Assembly (NCBI GenBank): GCA_044426265.1 | Contig: JAWXUR010000003.1 | Coordinates: 714 to 64,713 of the forward strand | Direction of reading: 5' to 3' | DNA length: 64,000 bases | Origin: Clostridia bacterium | GTDB taxonomy: Bacteria > Bacillota > Clostridia > Oscillospirales > Acutalibacteraceae | In this document: one piece after another, positions 1 to 64,000 of the stretch | Numbering within the stretch: position 1 is the stretch's first letter | How the letters are laid out: each line of letters opens with the position of its first letter | The notes under the pieces: model-generated | Database searches by the model: none | Told to the model about the DNA's origin: nothing | The model's input: the letters and a program-made list of their open reading frames with translations, nothing else | Program-made: the position numbers and the translations under genes

Positions 1-1795
1 TTGAAAACTTGATTAAACAGTTGTCGATGCCCTCAATGATAATGCCGTCAATGCTCTTGCGTTTTTTAGGTTTTGTGATAACAATTTCATCAACTGTTGG
101 CTCTGGTGCGTTTTCTTTAACGATCTTATTAAACTCATCTTTTAAGCGAAGCATGATTTTGTTTAAGCTTATGCCGCCATAGCCAACACCAGCGTAAAAC
201 TCTTCAACGTCTTTGCATCTTTGCATTTGAACTGCACGAGCAAGGAGCTGCTGCATTTGATCGTCTGGCAAGATGATTTTGTTGCGCTTAAATTCTCTTT
301 CAACTTCTGCCTTGCCCTCAATGATATTATCATCACGTTTTTCTTTTTTAAACCAACTTCTAATCTTAGTTCTTGCACTGCTGGTTTTGGCAATTTTGAG
401 CCAATCACGGCTTGGGCCTTTATCTGCTTGCGATGTGGTGAGAATTTGAATGATTTCACCTGTTGAAATTTTATGATCTAAGGTAACAATTCTGTTATTC
501 ACCTTTGCGCCAATCATTTTGATTCCCACTTGTGTGTGAATTGCAAAGGCAAAATCGATGATTGTTGCGCCCAAAGGCAAGTTGATAACCGAGCCTTTTG
601 GTGTGAAAGCAAAAACTTCTTCAGACACGAAGTCTGTTTTAATTGTGCTAACGATATCTTCAACGTCGTCGCCCTCTTTTTGAGTGTCGAGAACTTTTCT
701 AATCCAAGAAAGGCGCTCTTCGAATTTTTGAGTGCCGTTGATGCCGAGTTTATATTTCCAGTGAGCTGCGATACCAAACTCAGCTGTGTGGTGCATTTCC
801 CAAGTTCTGATTTGAACCTCAAAAGGTATGCCTGAGCGGCCGATAACTGTGGTGTGCAGTGATTGATACATATTTGGTTTTGGAGTTGAGATGTAATCTT
901 TAAATCTACCTGGAATGAGCTTGTAAATCTCATGAACAATGCCTAAGCAGTGGTAACATTGCTCGATTGAGTCAACGATTAATCTAACTGCGTAAATATC
1001 ATAAACTTCGTCCATTGATTTTGGTTGCATGATTGTTTTACGGTAGATACCGTGGATACTCTTAATGCGACCAGCGATATTTACATTTGGAACATCTTGA
1101 ACCACACGATCATAAATGCGAGTTTTGATTGTTTCCAAAAACTCTTGACGTGATTCAACTTGATTTTCCAAAGTTGTTGCAATTTCTTTATAAGCCACTG
1201 GATCTAAGAAGCTAATTGCTAAATCTTCAAGTTCTTCTTTAAACTTACGCATACCAAGTCTGTGAGCAATAGGCGCATAAATTGAAAGGGTTTCACGAGC
1301 CTTGTATCTGCGTTTTTCTTCTGGCATGAAGCGCAAGGTTCTCATGTTGTGAACTCTATCGGAAAGCTTTATGATGATAACTCGAATGTCTTTTGACATG
1401 GCGAGAAACATTTTTCTAACGTTTTCGCTTTGCTCTTCTTCTTTACTAACTGATGCAGAAATTTGACCGAGCTTTGTTACGCCGTCAACAAGATATTCAA
1501 CGGTTTCGCCAAACTCTTTTCTGATGTACTCACTTGGGATATCCGTATCTTCAACAACATCATGCAAAAGAGCGGCACACACTGATTCTGAATCCATTCC
1601 AACTTCATCACAAAGAATTGATGCCACAGCGATAGGGTGAATGATGTACGGCTCACCTGAACGTCTTTTTTGACCACCATGAGCTTTTTCAGCGACTTCG
1701 AACGCTTTAACGATTTTTTCTACCTCTGCTGGTGTGAAACAATTTTTCACGCTATCTAATAACTTATTAAATCCAATTTCATATTCTTTTTCCAT
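1..1795 (-). CDS. relA: Bifunctional (p)ppGpp synthetase/hydrolase RelA/SpoT (RSH); C-terminus runs off the window
   Basis: Absent from the ORF track because there is no stop in the window. My translation from the ATG at 1795..1793 reads MEKEYEIGFNKLL... It has an HD hydrolase motif (HDVVEDT), a synthetase motif (RFKDYISTPKPNMYQSLHTTV) and a TGS region (VFAFTPKGSVINLPLGATIIDFAFAIH). Confidence 0.93.
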   Translation of the reverse strand, partial: MEKEYEIGFNKLLDSVKNCFTPAEVEKIVKAFEVAEKAHGGQKRRSGEPYIIHPIAVASILCDEVGMDSESVCAALLHDVVEDTDIPSEYIRKEFGETVEYLVDGVTKLGQISASVSKEEEQSENVRKMFLAMSKDIRVIIIKLSDRVHNMRTLRFMPEEKRRYKARETLSIYAPIAHRLGMRKFKEELEDLAISFLDPVAYKEIATTLENQVESRQEFLETIKTRIYDRVVQDVPNVNIAGRIKSIHGIYRKTIMQPKSMDEVYDIYAVRLIVDSIEQCYHCLGIVHEIYKLIPGRFKDYISTPKPNMYQSLHTTVIGRSGIPFEVQIRTWEMHHTAEFGIAAHWKYKLGINGTQKFEERLSWIRKVLDTQKEGDDVEDIVSTIKTDFVSEEVFAFTPKGSVINLPLGATIIDFAFAIHTQVGIKMIGAKVNNRIVTLDHKISTGEIIQILTTSQADKGPSRDWLKIAKTSSARTKIRSWFKKEKRDDNIIEGKAEVEREFKRNKIILPDDQMQQLLARAVQMQRCKDVEEFYAGVGYGGISLNKIMLRLKDEFNKIVKENAPEPTVDEIVITKPKKRKSIDGIIIEGIDNCLIKFS

Positions 1796-1811
1796 TTAGC
1801 GTTCCCTCCTA

Positions 1812-3845
1812 TTAAATTAATGAGTTTAAGTATGTTAAAATCTTCGAGTCATCTAAGTTGACCTTAGTTTGACTCTCGTTAATCATTATGCTTTGTGAAT
1901 TTTTATTAATTAGGTTAAGTTCAGCAAGCACATCAAGGGCAAAGAAAAACTTTGCTGCATTTTGCCCATTATCGCCAAGACGATAGCAAAAAACGTCCAT
2001 ATCGTGTTGCCAAAACTTCACTTTTTTGATAAATCTATAAACTAGTGCAATGTCGTTTCTAGTTGGTACAGCGCCTTGCGCAGTGGCTGGACTTGGTTTT
2101 TCACCACGCTTTATTCTTTCATACACTCGAGAGGCATTCAAAAAAGCCTCATCGCTTGTGTTTGACATTCTTATATTTTTGACATAAATGCTCACGCTAA
2201 TTCTGCCATTAAACTCGTTTTTCTTGATATTAACAGCTAAATCCACTTCATCACCGATAACATATGAAATTTGATCTGTGCTAACACCAAAATAAAGACC
2301 TGAAACAATAGCTCCATTTTTTTCTAATGTGAGTTTAGTGTGTGCCTTTGTTTTACCAAGAGGTTGTATGTCACGAATTTTCATCGAGTACAAGCCAAAA
2401 ATTGGTTCTTGATTAGCTTGCCCAAAAGGCTCAAAAACTGAAATTACATCGAGTATATCAGCTGAAATGAAGCTTGGATTTAAGCGTAAGTCAATCTTAA
2501 CTTTGGCAAAAGGCATTTTAACAGTTTTGCTATAAGCTTTAATGAATTTTCTAAATTCTGGTAAATTTTGCTTTTCAAGAGAAAAACCTGCCGCCATAAC
2601 GTGACCGCCATAATGAGTGAGCACACTTTTAGCACTGTCTACAGCCTCATAAAGTGAGAAGCCCTCAACACTTCTTGCTGAGCCACGAGCTAAATCGCCC
2701 TCAATCGAAATGAGCATGCAAGGCTTACCATATTTTTCAACCAATTTTGCACACACAATTCCAATAACTCCAGCGTGCCAGCCCTCGTTTGCAAAAATGA
2801 GCACATCTTCAAGCAAAAGCTTAGGGTTTTGCTCAATTGTTTTTTGTACGTCGGCAAAAATAACGCTTTCTGTTTCTTTTCTTTTTACATTGGCTTCGTT
2901 TATTTCAGTGGCAATAGCCATTGCTTTTTCAAAATTATCACTTGTTAAAAGATCCACTGCTTTTTTTGCATGGCTCATTCTGCCAAGAGCATTGATTCGA
3001 GGAGAAAGAGAAAAAGCAATTGTTGTTGCATCAACTTCTTTTTCGTCAACACCAGCAACCGATCTTAAGGCGCAGATGCCTATGTTTGTGCCGTCATTTA
3101 TCACTTGCAGACCTTTTTTAACTAAGAATCTATTTTCGCCAGTGAGAGAAACAATATCCGCCACTGTGCCAATTGCGACAATATCTGCAAAGCTTTCAAT
3201 CATCTCTTCAAAGTCTTCTTCGCAAAGTGCACAAACAAGTTTAAGAGCCACTCCAGCGCCGCATAAATGTTTAAATTGGCTTGGGCAATCTTTACGATGA
3301 GGATCAACAACAGCGCAAGCTTTTGGAAGTTTTTCACCAACTGTGTGGTGATCTGTCACAACTAAATCCATGCCAAGTGAGGCGATATATTCTGCCTCTT
3401 TTATGGCTGAAATTCCATTGTCAACTGTGATGATAAGGTTGACACCTTGCTCATGAAGTTTATCGATAGCGTCGCAGTTTAAGCCGTATCCCTCGCCATC
3501 ACGAGCTGGGATATAACTGACAAAGTTTAAACCTTGCATTTCAAAAAATAGGCTTAACACGCTCGTTGCAGTCACTCCGTCGGCATCATAGTCACCATAA
3601 ATTGCAACTTTTTCACCATTGTCGATAGCTTGATTGATTCTATCAACCGCTTTATCCATGTCTATGATTTCAAAAGGGTCGTTAAAGTTGAGTTCATTTG
3701 AGAAAAACTCATCGATTAATTCATCATCAACAATGTTTTTCGCAACAAGAAGTGCTGCAACGATAGGGTCAAGATCATGTTTTTCAGAAATCTCAATCGC
3801 TAACTCTTTATTTTGTTTTGATATTTCCCAAATTTTTCTACTCAT
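1812..3845 (-). CDS. recJ: Single-stranded-DNA-specific exonuclease RecJ
   Basis: 677-aa ORF with DHH/DHHA1 motifs (YGDYDADGVTA, VVTDHH, GGHVMAAG). Lies directly upstream of relA on the same strand. Confidence 0.93.
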   Translation of the reverse strand: MSRKIWEISKQNKELAIEISEKHDLDPIVAALLVAKNIVDDELIDEFFSNELNFNDPFEIIDMDKAVDRINQAIDNGEKVAIYGDYDADGVTATSVLSLFFEMQGLNFVSYIPARDGEGYGLNCDAIDKLHEQGVNLIITVDNGISAIKEAEYIASLGMDLVVTDHHTVGEKLPKACAVVDPHRKDCPSQFKHLCGAGVALKLVCALCEEDFEEMIESFADIVAIGTVADIVSLTGENRFLVKKGLQVINDGTNIGICALRSVAGVDEKEVDATTIAFSLSPRINALGRMSHAKKAVDLLTSDNFEKAMAIATEINEANVKRKETESVIFADVQKTIEQNPKLLLEDVLIFANEGWHAGVIGIVCAKLVEKYGKPCMLISIEGDLARGSARSVEGFSLYEAVDSAKSVLTHYGGHVMAAGFSLEKQNLPEFRKFIKAYSKTVKMPFAKVKIDLRLNPSFISADILDVISVFEPFGQANQEPIFGLYSMKIRDIQPLGKTKAHTKLTLEKNGAIVSGLYFGVSTDQISYVIGDEVDLAVNIKKNEFNGRISVSIYVKNIRMSNTSDEAFLNASRVYERIKRGEKPSPATAQGAVPTRNDIALVYRFIKKVKFWQHDMDVFCYRLGDNGQNAAKFFFALDVLAELNLINKNSQSIMINESQTKVNLDDSKILTYLNSLI

Positions 3846-3876
3846 ATTTTCAACTCCTTTTTTGTTTATCTGTTAG

Positions 3877-4178
3877 TGTGGACTTACGCATCATAGTTTG
3901 AAACTTAAAAATTTTTCAATTAGTTTTATATTAATGGGAAATTGAGGATTATAGGAAAAAATCCAAGATTTTTTTTAGATTTTAACCTTTTTTTTGCAAA
4001 GCAAAAATTACAATCGGAGTTCTAGCTCCCTTTTGAGGGAGATGTCAGCGAAGCTGACTGAGGGTTTGACCCTTAATTTTCCATTCTCAATTCTCAATTT
4101 TCCATTATTATTTTTTATTATTTTCTTAAGTTCCCAGCTATGGACTTACGCATTTGCCGAAGGCAAATTGTACCGCCC
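3877..4178. repeat. Mosaic hairpin-array repeat locus R1
   Basis: Chain of short perfect hairpins: TTTTTGC-AAA-GCAAAAA, GTCAGC-GAA-GCTGAC, AGGGT-TTG-ACCCT, TTTGCC-GAA-GGCAAA+TTGTACCGCC. Contains a 7-bp periodic tract at 4075..4109. The direct repeat TGGACTTACGCAT occurs at 3879..3891 and 4141..4153. Modules recur near 17670, 31004 and 51385. Confidence 0.8.
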
Positions 4179-4185
4179 ATCATGG

Positions 4186-6015
4186 CTATTGTGCGCAGTG
4201 TTTAACTAGTTCTGTTAAAAACGCTTCGCCATATTTTTGATATTTCGCTTCGCCGACACCTTGAATTTTCATTAAATCTTCTTTGGTTTGTGGCTTTTCT
4301 TCGCACATTAATCTCAGCGTTGCATCTGAAAAAATGATGAATGCTGGCAAACTGCTTTTTTTCGCTTGTTGTTGCCTTACAACCTTGAGTTTCAAGAAAA
4401 GGCGCATATCAAATGGTGCTTGCTCTTGAGTTTGTTTGTTAGAATCTGTTGGAAATGGAAGAAGATTTTTAAGGCTTTCTTTTTTCTGGAATTTTCTAAC
4501 TTTCTTTTGTCCAGTTAAAATCGGAGCAGCTTTTTCAGTTAAGCTAAGCTTATTTTTCGTATCAACCGCTATGTAGTTAAACCGAATTAAATGGTCTATA
4601 ACTTTTTTGATTTCTGATGGTGCAACGTCATTCATGATGGCAAAAGTTGTGAGTTTATCAAACTTCTTTTCCACAACAAAATCAGTTGTTTCACCTTTTA
4701 GTACGTCAATTAACACTTCAATAGGTTGCTTGCTTCTCATGCGCTTAATGCACGAGAAAATCTTTTGAGCCTCGATTGTGATGTCTATTGAGCTGCCAAC
4801 GCCATTGCAAGCGGAGCAGTTTCCACAGCGTACGTTTGAAGTTTCACCAAAATATGCAAGCATATATGCTCTAAGACAGCCTGCCTTAGTTGCATAGTTC
4901 ACCATCTTTTCAAGCTTTAAGAGTTTTAATCTTTTTAGTCCCTCTTTTTCAAGCTCAGAAAGTTGTTCGTTTTCTTCTGGGTTATTGATGAAATATTTTT
5001 GTGTGCGTATATCGCCAGCATTGAAAAACAAGATGCAATTTGCTGGTGAGCCATCTCGCCCAGCTCTTCCAGCTTCTTGATAATAGCTTTCAATGTCGCC
5101 AGTGATGTTATAATGAATAACAAATGAAACGTTTGATTTATCTATGCCCATGCCAAAAGCATTTGTTGCAATGATGATTTCGTTTTCATCGTTAATGAAT
5201 TTTTCTTGATTGAGTTGTCTTTCTTTTTTGCCTAAGCCAGCATGGTATTTTGTCACGCTATATGAATCATCACGAAGTCTTTCATAAAGCTCGTCAACCG
5301 CTCTTCTTGAAGAGCAATAAACGATGCCACAACTGCCTGAATAAAGGTCGAGATATCTTTTAAGGGCAATATATTTAATCTTAGGTTTTGCAACTTCAAA
5401 ATACAGATTTTTTCTGTCAAAGCCTGTCACAACAACCTTTGCTTTTTGAAGTTTCAAGAGTTTTTCAATGTCGTTTCTAACTCGCATTGTTGCCGTTGCT
5501 GTGAAAGCAGACACAATTGGTCGAGTTTTTAAGTTATCAATGAAATCGCTGATTTTAAGATAACTTGGTCTAAAATCTTGACCCCATTGAGATACGCAGT
5601 GAGCTTCGTCCACACACACCATTGAGATGTTGAGGTGCTCCACCAATTTCAAAAATGGTTTAGACTCCAATCTTTCAGGTGATACGTATAAAATTTTATA
5701 CTCACCATTGATTGATTTTTCAGCCACTATTGCATTTTGTTTTTCTGTTAAAGAGGCATTGATATATGCCGCTGGAATATCATTTTGTTGCAAAGAAGAA
5801 ACTTGATCTTTCATGAGCGAAATGAGCGGAGAAATAACCAGAGTTATCCCCTCAAACATCAAAGCTGGAATTTGGAAGCAGCATGATTTTCCTGCACCTG
5901 TTGGCATGATGCCTAAGCAGTCTTGCCCACTGACAATGCTATCGATAATTTCTTCTTGACCCTCTCTAAAAGTGTCATAACCGAAATGTTTTTTTAAATA
6001 ATAAAACTTATCCAA
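4186..6015 (-). CDS. recQ: ATP-dependent DNA helicase RecQ
   Basis: 609 aa with Walker A (PTGAGKS), DEAH box (VDEAHCVSQWGQDFRPSY), a Zn-binding Cys cluster (CGNCSAC) and a C-terminal HRDC-like region. Confidence 0.93.
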   Translation of the reverse strand: MDKFYYLKKHFGYDTFREGQEEIIDSIVSGQDCLGIMPTGAGKSCCFQIPALMFEGITLVISPLISLMKDQVSSLQQNDIPAAYINASLTEKQNAIVAEKSINGEYKILYVSPERLESKPFLKLVEHLNISMVCVDEAHCVSQWGQDFRPSYLKISDFIDNLKTRPIVSAFTATATMRVRNDIEKLLKLQKAKVVVTGFDRKNLYFEVAKPKIKYIALKRYLDLYSGSCGIVYCSSRRAVDELYERLRDDSYSVTKYHAGLGKKERQLNQEKFINDENEIIIATNAFGMGIDKSNVSFVIHYNITGDIESYYQEAGRAGRDGSPANCILFFNAGDIRTQKYFINNPEENEQLSELEKEGLKRLKLLKLEKMVNYATKAGCLRAYMLAYFGETSNVRCGNCSACNGVGSSIDITIEAQKIFSCIKRMRSKQPIEVLIDVLKGETTDFVVEKKFDKLTTFAIMNDVAPSEIKKVIDHLIRFNYIAVDTKNKLSLTEKAAPILTGQKKVRKFQKKESLKNLLPFPTDSNKQTQEQAPFDMRLFLKLKVVRQQQAKKSSLPAFIIFSDATLRLMCEEKPQTKEDLMKIQGVGEAKYQKYGEAFLTELVKHCAQ

Positions 6016-6059
6016 TTTATTTTCCTTTCCATAGCCATTTGACTACGAGCTTAACTAGT

Positions 6060-6767
6060 TTAGATGAAAAATTTCTCTGAAATCCACTTTCTCATTCGCT
6101 TACTCGAATAACAATAAACCAAAAATCCAACTAAAGCTGAACTTGAAGCAATTGAAATGATGCCAAGGCTTAATAAAATATGCCCACTTCCAAATAAAAA
6201 TGCATTAAGTCCACCTAAAAACATGATTATTCCCAAAAAGCTAAAAATAAACATAAATCTAAGCAGCCAGTGACGTGGTTTTGCTTTTGACCAAATCATA
6301 TAAATCAACACACAAATTGAGCCGATTACAAAATAAGGCAAGATAATTTTTAAAAACACACCAGTTTCAAAGCCGCCCACAACAAAAATCGAATAGATAT
6401 AAGCTGGGATTGCGATTGAATCAAACGCCCACATTAGATATGGTTTGAGTTTTGATGTGAAAAACGGAAACACAAACACCACCCATAATAAAAACATGGT
6501 TGAGCCAACACCTAGTGACCACAAACTCGATTTAAAAATCAAAATGTTGCACAGCACACAAATGATTGTTGGAATGAGCATCACTATCGAAATAATGTAA
6601 GACACAAATTGCTTTTGCACGCTTTGCGGTACGTGTTCAGCTTTTGCAAATGGGGTTTTTTCTTCTTCTATTTTCTTAATTTTGGGGTTAATAACACGAG
6701 TTGCGCACAAAGCACATTTTTTCGCACTCACATCGAGTTCAACTCCGCAGTTTACACAATATGACAT
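6060..6767 (-). CDS. Membrane protein with N-terminal zinc ribbon; function unknown
   Basis: 235 aa. N-terminal CxxC...CxxC (CVNCGVELDVSAKKCALC) is followed by about six hydrophobic helices. Confidence 0.7.
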   Translation of the reverse strand: MSYCVNCGVELDVSAKKCALCATRVINPKIKKIEEEKTPFAKAEHVPQSVQKQFVSYIISIVMLIPTIICVLCNILIFKSSLWSLGVGSTMFLLWVVFVFPFFTSKLKPYLMWAFDSIAIPAYIYSIFVVGGFETGVFLKIILPYFVIGSICVLIYMIWSKAKPRHWLLRFMFIFSFLGIIMFLGGLNAFLFGSGHILLSLGIISIASSSALVGFLVYCYSSKRMRKWISEKFFI

Positions 6768-6844
6768 CTTCTAAATTTTCTCCTTATATCCAAGTGGATT
6801 TTTGCTAATACGTTGATACTATCATTTTATAGTAGTGGTAATGG

Positions 6845-7103
6845 GTAGGGTTCGCTTTCGCTCACAATGAAAAATTAAGGTTTTTTCTTTTGTTTTATGG
6901 CTTGATTTATTAGTTAATCTCGTCTACGCTCGCCGTTAGTGTTTTGTGTCAACTAAAATATTACATATCTATCGGTTATTTTGCTTAAGTTGCTTGCATT
7001 GGAATTGTCCCTCGTTTATAATGTGTGCAACGCACGCCACCACAATTTTTCATTTTTCATTCTTAATTTTTCATTGTGAGCGATAGCGAACCTTAGCCGC
7101 TAC
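6845..7103. repeat. MITE-like element R2 bounded by 31-bp terminal inverted repeats
   Basis: Left arm 6849..6879 (GGTTCGCTTTCGCTCACAATGAAAAATTAAG) matches the reverse complement of right arm 7062..7092 at 30 of 31 positions. Outer ends are GTAG (6845) and CTAC (7103). Internal modules recur inverted at 17419..17500 and 42790..42900. Confidence 0.85.
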
Positions 7104-7147
7104 ATCACACTAACTATTAAACACACAAAACTACAACTAAATCAAAC

Positions 7148-8419
7148 TCACTCTCGATTGCTCTCGATTTTAACATGGACTCCCATTTTCACTAGTCTTG
7201 TGAAAAACTCTCTTTCTATGTCGCTTTCTTTGTAGCAATTTGAAAAAGTGAATGCTAGTTTGTCGTTAAAAGTTATAACTCCGCATCTTGCACCATTTAA
7301 TTTTCCTGGGCCTGTGAAAAACATATATTTTTCAATTTCATTTTCCATTTCTTGTGGCACTTGAATTGCGCCGAGGTTTGAAATTAAAGTTGTTGTGTTT
7401 TTTTCAGCAGTGAATAAAAAGCTGAGCGCTATGCCGAAGTTTTTTATTGGCAGCGGCAAAAATTTTGCAACTGGATTTTTTTCAATTTTCAGGTTTTGGC
7501 TCATCATTGAGTTCATGATTTTAGAATCGTTTGCAAGCTTTAATTGAAGTGAAATAATCTTTAAAATTTCTTCAAAGCTATAATCGCCTAAATTCGGATT
7601 TATTCTCACTTTTAAGCAAAGCACAAAGTTTCTAAGCGTTTTTGATGGGAACGCTTTTCTCAAATTAACTGGAATTTGAACTGTTAAATCTTGTTTTTTT
7701 CTCTTTTTCGTTTCGAGCTGATTTAAATAATGCACGTAAAGCAGCAAAGCTGAGAAAAATTCTGTCACGGTTACTCCATATGAGCGGCTGATTTCATGCA
7801 CTTGATTGAAATCCATTATTCCAATGGTGTAATTACAAAAATGTTTCTTCTCTTTTGTGCCTTCAAAATGATAAGCATTTTTTTCTCGCTTATTAGCTGT
7901 AAATTTCGAGTTTGCGTATCTCATGTATGAGTCTTCAACTTGCTCATGCGTTGGCTTTTCTTTTGTGCTAAGCACAAATTCATTCGAGCCAATTTCAAGA
8001 CCTTTGAGCCTTAGATATTCACCAGCTAAAGTGCTAAGAAAAACTGATGCGCCATAGCCGTCACTCAAAACGTGATATGTGTCAATCGCAATTCGATTTT
8101 GGTGATAATAAAGGCGAAACAAAAAACCTTTATCCTCTTTAAACTTTATTCTGTAGCAGTGGTTTTTAATGTCTTTTTCAACGAAAGCTTCATTTGGATT
8201 TTTTTCAAGGTAATACCAAAAAGCACCTCGCCTAATTCTAACATCAAAATTTGGAATTCTTTTTAATGTTGTTTTCAGTGCCGCTTCTAAAAGCGCTGGT
8301 TCAATCTCGTTTTTGAGTTCAATGCCAATTCTAAAAATATTTGACCAAGAGCTTGAATTTTGCCCCGGAAAAATCTTAGCCGCATTATCAAGTTTAAACC
8401 ATTCAAAATTATTCTTCAT
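7148..8419 (-). CDS. Condensation/alcohol-acetyltransferase-like acyltransferase (HxxxDG superfamily)
   Basis: 423 aa. HxxxDG catalytic motif is present (DTYHVLSDGYGASVF). N-terminus WFKLDNAAKIFPG. Family assigned from motifs only. Confidence 0.7.
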   Translation of the reverse strand: MKNNFEWFKLDNAAKIFPGQNSSSWSNIFRIGIELKNEIEPALLEAALKTTLKRIPNFDVRIRRGAFWYYLEKNPNEAFVEKDIKNHCYRIKFKEDKGFLFRLYYHQNRIAIDTYHVLSDGYGASVFLSTLAGEYLRLKGLEIGSNEFVLSTKEKPTHEQVEDSYMRYANSKFTANKREKNAYHFEGTKEKKHFCNYTIGIMDFNQVHEISRSYGVTVTEFFSALLLYVHYLNQLETKKRKKQDLTVQIPVNLRKAFPSKTLRNFVLCLKVRINPNLGDYSFEEILKIISLQLKLANDSKIMNSMMSQNLKIEKNPVAKFLPLPIKNFGIALSFLFTAEKNTTTLISNLGAIQVPQEMENEIEKYMFFTGPGKLNGARCGVITFNDKLAFTFSNCYKESDIEREFFTRLVKMGVHVKIESNRE

Positions 8420-8474
8420 ATATTTTTTCCTTAATTTTGCTTGTGTCGATTTAAATTTCTTTTTTCTTGTTGGG

Positions 8475-8512
8475 GGTCGTACCTTTTTGGCAAAGCCAAA
8501 AATTGTACCGCC
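8475..8512. repeat. GTAC-flanked T-run/A-run palindrome (family member 2)
   Basis: GGTCGTACC-TTTTTGGC-AAA-GCCAAAAA-TTGTACCGCC. Confidence 0.85.
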
Positions 8513-8704
8513 AAAAAAAGAGTTTAAATCGCCTTAATGATAAAAATAAACATTCCTTATTATACTATAAAAAAAGCAGCTTGACAATGCAGTTTTGAAA
8601 AAAAGATTGTTAATTTCGCAAAATTAAGCTAAATTTACTTTTATTTGATATAAAAATGTGTTAAAATAGGATTAATAATCATTGAAAGAATAGGATTTTT
8701 AAAT

Positions 8705-11678
<2,974 letters not shown>

Positions 11679-11776
11679 GTTGTACAGTTCGTTGCTCACG
11701 CTTTAAAATTTGAATAGATAAAAATTAAAATGCGACAGCAAAATGGTAAAAATCATTTTGCTTCCGCATTATTTTT

Positions 11777-12244
11777 TTAATATAAGCCATTAAAATATTC
11801 CGGATTTTCAAAAGCGTTGAAGATATTTTGAGGTGAATCATAGAAAAAACTGCTGTTATAATCTTCAATCTTATCACAAACGATTGAGTCGTAAGCCATA
11901 AACAAAGCATCGACTATGCTAATATTTTGACTTTTTGCAATCATTAAAATTAAGCGCTTAAAGACTTTCCCTATATCCCAATAAGTTGGAACATCGTATT
12001 CACAAATTGAAACATTATCAAATGAGCCTTTTTCAATATTGCAACTATCGATAAACTCATCACTAATTTTTTCTATATTTTCGCAGTGGTAAACATCTGC
12101 TAAGTCATAAATTTTAGCTATATTTTCTTTGCCTAATTCATGAACTATATATCGAGTTATGTTCTTTGTTTTTCTTGCAATATATTCAACGAAACTGCAA
12201 GTGAAAAATAAATCATTTTCCTTTTGTGGTTCTCTTCCTGTCAT
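11777..12244 (-). CDS. DUF3791-like small protein
   Basis: Start placed at ATG 12244 (MTGREP...), which overlaps the stop of the upstream gene as ATGA. The FVEYIARKT...IYDLADVYHCENIE pattern is as I remember for DUF3791. Confidence 0.65.
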   Translation of the reverse strand: MTGREPQKENDLFFTCSFVEYIARKTKNITRYIVHELGKENIAKIYDLADVYHCENIEKISDEFIDSCNIEKGSFDNVSICEYDVPTYWDIGKVFKRLILMIAKSQNISIVDALFMAYDSIVCDKIEDYNSSFFYDSPQNIFNAFENPEYFNGLY

Positions 12245-12696
12245 TCGTTTACCTCCTGACTTGAAATGAATTTTAAACATTTAAGTGCTTTTGGAGTTGA
12301 AAAAACTATTTGATGCGTTGGATATTTAAACTTAGCAAGCGCCCAAAATTGCTCTCTTGTGAGCACTCCATCAATATAGTCGGTAATATAGTTATAAACT
12401 TGGTCATCAGCCATTGAGCCTATCACAACATCATAATCATGCGATTTTCCCGCTCTTGAATCTATGATAAAATCAAGCCATTTCTCGCTCATTTGCTCAA
12501 ACTCAAGAATTTTCAAATCAGCTCCAAATTCAGCTTCGTAGGTGTTTAACACAGCTTTTGGATAACGTTTTGCCCAGCGTTTGGCTTGTTTTTCAATGAT
12601 AGTGCAATAAAAGCCAACTCCAAAATCTTTGGTGTTTTTTCCTTTGATAATCTTTGGCTCTTTTATGCTCTCATAACTGCCATGATAAACTATCAT
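12241..12696 (-). CDS. DUF3990-like protein
   Basis: 151 aa. N-terminus MIVYHGSY...KDFGVGFYCT...QAKRWAKR is as I remember for DUF3990. Confidence 0.65.
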   Translation of the reverse strand: MIVYHGSYESIKEPKIIKGKNTKDFGVGFYCTIIEKQAKRWAKRYPKAVLNTYEAEFGADLKILEFEQMSEKWLDFIIDSRAGKSHDYDVVIGSMADDQVYNYITDYIDGVLTREQFWALAKFKYPTHQIVFSTPKALKCLKFISSQEVNE

Positions 12697-12713
12697 AACT
12701 TTTTACCTCCCTT

Positions 12714-13523
12714 TTATTTCTTCATATAAACCAAAAAATCAAAATGAATTTCAGTGCTTAAGTTATCCACTTTTTTAAGCTTGTTTGAGCCGCTTACATC
12801 AGTTTTCCAGTAGTATGGAGTCATGGAAAATAAATCCCACACTTGCTCACTGCTTGTCAGGTTCGCTGTGCCTTTGACGCTGATGCGCTCGAGCAGTTCG
12901 AAGCCATCGTAAAAAGTGTCTTTTTCTTCGTTTTCGTATGGGTTTTCATATAGGATTTCTTTAAGCTCATAAAGATGTCTTTTGCCTGGAATTGCGTAAA
13001 TAAAAACGCCATCTTTTTTTAGTACTCGGTTAAATTCTTCTAGTGCCATTGGTGAGAAGATATTGACGAGCATATCGCAGCTGTTAGTTTTTATTGGAAT
13101 GTTAAAGCAACTTGCAACAGCGAAGTTTATGTTTTTGTACAGCCCAGCTGCTGCTTTCACGGCAAATTTTGAGATGTCAAAACCGACTATTTCAGCGTTA
13201 GTTACTGCCCCATAGCAGTTTGTGTAATATCCCTCACCGCAGCCGCAGTCTAGGATAAAATCGGCGTTTGCGCCGTATTTTTGTACAAGCTCACAAAGTT
13301 TTTCAGCGAAGATTTCATAATGTTTTTCGCCCAAAAATCTTCTGCGTGAATCAACCATTTCTTTGGTGTCACCTGGGTTTTTCGAGTGCATTTGATTTGC
13401 CATTAAAAGGTTGACATAGCCTTGACGAGCGAGGTCAAAACTGTGGCCATTTTCGCAGCTAAACGTCTTGTTTTCGAGCTTTAATTCGCCTTTACAAGTG
13501 GGGCAAATGAATTTGTTTGTCAT
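12714..13523 (-). CDS. rlmA: 23S rRNA (guanine745-N1)-methyltransferase RlmA-like
   Basis: 269 aa. N-terminal Zn ribbon (CPTCKGEL...CENGHSFD), then a class I SAM fold (LDCGCGEGYY). Confidence 0.82.
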   Translation of the reverse strand: MTNKFICPTCKGELKLENKTFSCENGHSFDLARQGYVNLLMANQMHSKNPGDTKEMVDSRRRFLGEKHYEIFAEKLCELVQKYGANADFILDCGCGEGYYTNCYGAVTNAEIVGFDISKFAVKAAAGLYKNINFAVASCFNIPIKTNSCDMLVNIFSPMALEEFNRVLKKDGVFIYAIPGKRHLYELKEILYENPYENEEKDTFYDGFELLERISVKGTANLTSSEQVWDLFSMTPYYWKTDVSGSNKLKKVDNLSTEIHFDFLVYMKK

Positions 13524-13538
13524 TTATATCTCCTTTGA

Positions 13539-13778
13539 TCAAGTCGGCGTGCTATTATAATATAATTCATCTGGGCATACATCTTGCCCATTTATCCACT
13601 CGATGCTCAAGCCAGCAGGTCTTACTGTGTTGAATAAGGCTTCGCTTTTTAATTCCACAAAAGGTTTAAAATCTAAATAAGGTTTAACGTCAAAAATCCT
13701 TTTTTCATCGTTGCTAAAAGTTATTAATAGTCGATAATCACTTAAAGTTTTAACTTGTGTTGCTCTTGGTCTAAGCAT
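13539..13778 (-). CDS. DUF2442-like small protein
   Basis: 79 aa. RBS GAGGTGA lies inside the end of the upstream gene, with a 4-nt gap. Confidence 0.7.
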   Translation of the reverse strand: MLRPRATQVKTLSDYRLLITFSNDEKRIFDVKPYLDFKPFVELKSEALFNTVRPAGLSIEWINGQDVCPDELYYNSTPT

Positions 13779-13782
13779 AAAA

Positions 13783-14049
13783 TCACCTCAATCCTTCAAC
13801 TTTGAGTATTTCACCATCTTGATTCCAAGCAATCCAAGCAGCATTGAGTTCATCTTCGTGTATAGTACACCAAGCTTCAACTAATTTTGCTTTATTCTTA
13901 GGAAGATTGCCCTCAATCAAGTTTCCTTGAAAATCGTATACAGCCTCAAATTCATTATATTTTGCATGAAAATGAGCTATGTTATGTTTGCTGTTTATCT
14001 CACGATAAATATAAATTAATATTCCATAAAATGATGATATTAGTGGCAT
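13783..14049 (-). CDS. DUF4160-like small protein
   Basis: Start placed at ATG 14049 (MPLISSFYGILIYIY...HFHAKY), preceded by AAAGGGGTGG. Confidence 0.7.
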   Translation of the reverse strand: MPLISSFYGILIYIYREINSKHNIAHFHAKYNEFEAVYDFQGNLIEGNLPKNKAKLVEAWCTIHEDELNAAWIAWNQDGEILKVEGLR

Positions 14050-14167
14050 ATTTCCACCCCTTTCACTCAATTATTAATATAGTTTTCTTCACACTATAAG
14101 TATATCATAAACAAGACAAAACATCAACATAGCTTCTATCTTATTATATAAATTAATTAACAACTCA

Positions 14168-15244
14168 TCAAGCCTTAATCGCCCAGCGAAGTTTGGCGCA
14201 CGTTGCTCTTGAATTGAGGAAACATTCCTCTTTTGATGCTCTTATAACATCACGAGCAACCTCGCTATAAACTCCCTCTCTTGCGTATTGTTTGAAGGCT
14301 TTTTTCACGATTCTGTCTTCACCTGAATGGAAGGTTAAAATCGCCACTCTTGCGCCCTCATTTAAAACGCTTGGAAGTTTGTCCATTAGTTCATACAGTA
14401 CTTCGTACTCCTTGTTAATATCAATTCTTATTGCTTGAAAGCAGCGTTGGCATGATTTTTTCACCGCATCTTTTTTGCCTTTTGCTGGCAAAAATGAGAG
14501 CGCATTTTCGATAACTTCTGCTAATTGTTTTGTGGTTTCGATTTTGCCGCCAGTTCTTAAATGCTTGATGATTGCGTTTGAAATTTGCACGGCATATGGC
14601 TCGTCTGCGTTTTCAATGAGCAAACCCTCGAGCTCTGGTTGGCGGATTTTTTGAAGCCTTTGAGCTGCGCTGATTCCTTTTTCTGGGTTGAGTCTTAAAT
14701 CGAGTGGGCCATCGTGTTTGAATGTGAAACCACGCTCTGGGTTATCAATTTGCATTGAAGAAACACCGAGGTCGGCGAGGACGAAGTCAAACTTTATTCC
14801 CTCTTTTGCAAACTTATCAATCTGGGCAAAATTTCTTAATTTAATTGTGAGTTTATCTTCGCCAAAGCCTTTTTCTTCTAATCTTTGTTTTGTTTTTTGC
14901 GATTCAATTGGGTCAACGTCAGTTGCGTACATATGCCCATTTTCACCGAGTTTTTCAAGCATTTTTTGCGTGTGACCGCCATAACCCAATGTGCAATCTA
15001 AGCCAGTTTCATTTGGCTGAATGTTGAGAATTTCTAAGATTTCATTGACACAAATTGAGATGTGCATTCCAGCTGGTGTCTTGCCTTTTTTGATGATATC
15101 TGCCACGTCATCTGCGTATTTTGTTGGGTCTAATTCTTTATATTTTTCTTTGAAATTGCGTGGGTGTGTGCCTTTATAGCGTTTGCGCCTAACGTGTTTT
15201 ACTTCTGATTCAGCTGCTTGTGGTTGTGATTTATTTTCGTCCAT
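14168..15244 (-). CDS. RsmH/MraW-like SAM-dependent 16S rRNA (C1402-N4) methyltransferase with a long basic N-terminal extension
   Basis: Motifs TLGYGGHT and DLGVSSMQIDNPERGFTFKHDGPLDLRL. Start placed at ATG 15244, after GGAGGA. Confidence 0.78.
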   Translation of the reverse strand: MDENKSQPQAAESEVKHVRRKRYKGTHPRNFKEKYKELDPTKYADDVADIIKKGKTPAGMHISICVNEILEILNIQPNETGLDCTLGYGGHTQKMLEKLGENGHMYATDVDPIESQKTKQRLEEKGFGEDKLTIKLRNFAQIDKFAKEGIKFDFVLADLGVSSMQIDNPERGFTFKHDGPLDLRLNPEKGISAAQRLQKIRQPELEGLLIENADEPYAVQISNAIIKHLRTGGKIETTKQLAEVIENALSFLPAKGKKDAVKKSCQRCFQAIRIDINKEYEVLYELMDKLPSVLNEGARVAILTFHSGEDRIVKKAFKQYAREGVYSEVARDVIRASKEECFLNSRATCAKLRWAIKA

Positions 15245-15260
15245 TACGTCCTCCGTGTGG

Positions 15261-15734
15261 TTAATTTTTTTCAATGAGTACAACGGCATGCGCCGCCATT
15301 GCGAGTTTTTCGCCTGTGAAGCCTAAGCCCTCTTCTGTGGTGGCTTTGATGCTGATGTCACCGAGATCAATGCCACAATTTTTTGCGATATTTTCACGCA
15401 TAGTGTCAATATATGGGCGAAGTTTTGGCGCTTGAGCTAGGATAGTTGAATCTATATTAATTATTTTATAGCCATGCTCATTTATCTTGCTGCATACGTC
15501 TGCGAGAAGTTTCATGCTGTCTGCTCCGCTGTATTTTGGATCGTTGTCTGGGTAAAATTTCCCGATGTCACCAAGGGCTAATGCGCCTAAGAGTGCATCT
15601 GAAATTGCGTGTAAGAGTACGTCTGCATCTGAGTGGCCGAGCAAACCTGTTTCGTGAGGAATTTTCACTCCACCTAAGATTAAATCTCTGCCGCTGACTA
15701 ATTTATGTACATCATATCCATGTCCTATTCTCAT
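15261..15734 (-). CDS. ispF: 2-C-methyl-D-erythritol 2,4-cyclodiphosphate synthase
   Basis: 157 aa: [12 protein letters not shown]...[12 protein letters not shown]... Confidence 0.93.
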
Positions 15735-15735
15735 G

Positions 15736-16320
15736 TTATAACTCCTTAACTGTGTTTTCGAAATCTTCGAAACTTATGAAACTGTTTAATATTTTTATCA
15801 TTGACGAACTCGACATTCTTTCTGGTAAGTCGAGAGTTTGAAGCAATTTTTTACGTTTTTCTTGGCTGTTTGGTCTGCCGCTTAAACCATGCTCGTAAAG
15901 ATCAGAATTTTTGATTAGTTTTCTTTCGATTTGCTCGTTTTCTTCGCAAAAAACGCCAGCTTTTTCAAAGGCTTCGAGAATAATTTTCTCGCTTATTCCC
16001 TCAACACCGAGTTTTCCCTCTTTTGAGGCTTCTGTTTTGCGTTTTTCTTTGCCGAAGATGTCTGGCATATAAACATGGGTGATTTGTTTGGTTGGTACGC
16101 TGGAATTTAGAAAGTTTCGAATCACAAAGCCAGCTGAGTCGCTGTCTGTTAAAACGACTATGCCATTTTTTTGAGCTAGTGAACGAATTAGTTTTTGTTT
16201 TTCTTTGTTTTTAAATATGCCGAAGCCGTCTGTTTTTATGATAACCGCATCGATGATGTTTGAGAGCTTTATTATGTCATATTTCCCCTCTACTATCACT
16301 GCTTGTTTTATTTTTATCAT
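15736..16320 (-). CDS. Toprim-domain protein (RNase M5-like)
   Basis: 194 aa. Toprim-like VIVEGKYD...VLTDSDSAG. Overlaps the holA stop by 4 nt. Confidence 0.7.
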
Positions 16321-17357
16321 ACTCTTTCACCATTTGAAATGAGCATCAATTGCACTAAGAGTTGCTCGATTACAATATTTGAAGCTTGAGCGGTGTTTTT
16401 AAGTTTGAAATCTGCTTGTGCTATTGCCTCTAAGCAGCGTCTAAGATCGGAAATATCCATTCTTGATGAATCTCTTGCTCCGTTTGTTAGGGCGAAAACT
16501 CTGTTTTTATAGTTAAAATCGTCTTTCAACGCCTCTGCTCTATCGCCACACAGCACTGAAACTTTTGCTCTGTACATATCGACAAAACCGCTTGTTATTG
16601 ATCCTAAAATATATTCTGGCTCTGTTTTTTGTCTAAGCAAGGTATCGAGGACTTCATAAGCTTTTTCGAAGTTTTTGGCTAGTAGCGCACGTATCAAGTA
16701 CGAAATCTTGGTGTCAAGACTTTTGACTGCGACTTCGTCAATGTGTTTTTTTGTTATCTCGCCAGTTTGAGCGTAGCTGCACACCTTGCTCAATTCATTT
16801 ATTAACACGTTGAAATCATCACCCACCACTGTTACGAGGTAATTCGCCATTTGAGGTGAGAGGACTAAGCCTTTTTTCTTTGCCGATGAAATGAGCGGAT
16901 TTATGAGATCTTTGCCAGTTCTTTTGTTTAGTACGCAAACAGCTCCATATTTATCGAAAAGTTCGATTGCTTTTTTCGCCGTACGCAGTGAGAGGTTGTT
17001 TTTTCTTTCAACGAAGATTAAAACTGTGCTTTGTGGAAGATTTTCGAAGTAGGTTTTCATTGTCTTGTGGTCTTTTTCTGGCATTGATTCAAGCTTGAAA
17101 TCTTCAACTAAAATGCAGCGTTTTTCTGCCATGAATGGCATGAGGTCTGCGGTTTGAAGTATCTTTTGAAGGTCTGTTTCTTTGCCGTCGAATTTATCAA
17201 AATTCATATCTTTGAAAGTGTCACCAAGGCATTTATCGCAGATTGTGTTTGCGTATAGTTGTTTTAGGTAGCTTTCATCGCCATAGATTAGATAGGCGGA
17301 TTTGAATTCTTTTGTTTTGATGTGCGCTTTTAATTGTTTTTCATCGAATTTTGGCAA
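16317..17357 (-). CDS. holA: DNA polymerase III delta subunit
   Basis: 346 aa. Typical HolA N-terminus (AYLIYGDESYL) and size. Confidence 0.82.
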   Translation of the reverse strand: MPKFDEKQLKAHIKTKEFKSAYLIYGDESYLKQLYANTICDKCLGDTFKDMNFDKFDGKETDLQKILQTADLMPFMAEKRCILVEDFKLESMPEKDHKTMKTYFENLPQSTVLIFVERKNNLSLRTAKKAIELFDKYGAVCVLNKRTGKDLINPLISSAKKKGLVLSPQMANYLVTVVGDDFNVLINELSKVCSYAQTGEITKKHIDEVAVKSLDTKISYLIRALLAKNFEKAYEVLDTLLRQKTEPEYILGSITSGFVDMYRAKVSVLCGDRAEALKDDFNYKNRVFALTNGARDSSRMDISDLRRCLEAIAQADFKLKNTAQASNIVIEQLLVQLMLISNGERV

Positions 17358-17418
17358 GATGTCACCTCTTTTTTTATTTTGTTGTTTTGGTTAGTTATTT
17401 TGTTTGATTTTGGTTTGT

Positions 17419-17745
17419 GGTACAGTTCGCTTCGCTCATAATGAAGAATTAAAAATGAAGAATGAAAAATTGTGGTGGCGTGCTTTGCACGCATTATAAA
17501 CGTAGGGGTGACCTGTGGTCGCCAGAAAATTTCATCAAACCTACTGGCGACCGCAGGTCGCCCCTACAATTTACCTATTGTAGGGACATGGCTTGCCATG
17601 TCCGCAAGTATAGTACAAACTCAGTTTCGGACATGGCAAGCCATGTCCCTACGTTGTGAGTGATGTTTTTTCCTTAAGTTCCCGAGTATGAGATGCGATT
17701 TTTCATTTTTCATTCTTCATTTTTCATTGCAAGCGCTAGCGAGCT
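17419..17745. repeat. Composite repeat R5: MITE-like frame carrying two REPIN-like doublets
   Basis: Outer arms (AGTTCGCTTCGCTCATAATGAAGAAT / ATTCTTCATTTTTCATTGCAAGCGCTAGCGAGCT) are imperfect inverted repeats with 7-bp periodic tracts. Inside are doublets at 17502..17567 and 17580..17652. About 210 bp recurs inverted at 51369..51600. The right end abuts the stop codon of the LicD-fusion gene. Confidence 0.88.
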
Positions 17746-19594
17746 AAATGTATTCTCCTAAATCCAGTTGGACTATATTGTGCCCTGAAAATCTTTGTGT
17801 ATATGGTAGTAAGTCCATGTAATTTTCGCCGTATAGCTTGGTTAAATATGGTTTTTCGTGGGCGGAAATTTTTATTTTACGTCCCTCGAAATTGGTTTCT
17901 TTTAGCTCTTGTAGCCACTCGATTGGCAGCGCACCTTTGAGCATATTGTTGCCCACTCCGTCAATGACAAATTTGCTGTTTTTCTTATTTTTATAAACGC
18001 AAAGAACCTTGTCAAAGCACCAGTGATAAAATTTGAATGGCAAGATTTTTAAAAATGGAAGTGCTATTTTTGAAAGTGTTTTTCTGTTTTGTTTTTTTGC
18101 TTCGTCAAGCCAAATCATGTTTAAAATCAGCTTGAAAATTCGAACAAAAAATATGTGAAGTTTTTGCATTTTTGAATTGTTTGAAGTCTTATCAAAAACC
18201 AAGATGTCAACGAAAATTCCGTTGTGCATTTTTGGGAAGTTGATTGATGAATCAGTTGCAAAAACAGTGCCGTTCAAGCGGATTTTATCGAAGATATAAT
18301 GTGAGTTTTCATCTGTTTTGTTGCACTGGAAAAACATTGACTCTGGCAGATTTTCGGCGCAGATTTTTCTGAATTTATCATAATCTTCACGCATCATGCC
18401 AAGGTCGATATCATCGTCCCATGGAATGAAACCGCCGTGTCTTACTGCTCCTAAAAATGAGCCACCAACAAGGAAAACTTCGAGCTCATTTTCTTTGCAA
18501 ATCCTTAAAATTTCATCGACAATATTCATTTCAAGAGCCTTGATTTTTTCGAGTTTGCCCTCATAAACGTCAACAAAAAACTCACCTTGATAGTCGATAT
18601 CCATTAAATAACTTGCGGTTTTTTTGATTGCTGTGCTAAACTTTATGTTTGGCTTAATGCCTAAATGCTCAGCTTTTTTGCAGCTTAAAACTTCATAGCT
18701 GTTTTGCGAATTTTCAGCGTTAAAATTACAGTTCACTTTGATGTTTTTATCGGCGAATGTTTCGAGCAAAATCGACTTTAATTCGTGGATTGTGAAGCTG
18801 TGGCTGTTAAGATTATAACTCGAACCAAACTCGCCTTTTTGAGCTAAGGTTAAAATCGCTATGATTAAATCGCTAACATAAATAGCGCCATAGTGAGTTG
18901 CACTATCATCTGCGTTAAAAGTTAGCTCGTTTGTTTTTATAAAATCTTCAATTATTTGATTTATGTCAAGCTTTGTTTTGGTTTTTACGCAAGGGGCAAA
19001 AACTGCGTTATGCCTTAAAATTAGGCTTGCGGTTTCGGCTTGTTTGAAATTTTGTTTTAATGTGTTTTCAAGGCTTAACATGAGTTTGCCTCGGGTGAAA
19101 GTTTCATCTTTTTTCGACTGTGAAAGCAGTTCATTCTCTGCTAAGGCGCAAATATTTTCTTCATGTGGCTTATTAAAATCGAACTGCTCACACAAGATGA
19201 ATTTATTTTCGTTTTCACTTGCGTATTTTACCCAATTTTCGAGGTCTTTTTCTTTGGCTTTAAATTCAGTTTCGTTTTGATATAAGTTTAAGTTTGTAAA
19301 GTAAAAGTAAAAAGCGGAGCTAATTTGAGTTTTGTTTTTTGTGAAATCTTCAAAGTTTTTATATGTTTTGATGCCGCCAAGTGGAAAACTTTCATCGCTT
19401 AGCTCACTTGAGCAAATAACGCTGCATTTTTCCCCAACGCTGGCGAGGATACGAGCCATGTACGAGCAAAAAGATGGCTCATCAAAAACTAGCACTATCT
19501 CTTTATTTTCGTAAGTTTTTAGATTTATTTTTTCATGCTTGAGCGCCTTTAAAATCTCATTAATTTCATCTTGAAAATATAAATTCATTGCCAC
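17744..19594 (-). CDS. LicD-family phosphotransferase fused to an N-terminal degenerate epimerase/SDR-like domain
   Basis: 616 aa. The C-terminal half has the LicD pattern (FLVGGSFLGAVRHGGFIPWDDDIDLGM). The N-terminal half resembles extended SDRs (YVSDLIIAILTLAQKGEFGSSYNL) but has no GxxGxxG. Confidence 0.78.
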   Translation of the reverse strand: MAMNLYFQDEINEILKALKHEKINLKTYENKEIVLVFDEPSFCSYMARILASVGEKCSVICSSELSDESFPLGGIKTYKNFEDFTKNKTQISSAFYFYFTNLNLYQNETEFKAKEKDLENWVKYASENENKFILCEQFDFNKPHEENICALAENELLSQSKKDETFTRGKLMLSLENTLKQNFKQAETASLILRHNAVFAPCVKTKTKLDINQIIEDFIKTNELTFNADDSATHYGAIYVSDLIIAILTLAQKGEFGSSYNLNSHSFTIHELKSILLETFADKNIKVNCNFNAENSQNSYEVLSCKKAEHLGIKPNIKFSTAIKKTASYLMDIDYQGEFFVDVYEGKLEKIKALEMNIVDEILRICKENELEVFLVGGSFLGAVRHGGFIPWDDDIDLGMMREDYDKFRKICAENLPESMFFQCNKTDENSHYIFDKIRLNGTVFATDSSINFPKMHNGIFVDILVFDKTSNNSKMQKLHIFFVRIFKLILNMIWLDEAKKQNRKTLSKIALPFLKILPFKFYHWCFDKVLCVYKNKKNSKFVIDGVGNNMLKGALPIEWLQELKETNFEGRKIKISAHEKPYLTKLYGENYMDLLPYTQRFSGHNIVQLDLGEYI

Positions 19595-19695
19595 TTCACC
19601 TCACTTTAATATTATTAAATTATACTATATTTACATGCTGATTGTCAAGGCGTTATACATTTATAATATATTTCTTCTCTTATTAACTGTTTAGC

Positions 19696-19724
19696 TTGAC
19701 TTGTTTACTAAAAAGATGTATAAT
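19696..19724 (+). promoter_or_regulatory. Sigma-70-type promoter upstream of tarI
   Basis: TTGACT (19696..19701), 17 nt, TATAAT (19719..19724). Confidence 0.6.
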
Positions 19725-19820
19725 TTTATAGGATTATTCAAAAAATTATGGTAAAATTAATTTTAATTTTAAGTATTATTAGTTTAATTTATAAAACAAT
19801 AAAAGTATGAGGTGTAAAAT

Positions 19821-20528
19821 ATGGTATATGCAGTTATTGCTGCTGGCGGAATTGGCAGCAGAATGGGAAACGTTGAAAAACCAAAGCAATTTTTAAAACT
19901 CAAAGGCAAACCTATCATCATGCACACAATCGAGAAATTTTATGTTAATTATAAAATTGAAAAAGTTATCGTTTTATGTCCTGAAAAATGGGTGAGCTAC
20001 ACTAAAGACATCATCGAAAAACATTTGCCTAAAAACGAGAAAATTGTTGTTTTATGCGGTGGTGACACTCGTAATGAAACTATCATGAATGCGATTAATT
20101 TCATCGAAGAAACAGATGGTTTAGCAGATGACACCATCATCTTAACTCATGATGCAGTGCGTCCATTTGTTAACGCAAGAATCATTGAAGAAAACATCGA
20201 TGCCGCTCTCAAATATGGTGCAACAGACACAGTAGTGCCTGCAACTGACACAATTGTTGAAAGCCAAGGTGGCGAAGTTATCAGCAATATTCCTGACAGA
20301 AGCAAGCTTTATCAAGGTCAAACTCCACAATCATTTAACGCAAAACTTCTCAAAGAGCTTTACACAAGCTTGAGCGATGAAGAAAAAGATATTTTAACTG
20401 ATGCTTGCAAAATTTTCAGCATCAAAGGGCATGACGTTCATCTTATCCAAGGCGAAGTTTACAACATCAAAATCACCTATCCATATGATTTAAGAGTTGC
20501 TGACTCCCTCCTTGACGACAATATGTAA
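19821..20528 (+). CDS. tarI: D-ribitol-5-phosphate cytidylyltransferase (IspD/TarI family)
   Basis: 235 aa. AAGGIGSRMGNVEKPKQFLKLKGKPIIMHTIEKF matches the TarI N-terminus. Confidence 0.88.
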   Translation: MVYAVIAAGGIGSRMGNVEKPKQFLKLKGKPIIMHTIEKFYVNYKIEKVIVLCPEKWVSYTKDIIEKHLPKNEKIVVLCGGDTRNETIMNAINFIEETDGLADDTIILTHDAVRPFVNARIIEENIDAALKYGATDTVVPATDTIVESQGGEVISNIPDRSKLYQGQTPQSFNAKLLKELYTSLSDEEKDILTDACKIFSIKGHDVHLIQGEVYNIKITYPYDLRVADSLLDDNM

Positions 20529-20540
20529 CCACTCATGTTC

Positions 20541-20628
20541 GGCGGTACAATTTTTGCGGTTAACCGCAAAAAGGTACGATCACCACGACATGAACTCCGT
20601 GATTGATTTGCTCAACGAGCAATCGAAA
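20541..20628. repeat. GTAC-flanked palindrome (member 3) plus two further hairpins
   Basis: GGCGGTACAA-TTTTTGCGG-TTAA-CCGCAAAAA-GGTACGA, then ATCAC...GTGAT and GATTTGCTC-AAC-GAGCAATC. Confidence 0.8.
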
Positions 20629-20707
20629 TAAAACTTAATGTTTAGTTTTAAAGCATAAAAAATATATTGAAATTTTATAAATAGTTAGCATTCGAAAGGA
20701 AAATTTA

Positions 20708-21730
20708 ATGTTTAATACAATTTATAGATTAACCCAACCACGTAAATTTGAAATTGCTTTTAACGAAGTGGATTTAAATGGTGGCAAAGTTATAGTTAAG
20801 CCTACTTATCTTTCAATCTGCAACGCAGACCAAAGATATTATTTAGGCACAAGAGATGCAAAAGTTATTGCTGAAAAACTTCCAATGGCTCTTATTCACG
20901 AGGGTATCGGCGAAGTTGTTTATTCTCCATGTGAAGATATTAAAGCTGGCGATACTGTTGTTATGATTCCTAACACTCCAACTGAAAAAGACGATGTTAT
21001 CGCTGAAAACTATCTTCGCTCAAGCAAATTTAGAGCTAGTGGTTTTGATGGTTTCATGCAAGAATATGTTAGCATTGATGCTGATAGACTTGTTAAAATC
21101 AGCGATAAAGTTGACAAAACTGTTGCCGCTTTCACTGAACTTGTTTCTGTAAGCGTGCACAGCATCATGCGCTTTGAGAGATTTTCACACAAAAGACGCA
21201 ATGTTATCGGTGTTTGGGGCGACGGCAATCTTAGCTACATCACCTGCGTTTTTCTTAAAAAGTTTTTCCCTGATGCAAAAATCTGCGTTTTCGGAATTGT
21301 TCAAAAGAAACTCGATGACTTCACTTTTTGTGATGAAACATATCTCACAACCGAAATTCCAAAAGACCTCAAAATCGATCACGCTTTTGAATGTGTTGGT
21401 GGCAACGGCAGCCCAATTGCAATTGAGCAAATTATCGATATGATTAACCCAGAAGGCACAATCGCCATTCTCGGTGTTAGTGAATATGCTGTGCCAATTA
21501 ACACAAGAATGATTCTTGAAAAAGGTCTTAGAATGTTTGGCAGCAGCCGTAGTGGTCGTGAAGATTTCAAAAAGGTTGTTGAAATGTATGAAAAATATCC
21601 AGATATCACCGCTGCTCTTCGCTGCATTGTTGGTGAAGTTAAACACGTTAGAAACATTGAGCAAATGATGAATTCATTTGACATTGATTCAACAAGAGCC
21701 TTCGGCAAAACTGTTATGAAGTGGATGTAA
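20708..21730 (+). CDS. tarJ: Ribulose-5-phosphate reductase (Zn-dependent alcohol dehydrogenase family, TarJ-like)
   Basis: 340 aa. YLSICNADQRYYLGTRD...KLPMALIHEGIGEVV resembles TarJ. Adjacent to tarI. Confidence 0.82.
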   Translation: MFNTIYRLTQPRKFEIAFNEVDLNGGKVIVKPTYLSICNADQRYYLGTRDAKVIAEKLPMALIHEGIGEVVYSPCEDIKAGDTVVMIPNTPTEKDDVIAENYLRSSKFRASGFDGFMQEYVSIDADRLVKISDKVDKTVAAFTELVSVSVHSIMRFERFSHKRRNVIGVWGDGNLSYITCVFLKKFFPDAKICVFGIVQKKLDDFTFCDETYLTTEIPKDLKIDHAFECVGGNGSPIAIEQIIDMINPEGTIAILGVSEYAVPINTRMILEKGLRMFGSSRSGREDFKKVVEMYEKYPDITAALRCIVGEVKHVRNIEQMMNSFDIDSTRAFGKTVMKWM

Positions 21731-21780
21731 GTATTTTAAATCATAATTGTCAAGTTTTTACAGCTTTTTTATGTAAAGAC

Positions 21781-21809
21781 TTGACAATTTGACATAATTA
21801 TTATATAAT
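21781..21809 (+). promoter_or_regulatory. Consensus sigma-70 promoter for tRNA-Leu
   Basis: TTGACA (21781..21786), 17 nt, TATAAT (21804..21809). Confidence 0.7.
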
Positions 21810-21847
21810 AGCTCTCGTAGACTTTTGGAATAAATAACTTTATATGT

Positions 21848-21934
21848 GCCGGTGTGATGGAATTGGCAGACGTAGTGGACTCAAAATCCACCGCTGGCGA
21901 CAGCGTGCCGGTTCGAGTCCGGCCACCGGCACCA
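21848..21934 (+). tRNA. tRNA-Leu (anticodon CAA), CCA encoded
   Basis: Hand-folded. Acceptor GCCGGTG/CACCGGC, 3-bp D stem, anticodon stem GTGGA/TCCAC with loop CTCAAAA. Long variable arm (GCTG-GCGA-CAGC) and T arm GCCGG-TTCGAGT-CCGGC. 87 nt. Confidence 0.9.
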
Positions 21935-21953
21935 TGATTTTATTCAAAAGTTT

Positions 21954-21992
21954 TAAACGCCACGGCTATTGTTATAGTTTGTGGCGTTTTTT
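21954..21992 (+). terminator. Intrinsic terminator after tRNA-Leu
   Basis: AAACGCCAC ... GTGGCGTTT followed by a T run. Confidence 0.72.
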
Positions 21993-22023
21993 TATTCGAG
22001 CAAGAGAAAGGTAATTTGTGAAA

Positions 22024-23919
22024 ATGCAAGAAAACATATTAGAAAATGAATTTGAAGATGAATATGAGTTTATTGAAGTTAGCCAAAGCATCAAAGAGAT
22101 AACTGATGAAAAAATCAAGAATAATGAAAAAGTTGTTTTCATTGATAAGATTTTTTTCAAACGCACTGTTTTTTGCGCTCAAGGGCGTTTAATCGGCTAT
22201 GATGATGATGCGAAGTTCATGGTTAAATTCACTAATCAAACTGGCGATATCAGCATTAACTTCAATCACATCGATGTTAAAGATGGTCAATTTAAAATTT
22301 CAATTAACTTAATCAGTGCTTATGAAAATGCACCTGTTGCAACTGGCAATTATTCTCTTGAGTTTCACGAAATCTTAAGTCCAGATTTTTTTGAGCTTGT
22401 ATCAACAAGCAGTGATGATGTGAGTGTAACGCTTTCAACAGAGGGCAATAAATCATTTGCTGTTTGTTATGATCAAGAAAATTACTATATCAAAACTGAG
22501 CTTTTAAGCACATATGAAAAAGCTTATGTTAGCCCTGATTATGAAATTGATTATAATTTTTACAAAGACAATGATGTTCACTGGAAACTTCAAAGATCTG
22601 CAATGAATTATTTTAGAGCATTTTCAAGTTATAATGTTGACAGCTGCTTATTTGAGCTTCGCATTGGTTATAAAGCACCAAACAATATGCCTGTGCCTTA
22701 TTGGGAGAAAAAACGCAATGAAAAGCGCAAGAAAAAAGCGTTAAAGCAAAGAGATGTTTCGCTTTATGGCAATCGCATAATCTTCAACTTTTTCTTAAGA
22801 TTTGCAAGAAGAAAAGGAAATGTCATCTTATTTTCTTCAGGCTCACGAGCAAAAATTGGTGGTAATGAAGAATTTGTTTATAAAAGAATGATTGAAAGAG
22901 GAATGAAAAAGACTCATAAATTCCTTTTTGACTTCAAGCCAACCATCACTGAAAAAATGCCATTTTTCAAAAAGATTAGCTTTTTATATAAACTAGCTGT
23001 GGCTGACATCATCATCATTGATGACTATTATCCTGATATTTACACTTTAGACTTTCCTGAATATAAAAAAGTTGTTCAAGTTTGGCACGCTTGCGGTGCG
23101 TTTAAGGCTGTTGGTTTAGAAAGGCTCGGCAAACCTGGTGCTCCTGCATTTAACACAAGAGTACACAAGTGTTACACCCATGTGCCTGTTAGTTCGTACC
23201 ACTCAGCGCTCCACCACGCCGAATGTTTCGGTTTAGATGAAAAATGTTTTTATCCAACTGGTGTGCCTCGTACAGACATCTTTTTTGACCCTGAATATAA
23301 AAAGAACATCATGGCTCAACTTGCTCAAGAGTTTCCTATGTCTGTTGGAAAGTCAAAGGTTTATTTGTACGCACCAACATTTAGAGGAAATGGTGCAAAC
23401 TCTGCTCACTTCCCTTATGAAAAAATTGACCTTGAAGCTTGGGGAGAATTTTGCATTGAAACTAACTCACTTTTCGTGATTAAAATGCATCCATTCGTGA
23501 AACAATTAATCAGAATTCCTGAAAAATATCAAGATTACATCATCGATGCAACTTCATATCGTGAAGTTAACGACATCTTGTTTATGATTGACGTACTCAT
23601 CACTGACTACTCTTCAATCATTTATGAATTTTCACTCTTGAAACGTCCAATGCTATTTTACGCATTTGATAAAGATGAATATGTTGCCACTAGAGATTTT
23701 TACGAAGAATTCGAAAAAATTGTACCAGGAAAAATCGTTGGCACTTCACAAGAACTTCTTGAGAGCGTTAAAAACGAAGATTTCGAGTTTGAAAAGATGG
23801 ATTATTTCATCAAGAAAAACTTCACTCACACTGACGGCAAGTCAACAGATCGCTTCATCGACCATATTATTTTAGATGAAGATTATGATTTAGATATTGA
23901 TTATAGCACTATATTTTAA
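22024..23919 (+). CDS. CDP-alditol:poly(alditol-phosphate) phosphotransferase (TagF/TarL family) with an uncharacterised N-terminal domain of about 300 aa
   Basis: TagF-family motifs VWHACGAFK, TGVPRTD, YAPTFRG, ITDYSSIIYEF and RDFY. ATG 22024 is preferred over GTG 22018. Confidence 0.85.
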   Translation: MQENILENEFEDEYEFIEVSQSIKEITDEKIKNNEKVVFIDKIFFKRTVFCAQGRLIGYDDDAKFMVKFTNQTGDISINFNHIDVKDGQFKISINLISAYENAPVATGNYSLEFHEILSPDFFELVSTSSDDVSVTLSTEGNKSFAVCYDQENYYIKTELLSTYEKAYVSPDYEIDYNFYKDNDVHWKLQRSAMNYFRAFSSYNVDSCLFELRIGYKAPNNMPVPYWEKKRNEKRKKKALKQRDVSLYGNRIIFNFFLRFARRKGNVILFSSGSRAKIGGNEEFVYKRMIERGMKKTHKFLFDFKPTITEKMPFFKKISFLYKLAVADIIIIDDYYPDIYTLDFPEYKKVVQVWHACGAFKAVGLERLGKPGAPAFNTRVHKCYTHVPVSSYHSALHHAECFGLDEKCFYPTGVPRTDIFFDPEYKKNIMAQLAQEFPMSVGKSKVYLYAPTFRGNGANSAHFPYEKIDLEAWGEFCIETNSLFVIKMHPFVKQLIRIPEKYQDYIIDATSYREVNDILFMIDVLITDYSSIIYEFSLLKRPMLFYAFDKDEYVATRDFYEEFEKIVPGKIVGTSQELLESVKNEDFEFEKMDYFIKKNFTHTDGKSTDRFIDHIILDEDYDLDIDYSTIF

Positions 23920-23940
23920 TTAAACAACGAGGTGTTTAAA

Positions 23941-25428
23941 ATGAAAAAGATTTATATTAGAGCTGGTATGTTACCGACTGAATTATTTACTCCACAAGAG
24001 ATGATAACTCGAAATGTTTTAGGCAACAATGTTGGAAATTTGATTTACCAATATGGAATTATTAGATCTTTAACCACTCCTGATACTGAATTTATGGCAA
24101 GCAGATATAAAAACAAATTAAGCGATGCTGAAATTGATCAAATCAACAATGAATGCAGTGCTCATATCTTGCCATTTGCTGATGCGTTTCGTCCAGATTT
24201 CGTTGACGAATTAAGACAAATCACGTCAAACATTAAAAGATTTAATATGCCAACTGTCATTGCTGGTGTTGGAATTCGTGCACCTTATGAGCCTAATTTA
24301 AATCAAGGATTTAAGTTTGATGATGCTGTTAAAGAGTTTGTTAAAGCTGTGCTTGATAAGTCAGCAATAATTGGTGTTAGAGGTCAAATCACTGCCGATT
24401 ATTTAACTAAACTTGGCTTTAAAGAAGGTCGTGATCACACTGTTATCGGCTGTCCTTCAATGTATTCAAATGGTAGAGAGTTTGAAATTAGAGAAACTGT
24501 TATCAATGAAAACTCAAAGTTTTCATTTAATACAACTAGTGCTTCAGCAGCAAACATTCAACAATTTATCATAAATAATGCCGCTAGTTTTAATGATTCA
24601 ACTTATATTCCGCAACTCGTTGCCGAACTCAATCTTTTACACACTGGTAAAGAATTTATCAGCCGTGCTCACTCATCTTATCCATCAACCATCACTGGAA
24701 AATTCCATTTAGAAGATAGAGTTAAATTCTTTTTAAACGCTCCATCTTGGATGAACTTCATGAAAAGTGTTGATTTAAGCTTTGGCACAAGACTTCATGG
24801 TAACATCGTTGCAACTATGTCAGGAACTCCGGTAATCTTAATTCCTAAAGATGCTCGCACAAGGGAAATAGCATCCTATCATAATCTCACTGTAATTGAG
24901 GGAGGTTTAAAACTTGACCCATCAGAAAAATTACTCGATTATGTTGAAAAATTAGATTTTCAATCACCTATAAAGGTTCAAAAAGAAAATTTCGATCACT
25001 TCATAGACTTTTTAGATGCTAACGGTCTTGATCACGCTTATAAAGAAGATAGAAATGCAAAACATTTAGAACTTGATCGTCAAATTAAAAACTGTTCGCA
25101 CAGAGCCGAGGCTAGTTCGCTTTACAAAAGCGTTGACGCAAGAGAAGTTATGAGAAGATTAGAGCCTATCAATGCACTCGATTTTTCAAAAGAAAACGTG
25201 TTTAAAGATAACTTCAATCAAATTAAGAGTCAGCATGATGAGCTTAACCTTTCAGATAAAGAAAGAAAAACTCTTCTTAAAAATGACTCAAATTCAATTA
25301 AAACACTCGAAAAAGAATTAGCAGAAGTTGAACAAAAGCTTTCTAAAAATCAAACAAAACTCGAAGAGCTTTCAGCTTTAATCTCCGCCCCAAATATTGA
25401 GAAAAAAAGTGACGGGAAGGTGTTATAA
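23941..25428 (+). CDS. Polysaccharide pyruvyl-transferase-like protein with C-terminal coiled-coil tail (paralog 1)
   Basis: NVGNLIYQYGIIRSL near the N-terminus and GTRLHGNIVATMSGTPVILIP resemble the PS_pyruv_trans pattern. The last ~90 aa are heptad-like and K/E/L-rich. ATG 23941 follows GAGGTG. Confidence 0.62.
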   Translation: MKKIYIRAGMLPTELFTPQEMITRNVLGNNVGNLIYQYGIIRSLTTPDTEFMASRYKNKLSDAEIDQINNECSAHILPFADAFRPDFVDELRQITSNIKRFNMPTVIAGVGIRAPYEPNLNQGFKFDDAVKEFVKAVLDKSAIIGVRGQITADYLTKLGFKEGRDHTVIGCPSMYSNGREFEIRETVINENSKFSFNTTSASAANIQQFIINNAASFNDSTYIPQLVAELNLLHTGKEFISRAHSSYPSTITGKFHLEDRVKFFLNAPSWMNFMKSVDLSFGTRLHGNIVATMSGTPVILIPKDARTREIASYHNLTVIEGGLKLDPSEKLLDYVEKLDFQSPIKVQKENFDHFIDFLDANGLDHAYKEDRNAKHLELDRQIKNCSHRAEASSLYKSVDAREVMRRLEPINALDFSKENVFKDNFNQIKSQHDELNLSDKERKTLLKNDSNSIKTLEKELAEVEQKLSKNQTKLEELSALISAPNIEKKSDGKVL

Positions 25429-25429
25429 A

Positions 25430-26947
25430 ATGAAAAAATATTATATGCGTTGCGGCACTTTGCCAACTGAACTCTTAAGCCCATTTGAATTTCAAACAAA
25501 AAATATCATTGGCTCAAATGCTGGTAATTTAGTTTATCAATATGGAATTATTCGTTCACTTCTCACTTATAAAAGCGAATTTATTCCAAGCCAATATGAA
25601 AATAAACTCAGCGATGCACAACTTGAACAAATCAATAGTGAATGCACAGCTCATATTCTTCCACTTTCAGATGCATTTCGTCCTGAATTTATGAATGAGC
25701 TAAGGCTTATCACAAAAAACGTGAAAAAGCTCGATATTCCAACTATCGTTACTGGCGTTGGCTTAAGAGCTCCTTATGAACCTGACTTAAGCCAAAGTTT
25801 TTCTTTTGATGAAGATGTTAAAGAGTTTATGAAAGCTGTGCTTGAAAAATCAGCTATCGTTGGTGTTAGAGGGCAAATCACAAGTGATTATTTAACTAAA
25901 CTCGGATTTAAAGAAGGCACTCATCACACTGTTATCGGCTCTCCTGGAATGTATGCAAAAGGTCGTGAGTTTGAAATTAGGGAAACTGTTATCAATGAGT
26001 TTTCAAAAGTTGCTTTCAACTCAACTAGCGCTTGTGGGTTAAATATTCAACGATTCATTATGAACAATGCTGATAAATTTGCTGAGGCAACTTTTCTTCC
26101 TCAACTCGTTGATGAACTTCGCTTGCTTTATGCTGGCAAAGAATTTATCAGCAAAGCGGATAAGTCATATCCATCAAAAATAGCTGGAAAATATCACATG
26201 GACGATAATGTTAAATTCTTTTTAAATGTGCCATCACGGATGAAATTTTTGAGCAATATGGACCTTTGTTTCGGTGCTAGACTTCACGGAAACATCGCCG
26301 CCTTAATGTCAGGCACTCCTGCAGTTATTATTCCAAAAGACACTCGCACTCGTGAAGCGGCTGAATATCACAATTTAACCATGATTAAAGACGGTTCAAA
26401 ACTTGACCCAGAGGCTAATTTGCTCGATATAATCGAAGATTTAGATTTGCAAGCTCCCAAAAAAGTACAAAAAGAAAACTTTGATCATTTTATTGACTTC
26501 TTAGATGCTAATGGACTTGAGCACGTTTATGTTCAAGATAAAGATCTTAAAACTACGACTTTAGATTTGCAAAACATTTCTAAAACTGCTGAGGTTAAAC
26601 CTCTTGTTAAATGCAATGTCAATGAAATTGTTTATCGTCTTTCCTCCTTCAACTCTTACGAGGCTGGAAAAATAAGAACCACTAATAAAAAAATTGATGA
26701 TATGAAAAAGAATATCGCTGGTTTTAGAAAACAAAGACCTATTCAGCTTAAGCAAATTGAAGATAATAAAGTCTTAATAAGCGAAAAGCAGGAACTACTT
26801 AATGCTAAAAAAGACGAGCTCGAAGAACTTAATGAGCAAGTTAAGTTAGTTCAAGAACAATACGATCTACAACAAGCCAAACTCAAAGAAGAAGCAGAAA
26901 GACTAGCTCAAGAAGAAGCAGAACTAGCTGAACAAGAGCAAATTTAA
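25430..26947 (+). CDS. Polysaccharide pyruvyl-transferase-like protein with C-terminal coiled-coil tail (paralog 2)
   Basis: Clear paralog of the preceding gene over ~400 aa. The tail ends QEQYDLQQAKLKEEAERLAQEEAELAEQEQI. ATG 25430 lies 1 nt after the upstream stop. Confidence 0.62.
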   Translation: MKKYYMRCGTLPTELLSPFEFQTKNIIGSNAGNLVYQYGIIRSLLTYKSEFIPSQYENKLSDAQLEQINSECTAHILPLSDAFRPEFMNELRLITKNVKKLDIPTIVTGVGLRAPYEPDLSQSFSFDEDVKEFMKAVLEKSAIVGVRGQITSDYLTKLGFKEGTHHTVIGSPGMYAKGREFEIRETVINEFSKVAFNSTSACGLNIQRFIMNNADKFAEATFLPQLVDELRLLYAGKEFISKADKSYPSKIAGKYHMDDNVKFFLNVPSRMKFLSNMDLCFGARLHGNIAALMSGTPAVIIPKDTRTREAAEYHNLTMIKDGSKLDPEANLLDIIEDLDLQAPKKVQKENFDHFIDFLDANGLEHVYVQDKDLKTTTLDLQNISKTAEVKPLVKCNVNEIVYRLSSFNSYEAGKIRTTNKKIDDMKKNIAGFRKQRPIQLKQIEDNKVLISEKQELLNAKKDELEELNEQVKLVQEQYDLQQAKLKEEAERLAQEEAELAEQEQI

Positions 26948-27011
26948 AATCACTGGGGAGCGTAGCGACCTGTACGCCCTTGAGAAAATTTGCATTTCAA
27001 ACAAACGAAAA

Positions 27012-27056
27012 AGCCAAAACAAACTTTGCTAATGCTGTTTGTTTTGGCTTTTTTTA
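27012..27056 (+). terminator. Intrinsic terminator ending the glycopolymer operon
   Basis: 13-bp stem AGCCAAAACAAAC / GTTTGTTTTGGCT followed by T7. Confidence 0.8.
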
Positions 27057-27183
27057 TGGGTTAGTTCACTCATCTAACTACATTTACGTTCATCTGTTTG
27101 TTTGCACAAAAATCAAATCCATTTTTTATGCAATTTAAACAACAGTTTTGTTTTAAAAAGTCAATGTTTATTGATTTTTTGTC

Positions 27184-27212
27184 TTGAAAGTTTGCTTTTT
27201 TAGTGTTACAAT
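27184..27212 (+). promoter_or_regulatory. Sigma-70-type promoter (extended -10)
   Basis: TTGAAA, 17 nt, TGtTACAAT. Confidence 0.55.
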
Positions 27213-27254
27213 ATTTGTCGAGTTAAAAAAATTGATGTAAAATTGGTGATTGAA

Positions 27255-27968
27255 ATGTTTAAAAATAAAACTTCCCCACACATTGAAGATGGTGTGATTT
27301 TCACTTTTGCGCTCACGTTCATAGGCGGTTATATAAATGCTTATTCTTATTTTATTCGTGGCGGTTCGCTTGTTACTATGCAAAGTGGTAATATGGCTCG
27401 AATTGGATTGGCTGTTTATATGCAAGACAAGGATTTGTTTATCATTAGTTTAGTGCCTATAATTGGCTGCTTTTCTGGTGTTGCAATTCTTCAATTTATG
27501 AGGCGCAATTTTTCTAATAAAGATGAATTTTTTTGGCAGAAAACTTCTATTTTAGCGGAGCTTATGCTCTTTTTGATAGTCGCCTTTATCCCTAGTGGAT
27601 TTCATGATCATATCTTAAATTACACTATCGCTATGGCCTCAGGTTTTCAACTTTGCCATCACAAAAACTATGCTGGCTATACTCACACAACTACTCTCGG
27701 CTCAGGAAATGTTAGAAATATGGGCTTGATTTTTGCAAATGCAATTTACGACAGAGATAAAAAGAGCATCAAACTTTTAGTTGAATATTTCATTTTGATG
27801 TCAACTTTCACCATTGGTGCGTACCTCGGCAGCGTTATCTGTGGACTTTGGGGCACTTATTCAATTTTGGTTTGCGTTGTTATGATGTTAGTGTTGCTGA
27901 CTCTCACAATCAAACTCGAAAAAGAATATCGCCTTTATGACGAATGCGCAGCAACTGATGTTATTTAA
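27255..27968 (+). CDS. YoaK/DUF1275-family membrane protein
   Basis: FALTFIGGYINAYSYFIRGGSLVTMQSGNMARIG is as I remember for DUF1275. Multi-TM. ATG 27255 is preferred over TTG 27243. Confidence 0.78.
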   Translation: MFKNKTSPHIEDGVIFTFALTFIGGYINAYSYFIRGGSLVTMQSGNMARIGLAVYMQDKDLFIISLVPIIGCFSGVAILQFMRRNFSNKDEFFWQKTSILAELMLFLIVAFIPSGFHDHILNYTIAMASGFQLCHHKNYAGYTHTTTLGSGNVRNMGLIFANAIYDRDKKSIKLLVEYFILMSTFTIGAYLGSVICGLWGTYSILVCVVMMLVLLTLTIKLEKEYRLYDECAATDVI

Positions 27969-28022
27969 ATTAAAACACAAAACACATAAAATTAGAGCAC
28001 TACAGCAGTCAAGCTGGAGTGC

Positions 28023-29564
28023 TCATTTTTTTATGTGTTTTATTTTTTCAGTTTTTTCATCTTCATCAAATAACCTTCTATTTTTAAGCACAAACAATAT
28101 CGCTAAGGCGGCTAAGCTCCAAATGATAACGTAAATTATTTGACTTGAGTCAAATTCATAGTACGCAAATTTCAAACTTGATAATTTTTCCACAACTAGG
28201 ATTGAAAAATCAGTTAGTTTGCTTAAAACAAAATTTATTGCTGTTGATAAAACTGGAATATCGTGCACTAAAGCGTACACACCAGAAAGCAAAATCATTG
28301 GCGCTAATAAGGCTAGAAAAATCAAGTTTGATAAAACACCAACGAATGAAACTTGACCAAAAGCGTAAAGCGTTATTGGCAAAACGAAAAATGTGGTTGA
28401 AATTGTGATTAAAGCGCTTGATGTTATCACTGTTAATAGCTTTTTAAATATGCTCGGCATACGGATTTCATCTAAGTAAAAAGATAATTTTAGAATTATT
28501 GGCAGTGCGATTTGTAAGATTGCAAAAGTTGAGCAAAACGAGAGCAAAAATCTGATATCTAGGGCACAATATGGGTTGATTAGCAAAATTACAAAGGCAG
28601 ATAAAAACAGTGCATTTGTTTGGTTAGAATCGTTTTTAACTAGTTTGGCAATGATAAAAATAAACAGCATTAACCCCGCTCGAAGCACGGATGGCGTGAA
28701 ATCTGCGAAGATGACGACTAAGAAAATTATCACCATTAGGGCTGTGTAGGTATAGGAGTTTTCGATGCCGAATTTTTTCATAAAAGCCATGAAAAACATC
28801 ACCCATATGGACATATGTAAACCAGAAATTGCCATTGAATGAGCCAAACCACAAGCAACAAATTTTTCATATAGCTCATCACTCAACTGTGTTTTATCGC
28901 CAAAAAGCAGTGAAATTAAAATGCCAGCGTTTTCCGAGTCAAAGTCGCTAAGAAATGTTTGTTTGATTTCATATCTTATGTTTTTCACCCAATTCATTGG
29001 GTTGTACGAGTTTTGCTCCCGCAAAACTTCATAGCTTGAAACTGAAAAAGTGCTTAGATAACAGCCTAAAGATTTATAGTAAATTTGCATCATGTCGGTG
29101 GTTGCGTAAACTTCTTGAGCAGTGCATGAAAGCTCAATTGTTTCGCCAGCTTTGAGATTTTCTAACCGCTCATCGTCTTTAAAATAGACAATGATTTTTC
29201 CGCTTACTTCTTCCCCATCAATTTGCTCAATGTCAATTTTGAAGTTGTAATAGGTGTTATCCGAGTCTATAACTGGATAATCTGCAACTTGCCCAGTGAT
29301 TGTGATGTATTGATCAATGTAGTTTGTGGTTTTTTCGTAATTGCTTTCATAAAAAGTAAAAATCAAAGTCGCAACGGCTACAAGGCAAAACGAAATGCTC
29401 AGCCAACGCACACGGTAAAAGCGTACAAAAGAAGTGACGAGAACAATTCCAAGCACACAAAAAAGCATGACAAAACACACGCTCGTAAAAAGGCTTGAAC
29501 TAATGTTAAGCCAAACGAGAGCGAGAAATATCATGCTTACAGTTGGAATTATTGGTCTTTTCAT
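28023..29564 (-). CDS. comEC: ComEC/Rec2-family DNA-internalisation channel protein (short form, no metallo-beta-lactamase domain visible)
   Basis: 513 aa, polytopic. The competence-domain pattern (GLAHSMAISGLHMS) follows an OB/DUF4131-like N-terminal part. Confidence 0.78.
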   Translation of the reverse strand: MKRPIIPTVSMIFLALVWLNISSSLFTSVCFVMLFCVLGIVLVTSFVRFYRVRWLSISFCLVAVATLIFTFYESNYEKTTNYIDQYITITGQVADYPVIDSDNTYYNFKIDIEQIDGEEVSGKIIVYFKDDERLENLKAGETIELSCTAQEVYATTDMMQIYYKSLGCYLSTFSVSSYEVLREQNSYNPMNWVKNIRYEIKQTFLSDFDSENAGILISLLFGDKTQLSDELYEKFVACGLAHSMAISGLHMSIWVMFFMAFMKKFGIENSYTYTALMVIIFLVVIFADFTPSVLRAGLMLFIFIIAKLVKNDSNQTNALFLSAFVILLINPYCALDIRFLLSFCSTFAILQIALPIILKLSFYLDEIRMPSIFKKLLTVITSSALITISTTFFVLPITLYAFGQVSFVGVLSNLIFLALLAPMILLSGVYALVHDIPVLSTAINFVLSKLTDFSILVVEKLSSLKFAYYEFDSSQIIYVIIWSLAALAILFVLKNRRLFDEDEKTEKIKHIKK

Positions 29565-29576
29565 TCGAAACTGCGA

Positions 29577-30116
29577 TTAGTCTTTAAAGAAAAGTGGAAG
29601 TGGCTCGAGGAAGATAATATCCTCACGTTTTGAAGCATCTCCTTCAGCTAAAATTGCTGCTTGACCCACGATTTGAGCGTCAAACTGTGCAGCCAAAGCG
29701 TTAACAGCGATGAGAGATTCTCCGGTGCTGATAACATCATCGAGGATAAGCACTTTTTTGCCACGCATTTTTTCGCCCTCTGTGCCGTCAAGATAAAGAG
29801 TTTGGATTTTGTCAGTGGTGATTGAGCGCACGTCAACGTGAACTGGGTCTTTCATGTAAAGTTTAGGCCCTTTTCTGCACACGAAATATGGTTTGCCACT
29901 TTGTCTTGACATATCGTGAGCGAGTGGGATACTCTTAGCTTCTGGAGTTAAGATGTAATCAAATTCTGGGCTTTTTTCGATGAGAGCTGTAGCGCACGCA
30001 ACAGTGAGTTCAGCATCACCGAAGATAACGAAAGCTGCGATGTCGAGCTTGTCATTAACTGTGCAAATTGGAAGTTTTCTTTTGAGTCCTGCGATTGTCA
30101 TGTCATAAGTTTTCAT
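29577..30116 (-). CDS. Purine/adenine phosphoribosyltransferase-family protein
   Basis: PRPP-binding motif VLILDDVISTGESL. Start placed at ATG 30116, after AAGGAGA. Confidence 0.78.
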   Translation of the reverse strand: MKTYDMTIAGLKRKLPICTVNDKLDIAAFVIFGDAELTVACATALIEKSPEFDYILTPEAKSIPLAHDMSRQSGKPYFVCRKGPKLYMKDPVHVDVRSITTDKIQTLYLDGTEGEKMRGKKVLILDDVISTGESLIAVNALAAQFDAQIVGQAAILAEGDASKREDIIFLEPLPLFFKD

Positions 30117-30133
30117 GTTGTTTCTCCTTTTTA

Positions 30134-30472
30134 TTAGCCTGCTGGCCATGTTAATTGTCTTCCACCCATGAGGTGAAAATGAATGTGTTTCACGCTTTGT
30201 CCGCCAAGTTCGCCGCAGTTGTTGACAACTCTATAGCCACCATCAAGACCGAGTTCTTTGCTAAGTTTTGCCACGACTTCGAAGCAGTGTGCAATAACAG
30301 CGCTGTTGGTTTCATCGATTTCGTCCGCACTTGCAATGTGTTCTTTTGGGATAATTAACACATGCGTTGGTGCTTGTGGTTCTAGGTCGTTGAATGCTAC
30401 TACTTTATCGTCTTCATAGATTTTTGTGGTTGGGATTTCTCCGTTTGCGATTTTGCAAAATATGCAATCCAT
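30134..30472 (-). CDS. HIT-family (histidine triad) nucleotide hydrolase
   Basis: 112 aa. CIFCKI... and the HIHFHLMGG triad. Confidence 0.9.
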   Translation of the reverse strand: MDCIFCKIANGEIPTTKIYEDDKVVAFNDLEPQAPTHVLIIPKEHIASADEIDETNSAVIAHCFEVVAKLSKELGLDGGYRVVNNCGELGGQSVKHIHFHLMGGRQLTWPAG

Positions 30473-30517
30473 TTTAGTTTTCCTCCTTGTTGAATTTATG
30501 TTTGTTTTGTTTTATTT

Positions 30518-31170
30518 GGTACAGTTTTTCTGTTATGCGTTTTTTATGGTACAGTTTTTGGCGGTAAACCGCAAAAAACGTGGTTTCGAGGGAGTGCGGT
30601 GGTTTTTGTTTCGTGAAATCACGAAACACGAATTTTTTCAGTTTCCATGGCATATGTATCGGTTAGTTTTTTTGTTTCTAGGTAGCTTTGATGTGTTGGG
30701 ACGTTTCGGCGAGCGTTTAATTTTGGCTTTGCCAAAATTATTGCGTGCCTTGCACGCAATTGCTGCGGCTTCGCCGCAGCAAAACGCTCGCCGAAACTGC
30801 ACCGCTAACTGACGATTACAATCCACAAAACAGTCGGCTGTCGCCGTCTGTTTTGCTAGTTTCATAAATCAAGCCGTAAAAATCGCTTTGCTCTTTTACT
30901 ACTAACGCAAATGCGATGTTATTTTCTCTTGGTTTGATTTGTAGGGTAATATAGTGCATTTAGTTTAGTTTTACGTTTATTTGAATCGCATTTGCTTTGC
31001 TTTAATTCTCAATTCTCAATTTTCAATTCTCCATTTTCTTGTGGTTTTCGCTCGTTGCGACGAGCGACTTAAGGCTCTGCCTTAAGAATCTGCAATTTTT
31101 CGTGAAAAATTGAGTAAAGCTTTGCTTGCTTTTTTTCTTTTTTCTTTTCTTTTTTTATTTTTTCTTTTTT
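30518..31170. repeat. Largest hairpin-array repeat locus R8 (~650 bp)
   Basis: GTAC palindrome (GGTACAG-TTTTTGGCGG-TAAA-CCGCAAAAAA), then GTTTCGTGA-AA-TCACGAAAC. A 16-bp outer stem encloses three hairpins at 30703..30797. Next come the AAAACAG..CTGTTTT hairpin, the CGCAAATGCGAT module, a 7-bp periodic tract (31004..31038), a partial hairpin chain (31046..31129) and a T/C tract (31130..31170) abutting the alaS stop. Confidence 0.88.
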
Positions 31171-33810
31171 TTAGCCTATCATTGTTTTGATAATCTCTGC
31201 CGCTTGCTCCAACGCCGCTGGAATCTTCGCAACATCCTTAGCTCCAGCCATAGCACTATCAGGTTTACCACCACCAGAACCACCAGCAAGCTGAGCAACT
31301 CCCTTAGCAATAAGTCCTGCCTTAGCACCTTTAGCAATAGCCTCTTTACCACAACAAACACCAATATTACCGCTACATTTTTCCTTTTGAACGCCGCCGA
31401 TAACACCAATATAATTTTCACCCTTATCACGAATCATGCTCATCATTTGGCGAATCTCATCAACTGTTGTATCTTCAAGCATAGTAGTAACAAGCATCAA
31501 ACCATCAATCTCAACAGCAGAATTTAACAGTGAACTAATTTTAATATTAGCAAGTTCAGTAGACTTTTTCTCGAGTTCTTTCTCTTTAAGTTTAAGAGTG
31601 TCAACAACAGCCTTAGTTTTCACAACAACGTCATTAACATTAGAAATCTTAAGCGCATCTGCAACTGAATTAATAACTCCCAATTTTTGGTTAACAAAGT
31701 TCAAGAAGTTTTTGCCTGTCACAGCCTCAATTCTTCTAACACCAGCTGCTACTGAACTCTCTGAAACGATTTTAAACAAACCAATTTCTCCAGCATTTGC
31801 AACGTGAGTACCGCCACAAAGTTCAACAGAAAAATCGCCAATTTTAACAACTCTTACAACGTCACCATATTTTTCGCCAAACAATGCCATTGCGCCCATT
31901 TCACGAGCTTTGTCGATAGGCATTTCCTCACTTTGTACGCTCAAAGCACCCAAGATGATTTCATTTACTCGAGTTTCAACCATTGCAATTTCCTCTGCTG
32001 TCATTGCAGAAAAATGCACGAAGTCAAAACGAGTGGTTTTTTCATCAACCAACTGACCAGCTTGCTCAACATGAGAGCCGAGAACTTCTCTAAGCGCTGC
32101 TTGCAAAAGGTGAGCTGCTGTGTGGTTTTTCTTAATATTTTGGTGTTTTTCGTCGTCCACTTTTGCGCTCACTTCATCGCCAACGCTCAAAATGTCACCG
32201 CTCACAAGCGAACCTGAATGCAAATAAATGCCGTCAGCTGTTTTTGTTGTACTATCAACCTTAAACACTGCTTTGTCAGTTTCGATTACACCGCTATCGC
32301 CCACTTGACCGCCACTAAGTGCATAAAATGGGGTTTTATCTAAGATGATAGTTGCTTTTTGCTCAGCTGTCACAAAGTCTTTTCTTTCATCGTCAGCCAC
32401 AACGGCTAAGATTTTTGCGTGAGCTGAAAGCTCACTGTACCCCAAGAAATCAGTTGAGTCAAGACCTTTTGTTGCTGTGCCTTTGTTTTTCCAAGCGTCA
32501 GCGCCAGCATCTTTTCGAGCGTTTCGAGTGCGCTCTCTGTTTTCTTTCACGATGCGTGCAAACTCTTCTTCGTCAACGCTCAAGCCTTTTTCTGCGAGGA
32601 TTTCTTTAGTTAAATCGATTGGGAAACCGAAAGTATCTTGAAGTTTGAATGCGTCTGCACCTGAAAGAATTTTGCCATCGAGATTTTCGATAACTTCACT
32701 CAAAAGGCGAAGCCCGTTATCAACTGTTTTTGCGAAACTTTCTTCTTCACTTTTGATGATTTTGATGATTAAATCTTTTTTCTCTAAGAGGTTAGGATAT
32801 GCGTTCTTGTTTTCCTCGATAACTGTTTCACACACTTTATAAAGGAAAGTTTCATTCACACCTAAGAGCTTACCATGACGAGCGGCACGACGAAGAAGGC
32901 GGCGAAGAACATAGCCACGACCCTCATTTGATGGAATAACACCATCGCTGATCATGAATGTCGTGCTGCGAATATGGTCGGTGATAACACGAAGTGAGAT
33001 GTCGTTTTTCTCATCGTCATGATAGTTAACTTTTGCGATATCGATAACGTGTTTCATGATTTTTTGAACTGTGTCAACTTCAAAAAGATTGTCGACACCT
33101 TGCATGATGCAAGCAAGTCTTTCAAGTCCCATACCTGTATCAATATTACAGTTTTTGAGGTGGTCATATTTACCTTTGCCATCACTTTCAAATTGAGTGA
33201 AAACTAAGTTCCAAAACTCTGTGTATCTGTCGCAGTCACAGCCTGGAGCACAGTCTGGTGAGCCGCAGCCGTACTTTTCGCCACGATCGAAGTGAAGTTC
33301 TGAACATGGTCCACAAGGGCCAGCACCGTGTTCCCAGAAGTTATCTTCTTTACCAAGACGTTTCATGCGATTTTCAGCCACACCGATGTGTTTTGTCCAC
33401 ATATCATAAGCTTCATCATCTTCAAGGTACACAGTAACCCAAATTTTATCGATTGGCATTTGCATAGTTTTTGTACAAAACTCCCATGCCCACTCGATAG
33501 CTTCTTTTTTGAAATAATCGCCAAAAGAGAAATTGCCGAGCATTTCGAAATATGTGCCGTGACGAGCGGTGATGCCCACACGTTCAATGTCAGGTGTACG
33601 GATACATTTTTGACAAGTTGTCATGCGATTTTTTGGCGGAGTAAGCTCTCCGGTGAAATATTTTTTTAAAGGCGCCATACCAGCGTTGATGAGTAGTAAG
33701 CTTTTATCTCCTTGTGGTACGAGTGAGAAGCTTTCTGCTTTGAGGTGGTCTTTGCTTTGAAAGAAGTTGAGGTATTGTTCACGGATTTCGTTTAGTGATG
33801 TCCATTGCAT
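31171..33810 (-). CDS. alaS: Alanine--tRNA ligase
   Basis: 879 aa. Class II core (RHGTYFEMLGNFSFGDYFK), editing-domain HxxxH (HTAAHLL) and a C-terminal DHHA1-like region. Confidence 0.96.
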   Translation of the reverse strand: MQWTSLNEIREQYLNFFQSKDHLKAESFSLVPQGDKSLLLINAGMAPLKKYFTGELTPPKNRMTTCQKCIRTPDIERVGITARHGTYFEMLGNFSFGDYFKKEAIEWAWEFCTKTMQMPIDKIWVTVYLEDDEAYDMWTKHIGVAENRMKRLGKEDNFWEHGAGPCGPCSELHFDRGEKYGCGSPDCAPGCDCDRYTEFWNLVFTQFESDGKGKYDHLKNCNIDTGMGLERLACIMQGVDNLFEVDTVQKIMKHVIDIAKVNYHDDEKNDISLRVITDHIRSTTFMISDGVIPSNEGRGYVLRRLLRRAARHGKLLGVNETFLYKVCETVIEENKNAYPNLLEKKDLIIKIIKSEEESFAKTVDNGLRLLSEVIENLDGKILSGADAFKLQDTFGFPIDLTKEILAEKGLSVDEEEFARIVKENRERTRNARKDAGADAWKNKGTATKGLDSTDFLGYSELSAHAKILAVVADDERKDFVTAEQKATIILDKTPFYALSGGQVGDSGVIETDKAVFKVDSTTKTADGIYLHSGSLVSGDILSVGDEVSAKVDDEKHQNIKKNHTAAHLLQAALREVLGSHVEQAGQLVDEKTTRFDFVHFSAMTAEEIAMVETRVNEIILGALSVQSEEMPIDKAREMGAMALFGEKYGDVVRVVKIGDFSVELCGGTHVANAGEIGLFKIVSESSVAAGVRRIEAVTGKNFLNFVNQKLGVINSVADALKISNVNDVVVKTKAVVDTLKLKEKELEKKSTELANIKISSLLNSAVEIDGLMLVTTMLEDTTVDEIRQMMSMIRDKGENYIGVIGGVQKEKCSGNIGVCCGKEAIAKGAKAGLIAKGVAQLAGGSGGGKPDSAMAGAKDVAKIPAALEQAAEIIKTMIG

Positions 33811-33887
33811 TATGTTTATTTCCTTTCGGTTTTTATTTTTGTTTTGTAATTAATAATGTTATAATTAATTGAGAAAAAATCATGTAA

Positions 33888-34086
33888 AATTTTACTCAAT
33901 TTTTTTAAAAAATTGCGGTTTCTTAAGGCAGAGCCTTAAGGCGCTCGCCGCAGCGAGCGAAATCTCCTATCGTCAAAAAAATCAGGAGGATAGACAAAAA
34001 TTTGTCCATTGGACAATTTTTTGTCGTAAGGAACCCTATTAAGGGGTTCCTTGATTTTGCCAAAGGCAAAACAATACAGATTTGCC
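33888..34086. repeat. Hairpin-chain element, full copy H1, inside the alaS 5' leader
   Basis: At least six consecutive stem-loops: CAATTTTT/AAAAATTG, CTTAAGGC-AGA-GCCTTAAG, CGCTCGC-CGCA-GCGAGCG, TTTGTCCA/TGGACAA, GGAACCC-TATTAA-GGGGTTCC and TTTTGCC-AAA-GGCAAAA. Collinear with 38392..38597 (inverted) and 40926..41290. Confidence 0.88.
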
Positions 34087-34181
34087 AATACAAAAAAACT
34101 ATAAATAAATATATTTTTGTTTGAATCGTTTTTTTGAAAATTGGTATTAGTGTATAGTTGATTTTCCTAAATCAAGACAAT

Positions 34182-34422
34182 AAAAAAAGCACTTTCCCAC
34201 AATCACAGGGTGAAAACTTGTGTTCCACGGTACCACCTGTGTTGTGCAAAAAGCACCACTCAATTTATCTTTAACGCAGATTTACGGCTAACTTTTCAAT
34301 TGCAACTTAGCTAGTAGCGCCTTAACACACAAACTTTAAAAATTCTTTCAGCCGTGGAATTTTCTCTCTTAAAAGCGAATGTTTTCGGTTCTAGCTTCTT
34401 TGTTTTTATTTTATTAAATTTA
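34182..34422 (-). promoter_or_regulatory. T-box leader (probable Ala specifier) controlling alaS
   Basis: On the minus strand: AGAGAG (GA motif), a candidate specifier GCU followed by a purine (ACGGCUGAAAG; plus-strand 34350..34352), stem III GTGC-TTTTT-GCAC and the T-box core GGTGGTACCGTGG (plus-strand 34225..34237). A weak terminator ends in U7 (plus-strand A run 34182..34188). Confidence 0.72.
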
Positions 34423-34429
34423 CCTTATT

Positions 34430-34459
34430 ATTATACAATTATTATCATAGTTTTGTCAA
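34430..34459 (-). promoter_or_regulatory. Consensus sigma-70 promoter for the alaS T-box leader
   Basis: On the minus strand: TTGACA (34459..34454), 18 nt, TATAAT (34435..34430). Confidence 0.68.
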
Positions 34460-34533
34460 GGTGTTTTTGAGCAAAAATTCAATTGTTTAACGCTATTTTT
34501 GAGTTCAGCTGTGCGAGCATAGCGAGCTGTACG

Positions 34534-34574
34534 AAAAAAAGCAAACTGAAAACGATTTCTCACTTTCAGTTTGC
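34534..34574 (-). terminator. Intrinsic terminator after trxA
   Basis: 11-bp stem GCAAACTGAAA / TTTCAGTTTGC. The plus-strand A7 run gives a U run on the minus strand. Confidence 0.75.
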
Positions 34575-34583
34575 TTTGATTTT

Positions 34584-34898
34584 TTACTTATTTTCGTTGA
34601 TGAACTCTATGATATCTTCTTTTGAATTAAGACCAACTAATCTTTCTTTTTCTTCACCGTCAACATAAAGAATCATGCATGGGATTGACATAACTCCATT
34701 GAGCATTGCAAGTTGTTGTTGCTCGTCGCAGTTAACTTTGCATACGTTTACTTCGCCATCGAGTTCGTCTGCAACTTCTTCGATAACTGGTGAAAGCATC
34801 ATGCAAGGTTGACACCATGGTGCCCAAAAGTCAACAAGGCTCACGCCTTCTGCTGTTATTTTTGCGAATTTTTCTTCGTCAAGTTCAATATAAGACAT
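34584..34898 (-). CDS. trxA: Thioredoxin with non-canonical WCQPC active site
   Basis: 104 aa with FWAPWCQPCMML. RBS GGAGGA. Confidence 0.9.
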   Translation of the reverse strand: MSYIELDEEKFAKITAEGVSLVDFWAPWCQPCMMLSPVIEEVADELDGEVNVCKVNCDEQQQLAMLNGVMSIPCMILYVDGEEKERLVGLNSKEDIIEFINENK

Positions 34899-34991
34899 AA
34901 TAATATCCTCCGTTAATTTATATTTTTTATTTATCTGTAAAAATTGAATTTCAATTAATTACTCTTTGTTTTGTTGTACTATTGTACTATT

Positions 34992-36167
34992 TTACTTTTG
35001 TAAAAGCTTTTTATATGTGTTATCAATCAAAAACGCTCCTATTGGTGCTGTTAATAGTATTGACACCACTGCCACACTTAATACTATCTTTCCACAATCA
35101 AGACCCATTGCAAGAGGTAAACCACCAATTGCGGCTTGAACTGTGGCTTTTGGCATATATGAAATTATGGTGAAAACTCTCTCTTTTTTGTTTAAGTCTG
35201 ATTTTGCAACGCAAACTAAAACGCCCACTGCTCTAAAAATCAAAACAGCAGCTATTAAAGCAATGGCGAAAAGACCTGCTTCGAGGGCATAGCTGATATC
35301 AACAGTTGCGCCAACTAACACGAATAATAAAATTTGAGCCGCTGACCATAGTTTCGAAAATTTTGCGCTTACTCTCGTTGTCATTTCAAGTTTTTTGCCT
35401 CTTAAAGTTAAACCCATTGCCATGATTGCAAGTAGGCCTGAAAAACCGATTGCTCCAGTGAACCAGCTTTCAACTGTGACAAGAATGAATGAAATTGAAA
35501 GCATTAAAATCACTTTTGAAGTGTCTGCCATGTGAATTTTCGAAAAAACGAAACTTAGGGCTAGTCCTATGATAACTCCGCCTAAAATGCCGAAAATTAT
35601 TGAAGTTGGAATAACGAAAAAGCTTGTGTAATCAAGCTCACCAGTTTGAGCGAGGGTTGAAAAAGCTGTGAAAAGCACGATAACAAACACATCATCAACT
35701 GATGCGCCAGCCATGACTAATTGCGGAATTGCTTTTTTCGTACCATATCCCTCATCTTTGAGTTTGAGCATTCTTGGAACAATTACCGCTGGCGAAACTG
35801 CTGCTATAACTGTGCCTAAAACTAGGCTTTCAAGAGTGGTTAAGCCAAAAAATATTGGTGCAAAAATCACTGTGCCCAAAATTTCAAAGCACGCTGGCAC
35901 GAAGCACATTAAAATCGCTGGTCTACCGACTTTTTTGAGTTCTGATAAGTCTAAATTCATTCCAGCTCTTGCCAAAATGATGATTAGGGCGATTTGTCTA
36001 AGCTGAGTTGATATGTCTAAAACGCTTGAATCGAGCAAATTCAGTGCGTATGGTCCGAGCAAAATTCCAGTGAGGATCATTCCAACTAAGCTTGGAAGTT
36101 TGATTAATTCACAAATTTTTCCTAGTGACATTCCAACGATAAAAATTAAGGCTAGTGATAAAAGCAT
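34992..36167 (-). CDS. Cation:proton antiporter (Na+/H+ exchanger family)
   Basis: Polytopic. The N-terminus MLLSLALIFIVGMSLGKICELIKLPSLVGMILTGILLGP is typical of CPA-family exchangers. Start moved to ATG 36167 (RBS AGGAGA), because the track extension to 36308 would read through a repeat. Confidence 0.83.
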   Translation of the reverse strand: MLLSLALIFIVGMSLGKICELIKLPSLVGMILTGILLGPYALNLLDSSVLDISTQLRQIALIIILARAGMNLDLSELKKVGRPAILMCFVPACFEILGTVIFAPIFFGLTTLESLVLGTVIAAVSPAVIVPRMLKLKDEGYGTKKAIPQLVMAGASVDDVFVIVLFTAFSTLAQTGELDYTSFFVIPTSIIFGILGGVIIGLALSFVFSKIHMADTSKVILMLSISFILVTVESWFTGAIGFSGLLAIMAMGLTLRGKKLEMTTRVSAKFSKLWSAAQILLFVLVGATVDISYALEAGLFAIALIAAVLIFRAVGVLVCVAKSDLNKKERVFTIISYMPKATVQAAIGGLPLAMGLDCGKIVLSVAVVSILLTAPIGAFLIDNTYKKLLQK

Positions 36168-36196
36168 GGTTTCTCCTTTAATGAGCGAGCGTAGCT

Positions 36197-36239
36197 GGTC
36201 GTACTTTTTTTGCGGCTTGCCGCAAAAAACTGTACCGCC
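36197..36239. repeat. GTAC-flanked palindrome (member 5)
   Basis: GGTCGTAC-TTTTTTTGCGGC-TT-GCCGCAAAAAA-CTGTACCGCC, preceded by GTAGCT. Confidence 0.85.
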
Positions 36240-36337
36240 CAAACGACAGGCGTTGACAATTTTTATTTTACATAAATAAAGTATATCACAAATGAAAATC
36301 ATTATCAATAAAAATTAGATTATTTGTCATTTTAGCA

Positions 36338-36366
36338 TTGACTTTTTTCCTATTAAAGATTATACT
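36338..36366 (+). promoter_or_regulatory. Sigma-70-type promoter for the MATE transporter gene
   Basis: TTGACT, 17 nt, TATACT. Confidence 0.58.
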
Positions 36367-36420
36367 ACTTAATGTTATAAACGTAACCAATCTATCGTGT
36401 GAAATTTTCGAGGTAAACAA

Positions 36421-37866
36421 ATGAATAAAACTCAATCAAACAAACTTGCAACTGAAAAAATTAGTAAGCTGCTTTTTTCAATGGCTGTGCCTGCAATCAC
36501 GGCGCAAATCATCAACCTGCTTTATAATATTGTTGATAGAATCTATATCGGTCACATCGCTGACATTGGCACTACTGCCCTCACTGGAGTTGGTGTTGTT
36601 ATGCCTATCATTACAATTCTCACCGCTTTTAGCAGCCTTGTTGGCATGGGCGGTGCACCTCAAGCAGCAATTGCAATGGGGCAAGGTAACAACGAAAAAG
36701 CCGAAAAAATTCTTGGCACTTGCGTTAGCACCATCGTCGGAGTTTCGGCGATTTTAACCGCTGTTTTGCTGTTTTTTGGTGAAGAAATTCTTTGGCTTAT
36801 CGGTGCTAGTGAAGACACCATCGGTTATTCAATGCAGTATTTAGGCATCTATTGTGTCGGCACAATCTTCATTCAATTTGTGCTTGCGATTAATCCATTC
36901 ATCACAACTCAAGGCTTTGCATCAATTTCCATGCGTACTACCCTACTTGGTGCTGTGACTAACATCATCTTAGACCCTATTTTTATTTTCGTGTTTGGTT
37001 TAGGAGTTCGTGGTGCGGCAATTGCAACAATTCTTTCGCAGCTTCTTTCAGCAATTTGGGTGCTTAAATTCTTAACAGGCAAAAAGACAATGTTAAAAAT
37101 CAAAAAAACTCATCTTAAAATCGATTTTAAACTTTTACTCGTAATTTTTGCCCTCGGTGTTTCGCCATTTATCATGCAATCAACTGAGAGCATACTCACA
37201 ATTTCGTTTAACACTTCGCTTGGCAAATATGGCGGAGATTTAGCCGTGGGCGCAATGACGATCTTATTTAGCTGTATGCAGCTTGTCACTCTTCCTCTTA
37301 TGGGGCTCACTCAAGGCGCACAGCCAATTGTTAGCTTTAACTATGGCGCTGGAAATATTGACAGGGTGAAAAAAGCGTTTAAAATACTGCTTATATCTTG
37401 CTTTGTGTTCTCATTCACTGTGTGGTCAATCATGATGATCTTCCCACAAGTTTTTGTTGGTCTTTTCTCAAGTGATGATAGCTTAATCACATTAGGTTGT
37501 TGGGCGATTAGAATTTATATGTTTGCAACTGGATTTTTTGGTTTACAAATGGCTTGCCAACAAACTTTCATTGCACTCGGTCAAGCGAAAAGCTCAATCT
37601 TCATCGCTCTTCTTAGAAAAGTTATCATGTTAATTCCACTCATTTATATCTTGCCAAACATCATGACAGATTCAATCGCTAACTTGTTTAACGCAGATGC
37701 AATGTCTAGCTTCGTAAGCGATCCAACTAAGGTTTTTGCTGTGTTTGTGTCCGAACCTATTGCTGACACTATTTCAATTATTGTGACTTTAATTGTGTTT
37801 AGCATCACTTTTAAAAGAATCGTTAAAGAGCTTGAGCAAAGCAAAAAATTAAGCACTGCAAATTAA
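36421..37866 (+). CDS. MATE-family multidrug/efflux transporter
   Basis: 481 aa, about 12 TM. The N-terminus (KLLFSMAVPAITAQIINLLYNIVDRIYIG) is typical of MATE. Confidence 0.88.
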   Translation: MNKTQSNKLATEKISKLLFSMAVPAITAQIINLLYNIVDRIYIGHIADIGTTALTGVGVVMPIITILTAFSSLVGMGGAPQAAIAMGQGNNEKAEKILGTCVSTIVGVSAILTAVLLFFGEEILWLIGASEDTIGYSMQYLGIYCVGTIFIQFVLAINPFITTQGFASISMRTTLLGAVTNIILDPIFIFVFGLGVRGAAIATILSQLLSAIWVLKFLTGKKTMLKIKKTHLKIDFKLLLVIFALGVSPFIMQSTESILTISFNTSLGKYGGDLAVGAMTILFSCMQLVTLPLMGLTQGAQPIVSFNYGAGNIDRVKKAFKILLISCFVFSFTVWSIMMIFPQVFVGLFSSDDSLITLGCWAIRIYMFATGFFGLQMACQQTFIALGQAKSSIFIALLRKVIMLIPLIYILPNIMTDSIANLFNADAMSSFVSDPTKVFAVFVSEPIADTISIIVTLIVFSITFKRIVKELEQSKKLSTAN

Positions 37867-37939
37867 TCAAAAATGTTTATAAAAACTAAAGGTACAAAGC
37901 TAAAAAATGCTTTGTACCTTTTTTGTTATTCACTTTAAA

Positions 37940-38290
37940 TTACAATAGTTCTTCAACCCATTGTTTTGGCTTGAAACCGATTAAAACTTTATCGTCTAAA
38001 ATCAAAAGCGGACGCTTAACAAGCATTCCATCTGTTGCCAAAAGCTCAAATTGTTCTTCATCACTCATGTTTGGCAGCTTATCTTTAAGCCCTAATGACT
38101 TATAAATCAAGCCGCTGGTGTTGAAAAGTCGTTTGAGTGGGAGGTCGGATTTTTGATGAAAGTCTTTTAATTCTTCGATGCTTGGGTTTTCATCTTTGAT
38201 TTCTCGAAAGGTGAAAACTTGATTGTTTTCTTCGAGCCATTTGATTGCGCTTTTGCAAGTTGTGCATTTGCTGTAGCCTATTAAAATCAT
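37940..38290 (-). CDS. ArsC/Spx-family redox protein
   Basis: 116 aa. N-terminal CxxC (SKCTTCKSA) and ArsC-family length and pattern. Confidence 0.8.
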   Translation of the reverse strand: MILIGYSKCTTCKSAIKWLEENNQVFTFREIKDENPSIEELKDFHQKSDLPLKRLFNTSGLIYKSLGLKDKLPNMSDEEQFELLATDGMLVKRPLLILDDKVLIGFKPKQWVEELL

Positions 38291-38391
38291 TGATTTTCTC
38301 CTTATCTTAATGTTTTCATATATTTTTTAATTGTAAATTACTACTTAATCTTGTGTACTAATTAGATTTAGCTTTTGTTTATAGTTTTTGC

Positions 38392-38597
38392 GTAGCGGTG
38401 AGATTGCTTTGTTTTGCCTTCGGCAAAATCAAGAAACCCCCGCCGAGGGTTTCTTACGCAAAAATGTCCACCGGACACTTTTGCTATCTTCCTGCGGTTT
38501 TTTGGCGATAAGGTATTTCGTTCGCTGCGGCGAACGCCCAAAGGCTCTGCCTTTGGAAACCGCAATTTTTCGAGAAAAATTGAGTAAAGCTTTGCTC
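38392..38597. repeat. Hairpin-chain element, full copy H2 (inverted relative to H1)
   Basis: Begins GTAGCGGTGAG. Same module order as H1 but with changed, still-complementary stems: CCAAAGGC-TCT-GCCTTTGG, AGAAACCC...GGGTTTCT and GTTCGC-TGCG-GCGAAC. Ends 24 nt from the stop of the lipid-kinase gene. Confidence 0.88.
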
Positions 38598-38620
38598 ATT
38601 ATATTGCTTTAAAATTCTTC

Positions 38621-39532
38621 TTAATCGAGCATCATGTGACAACCCTTTGGAATAATAAATTTGATTTTGTTTGGCACAATCTCAAATTCAGTTTCATGAG
38701 TGTAAAAACATTCGCCATCAACATTGACAGCAGCTTCCTTTTTCGCCTTAATAACGACTTTTTTGCATCTTTTGATGGTTGTTATTGGCAAATCTTTATG
38801 CTCGCCTTTTTTGTATTTTCCTAAAAGTCCAAGCAGTTTCAACTTGCTCACCTTTTCAATGGTTACAAGGTCGATATAGCCATCATTTGGCAGTGCATCT
38901 GGAGCACCTTTGTAACCACCGCCATACCAGCGAGAGTTTGCACCGAGGCAAAAAAGTAGCTCTTTAGTGTATTCTGGCTCATCGTCAACCTTGATTGTGA
39001 ACTCGTTGCTCATCTTGTTTAAAAGGCAATAAACAGCTGAAAGCTGAAAGGCGGTTTCGCCTGTGATTAATGGGATTTTTTTGAAACGAACTTGATTAGC
39101 GCAAGTTTCTGCGTCCATTCCCATTGAGCATTGGCTGATTGCGTATGTATTATTGCACTTCATCATGTCGAGCACAACGGCTTCGCCTTCGAGTTGATTT
39201 TCAATTTCCAAAAACTTTGTTTTATCGTTAAAAACTCTAACAAAATCATTGCCTGAACCGAGTGGAAAAATTCCTATTTCAGCATTTTCAAACTCAGCTG
39301 CTGCGTTGATTGCTTCAAAAAGTGTGCCGTCACCGCCAAAAGCGTACACTCTCACATGGTCGTCTTTGGCTAAATATTCTTTTAAAAATTTGATTCCGTC
39401 AAGTGGTGCTTTGGTGTAGTAAATCTCATATTCCACACTGTTTTTAGCGCAGTAAGCTTCAATTTCGGCAACTTTTTTCTTCAAGCCATCGCCCTTACCT
39501 GCGCATGGATTAACTAAAAATAAATTTTTCAC
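38621..39532 (-). CDS. Diacylglycerol-kinase-family lipid kinase (YegS/BmrU-like)
   Basis: 303 aa. NPCAGKG and the GGDGT motif. Confidence 0.83.
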   Translation of the reverse strand: MKNLFLVNPCAGKGDGLKKKVAEIEAYCAKNSVEYEIYYTKAPLDGIKFLKEYLAKDDHVRVYAFGGDGTLFEAINAAAEFENAEIGIFPLGSGNDFVRVFNDKTKFLEIENQLEGEAVVLDMMKCNNTYAISQCSMGMDAETCANQVRFKKIPLITGETAFQLSAVYCLLNKMSNEFTIKVDDEPEYTKELLFCLGANSRWYGGGYKGAPDALPNDGYIDLVTIEKVSKLKLLGLLGKYKKGEHKDLPITTIKRCKKVVIKAKKEAAVNVDGECFYTHETEFEIVPNKIKFIIPKGCHMMLD

Positions 39533-39588
39533 TGTTCCTTCTCCTCAAAATATTTTCTTCATTTTTCCCAATATTTTATATTCCCTTA

Positions 39589-40704
39589 TTATTTATAATA
39601 CATAAAGAATTGACACTTGATCATTCCGTTGTATAATTTTCTTCTTTTATCAGCTTTTTTGCCATAAAAAATCTCAAAGTCATCTGATGGACTAATTACA
39701 TAGTAAGCCCAACCACGTTCTTTCTCGAATTTTTTGCCCATGACGCCGTAAAGCTCCTCAGCCATTGAGCTGTCAAGAAGTCTTTCGCCATATGGTGGGT
39801 TGCAAATAACTGTGCCTTTTTCGCTCTTTTTGGTGAAGTTGCGAATGTCAGCTTTTTCAAATGTGATGTATTTATCAACGCCAGCTCTTTTTGCGTTGAG
39901 TTTAGCAATTTCAACTGATTTTTCGTCAATGTCTGAGCCGTACGCCTTGAAGTCTGATTCAGTGCGAACAAGGCTAAGAGCTCTTTCTCTTTCTTCTTTC
40001 CAAACTTTTTGATCGATGTTTTCCCATCTTTCAGCTGTGAAGTTGCGGTTAACGCCAGCTGGAATGTTATGAGCGAGCATTGCAGCTTCAATGAGAATTG
40101 TGCCAGAGCCGCACATTGGATCGTAGACAGTGTGATAATGTCTAACTCTTGCGAGGTTGCAAAGTGAAGCGGCAAGGGTTTCTTTAATTGGTGCACCGTT
40201 TGCATCAAGTCTGTAACCACGTTTGTGCAGACCAGGACCTGAGGTGTCGATTAAAAGGCTAACCTTATTTTTCATGATTGAAAATTGGATTTGATAAAGT
40301 GGGCCTGTTTCTTCAAACCATGAGATGTCGTATTTTGAGCTGAGTCTATCAACAACAGCTTTTTTGATGATTGATTGGCAGTCACTAACGCTGAAAAGTG
40401 CGGAGTTGATTGAGTAACCCTTAACTGGGAACGCATCAAAAGCGCCGATCCATTCTTCCCAAGGGAGAGCTTTTGTGCCTTGAAATAAATCTTCAAAAGT
40501 GAGAGCTTCGAAGCTGCCCACGAGGATTTGAATTCTTTCAGCATATCTTGAATTGATGTTTGCTCTTGCCAAGATGTATTCATCTCCGCTAAATAAAACT
40601 CTGCCATTTTCTGCGACAACGTTTTGAGCTCCGAGTTCTTTCATTTCATCTGCGATGAGTTTTTCAAGTCCGAGCAAACAAGGAATAACGAAATTGATTT
40701 GCAT
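39589..40704 (-). CDS. THUMP-domain class I SAM-dependent RNA methyltransferase (RlmL/YpsC-like)
   Basis: THUMP-like N-terminal half, SAM motif DPMCGSGT and catalytic NPPYGERL. Start placed at ATG 40704 (MQINFVIPCL). Confidence 0.83.
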   Translation of the reverse strand: MQINFVIPCLLGLEKLIADEMKELGAQNVVAENGRVLFSGDEYILARANINSRYAERIQILVGSFEALTFEDLFQGTKALPWEEWIGAFDAFPVKGYSINSALFSVSDCQSIIKKAVVDRLSSKYDISWFEETGPLYQIQFSIMKNKVSLLIDTSGPGLHKRGYRLDANGAPIKETLAASLCNLARVRHYHTVYDPMCGSGTILIEAAMLAHNIPAGVNRNFTAERWENIDQKVWKEERERALSLVRTESDFKAYGSDIDEKSVEIAKLNAKRAGVDKYITFEKADIRNFTKKSEKGTVICNPPYGERLLDSSMAEELYGVMGKKFEKERGWAYYVISPSDDFEIFYGKKADKRRKLYNGMIKCQFFMYYK

Positions 40705-40925
40705 AAATACCTGCTTTCTAAGTTTACATACTATTTTTAATTTCAAATTCAGCCAAGTTTATAAGTAGCTGATAAAATGATTTTAGGTTATAGGCACGCT
40801 CGATTGAACACACCTATAACCATTGTAACATTTTTATTCGGATTTTAAAAGTAGTTTAGCGTAAAAAGTTTGATTTATGCTTGACTTTTTTCAGTTTTTG
40901 CACAACCCAACAGAAAATTGAGAAA

Positions 40926-41290
40926 AAGCAAGCAAAACTTTACTCAATTTTTCACAAAAAATTGCGGATTCTAAAGGCAGAGCCTTTAGGCGCTCGCCGC
41001 AGCGAGCGAAACTCCCAATCGTCAAAAAAATCAGGAGGATAGGCAAAGTGTCCAGTGGACATTTTTTTGCGCAGTAGCTTGTAAATTTTAAAACTTTACA
41101 TAATTATCGAGAGATTTTTGTCTAAATCAAGGCGGAGGATTGAGCAATACTTTCGTATTGCGATTGACGACAACGCAGAGTTAGACTAAAATATACGATA
41201 AGTATGTGGAGTTTTAGGGTTTATAAGCTACTTTGGAACCCTATTAAGGGGTTCCTTGATTTTGCCGCTGGCAAAACAAAACAATCTTAC
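40926..41290. repeat. Hairpin-chain element, full copy H3, carrying a nested 158-bp hairpin insertion
   Basis: Collinear with H1 except for 41074..41231 (GTAGCTT...AAGCTAC), inserted between the TGTCCA/TGGACA and GGAACCC/GGGTTCC modules. Confidence 0.88.
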
Positions 41291-41343
41291 CATCAAGCAA
41301 AAACTAAAAGTAAAAGCAAAAACTAAAAGTCAAAAACTAAAAA

Positions 41344-41874
41344 TCAAGAATTTTCAACAGTCAAAAGACCATAACCACCGCTACTTCTTTTATAAATAGT
41401 ACCAATTTTACCAGTATCACTATCTAAGAAAAGATAAAATTGATGATCAAGCAAGTTCATTTGAAGAATAGCTTCATCTAAACTTTGAGGTTTAAGTACT
41501 AAGCTCTTTGTTCTTTCGAGCATATATTCGTCATCATCTGATTCGTAAGAATCGAATCTGTCGTAAGCTTCGAAAGCTTCTTGTTTGAGCCTTTTTTCCA
41601 CCTTCGTTTTATTTTTACGGATTTGACGTACCAAAGAATCAACGCAACTATCAAGGGCTTCGTTCATGTTAATCGCTCTTTCTTGACTACGGAAAATCAT
41701 ACCATCATGATAAATAGTAACTTCCACCTTTTGTTCGCTTTTTTCAACTGTAGCAGTTACTTTCGCTTCCGTATCACTTGAGAAGAATTTTTCGATTTTC
41801 TCGAGTCTTTTTTCAGCTCTTTGAATGAATGAATCTCTAATTACGCATTTTCTGCCGACAACTGTTATTTTCAT
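41344..41874 (-). CDS. hpf: Ribosome hibernation-promoting factor (long HPF/RaiA family)
   Basis: 176 aa. S30AE-like N-terminal domain and a C-terminal dimerisation domain (LKPQSLDEAILQMNLLDHQFYLF). Confidence 0.9.
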   Translation of the reverse strand: MKITVVGRKCVIRDSFIQRAEKRLEKIEKFFSSDTEAKVTATVEKSEQKVEVTIYHDGMIFRSQERAINMNEALDSCVDSLVRQIRKNKTKVEKRLKQEAFEAYDRFDSYESDDDEYMLERTKSLVLKPQSLDEAILQMNLLDHQFYLFLDSDTGKIGTIYKRSSGGYGLLTVENS

Positions 41875-42101
41875 AACGTCATCTCCTTTCGTTTTTAAAT
41901 TGCTAGAACCAACTAAAACTTAATTTGTTCTATCTATATTATAGCACATTGTAGCAAAAAATAAAGCTTTTTTAGATAATTTTATTATATTTCCATAAAT
42001 TTTGGGGCTTTTCTCTGTTTTAAACAAAGATTACATTGCGTTTTTAGATATTTTTTACAAAGTTTAATTTTTATTTTAATTAAATATTAATCAAACATTG
42101 T

Positions 42102-42341
42102 TTATATTTTCGTTTTATAGTAAGCTTTTTCCAATTTTTCTTCGTATGTATTAAACTCAAACGGCTTACCTGTTTGGTTTTCGTATTGGGTTAATAGGGT
42201 TTTTAATTTTTGATGATAGCATGAGTTTAGGGTGTTTGCGGTTTGGTCGGTTTTTTGTTTTTTTAGGTATAATTCTATTGATAAGATTATTCTTTTTGTG
42301 GTTTTTATTTGTGATGTTAGTGTTTGGATTGTTTGTTTCAT
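42102..42341 (-). CDS. Small hypothetical protein (79 aa), uncertain
   Basis: ATG is preceded by AAGGGGTGA with 5-nt spacing, and a TATAAT lies about 30 nt upstream. Lys/Thr-rich, helical-looking, with no motif I recognise. Confidence 0.35.
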   Translation of the reverse strand: MKQTIQTLTSQIKTTKRIILSIELYLKKQKTDQTANTLNSCYHQKLKTLLTQYENQTGKPFEFNTYEEKLEKAYYKTKI

Positions 42342-42459
42342 GGTTTCACCCCTTTTTTAGGGTATTATATGCTGTTTTTGGTTTGGGGTTATTTATAACA
42401 CCCCTTAACCACAAATAAAAAATAAACAAACAAACTAATCTAAACGAAGTAAGACGTAA

Positions 42460-43262
42460 AAAGTTGGACGTAAGGAGCACCGCAGGTGCGGATATCCCAC
42501 TTTATAAAAGACTAAGGCAAAGAAGACAAAGAACAAAACAGTCGGGGTGTGCCAGATTTTTAGGCTGCAAGGCAGGCTAAAAATATTCCCCACCGACGGC
42601 GATAAAAATAAAATGTCCTAAATGCAGTGAGTTCCCCAAGAACGCATTTTGGTTACTTTTGTGCGAGCAAAAGTTACGCTGTGTTTTGTGTTAATTAAAA
42701 TGTTACAATAGCTATCGAGGTATTTTGTTTAAAACAAGGCGGAGGATTGAGCAATACTTTCGTATTGCGATTGACGACAACGAAGTTTTAAGCAAAATAA
42801 CCGATAGATATGTAATATTTTAGTTGACACAAAACACTAACGGCGAGCGTAGACGAGGCTTTCTTATAAATCAAGCTATAAAACAATAAGATTAATTTCT
42901 TTATATTACCTAATATTCGTTTACAGGTCACCAAAATAGCCAGCTGTCGCTGTCTGTTTTGGTTATGCCCATAAATCAGTCCGTAAAAAATCGCTTTGCT
43001 CTTTTTACTACTAACGCAAATGCGATATCGTTTTTCCTTTACATTGCTGTTTAGGTTACGATACCGCATTTAGTTAAATTGTTCTATTTTTTTTCGCATT
43101 TGCTTTTTTCATTTTTAAGTTTTTTATTTGTTTTGAAATTGCTGGGGATTTCGCTTGCTGCTGCAAGCGCCTTAAGGCTCTGCCTTAAGAATCCGCAATT
43201 TTTCGTGAAAAATTGAGTAAAGCTTTGCTTGCTTTTTTCTTTTTCTTTTTATTTTTTCTTAT
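42460..43262. repeat. Hairpin-array repeat locus R14 (~800 bp)
   Basis: Contains GCACC-GCA-GGTGC and a TTTTTAGGCTGC/GCAGGCTAAAAA hairpin. Carries the 48-nt core (42735..42782) on its own stem, modules inverted relative to 6890..6990, the CGCAAATGCGAT module, a partial hairpin chain (43148..43232) and a T/C tract (43233..43262) abutting a gene stop. Confidence 0.82.
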
Positions 43263-43264
43263 GT

Positions 43265-44395
43265 TTATTTTGCTTGAGCGTATACTTTTTCAATGATCTT
43301 TTCCATCTCATCTAAATGCTCTTCCATACTCTCAACCAACTTAAACTGATTTCTAGCTCTATCCAAATTATGACTATCATGCTTAACCGCAAAATAAACA
43401 TTACCTTGAATATGATCAGTCAAAAATCTAATGCCACACTCAAGTGTCATCAAAATCGCTGAAAACGCAATATTTTCAACTTCAGCTTTAGTCAAAGCAC
43501 CAGCACACTCGCCCAAAAAGCCCTTAGCATAACTCTCAAAAAGTTCAAGAGAAACATTAACCTTACTCAAATCTGTTTCATCTTCAACCGCAGTGTTAGC
43601 ACCAAAACGAATTGAATCACCAAAGTCATAAAGTGAAAGACCAGGCATAATAGTATCAAGGTCGATAATACAAATGCCCTTTTTTGTGTCGTTATCAAAA
43701 AGGATATTGTTAAGTTTAGTGTCGTTATGTGTCACTCGAAGTGGAATCAAGCCTTGTTTATGTAAGTCAATAACTCGATTAGTGGAAGCCTCATGAGCTT
43801 TAACAAACTCAATTTCTTTTTGTACGCTTTCACATTTGCCCACGATGTCAGCTTCAACTGCTTTTAGGAAAGTTTGATATCTAACTGGTGTATTATGGAA
43901 GTTTTCGATAGTTTCGTGAAGAGTTTCGATTGGATAATCGCTAAGCCTTTTTTGGAAAAGTCCAAAGTTTTTGCCAGCGTCTTCAAAAATCGCCTTATCT
44001 TCAATCACGTTGCAAGTGTAAGAATTATCAACGAAGTCGTAAATTCTCCAGCACTTATCAGTTTCATAATATAAATAACTGCCCTCATTTGTTTTAAGAA
44101 AGTTCAGTGTACCTCTTTTATAATCTGCACCCTCTTGTTTCATTTTGTTTCTCAAATGAGTTTCAACTCCAACTGTGTTTTGCATGATTTTTTCAGGGCT
44201 TTTGAAAACAACAGTGTTGAATTTTTGCACGATGTACTTGTGTACCTCGCCCACATTTTCAAAAACGGCTAAATAAGTTGAGTTGATGTGTCCGTCCGTA
44301 TAACGTGAACAGTCGGTAAGCTCGCCTTGTATGCCAAAATTTCGGCAAACAGCAACAAGTTCTTTTTGTACGCTAATTTCGATGTCTTTAATCAT
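43265..44395 (-). CDS. APH-fold sugar kinase, N-acetylhexosamine 1-kinase (NahK)-like
   Basis: 376 aa. DGHINSTY, IVQKFNTVVFKSPE and VTHNDTKLNNILFD resemble NahK-type kinases. Confidence 0.65.
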   Translation of the reverse strand: MIKDIEISVQKELVAVCRNFGIQGELTDCSRYTDGHINSTYLAVFENVGEVHKYIVQKFNTVVFKSPEKIMQNTVGVETHLRNKMKQEGADYKRGTLNFLKTNEGSYLYYETDKCWRIYDFVDNSYTCNVIEDKAIFEDAGKNFGLFQKRLSDYPIETLHETIENFHNTPVRYQTFLKAVEADIVGKCESVQKEIEFVKAHEASTNRVIDLHKQGLIPLRVTHNDTKLNNILFDNDTKKGICIIDLDTIMPGLSLYDFGDSIRFGANTAVEDETDLSKVNVSLELFESYAKGFLGECAGALTKAEVENIAFSAILMTLECGIRFLTDHIQGNVYFAVKHDSHNLDRARNQFKLVESMEEHLDEMEKIIEKVYAQAK

Positions 44396-45018
44396 TATGC
44401 CTTTTCCTTTATACTAAAATTTGCAAAGCAGATTGGGTTATGAAAACCAGGGTATTGCTCGGCTACAGGTGCGTATGAACCAAAGTGAGGAATTTCGGTG
44501 AGGTCACCGCATTTATAAAAGTTTCCTCTGATTTCGCTTGCCTTAGCTTCAAAGTTTTCACCAAGCACTTCATTAACAAGTTTACATGGTACGAAAACTT
44601 CAGCGCTCCAACCATCTTTTGTGACAGTTGGTGTGATCACTGGAACTTCTTTCGAAAATTCGCTGATGTCTTTTCTTTTTGGCTTTTTAGCAACACCAAC
44701 ATGGCAAAGGTACGCACCATTTGAGTTAAACTCGAGGTTGAAATATTCTTGTCTTGATTCAACTGGAATGAAGAAAAATTCCATTGCGCTATCTTCCCAA
44801 ACTGGGCTATCTGGTGTGGTGTTAACCCGTCTTAAGTTAGTTTCGTCAGTTCTCATTCTTGCGAAGATTCCAACGTTTTCCAAAAAGCACATTTTGAAAT
44901 ATGTGTTAGGGCGAATAGTTTTTTCCAAAGTTTCTTCCCAGTGCCAGCACTCGATTTTTTCTTCTGGAACTATGTCCCAATCAATTTCGGTTTTAAAAGC
45001 ATAAGTATTGTAAGTCAT
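44395..45018 (-). CDS. Carbohydrate-binding-module-9-like / DOMON-like protein
   Basis: 207 aa. The WEDSAMEFFF...YFNLEFNSNG pattern. 1-nt overlaps with both neighbouring genes. Confidence 0.55.
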   Translation of the reverse strand: MTYNTYAFKTEIDWDIVPEEKIECWHWEETLEKTIRPNTYFKMCFLENVGIFARMRTDETNLRRVNTTPDSPVWEDSAMEFFFIPVESRQEYFNLEFNSNGAYLCHVGVAKKPKRKDISEFSKEVPVITPTVTKDGWSAEVFVPCKLVNEVLGENFEAKASEIRGNFYKCGDLTEIPHFGSYAPVAEQYPGFHNPICFANFSIKEKA

Positions 45019-47369
45019 TATTTATCCTCTTTCTTCTTAATATAGTATAGTCTTGAGTCGTTATCTAAAATCATGCGTGAAGTGGTTAAACTAAAACCGC
45101 TCATAACAAAAGGTTGGCAAGGTTTAAATCCTGCGTACATGAGAGCGTCACCGCCAACAGAGAAGCTTTCTTTTTCAGATTTAAAGCGTACAATCTTATC
45201 TGTCACAAACTCATAAAAATCGCCTTCGAGGTCAATTTTCTTTGGAAGTGGTGTGTTGATGATTTCGCCGTACGACTTGAGGTTGATATATTGACTTCTA
45301 CCTTTGAGGTCGTATGTCATATCTTCATCAAGTGAGGCAAATTTAATCACATCATTGCCCCAGTTTGGAATCATGCGGTCTAAGAAATAGCCGTACATCG
45401 CTTCGCTTTTGTCGCTGCTTGTGATTTGCCATTTCGAAATGTTGCTATCGAAAAAGTCATTTATACGAGTAAACTCACCGAATTGCAAAAGTTTTCTGTG
45501 TTTTTTATAATATTCAATTTGTTTAATAACTGCTTTTTTCTCAAAGCTTGAAAGCTGAGTGACATCGAGTTCATAACCGAGTAAACCAAAAGCTGAAACG
45601 TTAAATCTTTGCTCAATTGAAGCTGCTCGGAAGTCAGCAAAGCTGATGCCAGCTGCAACGTGCATTGTCATAACTGATTGAGGGTAGCCATACGATGTGC
45701 CTTGTTGGATATATAATCTATCTAGGGCATCGGTGTTGTCACTTGTCCAGCATTGAGGCATATAGCAAAATGTACCGAGGTCAAATCTGTTGCCGCCGCT
45801 TGAACATGATTCAAACAAGATATCTGGGAAACGCTCGGTGAGTGCTTGCCAAATTTCATAAAGACCTAAGATATATCTATGGAAATACTCACCGCTTTTT
45901 GAGCCTTTTGCTCTTGAATAAACGTCAGAGAAGTGGCGGTTATAATCCCATTTAATATATTTGATATTACCATATCTAAAAACATCTGTCATAGCGTTGA
46001 TGATAAACTCAACAACCTCAGGGCGAGTTAAGTCTAAAATAAGCTGATTTCTGCCTTGAGAAGCTTCGTATTTATCTGTTGTCATTGCCCAATCTGGATG
46101 CTCTTTATATAAATCACTTTTTGGTGAAACCATTTCAGGTTCAACCCAAAGACCAAAATCAAGACCCATGTCGTTAACTTTTTTTGCAAGACCATCAATT
46201 CCACTTGGCAGCTTTTTCATATTAATATACCAATCGCCAAGAGAACTTGTGTCGCTGTTTCGTTTGCCAAACCAGCCATCATCAAGCACAAACATTTCTG
46301 CTCCGAGCTCTTTAGTTGCTTTTGCAATGTTTAAAATCTTCTTTTCATTAAAATAGAAATAAGTTGCCTCCCAGTTATTAACAAGGATAGGGCGCTCTTT
46401 ATTTTTCCATGTACCTCTTACGATATGCTCTTTAACAAACATATGCATATTGTGGCTCATGCCGTTAAGACCTTTATCAGAGAATGTGAGCACACTTTCA
46501 GGTGCATCAAAACTCTTGTTTGGCTCGAGTGTCCATTCAAACTCAAATGGGTTTATCCCATTTTGTACTCTCAAAAGACCGTGAGTTGAAACTTCTGCTC
46601 TTGCGAGGTGGTTTCCAGTGTACACAAGGTTAAAACCGTAGCAATTGCCTTGATGTTCATCGCACACGCCCTCTTTAATTGCAAAAAATGGATTATGTCT
46701 GTTTGAACTGCCGCCTGTGATTGAGCCGATTGAGCAAACACCAGAGTTTAATTTATGCTCATTTTTATATCTTTCCCTAACCCAAGCGCCATCAAAAGTG
46801 AGCATTGTGTAATCGCCTCTTTGAAGATCGAGTTGCATGCTCATGAGCGAATGAATTTTGAAAGTTTCTTTGCTTGTGTTGACAAGTCTTGTGCTGCGTG
46901 TGATAACATTGCAGTCCTCGAAAACTGTATAATACATTAAAAGTTTTGCGCCGAGGTGTTTATCCTCTAATGTAATTGTTAAAGTTTCGCTTTCACCATA
47001 ACTTGATGGCAAGCCGTGAAGTTCAGGTTTTTGAGCAGTAACTTTTGCACAAACAAACACAAAATCAGTTGTGAAAATGTCATCATGAGAGGTGATTTGC
47101 ACGCTTGGTAAGCGGTAATCTCCCTTGCCATATGATGAATGTTCGAGGGCAATATGATCGAGCGAGAGCGTTTTATCGCTTTGGCTGCGAGGTGTTGCAT
47201 TTGAATATCCGCAGCTGTGCTTGTCGTACATAAAAGTGAAATCATCAACATTTTTGATTTTTTTACCATAATACATACTTTCAATTTGACCGCTTGGAAG
47301 TGCTCTCATAATATAGCTTGTGGTTTTTGTTTGCAAGTGAAAAACGTTGTTTTGATTTGTGAATATCAT
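45018..47369 (-). CDS. Alpha-galactosidase, glycoside hydrolase family 36
   Basis: GH36 motifs FVLDDGWFGKRNSDTSSLGDW, KWDYNR and CSSGGNRFD. ATG 47369 (RBS AGGAAG) is preferred over the track start 47393, which has no RBS. Confidence 0.9.
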   Translation of the reverse strand: MIFTNQNNVFHLQTKTTSYIMRALPSGQIESMYYGKKIKNVDDFTFMYDKHSCGYSNATPRSQSDKTLSLDHIALEHSSYGKGDYRLPSVQITSHDDIFTTDFVFVCAKVTAQKPELHGLPSSYGESETLTITLEDKHLGAKLLMYYTVFEDCNVITRSTRLVNTSKETFKIHSLMSMQLDLQRGDYTMLTFDGAWVRERYKNEHKLNSGVCSIGSITGGSSNRHNPFFAIKEGVCDEHQGNCYGFNLVYTGNHLARAEVSTHGLLRVQNGINPFEFEWTLEPNKSFDAPESVLTFSDKGLNGMSHNMHMFVKEHIVRGTWKNKERPILVNNWEATYFYFNEKKILNIAKATKELGAEMFVLDDGWFGKRNSDTSSLGDWYINMKKLPSGIDGLAKKVNDMGLDFGLWVEPEMVSPKSDLYKEHPDWAMTTDKYEASQGRNQLILDLTRPEVVEFIINAMTDVFRYGNIKYIKWDYNRHFSDVYSRAKGSKSGEYFHRYILGLYEIWQALTERFPDILFESCSSGGNRFDLGTFCYMPQCWTSDNTDALDRLYIQQGTSYGYPQSVMTMHVAAGISFADFRAASIEQRFNVSAFGLLGYELDVTQLSSFEKKAVIKQIEYYKKHRKLLQFGEFTRINDFFDSNISKWQITSSDKSEAMYGYFLDRMIPNWGNDVIKFASLDEDMTYDLKGRSQYINLKSYGEIINTPLPKKIDLEGDFYEFVTDKIVRFKSEKESFSVGGDALMYAGFKPCQPFVMSGFSLTTSRMILDNDSRLYYIKKKEDK

Positions 47370-47677
47370 TATTTGGTTCTTCCTTTTCTTCATATTTTGA
47401 TGATTTTTATTGATAGTTTTTACAATAAAAATCTGTCTTTTCTTAACTTATATTTTATACTATATCTCTTTAGCTGTCAATGGTATAAGAACAAATAAGT
47501 TAATTTTAAGGTAAATTAGACCAATAAATTCCAGAGTATTTAATAGAGTATTAACAAAAAGTAGTTAATTAATTTTTTAGTTAAAATTACCTTTAAAGTA
47601 TATAAAAACCATTGAAATATGTGCAATACTATGATATCATGTTATCAACAAATAAAAAACAAAGGAGCACAAAACAT

Positions 47678-48355
47678 ATGTCAAAAATTCTTATAGCAGA
47701 TGATGAACAAAAAATACTCAAATTAGTAGGCGACTTTTTAATCAACTCAGGTTACGAAGTTATCGAAGCAGAAGACGGCGATGAAGCTCACGAAGCTTTT
47801 GCTGCAAACGTGAATGATATCGATCTTGTTATCCTTGATATCATGATGCCAGGACTCAACGGTTGGGAAGTTTGCAAAAAAATCAGACAAGTTTCAAACG
47901 TACCAGTAATCTTCCTCACAGCACGTAGCGAAGAGTTCGATGAACTCATGGGTTACGAAGCAGGAGCAGATGATTATATCACAAAACCATTTAGCCCAAG
48001 CGTTCTTGTTAAAAAAGTTGAAGCACTTTTAAAAAGAACAAAATTAGTTGCACCACAAGTTGAAAAGAAAATCAACAACCTCACTTTCAACCACGATGCA
48101 CACGAAGTTAAACTCGGAAACCAAAGAATCGACCTCGCACTTAAAGAATATAACCTTTTAAACAAATTAATCGAATCACCAGGCAGAGTGTTTAGCCGTG
48201 AGCAAATTCTCACAACAATCTGGGGCTTTGATTTCGTTGGTGATGAAAGAACTGTTGACTCACACGTTGCAAGAATCAGAACAAAACTTGGCGACTGGGG
48301 CAATAAACACATCAAAACAGTTTATGGCGTAGGTTATAAAATCGAGGAAGACTAA
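47678..48355 (+). CDS. OmpR-family response regulator
   Basis: Receiver domain (ILIADDE...DLVILDIMMPGLNGWEV) plus a winged-helix output domain. ATG 47678 follows AAAGGAG. Confidence 0.92.
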   Translation: MSKILIADDEQKILKLVGDFLINSGYEVIEAEDGDEAHEAFAANVNDIDLVILDIMMPGLNGWEVCKKIRQVSNVPVIFLTARSEEFDELMGYEAGADDYITKPFSPSVLVKKVEALLKRTKLVAPQVEKKINNLTFNHDAHEVKLGNQRIDLALKEYNLLNKLIESPGRVFSREQILTTIWGFDFVGDERTVDSHVARIRTKLGDWGNKHIKTVYGVGYKIEED

Positions 48356-48356
48356 G

Positions 48357-49916
48357 ATGGGTATGGGGGTCTTGCAAAAGTTTATCTTGAGCATAGATAA
48401 TTTTAAAAATAGGATTTCGTTTATCACAACCATTTCGCTAGTTCTTGGAATGGGTTTGTTGACATTTGTTCAATTTGAATATATAGATGATTTATATGTT
48501 TGGGTTGCAAAAAACGATTTAATTGAAATAAGTGAACAAATTCGTAGCATTGCTAAAGATGATGATAACGCTGATGGAAAACTTTCGGCAATTGAAACTT
48601 CTAACAGCGTTTATCTTGAAATTTATAGCGACGACGATGTTCTTATTTATACCACACAAAACAACAACTCGATGTTTGGTGTTCAGATGGTTGATTATGG
48701 CGAAACTGCTGAATCTAGTGAAGATCTAATGAGCAGGGTTATGTCTGTTATTGACATTGAAGAACTAAGTGATGGCAGTTCTTTTCAAACAAGAGAAGAA
48801 TATTATGGAACTGCTTCTTATTTAGTTTACACTTCAGTTATGTCAGAGCATGAAACTGTTGAAATTTACACTTCAATGGACGTTATAATTTCTTCTGCTA
48901 ACACGGCTAGTTGGGCACTTTTCATTGTTACAATCTTTTTAGTTTGCACGTTTTTATTCGTTACTATCATTTATTTACGTATGTTTATTAGACCTATGTG
49001 GCAAATAAGTGAAGCGACGAAAAAAATTGCAAATATGGATTTTTCTGTTAACTGTCCATCATATCAAATCAACGATTTAAATGAGCTTAGCCAAAACATC
49101 AATGTGCTTGCAATTTCGCTAAACCGAGCGCTTCATGATTTAAAAAAGCAAAACAATCAACTTGAAAAAGAAATCGAAACGGAAAGAATGGTAGATAAAA
49201 CAAGGCGTTCGTTTGTTGCAAATGCATCTCATGAGCTCAAAACTCCAATAGCGATAATCCAAGGCTATGCCGAGGGCATTAAGTTTGGAATTGGGCATGA
49301 TAACACGATTGAATATTGCGACACAATTTTAGATGAAAGCGTTAAAATGAATAACCTTGTTGTTAGATTATTAGAGCTTAGCAGATATGATTCTGACGGC
49401 TATATGCTGCACAAAAAAGTGTTTAATATTCATGAATTGATTTTAGATTTTATTTCACCAAGAATTAAGTTCATCGAAGAGCAAGCCATCAATTTTAAAT
49501 ACACTATTAGCACAAAGTTTTACGCTAATGCCGATCCTGACTTAATTCGTGACGTGATTAACAACTATGTTTCCAACGCTTGCAGCCACATTTGCAATGA
49601 AAAAGAGCTTATCATTTCATGCAAAGAAGTTGACAATGCTTACAGGGTTAGCGTTTTCAACTCAGGCAAACAAATTTCAGAAAAAGACATCGACAACATT
49701 TGGTTTAGCTTTTATCGTGCCGACAAGGCTCACTCAAGAAATGAGGGACGTTTCGGCTTAGGCTTATCAATAGTTTCCTCCGTTCAAGATTTGCATGGGC
49801 AAAAATATGGAGTTGTTAACCATAATAACGGAGTTGAATTTTGGTTTGATATCGAAAAATCAGATGACATTGATTTGTTTGTTGAAGAAAATTCAAGTGG
49901 CGAAGTCAATCAATGA
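48357..49916 (+). CDS. Sensor histidine kinase (two TM, HAMP, HisKA, HATPase)
   Basis: H-box SHELKTPIAIIQGY and a G-box region GRFGLGLSIV. Starts 1 nt after the regulator stop. Confidence 0.9.
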   Translation: MGMGVLQKFILSIDNFKNRISFITTISLVLGMGLLTFVQFEYIDDLYVWVAKNDLIEISEQIRSIAKDDDNADGKLSAIETSNSVYLEIYSDDDVLIYTTQNNNSMFGVQMVDYGETAESSEDLMSRVMSVIDIEELSDGSSFQTREEYYGTASYLVYTSVMSEHETVEIYTSMDVIISSANTASWALFIVTIFLVCTFLFVTIIYLRMFIRPMWQISEATKKIANMDFSVNCPSYQINDLNELSQNINVLAISLNRALHDLKKQNNQLEKEIETERMVDKTRRSFVANASHELKTPIAIIQGYAEGIKFGIGHDNTIEYCDTILDESVKMNNLVVRLLELSRYDSDGYMLHKKVFNIHELILDFISPRIKFIEEQAINFKYTISTKFYANADPDLIRDVINNYVSNACSHICNEKELIISCKEVDNAYRVSVFNSGKQISEKDIDNIWFSFYRADKAHSRNEGRFGLGLSIVSSVQDLHGQKYGVVNHNNGVEFWFDIEKSDDIDLFVEENSSGEVNQ

Positions 49917-49934
49917 TAATTTTTAATTTTGGGA

Positions 49935-49977
49935 GGCGTACTTTTTTTGGCGGTTAACCGCCAAAAAACTGTACCCC
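49935..49977. repeat. GTAC-flanked palindrome (member 6) between convergent genes
   Basis: GGCGTAC-TTTTTTTGGCGG-TTAA-CCGCCAAAAAA-CTGTACCCC. Confidence 0.85.
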
Positions 49978-50048
49978 ACACCACACAAATAAAAAAGCAA
50001 CGAAGCGATTTAATTCACTTCGTTGCTTTTATTTTTTTGTTTAAATTA

Positions 50049-51131
50049 TTATTTGTTTTCAGCTTCAAATTTAGCCATGAACTCAACTAATTTTTCAACG
50101 CCTTCAATTGGCATTGCGTTATAAATTGAAGCTCTCATGCCGCCAACACTGCGGTGACCTTTAAGGTTGATGAATCCCAAAGCGTCTGATTCTTTGATGA
50201 ATTTTGCATTGAGTTCGTCACTCTCTGTTACGAAAGGAACGTTCATGAGTGATCTATCTTCAGCCACAACTGTGCCTTTGAACATTTCACTTGAATCTAA
50301 GAAATCATAAAGAATTTTAGCTTTTTTGATGTTGTGCTCTTGCATTTTTTCAAGACCACCTAAGTTTTTAATCCACTCTAAAACTAATTTACAAATGTAA
50401 ATAGTGTAGCATGGAGGTGTGTTATACATTGAGCCGTTATCAGCGTGGATTTTAAGATCTAACATTGTTGGAGTGCCTTCACGAGCGTTTCCAAGCATAT
50501 CTTCACGAACAATCATGATAACCAAACCAGCTGGTGCGATATTTTTTTGAGCGCCGCCATAAACAACAGCGAACTTTGAAACATCGATTGGCTCAGATAA
50601 GAAACATGATGAAACGTCTGCAACGAGAGGAAGCTCGCCAACGTCTGGAATGTCTTTATAAACTGTGCCATAAATTGTGTTGTTCATGCAGATATATGCA
50701 TAGTCTGCATCTTTTCTAAAATCGTCTTTAGTTGTTTTTGGAATGTAGCTGAAAGTTTTGTCAGCTGATGAAGCAACAGCTTTTGCATCGCCGAATTTTG
50801 CAGCTTCTTGCCATGCTTTTTTAGCCCATTGACCAGTGATGATATAGTCAGCTTTTTTGCTGCCATTCATGAAGTTCATTGGAATTGCTGCAAATTGAGT
50901 TGAAGCTCCGCCTTGTAAAAAGAGAACTTTATAGTTTTCAGGGATATTCATAAGCTCACGAATGAGAGCTTCAGCTGAATCGATGATGCCTTGATAAACT
51001 TTTGATCTATGTGACATCTCCATTACAGATTGACCGCTACCTTCGTAGTCGAGCATTTCACTTGCTGCTTTTTCGAGAACTTCAAGTGGTAACATTGATG
51101 GGCCTGCTGAAAAATTATATACTCTTGCCAT
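50049..51131 (-). CDS. serC: Phosphoserine aminotransferase
   Basis: 360 aa. YNFSAGPSMLP, SHRSK and the GGAQKN (PLP lysine) motifs. Confidence 0.92.
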   Translation of the reverse strand: MARVYNFSAGPSMLPLEVLEKAASEMLDYEGSGQSVMEMSHRSKVYQGIIDSAEALIRELMNIPENYKVLFLQGGASTQFAAIPMNFMNGSKKADYIITGQWAKKAWQEAAKFGDAKAVASSADKTFSYIPKTTKDDFRKDADYAYICMNNTIYGTVYKDIPDVGELPLVADVSSCFLSEPIDVSKFAVVYGGAQKNIAPAGLVIMIVREDMLGNAREGTPTMLDLKIHADNGSMYNTPPCYTIYICKLVLEWIKNLGGLEKMQEHNIKKAKILYDFLDSSEMFKGTVVAEDRSLMNVPFVTESDELNAKFIKESDALGFINLKGHRSVGGMRASIYNAMPIEGVEKLVEFMAKFEAENK

Positions 51132-51368
51132 TAGATTTATCCTCCGTAGTTTAAATGTTTTATATAAATACTAACTTAATTATACGTCAATCATCTCAAT
51201 ATGTCAATCTTATTTCATTTTTAATCATAGATTTTACTGCACTAAAATCATAGAAATTTGTTAAACTTGACTATTTGATTGTTTTTTTAAATTTAATTGA
51301 GTTTTGCTTGATTTTTGATTTGCTTTTGTACATGGTGAAATTTATGTTTTCAGTGAATTTGCTTGTTA

Positions 51369-51965
51369 GCGTAGGGGTTGACCTCATAGCTGGGAACTTA
51401 AATGAAAAACCATCAATCACAACGTAGGGACATGGCTTGCCATGTCAGAAACTTGGTTTGTGCTATACTTGCGGACATGGCAAGCCATGTCCCTACAATA
51501 GGAAAATTGTAGGGGCGACCTGTGGTCGCCAGTAGGTTTGATGAAATTTTCTGGCGACCTCAGGTCGCCCCTACACTAACAAATAAATTTTTCAAATCTC
51601 TTAAGTTACTGGCAATAAAATCGCCCACTACGTTTTTAAAGGAATTTCATAAAGCAATCCGTAAAAAATCGCTTTGCTCTTTTTACTACTAACGCAAATG
51701 CGATATCGTTTTTTCCTTTAGATTGCTCTTTAGGAAACGATACCGCATTTAGTTAGTTTGTTTTATTTTTTTATCGCATTTGCTTGTTGCTAATTTTCAA
51801 TTTTCAATTCTCAATTTTCAATTTTCTTGGGGTGTTTCGCTTGCTGCTGCAAGCGACTTAAGGCTCTGCCTTAAGAATCTGCAATTTTTCGTGAAAAATT
51901 GAGTAAAGCTTTGCTTGCTTTTTTCTTTTTTATTTTTATTTTTTATTTTTCTTTTTATTCTTTAC
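51369..51965. repeat. Composite repeat R16
   Basis: REPIN-like doublets at 51424..51496 and 51509..51574, inverted relative to 17502..17652. Also the CGCAAATGCGAT module (51655..51765), a 7-bp periodic tract (51792..51826), a partial hairpin chain (51835..51918) and a T/C tract (51919..51965) abutting a gene stop. Confidence 0.88.
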
Positions 51966-51977
51966 CTATTCTTCTAA

Positions 51978-52424
51978 TTATTCAGCTGAAAAAATCCCCT
52001 CAACAGCATCAACAATCATATCTTTAAGATAATTAAGACCATATTTGATAAGACCAACCCAAATGTTTGATTCATGATCAACATTTTCATTCGAAGTAAC
52101 ATAAGTTATTTCGCCATCTTCTTCAAATATTTCCATTGTGCAAGTGAATGAACAGTTGATTTCTTGTTTAACTGTAACTGTGTAAGTGCCGTCACCATTG
52201 TCATCATAAATAGTGTCTAACAAGTCGTAACAACAGCTCATGTCTAAGCCTTCAACCCTATAGATATAATATTTGGCATACACTCTAATTTCACTATCAA
52301 GTGTTGAAAGTTGAGTTGTTGTGAGATCGTCCATTGAAACTGCGGTTGAAGTTGCAGTTGCTGGAATAACGAGTGAGAACATCATGATTGCAGCGAGTGC
52401 AAATGAGATTAATTTTTTAGTCAT
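51978..52424 (-). CDS. Small secreted Cys-containing protein, unknown family (cassette copy 1)
   Basis: 148 aa from ATG 52424 (RBS GAAGGAGG; the track TTG start is unlikely). Has a signal peptide (MTKKLISFALAAIMMFSLVIPATA), four Cys and a DDNGDG loop. Confidence 0.72.
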   Translation of the reverse strand: MTKKLISFALAAIMMFSLVIPATATSTAVSMDDLTTTQLSTLDSEIRVYAKYYIYRVEGLDMSCCYDLLDTIYDDNGDGTYTVTVKQEINCSFTCTMEIFEEDGEITYVTSNENVDHESNIWVGLIKYGLNYLKDMIVDAVEGIFSAE

Positions 52425-52444
52425 TTTTCTTTCCTCCTTCAAAC

Positions 52445-54181
52445 TTAAGCGTCAAAATCGATGCCGTCAAAATCATCTGTGTATGTCCAAGTAACATCGC
52501 TAACGAAATATCTGTCAAACACACTTTGAATGTTGTCAAGAGCAAGTTCGTTATCTTCACGAGGCATTACGTAGAAGTTTTCAACTGTGATTCCGTCAAC
52601 ATAGCGGCAGTATAAGCCGTAAACTGGGATATCGTACATAAGAGAATCTTCATAGTTACCCATACCCATATAGAAAATCTTTGTGATTTCTGGATAAACT
52701 TCTGCTGCAGATTGTGCGAAGATGCATTCTAAAACACCTGGAAGATCGAGGTCACTTGTAACACCTTCTCTGTATTTCACAACAAAGTTTTTGATTGTTA
52801 CGTCAGTTACATAGTGAATTTCAGAGAAGTCTGTTAAGCCGTTTGTGCAGCCAACTACTGCGCTTGCCATGTAAACATTGTTAGCTTCGATATTTTCGAT
52901 AACAACGTTTGAGAGGCTGCCAACAGTTTCTGTGCTGTAACTCATTCTATAACCGAGCCAGATAAGAAGTGGAGATAAAATGCCGTCCATTTGAATGTCA
53001 TGAACATAAACGTCTTCAAGGTTAGAGCCATCAACGCTTTCTATAGCTATACCAGCGTAACCACCAGCTGTTCCAGCTTTGAAGAATTGACAGTCATAAA
53101 CTTCAATGTTGCCGATTCCTGTTGCTGTAGGTGTACCGATTTTGAAACAGTTCGCATTTGATATGATTTCACAGTTATAAAATTCATAGTTGTAACAACC
53201 GCCATCATCATATGATTTAATGCTCATGCCGTCATCTGCTGCTGAAATAAAGCAGTCATGCATAACAACGTTGTTGCAGTCTAAGTAGTCAACGCCGTCA
53301 CCATTTTCAGTGTGTAAGTTATTATTTAAGATAGTATATTCAACTAAAATGTTATCTGTTTCTTCAATCCACATAACGAACCCGCCAGAGTTATAAAGCT
53401 CAATGTTTTCAATAGTTAAGCCATCAACATTGCTAGTTCTAATGAGTTGAACTCTTGAGCCAGTTTTATATGTGATATATTCTCTCCAAGCTAAGTTATA
53501 TTCTTTAAGATTGAAGCTTGTTATGTCTGAAGCTAAAAGTGATAAGCCATCACCAGCGTAAGATTCATTCATGTAAGTTTGACCTTGACCATCGATAGTA
53601 CCAGGGCCTTCGATAGTTACATTATCACAGTTATAAACTTTGATAACAGCAGATGATAAACCACTACTTCCATCCACTTCACTGTTAAGCAACATTTGAT
53701 CATAATCAATGCATTGAAGTGTTGTATTAGTACCAACTTTTAAAGTAACATTTGATTGCATAACGATTGTTACGATTTCGAATGTTGTTTCAGCGCCATA
53801 GTTTGAAATGTACACTGTACCGCCACCAGCTGCGTTTGCTACAGTGATAGCTTCATTGATAGCTGCTGCATTTTCTTTACCTGTGTTGTTTTCTGAAAGA
53901 TCATAACCATCAGCCACAACGTCGATGAATGTATAACCGATAGCCGCTGCCTCTGCTTTAGCTTCTGCTTTTTCATCAGCATAGCTCTCAGCGTAAGTGA
54001 GATAATCATCATAAGGGATATTATCCACATAACCACCAGTTACTGTGTAGTCAGTCGTGTACATATCATCAAAGATTGATTCATCAACAGCTGCGCTGCT
54101 TGTTGTGAAAATTCCAAGTGATGATGTGGTTGTCATTACAACAACTAAAATGAGTTTGATAACGTTTTGAAATGTTTGCAT
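52445..54181 (-). CDS. Secreted right-handed beta-helix protein, GH28/pectate-lyase-3-like glycosidase (cassette copy 1)
   Basis: 578 aa with a signal peptide. N-terminal cap pattern NTGKENAAAINEAITVANAAGGGTVY and GH28-like acidic motifs ENGDGVD and AADDGMSIKS. Confidence 0.78.
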   Translation of the reverse strand: MQTFQNVIKLILVVVMTTTSSLGIFTTSSAAVDESIFDDMYTTDYTVTGGYVDNIPYDDYLTYAESYADEKAEAKAEAAAIGYTFIDVVADGYDLSENNTGKENAAAINEAITVANAAGGGTVYISNYGAETTFEIVTIVMQSNVTLKVGTNTTLQCIDYDQMLLNSEVDGSSGLSSAVIKVYNCDNVTIEGPGTIDGQGQTYMNESYAGDGLSLLASDITSFNLKEYNLAWREYITYKTGSRVQLIRTSNVDGLTIENIELYNSGGFVMWIEETDNILVEYTILNNNLHTENGDGVDYLDCNNVVMHDCFISAADDGMSIKSYDDGGCYNYEFYNCEIISNANCFKIGTPTATGIGNIEVYDCQFFKAGTAGGYAGIAIESVDGSNLEDVYVHDIQMDGILSPLLIWLGYRMSYSTETVGSLSNVVIENIEANNVYMASAVVGCTNGLTDFSEIHYVTDVTIKNFVVKYREGVTSDLDLPGVLECIFAQSAAEVYPEITKIFYMGMGNYEDSLMYDIPVYGLYCRYVDGITVENFYVMPREDNELALDNIQSVFDRYFVSDVTWTYTDDFDGIDFDA

Positions 54182-54288
54182 AAATTTGTTCCTCCACTTT
54201 TTTAATATTTTCTAAATCAACTAAGCATGAATTTCACAACTTCATATTGTTTTAACGAAAAATCACCTCTAGTTTAAAATATATTTAA

Positions 54289-54317
54289 ATTATAGCATAT
54301 ACAAAAACAATTGTAAA
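54289..54317 (-). promoter_or_regulatory. Promoter of cassette copy 1
   Basis: On the minus strand: TTTACA (54317..54312), 17 nt, TGcTATAAT (-10 at 54294..54289). Confidence 0.6.
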
Positions 54318-54391
54318 TCTATTTTTATTGTTTTTTTGTTTATTTTTCCTTTTTTTTGAAATTTTAATGGTGAAAATAAATATAAAATTAC

Positions 54392-54419
54392 AAAAAGAGC
54401 CCCTCTTTCGAGAAGCTCT
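54392..54419 (-). terminator. Intrinsic terminator of cassette copy 2
   Basis: On the minus strand: AGAGCUUCUC-GAAA-GAGGGGCUCU (10 bp including two G:U pairs) followed by U5. Confidence 0.75.
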
Positions 54420-54445
54420 TTAATTATTGGATTTTTTTACACTAA

Positions 54446-54892
54446 TTATTCAGCTGAGAAAATTCCCTCAACAGCGTCAACAATCATATCTTTAACCATG
54501 TTTAAGCCGTACTTGATAAGTGCAATCCAAATGTTTGATTCGTGATCTACTTCGTAATCAGAAGTAACATAAGTGATTTCACCATCTTCTTCAAAAAGTT
54601 CAAGAGTACAAGTGTAAGTACAGTTGATTTCTTGTTTGATAGTTACTGTGTAAGTGCCGTCACCATTGTCGTCATAGATAGTGTCTAACAAGTCATAACA
54701 GCAGCTCATGTCTAAGCCTTCAACTCTATAAATATAATATTTTGCTTCTGCAACAAGTGCGGTGTTAATTGATGTAAGAGTTGCTGCGTCAACATCGTCC
54801 ATTGAAATTGTTGTTTGTGCTGCAGTTGCTGGAATAACTAGTGAGAACATCATGATTGCAGCGAGTGCAAATGAGATTAATTTTTTAGTCAT
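54446..54892 (-). CDS. Small secreted Cys-containing protein, unknown family (cassette copy 2)
   Basis: Paralog of 51978..52424 with an identical signal peptide. ATG 54892 follows GAAGGAGG. Confidence 0.72.
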   Translation of the reverse strand: MTKKLISFALAAIMMFSLVIPATAAQTTISMDDVDAATLTSINTALVAEAKYYIYRVEGLDMSCCYDLLDTIYDDNGDGTYTVTIKQEINCTYTCTLELFEEDGEITYVTSDYEVDHESNIWIALIKYGLNMVKDMIVDAVEGIFSAE

Positions 54893-54912
54893 TTTTCTTT
54901 CCTCCTTCAAAC

Positions 54913-56649
54913 TTAAGCGTCAAAATCGATGCCGTCAAAATCATCTGTGTATGTCCAACTTACATCGCTAACGAAATATCTATCAAATACGTTTTGGATA
55001 TTGTCAAGAGGAAGTTCGTTATCTTCACGAGGCATTACATAGAAGTTTTCAACTGTGATTCCGTCAACATAGCGGCAATATAAGCCGTAAACTGGAATAT
55101 CATACATGAGAGCATCTTCATAGTTACCCATACCCATATAGAAAATCTTGGTAATTTCTGGATATACGTCTGGTGCAGATTGAGCGAAGATACATTCTAA
55201 AACACCTGGAAGTGTTGGATCACTTGTTACGCCCTCTCTATATTTCACAACGAAGTTTCTAATTGTTACGTCAGTTACATAGTGAATTTCTGAGAAGTCT
55301 GTTAAGCCGTTTGTGCAGCCTACTACTGCGCTTGCTAAGTCAACGTTATTAGCTTCGATATTTTCGATAACAACATTTGTTAAGCTACCAACTGTTTCTG
55401 TGCTGTAGCTCATTCTATAGCCGAGCCAGATAAGAAGTGGAGATAAGATGCCGTCCATTTGAATGTCATGAACATAAACATCTTCAAGGTTAGAGCCATC
55501 AACACTTTCAATTGCTATACCAGCGTAACCGCCCATTGTGCCGCCTTTGAAGAATTGGCAATCATAAACTTCAATGTTTCCAATTCCAGTTGCTGTAGGT
55601 GTACCGATTTTAAAGCAGTTAGCATATGAAATGATTTCGCAGTTATAAAATTCATAATTATAGCAGCCGCCATTATCATATGATTTAATACTCATGCCGT
55701 CATCAGCAGCTGAAATAAAGCAGTCATGCATAACAACATTATTGCAGTCTAAGTAGTCAACACCATCACCATTTTCAGTGTGTAAGTTATTATTTAAGAT
55801 AGTGTATTCAACTAAAATGTTATCTGTTTCTTCAATCCACATAACGAAGTTAGCTGCGTTATAAAGATCGATGTTTTCAATTGTTAAGCCGTCAACATTG
55901 CTAGTTCTAATGAGTTGAACTCTTGAACCTGTGTGGTAACAAATATATTGACGCCAAGCTAAGTTGTATTCTTTAAGATTGAATGTTGTTACGTCTGAAG
56001 CTAAGAGTGATAAGCCATCGCCCATGTAAGAATCATTCATGTAAGTTGTGCCTTGACCATCGATTGTTCCAGGGCCTTCAAGTTTAACATTGTCGCAGTT
56101 ATAAATCTTAATAACTCCGCCTGATAAGCCAGAGCTACCATAAAGTTCGTTATTTGCGAGCATTTGATCATAATCAATGCATTGAAGTGTTGTGTTCATA
56201 CCAACTTTTAAAATAACATTTGATTGCATAACGATTGTTACGATTTCATATGTTGTTTCAGCACCATAGTTTGAAACGTACACAGTACCGCCGCCAGCTG
56301 CGTTTGCTGCTGTGATAGCTAAGTTGATAGCTGCTGCATTTTCTATGCCAGTGTTGTCAACTGCAATGTCATAACCTTCAGCAACAACGTCGATGAAAGT
56401 ATAGCCGATAGCCGCTGCCTCTGCTTTAGCTTCTGCTTTTTCATCAGCATAGCTGTCTGCGTATGTTAAATAATCATCATAAGGAATTTCATTAACATAA
56501 CCACCAGTTACTGTGTAATCAGATGTGTACATATCATCAAAGATTGATTCATCAACAGCTGCGCTGCTTGAAGTGAAAATCCCCAGTGATGATGTGGTTG
56601 TTATCACAACAACCAAAATGAGTTTGATAACGTTTTGAAATGTTTGCAT
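54913..56649 (-). CDS. Secreted right-handed beta-helix protein, GH28/pectate-lyase-3-like glycosidase (cassette copy 2)
   Basis: 578 aa, collinear with 52445..54181 without indels. Roughly nine residues in ten are identical by eye. Confidence 0.78.
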   Translation of the reverse strand: MQTFQNVIKLILVVVITTTSSLGIFTSSSAAVDESIFDDMYTSDYTVTGGYVNEIPYDDYLTYADSYADEKAEAKAEAAAIGYTFIDVVAEGYDIAVDNTGIENAAAINLAITAANAAGGGTVYVSNYGAETTYEIVTIVMQSNVILKVGMNTTLQCIDYDQMLANNELYGSSGLSGGVIKIYNCDNVKLEGPGTIDGQGTTYMNDSYMGDGLSLLASDVTTFNLKEYNLAWRQYICYHTGSRVQLIRTSNVDGLTIENIDLYNAANFVMWIEETDNILVEYTILNNNLHTENGDGVDYLDCNNVVMHDCFISAADDGMSIKSYDNGGCYNYEFYNCEIISYANCFKIGTPTATGIGNIEVYDCQFFKGGTMGGYAGIAIESVDGSNLEDVYVHDIQMDGILSPLLIWLGYRMSYSTETVGSLTNVVIENIEANNVDLASAVVGCTNGLTDFSEIHYVTDVTIRNFVVKYREGVTSDPTLPGVLECIFAQSAPDVYPEITKIFYMGMGNYEDALMYDIPVYGLYCRYVDGITVENFYVMPREDNELPLDNIQNVFDRYFVSDVSWTYTDDFDGIDFDA

Positions 56650-56779
56650 AAATTTGTTCCTCCACTTTTTTTAATATTTTCTAGTTTTAACTAAACTTGA
56701 ACTCCCCCAAATTAAACACATAATTCTAAATTATAATTATTTTAATAAAAAGCTCACACTTAGTTTAAATTACATTTAA

Positions 56780-56808
56780 AGTATAGCATAATAGCAAACA
56801 ATTGTAAA
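56780..56808 (-). promoter_or_regulatory. Promoter of cassette copy 2
   Basis: On the minus strand: TTTACA (56808..56803), 17 nt, TGcTATACT (-10 at 56785..56780). Confidence 0.58.
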
Positions 56809-56898
56809 GTTATTTTAATTGTTTTTTACCTTGATTTTATTATTTTTTTGTGAATATTCACCAAAACCGAGTTTTTTGTTGTTTTATATTTCAAATTT

Positions 56899-56939
56899 GG
56901 GGTCTCATCTTTTTTTCGCTTGCGAAAAAACTGTACGGC
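56899..56939. repeat. GTAC-flanked palindrome (member 7, degenerate left flank)
   Basis: GGGGTCTCATC-TTTTTTTCGC-TT-GCGAAAAAA-CTGTACGGC. Confidence 0.75.
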
Positions 56940-56940
56940 A

Positions 56941-56970
56941 AAAAAAGAACTCCCCCTTTTCGAGAAGTTC
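56941..56970 (-). terminator. Intrinsic terminator after the methyltransferase gene
   Basis: On the minus strand: GAACUUCUC-GAAAA-GGGGGAGUUC followed by U6. Confidence 0.7.
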
Positions 56971-56978
56971 TTCGTGTT

Positions 56979-58133
56979 TTATTTAGCTTGATTTTCAATT
57001 AAAGTGCATAGGCATTGCTTGAAATTATATTTCTTTTCAAGAAAATTTACCGCTTTCAAATCAGGTGTTTTTTTCTTTTTAAGAGTGGCTCTAATCATCA
57101 AATTTTTAGGTGAATTTTCAAAATCCACAAACTCTAGCATATCCACATTATAGCCGCATTGCTCGAGGATTTCACCACGAATTGAGTCGGTGAGCATGGC
57201 GCTAAAACGCTCTTTGATAAGCCCATGGTGCAGCAGCAAATCAAAATCTCCGCCAGTTTTGATGCTTGAATTGATTTCATGTTGGCAACAAGGAATTGAG
57301 AAAATATGCTTCACCGAGTGCTTGATTGCGTGGTGTAAGGCATAATCTGTGGCGGTGTCGCAGGCGTGAAGAGTGATAATCATGTCAACATCTTTGCTGT
57401 AAAGCTCGTCATTTTTAACGTCATTAACGTAAAAATTGAGGTTCTCGTAGCCGTATTTCTTGGCAACATCGTTGCAGTACGCCACAACATCTTCCTTGAG
57501 GTCAAAACCGATAACTTTGGTCTTAACTTTTTTGATGTATGTGAAATAATAGTAGACAATAAAAGTCAGATAGCTCTTGCCACAGCCAAAATCAAGAATC
57601 GTGATTGAATCCTTATTCATCTTTTTAAAGTTATCATCAATAATTTCGATAAAGCGGTTAATCTGCTTAAATTTATCATATTTGCTGTTGATAATCTTAT
57701 AATCTTTGCTAAAAATTCCGAGGTCAACAAAAGCCTCAATTTTTTCACCTTGAGCGAGGATATAATTTTTCTCTTTATTATGAGAAAGGTTAACTTTTTG
57801 GCTGCTCGTGTTTTGTTGTACTCTTCGCTTCGCTACGCCGTTTGCATTAATAATGTAATGAATATTAACAGTTTCGCTCGCCAAATTCGCTTGCTTGAAG
57901 TTTACGACTGCGACTTCCCTAGTCCAATTAGTAAACTCGTCAAGACTCATGTTTTTGTGAAACACTTGATTGTTTTTATGCTGCTCAATTTGCCATTTAA
58001 CTTCGTTCTTACTCAAAAAAGGTTTAGCAATAACTTTTGAAAATTCCGCCTCTTTTTGCCTTTTATCGCTAAAAACAAGCTTGCTTATGCTCCGATTTAA
58101 TTCGTTTATATCATTTATCAAATTTACGCTCAT
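56979..58133 (-). CDS. Class I SAM-dependent methyltransferase, substrate unknown
   Basis: 384 aa. SAM motif I ILDFGCGKSYLT and an acidic loop GFDLKED. Confidence 0.75.
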   Translation of the reverse strand: MSVNLINDINELNRSISKLVFSDKRQKEAEFSKVIAKPFLSKNEVKWQIEQHKNNQVFHKNMSLDEFTNWTREVAVVNFKQANLASETVNIHYIINANGVAKRRVQQNTSSQKVNLSHNKEKNYILAQGEKIEAFVDLGIFSKDYKIINSKYDKFKQINRFIEIIDDNFKKMNKDSITILDFGCGKSYLTFIVYYYFTYIKKVKTKVIGFDLKEDVVAYCNDVAKKYGYENLNFYVNDVKNDELYSKDVDMIITLHACDTATDYALHHAIKHSVKHIFSIPCCQHEINSSIKTGGDFDLLLHHGLIKERFSAMLTDSIRGEILEQCGYNVDMLEFVDFENSPKNLMIRATLKKKKTPDLKAVNFLEKKYNFKQCLCTLIENQAK

Positions 58134-58273
58134 TAAAGTTCTCCTAAAGAAATATTTTTTAGTTTTATTTCTAATATTTTACCATAAAAGTCAAAAAATG
58201 TACAGTAAAACAAGCATATTGCGAAAAATAAGAAAGAAAATAAAAATTTATATACAAATTATTCACAAACCCC

Positions 58274-58302
58274 TTGACAAATGCGTTGAATTAATGTAAA
58301 CT
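58274..58302 (+). promoter_or_regulatory. Sigma-70-type promoter for the 46-codon ORF
   Basis: TTGACA, 17 nt, TGTAAACT (extended -10). Confidence 0.55.
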
Positions 58303-58346
58303 ATAAACATAAGAAAATACAAAATAATTTAGTGAGGTGAAACATT

Positions 58347-58487
58347 ATGTCATTTAGCGAAATCATTACAGAATTACAAGAAACAATCTTATTATTCGTA
58401 GATTATCTTCTTACAATTTTAGGTATTATTGAGCCTGAAGATCCTTCAGCTACAACAAGTACTGAAGACGATAATTTAACTGTTTAA
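58347..58487 (+). CDS. Small ORF (46 aa) below the ORF-track cutoff
   Basis: MSFSEIITELQETILLFVDYLLTILGIIEPEDPSATTSTEDDNLTV. RBS GTGAGGTGA lies 6 nt upstream. It has its own promoter and terminator. Confidence 0.5.
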   Translation: MSFSEIITELQETILLFVDYLLTILGIIEPEDPSATTSTEDDNLTV

Positions 58488-58507
58488 TTTATCAAAAATT
58501 AATAATT

Positions 58508-58539
58508 AAAGAATCTGCTTTATGGCAGGTTCTTTTTTT
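58508..58539 (+). terminator. Intrinsic terminator after the small ORF
   Basis: GAATCTGC-TTTATG-GCAGGTTC followed by T7. Confidence 0.7.
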
Positions 58540-58541
58540 GG

Positions 58542-58586
58542 TTTTAGTACTTTTTTTGCGGTTAACCGCAAAAAACTGTACTAAAA
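58542..58586. repeat. GTAC-flanked palindrome (member 8, nearly perfect 45-bp palindrome)
   Basis: TTTTAGTAC-TTTTTTTGCGG-TTAA-CCGCAAAAAA-CTGTACTAAAA. Confidence 0.88.
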
Positions 58587-58661
58587 AGCAGACAATTGAC
58601 CTTTTTGAAATTCAAACTTGAAACAAACTAATAAAACATGAATATATTTCATCAAATTAAC

Positions 58662-58689
58662 TTGACTTTTTAACAACATCAACTATAAT
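58662..58689 (+). promoter_or_regulatory. Sigma-70-type promoter for the ACT/UPF0210 operon
   Basis: TTGACT, 16 nt, TATAAT. Confidence 0.6.
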
Positions 58690-58747
58690 TAAATAAAGTG
58701 TATTTCAAAAACAAAATACATATATATTATTGAAACGAGGAATCAAA

Positions 58748-59017
58748 ATGAAAGCAATCGTAACAGTCTTAGGAAAAGATAGAACCGGCATCATCGCAAA
58801 CGTTTGCACTCTCTTAGCTGAAAAGCAGTGCAATATCTTAGACATCAGCCAAACAGTTATGAAAGAATGTTTCACAATGACTATGGTTATAGATCTCACA
58901 AACTCAACCGAAAGTTTCGCTCAAGTTGCTCAAGAATTAAAAGCAGCTGGCGAAAAAATTGGTCTTAACATTAGAATGCAATCTGAGGATATTTTTAACC
59001 TCATGCACAAAATTTGA
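58748..59017 (+). CDS. ACT-domain protein (UPF0237 family)
   Basis: 89 aa from ATG 58748: MKAIVTVLGKDRTGIIANVCTLLAEKQCNILDISQTVM. Confidence 0.85.
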   Translation: MKAIVTVLGKDRTGIIANVCTLLAEKQCNILDISQTVMKECFTMTMVIDLTNSTESFAQVAQELKAAGEKIGLNIRMQSEDIFNLMHKI

Positions 59018-59028
59018 GGAGGTAACTA

Positions 59029-60387
59029 ATGCATAATCAAAGCGAAATCATGAGCACCATTGACATGATTGACAATCAGCACTTAGATGTTAGAACAATC
59101 ACAATGGGAATCTCACTTCTCGATTGCGCAAGCGACAGCGTTGAAGTGACGGCTCAAAAAATATACGATAAAATTTGTGACAAGGCTAAAAACTTAGTTG
59201 CAGTTGGCGAGGCTATCGAAACAGAGTTCGGTATTCCAATCGTGAACAAGAGAATTTCTGTTACACCTATCGCCTTAGTTGCCGCAGCGTGCAAAGAAAC
59301 AGATTACACTCCAATCGCTCACGCACTCGACAGAGCAGCCGTGACTTGCGGAGTTAACTTCATTGGTGGCTTCACTGCGCTTGTACATAAAGGTTTCACC
59401 AAGGCAGATTTAAACTTAATTCATTCAATTCCAACTGCGCTCGCTCAAACTCAAAGAGTTTGCTCAAGCGTTTCAGTTGCTTCAACAAAAGCAGGCATCA
59501 ACATGGACGCAGTTGCGCTCATGGGTGAAATCGTTAAAGAAACGGCTGCTCAAACTGCTGATGCAGGCGGATTTGGCTGCGCTAAACTTGTTATTTTTGC
59601 AAACCCAGTTGAAGATAATCCGTTCATGGCTGGAGCTTTCCACGGTGTCAGCGAGGGTGAATGCGTTATCAACGTTGGTGTTAGTGGCCCTGGTGTTGTG
59701 CACCATGCGCTCAAAAAATGCAAGGGCGAACCTTTTGACGTGGTTGCAGAAACTATTAAAAAGACAGCGTTTAAAATCACACGCATGGGTCAACTCGTGG
59801 CTCGTGAAGCTTCAAAAAGACTTGACGTACCTTTTGGCATTGTTGACTTATCACTTGCGCCAACACCTGCTCAAGGTGACAGCGTAGCTCGAATTTTGGA
59901 AGAAATGGGTCTTGAAGTGTGCGGCACGCACGGTACAACAGCGGCGCTTGCAATGCTCAATGATGCTGTTAAAAAAGGCGGCGTGATGGCAACAAACCAC
60001 GTTGGCGGACTCTCAGGTGCTTTCATTCCAGTTAGTGAAGACGAGGGCATGATTGCCGCAACTCTTTGTGGCGCTCTCACACTCGACAAACTCGAAGCTA
60101 TGACTTGCGTTTGCTCAGTTGGGCTCGACATGATTGCCGTTCCAGGTGACACAAGTGCCTCAACAATTTCTGCAATTATCGCAGACGAAAGCGCAATTGG
60201 CATGGTTAACACCAAAACAACAGCTGTTAGAATTATTCCAGCAGTTGGCAAAAAAGTTGGCGAAATCATCGAATTTGGTGGTCTTCTCGGCTCAGCTCCA
60301 GTTATGCCAGTTCATGAGTTTTCTTCTTTTGATTTCATTGCTCGTGGCGGTCGTATTCCTGCACCTATGCATAGTTTGAAAAACTAA
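59029..60387 (+). CDS. UPF0210/DUF711 (PFL-like) protein
   Basis: 452 aa. [15 protein letters not shown] and the length match the family that is usually paired with the UPF0237 ACT protein. Confidence 0.85.
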
Positions 60388-60583
60388 TTGATATTCACAA
60401 CAAGAAGGAAAGTGACTTTTTCTCAACATTTTATTGCTTTATGTTGTGAATTTTTATAAATTTTAACAAATTACCCATCATAAATTGTTAAAATCTTAAA
60501 ATCAGATTAATAAATGGTTGATATAATACGCTCAGCACCAATACATAAAACACAAATTTAAAATTATTTTAAGGAGATTTAAA

Positions 60584-62167
60584 ATGAACGAAAACACAAA
60601 GAAAAACAAAACCCTACTCACTGTTTGCGCTTGCGTAATCACTGGCATTATCTGTTTTATTCTTGGCGGTTTCATCTTAGGCTCACAAGCAACAACTGAA
60701 ACAACCGATGAAGAAACAACAATTGAAGAAACAACAGTTGAGGAAACAACACAAGCAGCTGAAGAAGAAGATGCAATCGAATATGATGCTCTTTCACTCA
60801 CTGTTAACGGCTTCGATTTAGAAGTTAGTCTTGAAAATGGCACTCACACATGGTTTGACGTTGAGCAAATGAGCACTTTAATTCCAAACACAATCAGCTT
60901 AGACGAAACAATCGAGGGCTACACTGTTTACATTGACGGCAACGAAATGAGCGAAGGCGATGAAATCGAGGTTGAACTCGAATATCTCAGCCAAGCAAGC
61001 AGTATTGAAATTGAACTCGTTGACAATGAAACAGACGAAACAATTTGTTATAACATCAGAACACTTCACTCAATTTATGATGCTTACACTGAGGGTGAAG
61101 GCGAGGGAGATGGTTATTACTATTTCTCACAAAACGGCAATATCTATAAAATGGATATGAGCGGTAACATTGTATTTTATAAAGACTGCAATGGCACATC
61201 AGGTCGTGACTTCAAACAAGTTGTGACAGATGATGGCACAATTTATTACACTTATGTTGAAGCTGGTGAAAACTTCACAGACGAAAAAGCAAATGCTCAA
61301 TACACTCAATCTCAAGCAATCATCATGGATGAAAACTATGAAGTTGTTGACAAAGTTGAGTTCTTGAACACAAGCGAAGGTATGCCTGAAAATCACTCAA
61401 TCGAGGGTCACGAATTTATTATGATCGACCTCGGTCACTATTTCATTTCAGCTTATGTTACAATGGAAGTTGATAACTTCCCAACTGAAATCATGGAAGA
61501 CGGAACTGGCACAGTTGTTGCTTCTGTTTTGCAAGAAGTTAAAGATGGCGAACTCTTATTCCAATGGGTAAGCTCAGATTATGAAGAATTATATGCATAT
61601 TCAACCACTAATAGCGGTGAATTAACAAATTATGATGTTGAGGGTGGTTCAGACTATGTTCACTTCAACTCAATCGACTTTGATGAAAATGGCGATTTAA
61701 TCTGCTCATTTAGACGTCTTAGCTGCGTTATTAAAATTGACAGAGAAACAGCTGAAATCGTTTGGATTTTAGGCGGTGAAGGTGATGATTTCGGTTTAAC
61801 AGATGAACAAAAATTCTCATTCCAACATTTAGCTTATTATTCATCAGAAAACACAATCACTTTGTTTGACAATGGTCCTTTCATCTCTCAAACACGAGCA
61901 GTTGAAATCACAATTGACGAAGAAACAATGAGCGTTGTTGATTATAACGCATATGAAATTGATGGCTATTATGCACCAGCACAAGGTTCAGCAATTAGAC
62001 TTGACGATGATGAAGCAATCTTCTTAATGGGTTGGGGCACATGGTCAGGTGACGGCTGCAGATTCTCAGAAGTTAACTTTGAAACTGGCGAAGTTTATTT
62101 CGAATTATTCGATTTAGATGACGACACAGCAAACGGCACATATCGTGTTTATAAATTTGATTCTTAA
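60584..62167 (+). CDS. Membrane-anchored arylsulfotransferase (ASST)-family beta-propeller protein
   Basis: 527 aa. N-terminal TM helix, Thr/Glu-rich linker and an ASST-like pattern (YVHFNSIDFDENGDLICSFRRLSCVIKIDRETAEIVWILGG). Confidence 0.65.
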   Translation: MNENTKKNKTLLTVCACVITGIICFILGGFILGSQATTETTDEETTIEETTVEETTQAAEEEDAIEYDALSLTVNGFDLEVSLENGTHTWFDVEQMSTLIPNTISLDETIEGYTVYIDGNEMSEGDEIEVELEYLSQASSIEIELVDNETDETICYNIRTLHSIYDAYTEGEGEGDGYYYFSQNGNIYKMDMSGNIVFYKDCNGTSGRDFKQVVTDDGTIYYTYVEAGENFTDEKANAQYTQSQAIIMDENYEVVDKVEFLNTSEGMPENHSIEGHEFIMIDLGHYFISAYVTMEVDNFPTEIMEDGTGTVVASVLQEVKDGELLFQWVSSDYEELYAYSTTNSGELTNYDVEGGSDYVHFNSIDFDENGDLICSFRRLSCVIKIDRETAEIVWILGGEGDDFGLTDEQKFSFQHLAYYSSENTITLFDNGPFISQTRAVEITIDEETMSVVDYNAYEIDGYYAPAQGSAIRLDDDEAIFLMGWGTWSGDGCRFSEVNFETGEVYFELFDLDDDTANGTYRVYKFDS

Positions 62168-62197
62168 AAATAACAAAAATCAGTTATTATAAAAAAC

Positions 62198-62237
62198 ATC
62201 GCCCACTAGATAAATTTCTAGTGGGCGATAATTTTTA
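62198..62237 (+). terminator. Intrinsic terminator after the ASST-family gene
   Basis: 12-bp perfect stem ATCGCCCACTAG / CTAGTGGGCGAT followed by a T-rich tail. Confidence 0.7.
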
Positions 62238-62242
62238 TGTTT

Positions 62243-62283
62243 GGTGCGTACCTTTTTCGGCAAAGCCGAAAAATTGTACAGCC
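62243..62283. repeat. GTAC-flanked palindrome (member 9) between convergent genes
   Basis: GGTGCGTACC-TTTTTCGGC-AAA-GCCGAAAAA-TTGTACAGCC. Confidence 0.85.
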
Positions 62284-62297
62284 GAAAGAAAAGTGGT

Positions 62298-62711
62298 TTA
62301 TGCTTTTGCTTCGCAATAAAGGCAACGATAAACCTTGTTTTCACGATCAGTGAGCTCGAAAACTTGTTGCAAACTTTGCTCTGTTGTGCTGATGCAACGA
62401 GGATTTTTGCAGCTGATAACATCGCAAATCTTTTCTGGAAGTTCGAGATGCTTTTTCTGTGTGAGCTTGCCATCACGAATGATGTCAACTGTGATTCCAG
62501 TGTCGATATAGCCCAAAACATCAAAATTCAAATCGACTTTTGCATCGAGTTTGATGATGTCTTTCTTGCCCATTTTTTTGCTGTTTACGTTCGTAATTAT
62601 CGCAACTGGGCAATCGAGTGCACCAAAATCTAATAGATTATAAATAAATAAACCCTTGCCAGCTTCAATGTGGTCGATAACCACACCATCTTTAATTGAA
62701 TCAATATGCAT
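62298..62711 (-). CDS. pyrI: Aspartate carbamoyltransferase regulatory chain
   Basis: 137 aa. IKDGVVIDHI and the C-terminal Zn cluster (CKNPRCIS...YRCLYC). Confidence 0.92.
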   Translation of the reverse strand: MHIDSIKDGVVIDHIEAGKGLFIYNLLDFGALDCPVAIITNVNSKKMGKKDIIKLDAKVDLNFDVLGYIDTGITVDIIRDGKLTQKKHLELPEKICDVISCKNPRCISTTEQSLQQVFELTDRENKVYRCLYCEAKA

Positions 62712-62723
62712 GATTTTTCCCCC

Positions 62724-63653
62724 TTACACTTCAATTTCGAGCAATTTAAGAATGAGCGCCATGCGAATGTATTTTGCAAAAAGAACTTGATCAAAATAAT
62801 TCGCTCTTGGGTCGCTGTCAACGTCAACTGCGATTTCATTTACTCTTGGAAGTGGGTGCAAGATGCACAAATCAGATTTTGCGTGTTTGAGCTTTTCGAG
62901 GTCTAAGATATAGCTATCACGAAGTCTGAGATATTCTTCTTCGCTGAAAAAGCGCTCTTTTTGAACTCTTGTCATATAAAGAATATCCATCTGTGGAAGT
63001 GCTTTTTCAAGGTCGGTCACTTCGCAGTATTCGATATTATTATTTTCGATAATTTCTTTTTTGATGTAGCTTGGTACAACTAATTCTTTAGGTGAAACCA
63101 AAATCATTTTAACATTTGTTTGGCGTGAAAGTGCTGTGATGAGAGAGTGAACTGTTCTGCCGAATTTCAAGTCACCACAAAAACCGATTGTAAAATTATC
63201 AAGTCTGCCCTTTTTCATTTTGATTGTGAGCAGGTCGGCTAGAGTTTGGGTTGGGTGGTTGTGTCCGCCGTCACCAGCGTTGATAACTGGAATGTCAACA
63301 TTCATGCTTGCCACGAGAGGTGCACCCTCTTTTGGGTGACGCATTGCAATGATATCAGCATAACAGCTAACAGTTTTAGCTGTATCAGCCACACTTTCTC
63401 CCTTGCTTGCGGAGCTACTTTGAGCCTCAGAAAATCCGAGTACGTTGCCGCCAAGCTCAAACATTGCAGCTTCAAAGCTTAATCTTGTGCGAGTTGATGG
63501 CTCGAAAAATAGGGTTGCTAATTTTTTATATTTGCAAACTTCTCTATATTTAACAGGGTTTGCGATAATATCTTGAGCGACTTCAATCAAGCTGTCGATT
63601 TCTTCTTGACTTAAGTCTAAGATGTCAATTAAGCTTCTCATAACTTTAACCAT
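62724..63653 (-). CDS. pyrB: Aspartate carbamoyltransferase catalytic chain
   Basis: [17 protein letters not shown] and HPLPR motifs. The start could instead be ATG 63641. Confidence 0.92.
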
Positions 63654-63725
63654 GCATTTTTCGTCGATACACTCTAAAAAGCAGTTTATCGCCGAGAAAT
63701 TACCTTTCTATGATTTGTAAAACAA

Positions 63726-64000
63726 TTAAGCGCCAATCCAGCTTTCGTCAGCTGGGTTGTTTCTAAATGCAACAAGGCGAGCTTTATCTTCAGCTTTGAT
63801 GTAACCTTCAGCAGCAGCAACTTCAACAGTTGTGTCAAAATCTGTGAGGCTGTAATTTAAGATGTCAGCAGCAGCAAGTCTATCAAGACCTTTTTGCATA
63901 CCATAAGTGTAAATGCTAACAACGCCGAGAACTTCAGCGCCATATTCACGAAGAACGTCAACAACTTCGATAACACTGCCGCCAGTTGAAATGAGGTCTT
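63726..64000 (-). CDS. pyrE: Orotate phosphoribosyltransferase, C-terminal part (N-terminus off the window)
   Basis: Not in the ORF track. My translation reads ...DLISTGGSVIEVVDVLREYGAEVLGVVSIYTYGMQKG...NNPADESWIGA, with the stop at 63726..63728. DLISTGGS is the PRPP-binding loop. Confidence 0.82.
   Translation of the reverse strand, partial: DLISTGGSVIEVVDVLREYGAEVLGVVSIYTYGMQKGLDRLAAADILNYSLTDFDTTVEVAAAEGYIKAEDKARLVAFRNNPADESWIGA

What the first reader, a model, noticed from the sequence alone, without database searches (positions are those of the whole stretch)
41074..41231. Nested 158-bp GTAG...CTAC hairpin inserted into one copy of the hairpin chain, with strand-asymmetric G:U pairing
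Copy H3 is collinear with H1 and H2 except that GTAGCTT...AAGCTAC (41074..41231) sits where the other copies read TGTCGTAAGGAACCC or TGCGTAAGAAACCC. This looks like a precise insertion with GTAG/CTAC termini, which would be direct evidence of mobility. Folding by hand, positions 41074..41109 pair with 41231..41196 as 29 Watson-Crick pairs, 6 G:T(U) pairs and 1 mismatch. All six wobble pairs are G:U only when the plus strand is read; on the complement they become C:A mismatches. The fold is therefore better on one strand, as expected for an RNA or for a strand-specific ssDNA transposition intermediate.
Basis: seen in the sequence. Interest (0 to 1): 0.75.

Follow-up and report, generated by a model that had tools for sequence, protein, structure and literature searches.

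The report
Mobile hairpin repeat with conserved core
The 158-base hairpin is one copy of a previously undescribed family of small, protein-less mobile DNA hairpins (MITE-like) found in Clostridia and Streptomyces, whose stems vary freely but whose purine-rich tip is almost invariant and which always folds better on one strand.

Summary
Window 41074-41231 is a 158-nt near-perfect hairpin: the outer 36 positions give 29 Watson-Crick pairs, 6 G:T and 1 mismatch. It interrupts chain copy H3 where H1 and H2 read TAAG. As RNA it folds at -61.8 kcal/mol on the + strand and -44.1 on the - strand.

It is not unique. A second copy lies at 42681-42837. Pattern scans found about 185 more, in Clostridia MAGs (most of 108 in one Syntrophomonas genome), in digester and soil metagenomes, and on at least 40 Streptomyces plasmids.

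All copies share:
- arms of about 60 nt that differ between lineages but covary;
- a 7-bp apical stem;
- a near-invariant internal loop, AAGGCGGAGGAUUGA / GAUUGACGACAACG.

Copies are intergenic, at unique sites, in both orientations, with TA-containing flanks. One clean filled/empty pair in S. atratus shows a TAA(G) duplication, and near-identical strains differ in presence.

I read it as a non-autonomous hairpin transposable element of the Correia/ERIC/RUP kind. It is absent from Rfam and from the literature I searched.

The G:T asymmetry is family-wide (405 G:T vs 142 A:C), so one strand seems to act folded, as RNA or ssDNA.

GTAG/CTAC is not a family feature, and an IS200/IS605-type mechanism is not supported. 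The mobilising enzyme is unknown.

The parts
41074..41231 (+). Hairpin element, copy A (158 nt): two arms of about 60 nt plus the apical module
   Evidence: Fold -61.8 kcal/mol, z = -10.7. Covariance model R1 scores 100.6 bits on the + strand. Pair counts.
41072..41073 (.). CA, a possible decayed left copy of the TA-containing target duplication
   Evidence: H1 and H2 read GCG TAA GG here. Family flanks are mostly TA.
41232..41234 (.). TTT, a possible decayed right copy of the target (TAA in H1 and H2)
   Evidence: Alignment of H1, H2 and H3. Pseudo-empty-site BLAST.
41129..41143 (+). 5' strand of the conserved internal loop, AAGGCGGAGGATTGA
   Evidence: Invariant or nearly invariant in 57 distinct sequences from two phyla.
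41144..41161 (+). Apical stem-loop P3 (GCAATAC TTTC GTATTGC)
   Evidence: 98% of cells paired; all 7 pairs show double compensatory changes across lineages.
41162..41177 (+). 3' strand of the conserved internal loop, GATTGACGACAACGCA
   Evidence: Invariant or nearly invariant. Contains TTGACG, flagged as -35-like.
42681..42837 (+). Hairpin element, copy B (157 nt). Core identical to copy A; different outer stem (GTGTTTTGTG...CACAAAACAC).
   Evidence: BLAST 96.7% over the inner 60 nt. Alignment. R1 scores 100.0 bits on the + strand and 13 on the - strand. Fold -57.0 vs -39.8 kcal/mol.
40928..41071 (+). Left part of the host repeat, 'hairpin chain' copy H3
   Evidence: Collinear with H1 and H2.
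41235..41290 (+). Right part of chain copy H3
   Evidence: Collinear with H1 and H2.
33880..34085 (+). Chain copy H1, an uninterrupted paralogous 'empty site' reading ...GTCG TAAG GAACCC...
38398..38600 (-). Chain copy H2, an uninterrupted paralogous 'empty site' reading ...TGCG TAAG AAACCC...

Best explanation
The 158-nt hairpin is one copy of a non-autonomous, protein-less transposable hairpin, a bacterial MITE in the sense of Correia, ERIC and RUP. It inserted at a TAAG in chain copy H3.

Anatomy of the family:
- two arms of about 60 nt that pair over their whole length and are free to change as long as pairing is kept;
- a 7-bp apical stem;
- between these, a roughly 15 x 16-nt purine-rich internal loop that is almost invariant from Clostridia to Streptomyces.

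Shown:
- dispersal to unique intergenic sites in both orientations;
- TA-containing flanks;
- one clean TAA(G) target duplication;
- presence/absence between near-identical plasmids;
- covariation of the stems;
- a family-wide excess of G:T over A:C on the core-sense strand.

Inferred:
- Copies are moved in trans by a transposase that makes short staggered cuts at TA-containing sites. I put about 0.5-0.6 on a DDE enzyme of the IS5/IS1182 or IS630 type.
- The conserved loop plus the one-strand bias mean that a single-stranded form of the core-sense strand must fold and be bound by a conserved partner. I lean slightly to an RNA transcript (about 0.55) over ssDNA (about 0.45).
- The loop can be written as a continuous non-Watson-Crick helix, (GGA)(GGA)UUGA opposite GAUU(GAC)(GAC). 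That gives three tandem G.A/A.G pairs, two U.U pairs and G-C pairs.
For: Family and dispersal.
- 108 copies in GTDB genomes, most of them in one Syntrophomonas MAG and many sitting at contig ends.
- 76 copies in metagenome contigs.
- At least 40 Streptomyces plasmid records, with up to 8-11 places per S. atratus megaplasmid.

Structure.
- 81.8% of cells are paired, against 39-43% for slid controls.
- 493 cells show a change on both sides. P3 is 98% paired and P2 88%.
- RNAalifold gives the same P2/P3.
- Arm length is about 59-66 nt in both phyla.

Strand bias.

Context. All copies are intergenic and show no orientation bias: 19 (same, same) against 26 (opposite, opposite).

Flanks.
- C-TA | G...C | TA-G, with positions -4 and +4 random.
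- Streptomyces copies carry TTA or TAA on both sides.

Filled versus empty sites.
- Clean pair: L192 filled against L193/L194 empty, with TAAG present at both junctions of the filled site.
- Strain polymorphism with 658 and 665 nt of identical flanks.
- Window: H3 against H1 and H2.

The MITE definition is taken from PMC2229807.
Against: - No transposase with matching ends was found. There is no recurrent neighbouring gene in about 1.3 Mb of loci.
- The terminal arms, which a transposase should recognise, are the variable part, and the centre is the conserved part. This is the reverse of a textbook MITE.
- A double-strand cut-and-paste enzyme does not by itself explain the one-strand G:T bias.
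- The window copy's own flanks (CA / TTT) are not an intact duplication.
- The S. atratus strain polymorphism is a 178-for-11-nt replacement, not a clean insertion.
- One pair of loci has identical short flanks but the element in opposite orientations. This could reflect inversion or patch conversion rather than transposition.
Confidence: 0.7

Rival explanations
1. It is a multi-copy structured non-coding RNA gene, a trans-acting RNA or RNP component. On this reading the insertions are gene duplications, and the hairpin is primarily an RNA, not a transposon.
For: - The conservation pattern is RNA-like: stems covary and the purine-rich internal loop is invariant.
- 77 of 78 distinct copies fold better in the sense orientation.
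- U.G pairs recur at fixed stem positions, columns 22/91 and 23/90.
Against: - No conserved promoter or terminator: flanks are random beyond 3 nt.
- No -10 element is conserved downstream of the internal TTGACG. This comes from my inspection of the sequences.
- Copies lie in either orientation a few nt from unrelated genes.
- One genome holds most of the 108 near-identical copies.
- A target duplication and a presence/absence polymorphism were found.
- Not in Rfam.

This reading is compatible with the best explanation as a second layer, but not as a replacement for it.
Confidence: 0.12
2. It is a single-strand DNA transposon remnant of the IS200/IS605 or REP-RAYT type. A Y1 HUH enzyme would excise and insert the folded top strand and recognise the GTAG foot.
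For: - GTAG...CTAC termini in copy A and in one Syntrophomonas subfamily.
- Strand-specific G:T bias, also seen with DNA parameters: sense is better in 76 of 78 copies, mean difference -5.9 kcal/mol.
- Variants occur in which the left half of the core has been overwritten by the exact complement of the right half. This shows that hairpins form in DNA.
Against: - GTAG is not conserved: other lineages begin with GTAC, GTGC, GAGC, GACC or GGTC.
- Both flanks are symmetric and contain TA, and a target duplication is seen. IS200/IS605 elements insert 3' of a specific tetra- or pentanucleotide, have asymmetric ends and make no duplication (established knowledge).
- No orientation bias relative to gene direction, used here as a proxy for replication direction.
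- No recurrent neighbouring gene of any kind.
Confidence: 0.1
3. It is a chance palindrome or a local inverted duplication private to this locus.
For: None beyond the fact that only two copies lie in the 64-kb window.
Against: - z = -10.7 against shuffles.
- About 185 homologous copies in two phyla.
- Covariation.
Confidence: 0.01

Closest known systems
Correia / NEMIS / CREE elements of Neisseria
   Same: - About 105-155 bp, with no protein.
- Long inverted repeats, so that the transcript is one long hairpin.
- TA at the termini, hundreds of intergenic copies, and no transposase identified (PMC2229807; PMC5039591).
- From memory, partly checked through the literature index, the Correia core contains CAGGACAAGGCGACGAAGCCGCAG and GGCAAGGCGAGGC. 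These resemble CAAGGCG...ACGACAACGCAG here.
- The Correia end TATAGTGGATTAACAAAAA resembles TAGAGCAGATTAACAAAAC of one Oscillospiraceae lineage.
   Different: - Correia ends are conserved and its family is confined to Neisseria.
- Here the ends vary and the apical loop is conserved across two phyla.
- No IHF site or RNase III data exist for this family.
- The sequence resemblance is a lead only and was not tested statistically.
ERIC / IRU repeats of enterobacteria
   Same: - A 127-bp imperfect palindrome with TA termini and a conserved central part.
- Intergenic, co-transcribed, and with an orientation-dependent effect on mRNA stability (PMC2229807).
   Different: - Different sequence, and confined to Gammaproteobacteria.
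- No evidence yet that the present family acts on neighbouring mRNAs.
- Copies here show no orientation preference relative to genes.
RUP of Streptococcus pneumoniae, with IS630-Spn1
   Same: A small Firmicute MITE that inserts at TA and is often found nested in other repeats or IS elements.
   Different: RUP has an identified candidate transposase with matching ends. No partner was found here.
Tourist-type MITEs with PIF/Harbinger transposases, and the bacterial IS5 family (3-4 bp TWA / YTAR duplications)
   Same: - The one clean filled/empty pair shows TAA(G) duplicated.
- Streptomyces copies are flanked by TTA or TAA.
- Clostridial copies are flanked by CTA...TAG.
   Different: - The assignment of target-duplication types to these IS families rests on my memory and was not tested here.
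- The only transposase seen next to a copy is a truncated IS1182/IS5-like gene, which is a single case.
REP / BIME elements with RAYT
   Same: - Extragenic palindromes that fill many intergenic spacers. L004, for example, holds about five copies or variants in 8 kb.
- GTAG foot in some copies.
   Different: - REPs are about 35 nt and cluster around a RAYT gene.
- This family is about 160 nt, GTAG is not conserved, and no RAYT was seen.

Membership tests
Bacterial MITE (criteria of PMC2229807) | Under 200 bp and no protein-coding capacity | tested here: met
   158 nt. No ORF of 60 aa or more lies wholly within it. The longest conceivable peptide is 14 codons, and it is broken by compensatory changes in P3.
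Bacterial MITE (criteria of PMC2229807) | Terminal inverted repeats; transcript forms a long stable stem-loop | tested here: met
Bacterial MITE (criteria of PMC2229807) | 5'-TA-3' at the termini | tested here: met
   Family: TA/TA in 30 of 63 copies, with most of the rest one transition away. Streptomyces copies carry TTA or TAA. Window copy A itself has CA / TT, so the feature is decayed there.
Bacterial MITE (criteria of PMC2229807) | Target-site duplication, shown by filled versus empty sites | tested here: inconclusive
   One clean case: TAAG is present at both junctions of L192 and once in L193/L194. In the window the length fits 158 + 2 nt (or 157 + 3), but the flanks have decayed. The S. 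atratus strain polymorphism is a 178-for-11-nt replacement.
Bacterial MITE (criteria of PMC2229807) | Many dispersed copies at unrelated sites | tested here: met
   There are only 2 copies in this 64-kb window.
Bacterial MITE (criteria of PMC2229807) | A cognate autonomous IS with matching ends | tested here: not met
   No orphan long element with the same ends. No recurrent neighbouring protein in about 1.3 Mb. This partner is also missing for Correia and ERIC.
IS200/IS605-derived PATE or REP-RAYT | Conserved foot tetranucleotide (GTAG) and asymmetric ends; insertion 3' of a fixed motif without duplication | tested here: not met
   Termini vary. Flanks are symmetric and contain TA, and a duplication is seen.
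IS200/IS605-derived PATE or REP-RAYT | Orientation bias with replication; associated Y1 transposase | tested here: not met
   No bias relative to gene direction, which is only a proxy for replication direction. No recurrent neighbouring gene. A Y1 domain scan of all neighbours was not run.
Correia element (Neisseria) | 26-bp Correia inverted repeat TATAGTGGATTAA(C/A)... and the Correia core | tested here: not met
   Published repeat variants are absent from the window copy. Only partial resemblance in one lineage and in short core strings.
Any Rfam 15 RNA family | Score at or above a family's gathering threshold | tested here: not met
   Window. Permissive scan of 40700-43300. 18 related loci.

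The most novel reading that the evidence does not exclude
The near-invariant GA-rich internal loop with its 7-bp cap, held about 60 bp from the element ends in two phyla, may be a new structured RNA (or ssDNA) module that is the true functional unit. On this reading a conserved partner binds the folded core-sense strand and either measures out the ends or uses the RNA, which would be a mobilisation or host-interaction mechanism not described for any MITE. The loop carries a perfect Shine-Dalgarno string (GGAGG) on one strand and TTGAC on the other, so the partner could even be the ribosome or RNA polymerase.
Probability: 0.2. Interest if true: 0.85.

Novelty: new variant of a known kind. Interest (0 to 1): 0.6.

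Why it matters
Bacterial MITEs such as Correia and ERIC have been known for decades, yet how they move is still unknown. This family offers features that make the question testable.

- Its sequence constraint sits in a small apical module, not in the ends.
- The module is shared by Clostridia and Streptomyces.
- The one-strand bias says that a single-stranded form matters.
- It occurs in cultured, fully sequenced Streptomyces strains that already differ in copy presence.

It also matters practically.
- The element breaks short-read assemblies of the window's organism and of MAGs.
- It is unannotated in RefSeq records.
- It sits within a few bases of gene ends, where it could alter expression.

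Tried and rejected
- **Rfam:** gathering and permissive scans of the window and of 18 related loci found nothing.
- **Viral contigs:** 0 matches.
- **Plasmid and phage collections, queried with the AT-rich window copy:** no match. Only GC-rich queries later found the Streptomyces copies.
- **Literature:** no hit for the core strings, for MITEs in Syntrophomonas or Streptomyces, or for the terminal arm strings.
- **Empty site in relatives of the window organism:**
  - The nearest HPF homologue is 74% identical, from Ruminococcaceae/Acutalibacteraceae MAGs.
  - The only same-species contigs (Logan SRR26557938, SRR26879383, SRR26557942) all end inside the chain repeat.
- **Autonomous partner:**
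  - No long element with the same ends.
  - No half-cores split by an ORF.
  - No recurrent neighbouring protein.
  - The IS1182/IS5-like transposase next to one Streptomyces copy is truncated and is a single case.
- **Small peptide** (TTG AGC AAT ACT...): rejected, because P3 changes by compensation.
- **Internal promoter:** TTGACG plus 17 nt plus TAAAAT is present in copy A. By my inspection, the -10 is not conserved, least of all in Streptomyces.
- **K-turn reading of the loops:** does not fit the consensus, by inspection only.
- **Resemblances to SRP RNA, tmRNA and 16S rRNA:** judged to be chance, from memory and not tested.

Full report
**1. The observation**

Pairing 41074..41109 with 41231..41196 gives 29 Watson-Crick pairs, 6 G:T and 1 mismatch, and all six wobbles are G:T on the + strand.

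The whole 158 nt folds as one rod:
- + strand, RNA parameters: -61.8 kcal/mol, z = -10.7.
- - strand: -44.1 kcal/mol.

The element lies in the spacer between the hpf/raiA gene (41344-41874, -) and an RlmL-like methyltransferase gene (39589-40746, -). It sits inside copy H3 of a repeat built from a chain of small hairpins. That repeat has six copies in the window, three long and three short.

Aligning H1, H2 and H3 shows collinearity, except that H3 has CA + 158 nt + TTT where H1 and H2 read TAA, within ...GCG TAAG GAACCC. The insertion is real, its boundaries are good to about 2 nt, and 160 nt are added.

**2. It is not unique**

A second copy lies at 42681-42837 on the same strand, upstream of hpf. 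Its inner 60 nt are 96.7% identical to copy A. Its outer stem is different (GTGTTTTGTG...CACAAAACAC) but still pairs. It shows the same strand asymmetry, -57.0 vs -39.8 kcal/mol.

The shared part is an apical module, CAAGGCGGAGGATTGA - 7-bp stem-loop - GATTGACGACAACG. Rfam has nothing for it.

**3. The family**

Pattern scans based on the module gave:
- GTDB species genomes: 106 loci with 108 copies. Most are in one Syntrophomonas MAG, and many sit at contig ends, so the repeat breaks the assembly. The rest are in several Oscillospiraceae and other Bacillota MAGs and in Streptomyces.
- Metagenome contigs: 74 loci with 76 copies, ranging from 31% to 74% G+C.
- Plasmid collection, queried with GC-rich copies: at least 40 Streptomyces plasmid records, with up to 8-11 places on each S. 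atratus megaplasmid. Nearly all lie in stretches without an annotated gene.
- Viral contigs, phage records, and plasmids queried with the AT-rich copy: nothing.

The window's organism is an Oscillospirales relative without a close sequenced neighbour. Its best HPF match is 74% identical.

**4. Anatomy and constraint**

Every copy is a rod of about 158-170 nt, with arms of about 59-66 nt in both phyla.

I aligned 57 sequences no more than 88% identical to each other and tested the structure P1b/P2/P3 on that alignment:
- 81.8% of cells form a standard pair, against 39-43% when the partners are slid.
- 493 cells show a change on both sides.
- P3 is 98% paired and P2 is 88% paired.

RNAalifold finds the same helices.

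Between P2 and P3 lies a loop of about 15 x 16 nt that is invariant or nearly so. Two points limit that statement. The search patterns forced 24 of these bases. The unforced neighbours (CAAGGC, AACGNAG) are also conserved, and model-based hits outside the patterns show only limited variation.

Read antiparallel, the loop can be written as (GGA)(GGA)UUGA opposite GAUU(GAC)(GAC). That gives three tandem G.A/A.G pairs, two U.U pairs and G-C pairs. This is my reading of the sequence and has not been tested.

A covariance model built from the alignment finds only the two copies in the window, at 100.6 and 100.0 bits on the + strand. The - strand of copy B scores 13 bits.

**5. Strand asymmetry**

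- In stems only, over 106 representative copies no more than 85% identical to each other, there are 405 G:T against 142 A:C on the core-sense strand. G:T exceeds A:C in 84 representatives and the reverse holds in 9 (sign test p = 2e-16) (first pass).
- Of 78 distinct copies, 77 fold better in sense as RNA, with a mean difference of -13.4 kcal/mol. With DNA parameters 76 of 78 do so, with a mean difference of -5.9 kcal/mol. Part of that difference comes from the constant core.
- U.G pairs recur at fixed P2 positions.

Copies lie in both orientations relative to flanking genes: 19 (same, same) against 26 (opposite, opposite), and essentially all are intergenic. So the bias belongs to the element and not to host transcription or replication.

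**6. Evidence of mobility and of the target**

- **Flanks in Clostridia.** The pattern is C-TA | G...C | TA-G, and positions beyond that are random.
- **Flanks in Streptomyces.** The GACC...GGTC subfamily has TTA or TAA on both sides.
- **Clean filled/empty pair.** L192 (S. atratus CP108277, 707.4 kb) reads CCCCATA TAAG ACCGACC...GGTCGGTC TAAG TCGGCGG. The paralogous sites L193 and L194 read CCCCATA TAAG TCGGCGG. This is a duplication of TAA, giving symmetric G...C ends, or of TAAG.
- **Same target in the window.** The window's empty sites H1 and H2 also read TAAG at the insertion point.
- **Strain polymorphism.** Near-identical S. atratus plasmids differ in presence. CP108284 and CP109382 carry a copy that CP108277 lacks, with 658 and 665 nt of 100% identical flank.
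- **That junction is not clean.** 178 nt replace 11 nt. The inserted block carries the same 14-nt and 13-nt flanks as L192 but with the element in the opposite orientation. I cannot decide between two readings:
  - site-specific insertion, in either orientation, into a small repeated target;
  - patch conversion plus inversion between the 24-bp perfect terminal arms.
- **Decay products.** These include internally deleted copies, copies with small secondary hairpins inserted, and copies whose left half-core has been overwritten by the exact complement of the right half. The last shows that the hairpin forms in DNA.

**7. What moves it**

No autonomous partner was found:
- no long element with the same ends;
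- no recurrent neighbouring protein in about 1.3 Mb of loci;
- only one truncated IS1182/IS5-like transposase next to one copy.

Short TA-containing duplications are typical of DDE transposases of the IS630 and IS5 families. That statement rests on my memory of ISfinder and of the PIF/Harbinger literature. I therefore commit to trans-mobilisation by such an enzyme at about 0.5-0.6.

This leaves two things unexplained: why the ends vary while the centre is fixed, and why one strand is favoured. My inference is that the folded core-sense strand, as RNA (slightly favoured) or as ssDNA, is bound by a conserved partner.

An IS200/IS605 or REP-RAYT mechanism is not supported. GTAG is not conserved, the ends are symmetric, a duplication exists, and there is no orientation bias.

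**8. Comparison with known systems**

The element meets the working definition of a bacterial MITE in PMC2229807. It is under 200 bp, encodes no protein, has inverted repeats and TA termini, forms a long stem-loop, and occurs in many intergenic copies. The target duplication is shown only once, and a cognate IS is missing, as it is for Correia and ERIC.

The closest relatives in kind are Correia, ERIC and RUP.

Short strings of the Correia core and end resemble this family. The Correia strings come from my memory, and the literature index confirms that they occur in the gonococcal repeat paper. I treat this as a lead, not as homology.

I found no description of this family in Rfam or in the papers searched.

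**9. Verdict**

The finding is real and the insertion reading is right. The element is a new, cross-phylum variant of the hairpin-MITE kind. It has an unusually RNA-like conservation pattern and a robust one-strand bias. The mechanism is only partly resolved.

Noticed in passing
window 33880-34085 (+), 38398-38600 (-), 40928-41290 (+); short forms 31040-31140 (-), 43140-43243 (-), 51828-51929 (-): The 'hairpin chain' that hosts copy A is itself a repeat family with six copies in 64 kb. It is built of up to five small hairpins. Several of these keep pairing through double changes, for example CTCG/CGAG, CTTGC/GCAAG and TTCG/CGAA, or TTAAGG/CCTTAA against CAAAGG/CCTTTG. Copies lie just downstream of genes, in both orientations. 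Not in Rfam.
   Followed up: partly
window 30900-30965, 43000-43075, 51700-51760: Another repeated imperfect palindrome (ACTAACGCAAATGCGAT...CGATACCGCATTTAGTT) lies next to each short chain copy. It is followed by runs of CAATTTTCAATTCTCAATT-type short tandem repeats (about 31005-31035 and 51795-51830).
   Followed up: no
window 41875-43265: An unusually long stretch (about 1.4 kb) upstream of hpf has only one small called gene (42102-42341, 79 aa) and a doubtful 93-aa ORF that overlaps copy B. It contains GC-rich hairpins (about 42539-42600) and copy B. A 19-nt unit repeated about three times lies at 41295-41346, just beyond the hpf stop codon.
   Followed up: no
Logan contigs L107, L108, L109: All short-read contigs of the same organism (100% identical; SRR26557938, SRR26879383, SRR26557942) end inside the chain repeat. 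These repeats therefore fragment its assemblies.
   Followed up: yes
L015, L062, L079, L100, L103, L105 (Syntrophomonas MAG): In these variant copies the purine-rich left half of the core is replaced by the exact reverse complement of the right half (GTCGTCAATCGC...GCGATTGACGAC). The loop becomes a perfect stem, which looks like quasipalindrome correction at the DNA level.
   Followed up: partly
L188 / L189 / L192 (S. atratus plasmids CP108284, CP108277): Two loci share identical 14-nt and 13-nt flanks but carry the element in opposite orientations. The strain-specific copy replaces 11 nt that formed a small hairpin in the empty allele. The cause is not resolved.
   Followed up: partly
L186 2570-2620, L192 about 795-835, L181, L163: A second, smaller GC-rich hairpin (GGGGTCTCCCCTGCTCGAGCG...CGAGAGCTTGGGG) is found inserted at different places inside Streptomyces copies, either in the P3 loop or in the 3' arm of P2. 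This suggests another tiny nested repeat family.
   Followed up: no
element ends in many Clostridial copies; window copy B 42824-42829: The terminal arms often carry an outward-facing perfect -35 hexamer (GTTGACAG... read outwards) about 9 nt from each end. The core also carries TTGACG. Insertions could therefore create hybrid promoters, as reported for Correia. The -10 is not conserved.
   Followed up: partly
L187 (S. coelicoflavus plasmid CP108220, 11615-11744) and CP045549: One Streptomyces copy sits inside a type II polyketide cluster, between an aromatase/cyclase gene and a fabG-like ketoreductase gene. Its core is diverged (GGAGGAGGGCG...CAACCGACGAC).
   Followed up: no

Follow-up and report, generated by a model that had tools for sequence, protein, structure and literature searches.

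Two long hairpins in one intergenic stretch of a Clostridia contig appeared to carry the same 48-nt apex on stems of different sequence, which raises the question of what such an arrangement is, and why its tip should stay constant while its supports change. A first-pass annotation of the 64,000-nt stretch of DNA analysed here (hereafter "the window") had described the shared core, placed it at 41128..41175 and 42735..42782 on two unrelated stems, and proposed a protein- or RNA-recognition site rather than random repeat debris. Here we follow that core from the window to genome and metagenome collections, and ask in turn whether the two hairpins are related, how widely the core occurs, which strand and which parts of it are preserved, how it moves, and what its center might do.

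Two related hairpins and a remnant in the window

Across the whole window, the 48-mer CAAGGCGGAGGATTGAGCAATACTTTCGTATTGCGATTGACGACAACG has exact matches at 41128-41175 and 42735-42782, both on the plus strand, and no further match at three or fewer mismatches (chance expectation 0); each half of the core, used as a separate query, returned the same two sites only. The perfect hairpin GCAATAC-TTTC-GTATTGC that had been pointed out inside the core is present at both (41144-41161 and 42751-42768), and at both the 48-mer caps a long imperfect hairpin, with a plus-strand RNA fold of −65.9 kcal/mol (z −8.6) for region 41060-41245 and of −72.5 kcal/mol (z −10.3) for region 42670-42850. The stem strings quoted in the annotation are found in the sequence, and position 42728 pairs with 42792 as T:G. 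Its reading of the wobble pairs as G:U on the plus strand likewise agrees with our counts, at eight G:U versus one A:C in the arms of copy 1 and five versus three in those of copy 2, and the minus-strand folds (−47.4 and −52.9 kcal/mol, respectively) are 18–20 kcal/mol weaker. Where the annotation fell short was in extent and number, since the hairpins it saw reach further than it had drawn them, and a third, half copy on the minus strand was overlooked beside the two full ones. The features, which belong to what is identified below as a MITE, are as follows:

41075..41232, plus strand: MITE copy 1, complete hairpin of ~158 nt, ends +/- ~2 nt (long-hairpin fold; covariance model R1, 107.6 bits)
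41128..41175, plus strand: 48-nt core of copy 1 (exact match; loops kept across phyla)
41128-41143, plus strand: 5' loop of copy 1, CAAGGCGGAGGATTGA
41144..41161, plus strand: apical hairpin of copy 1, GCAATAC-TTTC-GTATTGC (in the family, 6/7 pairs with compensatory changes)
41162-41175, plus strand: 3' loop of copy 1, GATTGACGACAACG
42681..42837, plus strand: MITE copy 2, complete hairpin of ~157 nt (covariance model R1, 107.0 bits)
42735..42782, plus strand: 48-nt core of copy 2 (exact match)
42735-42750, plus strand: 5' loop of copy 2
42751-42768, plus strand: apical hairpin of copy 2
42769-42782, plus strand: 3' loop of copy 2
6939..6988, minus strand: half element, right arm alone

The window, to judge by its genes and base composition, comes from a low-GC member of the Bacillota. 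Copies 1 and 2, which stand 1.6 kb from each other in an intergenic stretch rich in repeats, are the only full copies that covariance model R1 detects in the window, and copy 2 has the inverted termini GTGTTTTGTGT.../...ACACAAAACAC. The half element ends exactly at the arm/core junction; with ~21 nt of outside flank added (6918-6988, ~71 nt), its reverse complement is 100% identical to copy 2 over the right arm and the adjoining flank.

The stems themselves proved not to be unrelated. In an end-to-end alignment, the arms of copies 1 and 2 are identical at 72 of 111 positions (65%), and a 75-nt block spanning the core is 89% identical between them. At the rate of identity seen in the arms, a core matching at 48/48 positions would have a probability of ~1e-9; the core thus genuinely stands apart from the arms. 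Judged by this alignment, the two hairpins are diverged copies of one element, and their arms diverged homologues.

A family found in two phyla

To place the core beyond the window, we searched with the pattern GGCGGAGGATTGA-N12-30-GATTGACGACAA, which holds 25 fixed bases. It returned at least 119 loci from genomes (one per species) and 112 further loci from JGI metagenomes (GC 0.34-0.74), so that with >230 loci in all the core is not confined to the two places from which it was described. Among the matches listed, the genome loci come from Streptomyces chromosomes and plasmids, with several copies per genome, as well as from Sciscionella, Oscillospiraceae, Oscillibacter, Syntrophomonas, Syntrophomonadaceae, Dehalobacter, Butyrivibrio, Lachnospiraceae and Clostridiaceae, and one Syntrophomonas MAG alone contributes >30 loci; retrieval by exact pattern favors intact cores, and this distribution is the one seen among those matches only. 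No viral contig matched the core pattern, and the exact 43-nt apex had no match in the JGI metagenomes. In a plasmid collection, the AT-rich window copy used as a query found no match, and a Streptomyces copy found 31 Streptomyces plasmids, in which annotation under the element is almost always absent.

This spread bears on the plainest account of the window, namely that chance, local duplication or gene conversion within the source genome alone produced the shared core. The closeness of the two copies and the repeat-rich stretch around them are what such an account would lead one to expect, but we give it next to no credence, since the core stands at hundreds of loci in two phyla, and since arms as diverged as those of the window copies do not come from a recent local duplication.

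Stems that covary and a strand that folds

Structurally, at almost every locus the core tops a long hairpin built by its flanks, as had been predicted for other copies. We examined the pairing in an alignment of 26 subfamily representatives from both phyla, which share ancestry. Compensatory changes occur at 23 of the 28 predicted pairs, including 13 of 14 in the middle stem and six of seven in the apical hairpin; the paired share of cells is 90.8% versus 61.5% in shuffles, and the covariation score is 0.76 versus 0.215 when shuffled and 0.12-0.19 when partners are slid. With core loops kept in two phyla on stems that covary, the element is not random repeat debris, and a constant apex on covarying stems would suit a single strand that folds to present a recognition site.

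The stems also carry a strand signal. G:U pairs outnumber A:C pairs by 60 to 9 in the 26 representatives (counts that, through shared ancestry, are not independent events), and over all arms the numbers are 598 and 326, a ratio that does not differ between the low-GC and high-GC sets. This excess indicates that the plus-strand fold is what is preserved, whether as RNA or as single-stranded DNA. Arm complementarity could be maintained by templated (quasi-palindrome) mutation instead of selection; such mutation can restore the complementarity of arms without selection, yet it would yield no strand bias. Part of the stem complementarity may, in addition, stem from the palindromic transposon architecture of the hairpin, to which we return below.

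The core: near-constant loops around a variable hairpin

Unlike its arms, the core is non-palindromic, and consists of 5'-CAAGGCGGAGGAUUGAG, a short covarying hairpin, and YGAUUGACGACAACG-3'. Because the search itself fixes the 25 pattern positions, these cannot vary in the set retrieved, and the variability of the core is thus underestimated; outside the pattern, the positions conserved at ≥90% are CAA before it, G and Y at the base of the hairpin, and CG.AG after it. The apical hairpin is 18–21 nt long across the family, and since no frame is kept across these lengths the core is not coding; a short ORF running through it was rejected on the same grounds. Variants exist. At locus L178 the GAUUGA module is swapped for another purine-rich loop and hairpin while AAGGCGGAGGA...GACGACAACG is retained, loci L158 and L197 carry a few core changes, and the apical loop of L203 accommodates an insertion of 100 nt.

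By inspection, the invariant loops can be read antiparallel as one unbroken non-Watson-Crick helix, rich in purines and locally two-fold symmetric. In this proposed pairing, 5'-G-GAUUGA-G-3' would face 5'-C-GAUUGA-C-3' through G-C, G.A, A.G, U.U, U.U, G.A, A.G and G-C, and one step outward GGA would face GAC; such a loop helix is a plausible protein-binding platform. A K-turn, which we considered for the same nucleotides, was rejected on inspection, as its 3-nt bulge would fall on the side of the G.A pairs where a K-turn does not have it. An internal promoter was also considered and rejected: in both window copies the conserved TTGACG of the 3' loop is matched by a −10-like hexamer, but other Firmicutes and Streptomyces keep no such −10, and promoter-like sites in the region are not above the expected number. 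A terminator scan returned nothing at either window element, the nearest candidate (41235-41255) lying outside copy 1, and neither element has the U-tract of an intrinsic terminator.

Ends, target sites and insertion sites

Beyond the core, the family has the anatomy of a mobile element. Its boundaries are sharp, its length has a median of 166 nt in the low-GC and high-GC sets alike (many copies being 157–162 nt), and its termini are inverted repeats (TIRs) that vary by subfamily, such as GTACTCTGTCAACCC.../...GGGTTGACAGAGTAC and GACCGACCGGCA.../...TGCCGGTCGGTC. Examples of Firmicutes termini are GTACTCTGTCAACCC, GTAGTCTGCGTCGCC and GTCATTCAACTTG, and of Streptomyces termini GACCGACCGGCA, GGGCCTTTCG and GGGTCTGTCCGG. 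At 39 of 194 distinct insertion sites CTAG flanks both ends, and at 18 of the 194 an identical TNA triplet does so (TAA 9, TTA 4, TGA 3, TCA 2); with boundaries shifted by 20 nt, a control for target-site duplications (TSDs), the count was 0/194. At locus L088, CTGG stands at both ends; as CTGG is not palindromic, this is a true direct repeat. In the window copies, the TSD flanks are degenerate.

The window nevertheless preserves an empty site, because copy 1 is inserted within another local repeat of which an uninterrupted paralogue (38362-38596, minus strand) and a partial one (43143-43237) are present. Read as the reverse complement of 38340-38620, the uninterrupted paralogue is without the element and has the junction ...TTTTTGCG-TA-AGAAACCC..., in which TTGCG precedes TA, and the interrupted repeat reads ...TTTTTTTGCG-cA-[158 nt]-Tt-tGGAACCC.... 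The lack of the hairpin from the uninterrupted paralogue marks the hairpin as a discrete inserted unit, with TA at the empty-site junction.

Insertion sites vary among Streptomyces species, and few of 60 Streptomyces loci are syntenic. Low-GC copies are all intergenic, no ORF spans the elements, and orientation relative to the flanking genes is random (10 ++, 9 −−, 5 +−, 3 −+). In Streptomyces, about 18 of 51 copies adjoin a stop codon (7 on the left, 11 on the right), as would be expected if the target is T(N)A and the DNA is GC-rich. Single copies degrade where they stand, insertion sites turn over, and decayed copies, solo ends and core-deleted derivatives were all found.

The family is a MITE, that is, a non-autonomous DNA transposon: it is non-coding and <300 bp, with TIRs, TSDs and many dispersed copies that vary in presence and absence. 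Its ends are of the IS5/PIF-Harbinger (PHIS) type, with 2–4 bp TSDs at (C)T(N)A(G) and termini starting with G or A, an assignment made solely from TSDs and termini. Within this type, the tie is presumably closer to the IS427/IS1031 subgroups. The PHIS superfamily is recognized by termini starting with G together with 2–4 bp duplications, made at C|TA|G or at TNA (PMC4482050). The earlier picture is thereby divided: the apex is indeed constrained far beyond the stems, but it does not belong to a free-standing element, as the whole hairpin is a MITE with TIRs and TSDs.

A stand-alone host recognition element at two loci (an sRNA gene or a cis-regulatory site, formed of RNA or DNA, with the stems as independent supports) would account for the conserved apex, the covarying stems and the lack of an adjacent transposase. 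We nonetheless consider it improbable in view of the TIRs and TSDs, the 194 different insertion sites, the dozens of copies in a single Syntrophomonas MAG, and a copy 1 that interrupts a repeat whose paralogue is intact. Nor are position and orientation fixed relative to any gene class: in place of the constant placement upstream of a recurring class of genes that characterizes a cis-regulatory RNA, we found random orientation and unrelated neighbors.

A mobile element of the single-stranded DNA kind, either REP/REPIN-RAYT or IS200/IS605 (PATE), in which a Y1 HUH transposase reads the hairpin, is very improbable for this family. Its strand-specific fold and conserved unpaired apex would suit such a mechanism, but REP/RAYT and IS200/IS605 systems are without TSDs and TIRs, of which the present family has both; in addition, neither a Y1 transposase nor any other recurrent gene was found beside the copies, and copies in complete Streptomyces chromosomes are few and inconsistent in orientation. 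REPIN/RAYT systems resemble the family, as do integron attC sites, in needing a hairpin of one strand whose structure is kept while its sequence varies, and both differ from it in that they have no TSDs or TIRs and hold their conserved determinants in the arms or base, not at the apex. No RAYT or integrase gene was associated with the family among the fetched loci.

Search for a transposase and for recurrent neighbors

Three rounds of ORF clustering over the fetched loci gave no recurrent neighboring protein, and an apparent gene cluster of 31 loci was rejected as a low-complexity artefact of high-GC ORFs. No transposase adjoins the window copies, and the partner is not encoded in the window. 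Nor did a search for an autonomous partner succeed in 1.66 Mb of loci, where orphan termini paired at IS-like spacing were likewise missing, or along 40 kb of a nine-copy Streptomyces plasmid. Candidate traces of a parent element resolved otherwise. Orphan termini that might have been the ends of such a parent were merely solo ends or deletion derivatives; an IS parent carrying a gene between two halves of the core was sought, and L203 alone proved split, by its 100-nt insert, which has no ORF; and what looked like IS insertions in the right arms of L029, L048 and L118 is actually an extra 33-nt hairpin branch.

What the core might do

With somewhat better than even confidence, we posit that the MITE depends for its spread on the core, which would serve it as a recognition module in cis. 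The element is a near-palindrome in which two ~55-nt arms, their outer ends serving as TIRs, flank the non-palindromic core; on this model, an IS5/PIF-Harbinger-type DDE transposase would act in trans on the ends to produce the 2–4 bp duplications. The plus strand, as read-through RNA or as single-stranded DNA, would self-fold so that the invariant loops face each other, and the resulting loop helix may be a cis-acting platform for the mobilizing transposase or for a conserved host factor. A core thus required for propagation would explain why the copies that spread across Clostridia and Actinomycetes are those in which it is intact. Evolutionarily, selection at the level of the element is the simplest reading of a family in which each successful subfamily, in both phyla, keeps the core while arms and termini change, copies decay and sites turn over. 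DDE transposases ordinarily need termini only, and we know of no established precedent in the IS5/PIF-Harbinger superfamily for the requirement of a central module. Against this model count the failure to find an autonomous element whose ends match, in the 1.66 Mb of loci, and the existence of the core variants L178, L158, L197 and L203.

Alternatively, the MITE may carry the core as RNA-level cargo that acts in host transcripts and plays no part in transposition, for example as a 3'-end stabilizer or terminator, as a decoy for ribosomes or RNA-binding proteins (GGAGGA being displayed), or as a small self-processing RNA, and the core would then be retained for making insertions harmless or useful. 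We regard this as possible, if clearly less probable than a role in spread. The plus-strand excess of G:U is a classic sign of RNA, the Streptomyces copies that adjoin stop codons lie, by that position, in 3' UTRs, and variable helices with invariant loops recall small ribozymes and aptamers; a precedent exists in bcr1, a transcribed MITE-like repeat (PMC3184786). However, orientation is random, so that half of the copies would give the weaker antisense fold, and there is neither a conserved internal promoter nor a terminator U-tract. On either account, with orientation random and no promoter conserved, plus-strand RNA would be made from some copies only. The decay of copies in place argues against host-level selection on each copy, and no known ribozyme or aptamer family matches. 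In Rfam 15, neither window element has a match at the gathering threshold; at E<=10, copy 1 gives chance-level hits to snoZ13_snr52 (22.9 bits vs a gathering threshold of 47) and MIR868 (20.7 vs 200) and copy 2 none, and ten loci from both phyla likewise gave no match.

A broader idea, which we think unlikely, is that the core is a new structured nucleic-acid module, itself mobile, that is carried along by a DDE-type mini-transposon, or drives it, from one Gram-positive phylum to another. Such a module might be, for instance, an RNA or single-stranded DNA cofactor site to which the transposase has to bind, so that DDE transposition would be RNA- or fold-assisted, or else a new small ribozyme or a protein-sponge RNA that a MITE disperses.

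Relation to known repeats and significance

Among known elements, the closest in form are the PHIS/Tourist-like MITEs of bacteria and eukaryotes, with which the family shares a length of ~160 bp, a non-coding sequence, TIRs starting with G (GA, GG or GT), 2–4 bp TSDs at a palindromic T(N)A, numerous intergenic copies, and a hairpin formed by the whole element. MITEs are commonly viewed as decaying shells in which the termini alone matter, and in ordinary MITEs the termini are conserved while the interior drifts. The present family reverses this pattern, with arms and termini that diverge, a center of ~45 nt that is near-constant from Clostridia to Streptomyces, and a fold that is strand-specific.

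Correia/NEMIS and ERIC/IRU elements are likewise palindromic, intergenic mini-elements of 100–170 bp that are co-transcribed with neighboring genes, and Correia elements have a functional central site, which binds IHF. They are proteobacterial, however, and their central sites are double-stranded protein-binding sites, in contrast to a covarying hairpin with invariant single-stranded loops. The bcr1 repeat of the Bacillus cereus group is ~155 bp, MITE-like, bounded by short direct repeats and found at non-conserved positions, and it is transcribed, with compensatory changes that keep its RNA structure (PMC3184786). Compared by description, not by sequence, bcr1 and the present family are alike in size, MITE-like nature and compensatory changes. 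They differ in that bcr1 occurs in a single species group, its direct repeats measure 5 bp, its cruciform-like fold has two stems, and it often loses its structure, whereas the present family spans two phyla and forms a single long hairpin with an invariant apex. Neither keyword searches of full-text literature nor searches for the core sequence string turned up a description of the family; their coverage is incomplete, and an earlier description may exist elsewhere. What sets the family apart from these relatives in form is the inverted conservation pattern, in which variable termini enclose an invariant, strand-specific, structured center, common to Clostridia and Actinomycetes.

Functionally, the significance depends on where the core acts. 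If it is needed for mobility, DDE transposition would include an undescribed requirement for a folded single strand, and if it acts in RNA, a widespread mobile structured RNA would have been missed by current catalogues. For the hosts, the frequent position of the element exactly at stop codons in Streptomyces means that it probably affects the 3'-end formation of many genes. A strain comparison around hpf found no record of the protein, and contigs with the neighboring gene break off at the repeats. Practically, the element disrupts short-read assemblies, as contigs end there.

Variation in the MITE core and arms

L-numbers denote loci fetched from other genomes and metagenomes; the MITE is a hairpin mini-transposon with a conserved core at its apex. 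In one family member (L203:1600-1800), the apical hairpin loop contains a ~100-nt insertion related to a nearby inverted sequence (L203:1528-1545); a large insert is tolerated at the MITE apex. The Streptomyces loci L029 (660-700), L048 and L118 have an additional ~33-nt hairpin (GGGGTCCCCCCTGGCCCTTAAGGCCTTGGGGG), which branches off the right arm immediately past the core. A variant core on the minus strand of L178 (1162-1273) carries CGAAAG-CGGGC-UUUGU-GCCCG-GUGAG in place of UUGAG-hairpin-YGAUU and retains AAGGCGGAGGA and GACGACAACG, which suggests that the core consists of two separable layers.

Deletion derivatives that lack the core and keep only arms also occur, as does a 26-nt remnant (L015:4056-4141, L091:620-730 in reverse complement, and L050:5060-5078). 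This remnant has TTA at each side and may represent an excision or deletion footprint.

Genomic setting of Streptomyces copies

About one-third of Streptomyces copies start or stop exactly at the stop codon of an ORF with high GC3, with the contact on either side of the element (for example, L014, L016, L019, L037 and L106). Since stop codons abut these copies on either side, they must sit in 3' UTRs in both orientations.

Repeats and genes around the window copies

Repeats and ORFs in the window.
6880-6988: half MITE consisting of the right arm, with ~21 nt of adjoining sequence from outside the element; 100% identity to the reverse complement of 42785-42856
6898-6921, 42862-42885 (reverse complement) and 38099-38112: short flank repeat TTGTTTTATRGCTTGATTTATWAG
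38362-38596, -: second repeat family
40923-41066 and 41237-41326, +: second repeat family, middle copy, split by MITE copy 1
43143-43237, -: second repeat family
41344-41874, -: 176-aa ORF, hpf-like
42102-42341, -: 79-aa ORF, no assigned function

The half MITE breaks precisely at the arm/core junction, and its similarity to the 42785-42856 region weakens farther outward; it looks like a product of rearrangement or hairpin breakage rather than an independent insertion. The short flank repeat occurs beside the MITE copies and also elsewhere, and the intergenic DNA of this genome is made up of a small-repeat mosaic.

The second family, ~235 nt long and unrelated to the MITE, is built from several small hairpins, such as CTAAAGGC-AGA-GCCTTTAG, GTGTCCAGTGGACAC with a T-run directly after it, and GCTCGC-CGCA-GCGAGC, with 79-91% likeness among its copies in the window.

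Both ORFs between MITE copies 1 and 2 lie on the strand opposite to the MITEs. Judged by eye from its sequence, the 176-aa product looks like a putative ribosome hibernation factor; this hpf-like protein sequence was absent from the contig collection.

Two Logan contigs carrying the neighbouring gene at 43265-44395 (L120 and L121) both terminate ~44 nt beyond it, where the repeat-rich stretch begins; short-read assemblies are broken by these repeats. Many contigs of a Syntrophomonas MAG likewise terminate inside the MITE.

Two ordinary RNAs bear no relation to the MITE.
Window 21848-21934, +: tRNA-Leu(CAA)
L039:1855-1940 (Lachnospiraceae locus), -: c-di-GMP-I riboswitch

Follow-up and report, generated by a model that had tools for sequence, protein, structure and literature searches.

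A GTAC-headed hairpin repeat multiplied in a single Clostridia species, most likely as selfish REP-like DNA

The GTAC hairpins described here form a real, strongly non-random repeat family, present in about 190 copies in a single species and almost only between genes. They are most likely selfish REP-like mobile DNA. Their preferred site is head-first just past a stop codon, or past the T-tract of the gene's own terminator, and comparison with sister species indicates that the element appeared inside operon junctions that are tight in those relatives. These elements are probably best classed as a lineage-specific, non-coding, hairpin-forming and non-autonomous repeat of the REP/REPIN kind. On present evidence the family is new but its type familiar; it joins the other repeats of an unusually repeat-rich genome and reveals no new kind of biology.

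The window, that is, the whole stretch of 64,000 nucleotides analysed here, had been the subject of a preliminary description that listed nine GTAC-flanked palindromes; all nine sites are present in the window sequence and read as stated. The pattern GTAC-N0-3-T5-N6-18-A5 yields 23 strand matches, which fall at nine loci of the window; in 100 dinucleotide-preserving shuffles, which supply the chance expectation, the figure is 0.44 +/- 0.9. The existence of the family is thereby confirmed. The copy at 4150 (T3/A3) is too weak for this pattern, and one of the nine pattern loci is a look-alike in coding sequence: T5-ACGAAGAATTCG-A6-TTGTACC, at 23697-23725, lies within a conserved (Pfam-matched) domain of a TagF-like glycerophosphotransferase gene and probably resembles the element by chance, with no insertion involved. 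The copies of the window, and the one terminator needed to read them, are as follows.

4150..4178, minus strand: weak copy, T3-GCC-GAA-GGC-A3-TT-GTACCGCC; head about 10 nt from the 3' end of a RecQ-like gene (4186-6015)
8475..8512, minus strand: two-headed copy between divergent genes; head toward the 5' end of an RluA-family gene (8705-9697)
20541..20579, plus strand: two-headed copy 13 nt past the stop codon of a tarI-like gene, in a 179-nt spacer
30546..30590, plus strand: single-headed copy with the imperfect core GGCGG/CCGC; tail toward a repeat cluster; a duplicated head fragment, GGTACAGTTTTT, just upstream at 30518-30529
36197..36239, minus strand: two-headed copy, core GCGGC/GCCGC; head toward the 5' end of a MATE transporter gene (36421-37866)
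49935..49977, minus strand: two-headed copy, GGGGTAC-AG-T6-GGCGG-TTAA-CCGCC-A7-GTACGCC read head-first; head toward the serC 3' end; DNA fold -17.6 kcal/mol, z -5.5
49993..50030, minus strand: ordinary intrinsic terminator of serC, a 16-bp stem then a T-tract, between the serC stop codon and the head of the 49935..49977 copy
56899..56939, minus strand: single-headed copy, core CGC/GCG; head immediately past the terminator T-tract of a methyltransferase gene (56979-58133)
58542..58586, minus strand: two-headed copy, core GCGG-TTAA-CCGC; head toward the 5' side of a DUF711 operon (gene 59029-60387)
62243..62283, minus strand: two-headed copy, core CGGC/GCCG; head 15-19 nt past the pyrI stop codon; an ordinary terminator hairpin on the tail side

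The enrichment extends well beyond the window. Across the host genome (a 162-contig draft of 2.2 Mb, 37% G+C), 191 loci combine at least one GTAC head with both runs, T and A, and a GC core that pairs perfectly; 90 matches are found to a strict two-GTAC pattern. The AlaRS encoded in this genome most closely resembles those of gut MAGs of Acutalibacteraceae/Oscillospirales. Open reading frames of at least 90 aa are largely avoided: 172 of the 191 copies fall outside them, in a genome that is only 19% intergenic by the same crude ORF call. At gathering score, Rfam 15 offers no family match for the element, its sole hit in the window being a tRNA.

Outside this species the family disappears. A generic core pattern finds 173 loci here and 0-3 in each of 60 other species of the genus, a flank-specific pattern finds 62 strand matches here and 0-1 in 30 relatives, and the five nearest sister species (serC 83-85% identical) give 0-4 hits, all unrelated. 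By the generic or the flank-specific pattern, the family was not found in 116 congeners, nearest sister species included. One genome each of about 185,000 species yielded 29 isolated single hits, which are read as chance matches; only one of the 29 is two-sided, and its genome has no further copy. JGI metagenome contigs contributed one palindromic hit only, again read as chance. As far as these collections reach, then, the burst is confined to this species.

The unit is oriented, with a head and a tail, and every copy with a single GTAC retains the same side. Read head-first, the 5' half of the consensus comprises a T-rich leader, (GGCG)GTAC, a spacer of AA, AG or A, a run of T5-7 and a GC stem of 3-5 bp; the 3' half comprises a loop of 3-4 nt (a figure that holds when at least three bases are left unpaired), the complementary arm, a run of A5-7, a degenerate (G)GTACG and sometimes C-rich bases. 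The head GTAC is invariable and stands 0-2 nt (none, A, AA or AG) from the foot of the stem. T-run and GC core (T5-7 plus 3-5) together make a fully paired stem of 8-12 bp in a unit about 45-55 nt long; flank profiles lose conservation about 12 nt past the tail and about 12-20 nt past the head. The symmetric GTAC-flanked palindrome first proposed must be given up in favor of this asymmetric unit, because only 83 of the 191 loci have both GTACs, the second being missing in the other 108, and because the orientation rule set out below is strong.

The reversed polarity that drew attention to these sequences is real. The T-run lies 5' and the A-run 3' of the GC core on both strands, and the runs lengthen the stem: T-run and A-run lengths are correlated (r = 0.79), and window copies folded as single-stranded DNA reach -10 to -18 kcal/mol (z -2 to -5.6). 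Modules of T-run, GGC or GCC hairpin and A-run that lack a GTAC head are also found in at least three other repeat families of the genome, with examples in the window at 33341-33357, 34055-34071, 38412-38428 and 41260-41276. Reversed polarity is thus a building block common in this genome.

The cores were said to differ and always to pair. They do differ, with 25 stem types; pairing is the rule without being exact, since 222 of 267 strand hits from a search that did not require pairing have perfectly paired cores. MAFFT leaves the variable-length 3' arms out of register, and core pairing was accordingly counted directly. Imperfect cores are mostly 2-bp cores or carry one mismatch. Eight copies, at loci unrelated to one another, have the same T.C mismatch, GTCGG...CCGCC, which suggests a common master from which they were copied. 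Against the REP-like reading, the 191 loci show 118 combinations of head spacer and core, each of the spacers AA, AG and A being freely combined with every core class; descent from a few masters would be expected to leave cleaner subfamilies.

Dyad symmetry, an invariant GTAC and an adjoining A/T tract, in sequences of intergenic location, also bring to mind a duplex-DNA site, at which a species-specific dimeric protein (a regulator or a nucleoid protein) would read two GTAC half-sites. We consider this very unlikely. More than half of the copies have a single GTAC, and where run and core lengths vary the distance from GTAC to GTAC varies with them, by more than one helical turn. Moreover, a centre that is free to vary as long as it pairs points to a hairpin, not to duplex readout.

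Copies are not limited to gene 3' ends and number about 190 genome-wide, so that the outcomes named in the preliminary description as grounds for its refutation are not borne out; as it had stated, copies are found at convergent gene ends and also upstream of genes. The head is directed toward a gene 3' end in 110 cases and toward a 5' end in 59, the median distance to the stop codon being 55 nt. Where a gene 3' end is no more than 100 nt away, 95 copies turn their head side to the gene and 37 their tail side (p = 5e-7); at gene 5' ends no such bias exists (30 vs 29). Twenty-nine copies begin within 25 nt after a stop codon, and most of these have no intervening terminator. At 67 loci the head is immediately preceded by a terminator-like hairpin, and at 39 there is one on the tail side; at 23 of the 67 the end of its stem is 6-9 nt from GTAC, so that the T-tract of the terminator doubles as the leader of the element. 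Among the 95 head-facing copies near 3' ends, 51 lie past a terminator, with the hairpin between stop codon and head, 12 have a terminator beyond the tail only, and in the remaining 32 none was detected. Co-directional gene junctions of 100-130 nt also hold elements. In the window, near-identical terminator hairpins stand at two genes, 54395-54430 (GAGCTTCTCGAAAGAGGGGCTC) and 56940-56975 (GAACTTCTCGAAAAGGGGGAGTTC); only the second has a GTAC element, right after its T-tract.

One way to understand this orientation is to locate the selection in the transcript. The elements would then be stem-loops of the 3' UTR through which the upstream mRNA is stabilised or processed, as an exonuclease block or an RNase III site, and the covariation of their cores would have been selected for the fold. 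The 95:37 bias at gene 3' ends could indeed reflect a transcript function, and to that extent counts against the REP-like reading; the 29 copies close behind a stop codon, mostly without an intervening terminator, and the long perfect stems in 25 paired types lend the RNA reading further support. It is nevertheless unlikely: 51 of the 95 copies lie past a canonical terminator, the roughly 60 copies near gene 5' ends show no preference of orientation, a mismatched subfamily has spread, and absence from the 116 searched congeners speaks against a conserved role. Confinement to one species, copies beyond terminators and the shared mismatch are better fitted by palindromic DNA copying than by RNA selection, and the covariation does not hold up as a sign of selected RNA structure.

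Nor are the elements canonical intrinsic terminators. Read along either strand, the element gives T-run, hairpin and A-run in that order, so that neither transcript has a hairpin followed by a U-tail, and a terminator consensus scan at 49935-49977 chooses the neighbouring hairpin (49993-50030), not the element; the preliminary description had argued as much from polarity. Bidirectional intrinsic terminators likewise have a GC-rich hairpin between an A-run and a T-run and likewise follow gene ends; the GTAC element differs from them in its inverted run order, which leaves no hairpin-then-U-tract on either strand.

The two sides of the element differ in their surroundings. Thirteen-mers that occur at least five times in the genome account for 20-26% on the tail side and 2-4% on the head side, and contig ends within 300 nt are found 25 times at the tail and three times at the head. 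Adjacent elements bracket genes, heads inward, in 15 of 21 pairs; in fully assembled spacers, two heads-outward elements can enclose 50-730 nt of other repeats. The bracketed genes were considered as mobile cargo, an idea rejected because their N-terminal sequences, read by eye, look like those of ordinary housekeeping genes.

With unique DNA on the head side, repeat-rich DNA on the tail side and heads turned inward around genes, the elements might be supposed to act as unconventional transcription stops or insulators between genes and the repeat-filled parts of spacers. This is the least likely of the alternatives weighed here. In neither direction is the hairpin succeeded by a U-tail, many copies have an ordinary terminator next to them, and some copies separate genes that sister species keep side by side and presumably transcribe together. 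Promoter-like signals are not evident either: with TTGTAC taken as a -35 box and the A-run as an UP element, -10-like hexamers occur at the right spacing of 16-18 nt in 22 of 191 copies, and at shifted control spacings in 19-28, so that this candidate role was rejected. All three alternatives, RNA stem-loop, duplex site and stop or insulator, are made less likely than the REP-like reading by the single-species range, the copies beyond terminators, the loss of one of the two GTACs in most copies and the variable spacing.

Junctions that resemble insertions are part of the case for the REP-like reading. The tarI-tarJ junction measures 179 nt here and 4-16 nt in four sister species, and within its 179-nt spacer the element is the only part repeated elsewhere in the genome. 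The hprK-ROK junction, which also holds an element, measures at least 116 nt here and 11-40 nt in five sister species; a third junction that was compared varies in length among the sister species themselves. As the extra DNA is longer than the element, the sister junctions are not clean empty sites, and sister-species comparison at tarI-tarJ and hprK-ROK reveals neither a clean empty site nor a transposition event. Logan contigs from nine runs (two for serC, eight for tarI, one run in both) all end inside the element, so that its presence at serC and tarI is shown and no empty site is visible. A look-up with a GAPDH-like protein, made for strain polymorphism, returned no match.

Profiles of the flanks reveal no direct repeat outside the unit, and no target-site duplication is evident. 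Insertion into a pre-existing GTAC, with a 4-bp duplication, was rejected on two grounds: the joined flanks occur once in the genome, and GTAC is missing in 108 of 191 copies. This bears on the comparison with MITEs such as the Correia elements of Neisseria and RUP of pneumococcus, which are also small and non-coding, with inverted ends, also arise by a burst in one lineage, and also insert beside genes and inside operons. MITEs are recognized by terminal inverted repeats with a target-site duplication, for which GTAC is the only candidate here; the GTAC element has neither such a duplication nor matching DDE transposase ends, is far shorter (about 50 nt), and consists as a whole unit of one hairpin, with its empty site found once in the genome. 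Without a target-site duplication, and with joined flanks found once, a classical MITE is unlikely.

The likeness to REP sequences is closer. In a published working definition, a REP has GTAG or GTGG 0-2 nt 5' of a fully paired stem of 7-20 nt, a loop of 2-5 nt and a total length of 21-65 nt (PMC6006769); REP sequences and REPIN doublets are served by RAYT (TnpA-REP) Y1 transposases (PMC6006769, PMC3116915). The GTAC element agrees in stem (8-12 bp), loop (3-4 nt) and total length, in copy number (191 loci) and in extragenic location (172 copies outside ORFs of at least 90 aa). It is likewise a short extragenic imperfect palindrome with a tetranucleotide 0-2 nt 5' of the hairpin foot, lineage-specific in sequence, with copies in the hundreds that cluster with other repeats, in a genome that has RAYT-like genes; two-headed copies resemble a minimal inverted REPIN doublet. 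It departs from REP sequences in its head, which is always GTAC and never GTAG or GTGG, and in a lower stem made of T-run and A-run. BIMEs, the mosaic REP clusters of Enterobacteria, offer a further parallel: GTAC elements also edge multi-family repeat mosaics in a fixed relative orientation, but their module sequences differ from those of BIMEs, no IHF-type or gyrase-type motifs were identified, and most GTAC copies are solitary.

The genome carries four RAYT-like Y1 genes, on contigs C1, C33, C68 and C95, and one IS200, where its nearest sister species have 0-1 Y1 genes, and it carries hundreds of GTAG-headed REPs of several types. In REPIN-RAYT systems the cognate RAYT is flanked, within about 1 kb, by its own REPs; here no GTAC element lies within 1.5 kb of any Y1 gene detected in the 162-contig draft, in which some genes may be missed, and the flanks of the Y1 genes carry GTAG REPs and separate GTTTCGTG hairpins instead. 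A second difference lies in inheritance: a REPIN-RAYT system is as a rule passed on vertically for a long time, whereas the GTAC family was found in no sister species searched. The four RAYT-like genes, the REP-matching anatomy and the insertion-like junctions were counted for the REP-like reading; the GTAC head, the Y1 flanks devoid of the element, and the want of a clean empty site and of a target-site duplication were counted against it.

Several observations were made on the Y1 genes and the repeats around them. About 88 loci carry the separate hairpin, (GTGG)TTTTT-GTTTCGTG-loop-CACGAAAC, which is also represented in the window at 30600-30640; in the copies inspected a GTAG REP usually comes next, oriented the opposite way, and such hairpins flank RAYT-like genes at G000:C1:12790-13620 and G000:C33:60-300. 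One RAYT-like Y1 gene is apparently split by an insert of about 450 nt with inverted ends GCAAGCAACTTAAGG / CCTTAAGTTGCTTGC (L084:990-1480 = G000:C68:6520-7010); the same ends also enclose a repeat, about 250 nt long, with 12-mers that are found about 165 times genome-wide. Two possible sources of the GTAC element were set aside: the ends of the one true IS200 copy are unrelated hairpins, and the similarity of tails to REP arms (GGTACGACCCC vs GGCACGACCCC) holds for a minority of tails only, a weak hint.

How such an element might multiply can be sketched on the model of REP sequences. Copies would be made from single-stranded DNA hairpins by an HUH/Y1 enzyme of RAYT-like kind acting in trans, with T-runs as the favoured landing site. 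The pairing of variable cores may be kept up by copying from palindromic masters together with template-switch correction inside the palindrome, and not by selection on RNA. The T-first, A-last polarity would allow the element to be tolerated, as a transcript of either strand reads U-run, hairpin, A-run; with no hairpin and U-tail in either transcript, the element would not terminate transcription of flanking genes. A bolder version of this proposal is conceivable, if doubtful: the elements would be a distinct REP class, in which the guide of the Y1/RAYT enzyme has come to specify the self-complementary GTAC in place of GT[AG]G and insertion is directed to T-tracts past stops and terminators. 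The inverted polarity would then be an adaptation that renders the element inert both ways, and the element itself a gene-proximal 'landing pad' for other repeats.

If the REP-like reading is correct, a lineage of gut Clostridia harbors a REP-like family with a different head tetranucleotide, a very recent burst in a single species and a design that avoids termination. Such a family would be a convenient system for studying what guides Y1/RAYT enzymes to particular hairpins and landing sites, and what makes small palindromes tolerable beside and inside operons. There is also a warning for annotation, in that these elements occupy the positions where terminators are expected and yet are not terminators.

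A possible depletion of the GTAC tetranucleotide, as of a restriction-type target, had also been raised. The reverse is true: GTAC is the most over-represented palindromic 4-mer of the genome, at 1.86x genome-wide, 1.95x in coding and 1.54x in intergenic DNA, and within genes it is enriched in all three frames. Its enrichment, coding DNA included, rules out an avoided restriction target. A role as uptake signal was discarded as well, since no 8-12-mer reaches the copy numbers of uptake sequences. Other palindromic words behave differently across the whole genome: CGCG is nearly missing, with 16 occurrences against about 3,145 expected from trinucleotide frequencies, and GGCC (0.18x), CCGG (0.31x) and GATC (0.34x) are strongly depleted too, which suggests restriction pressure.
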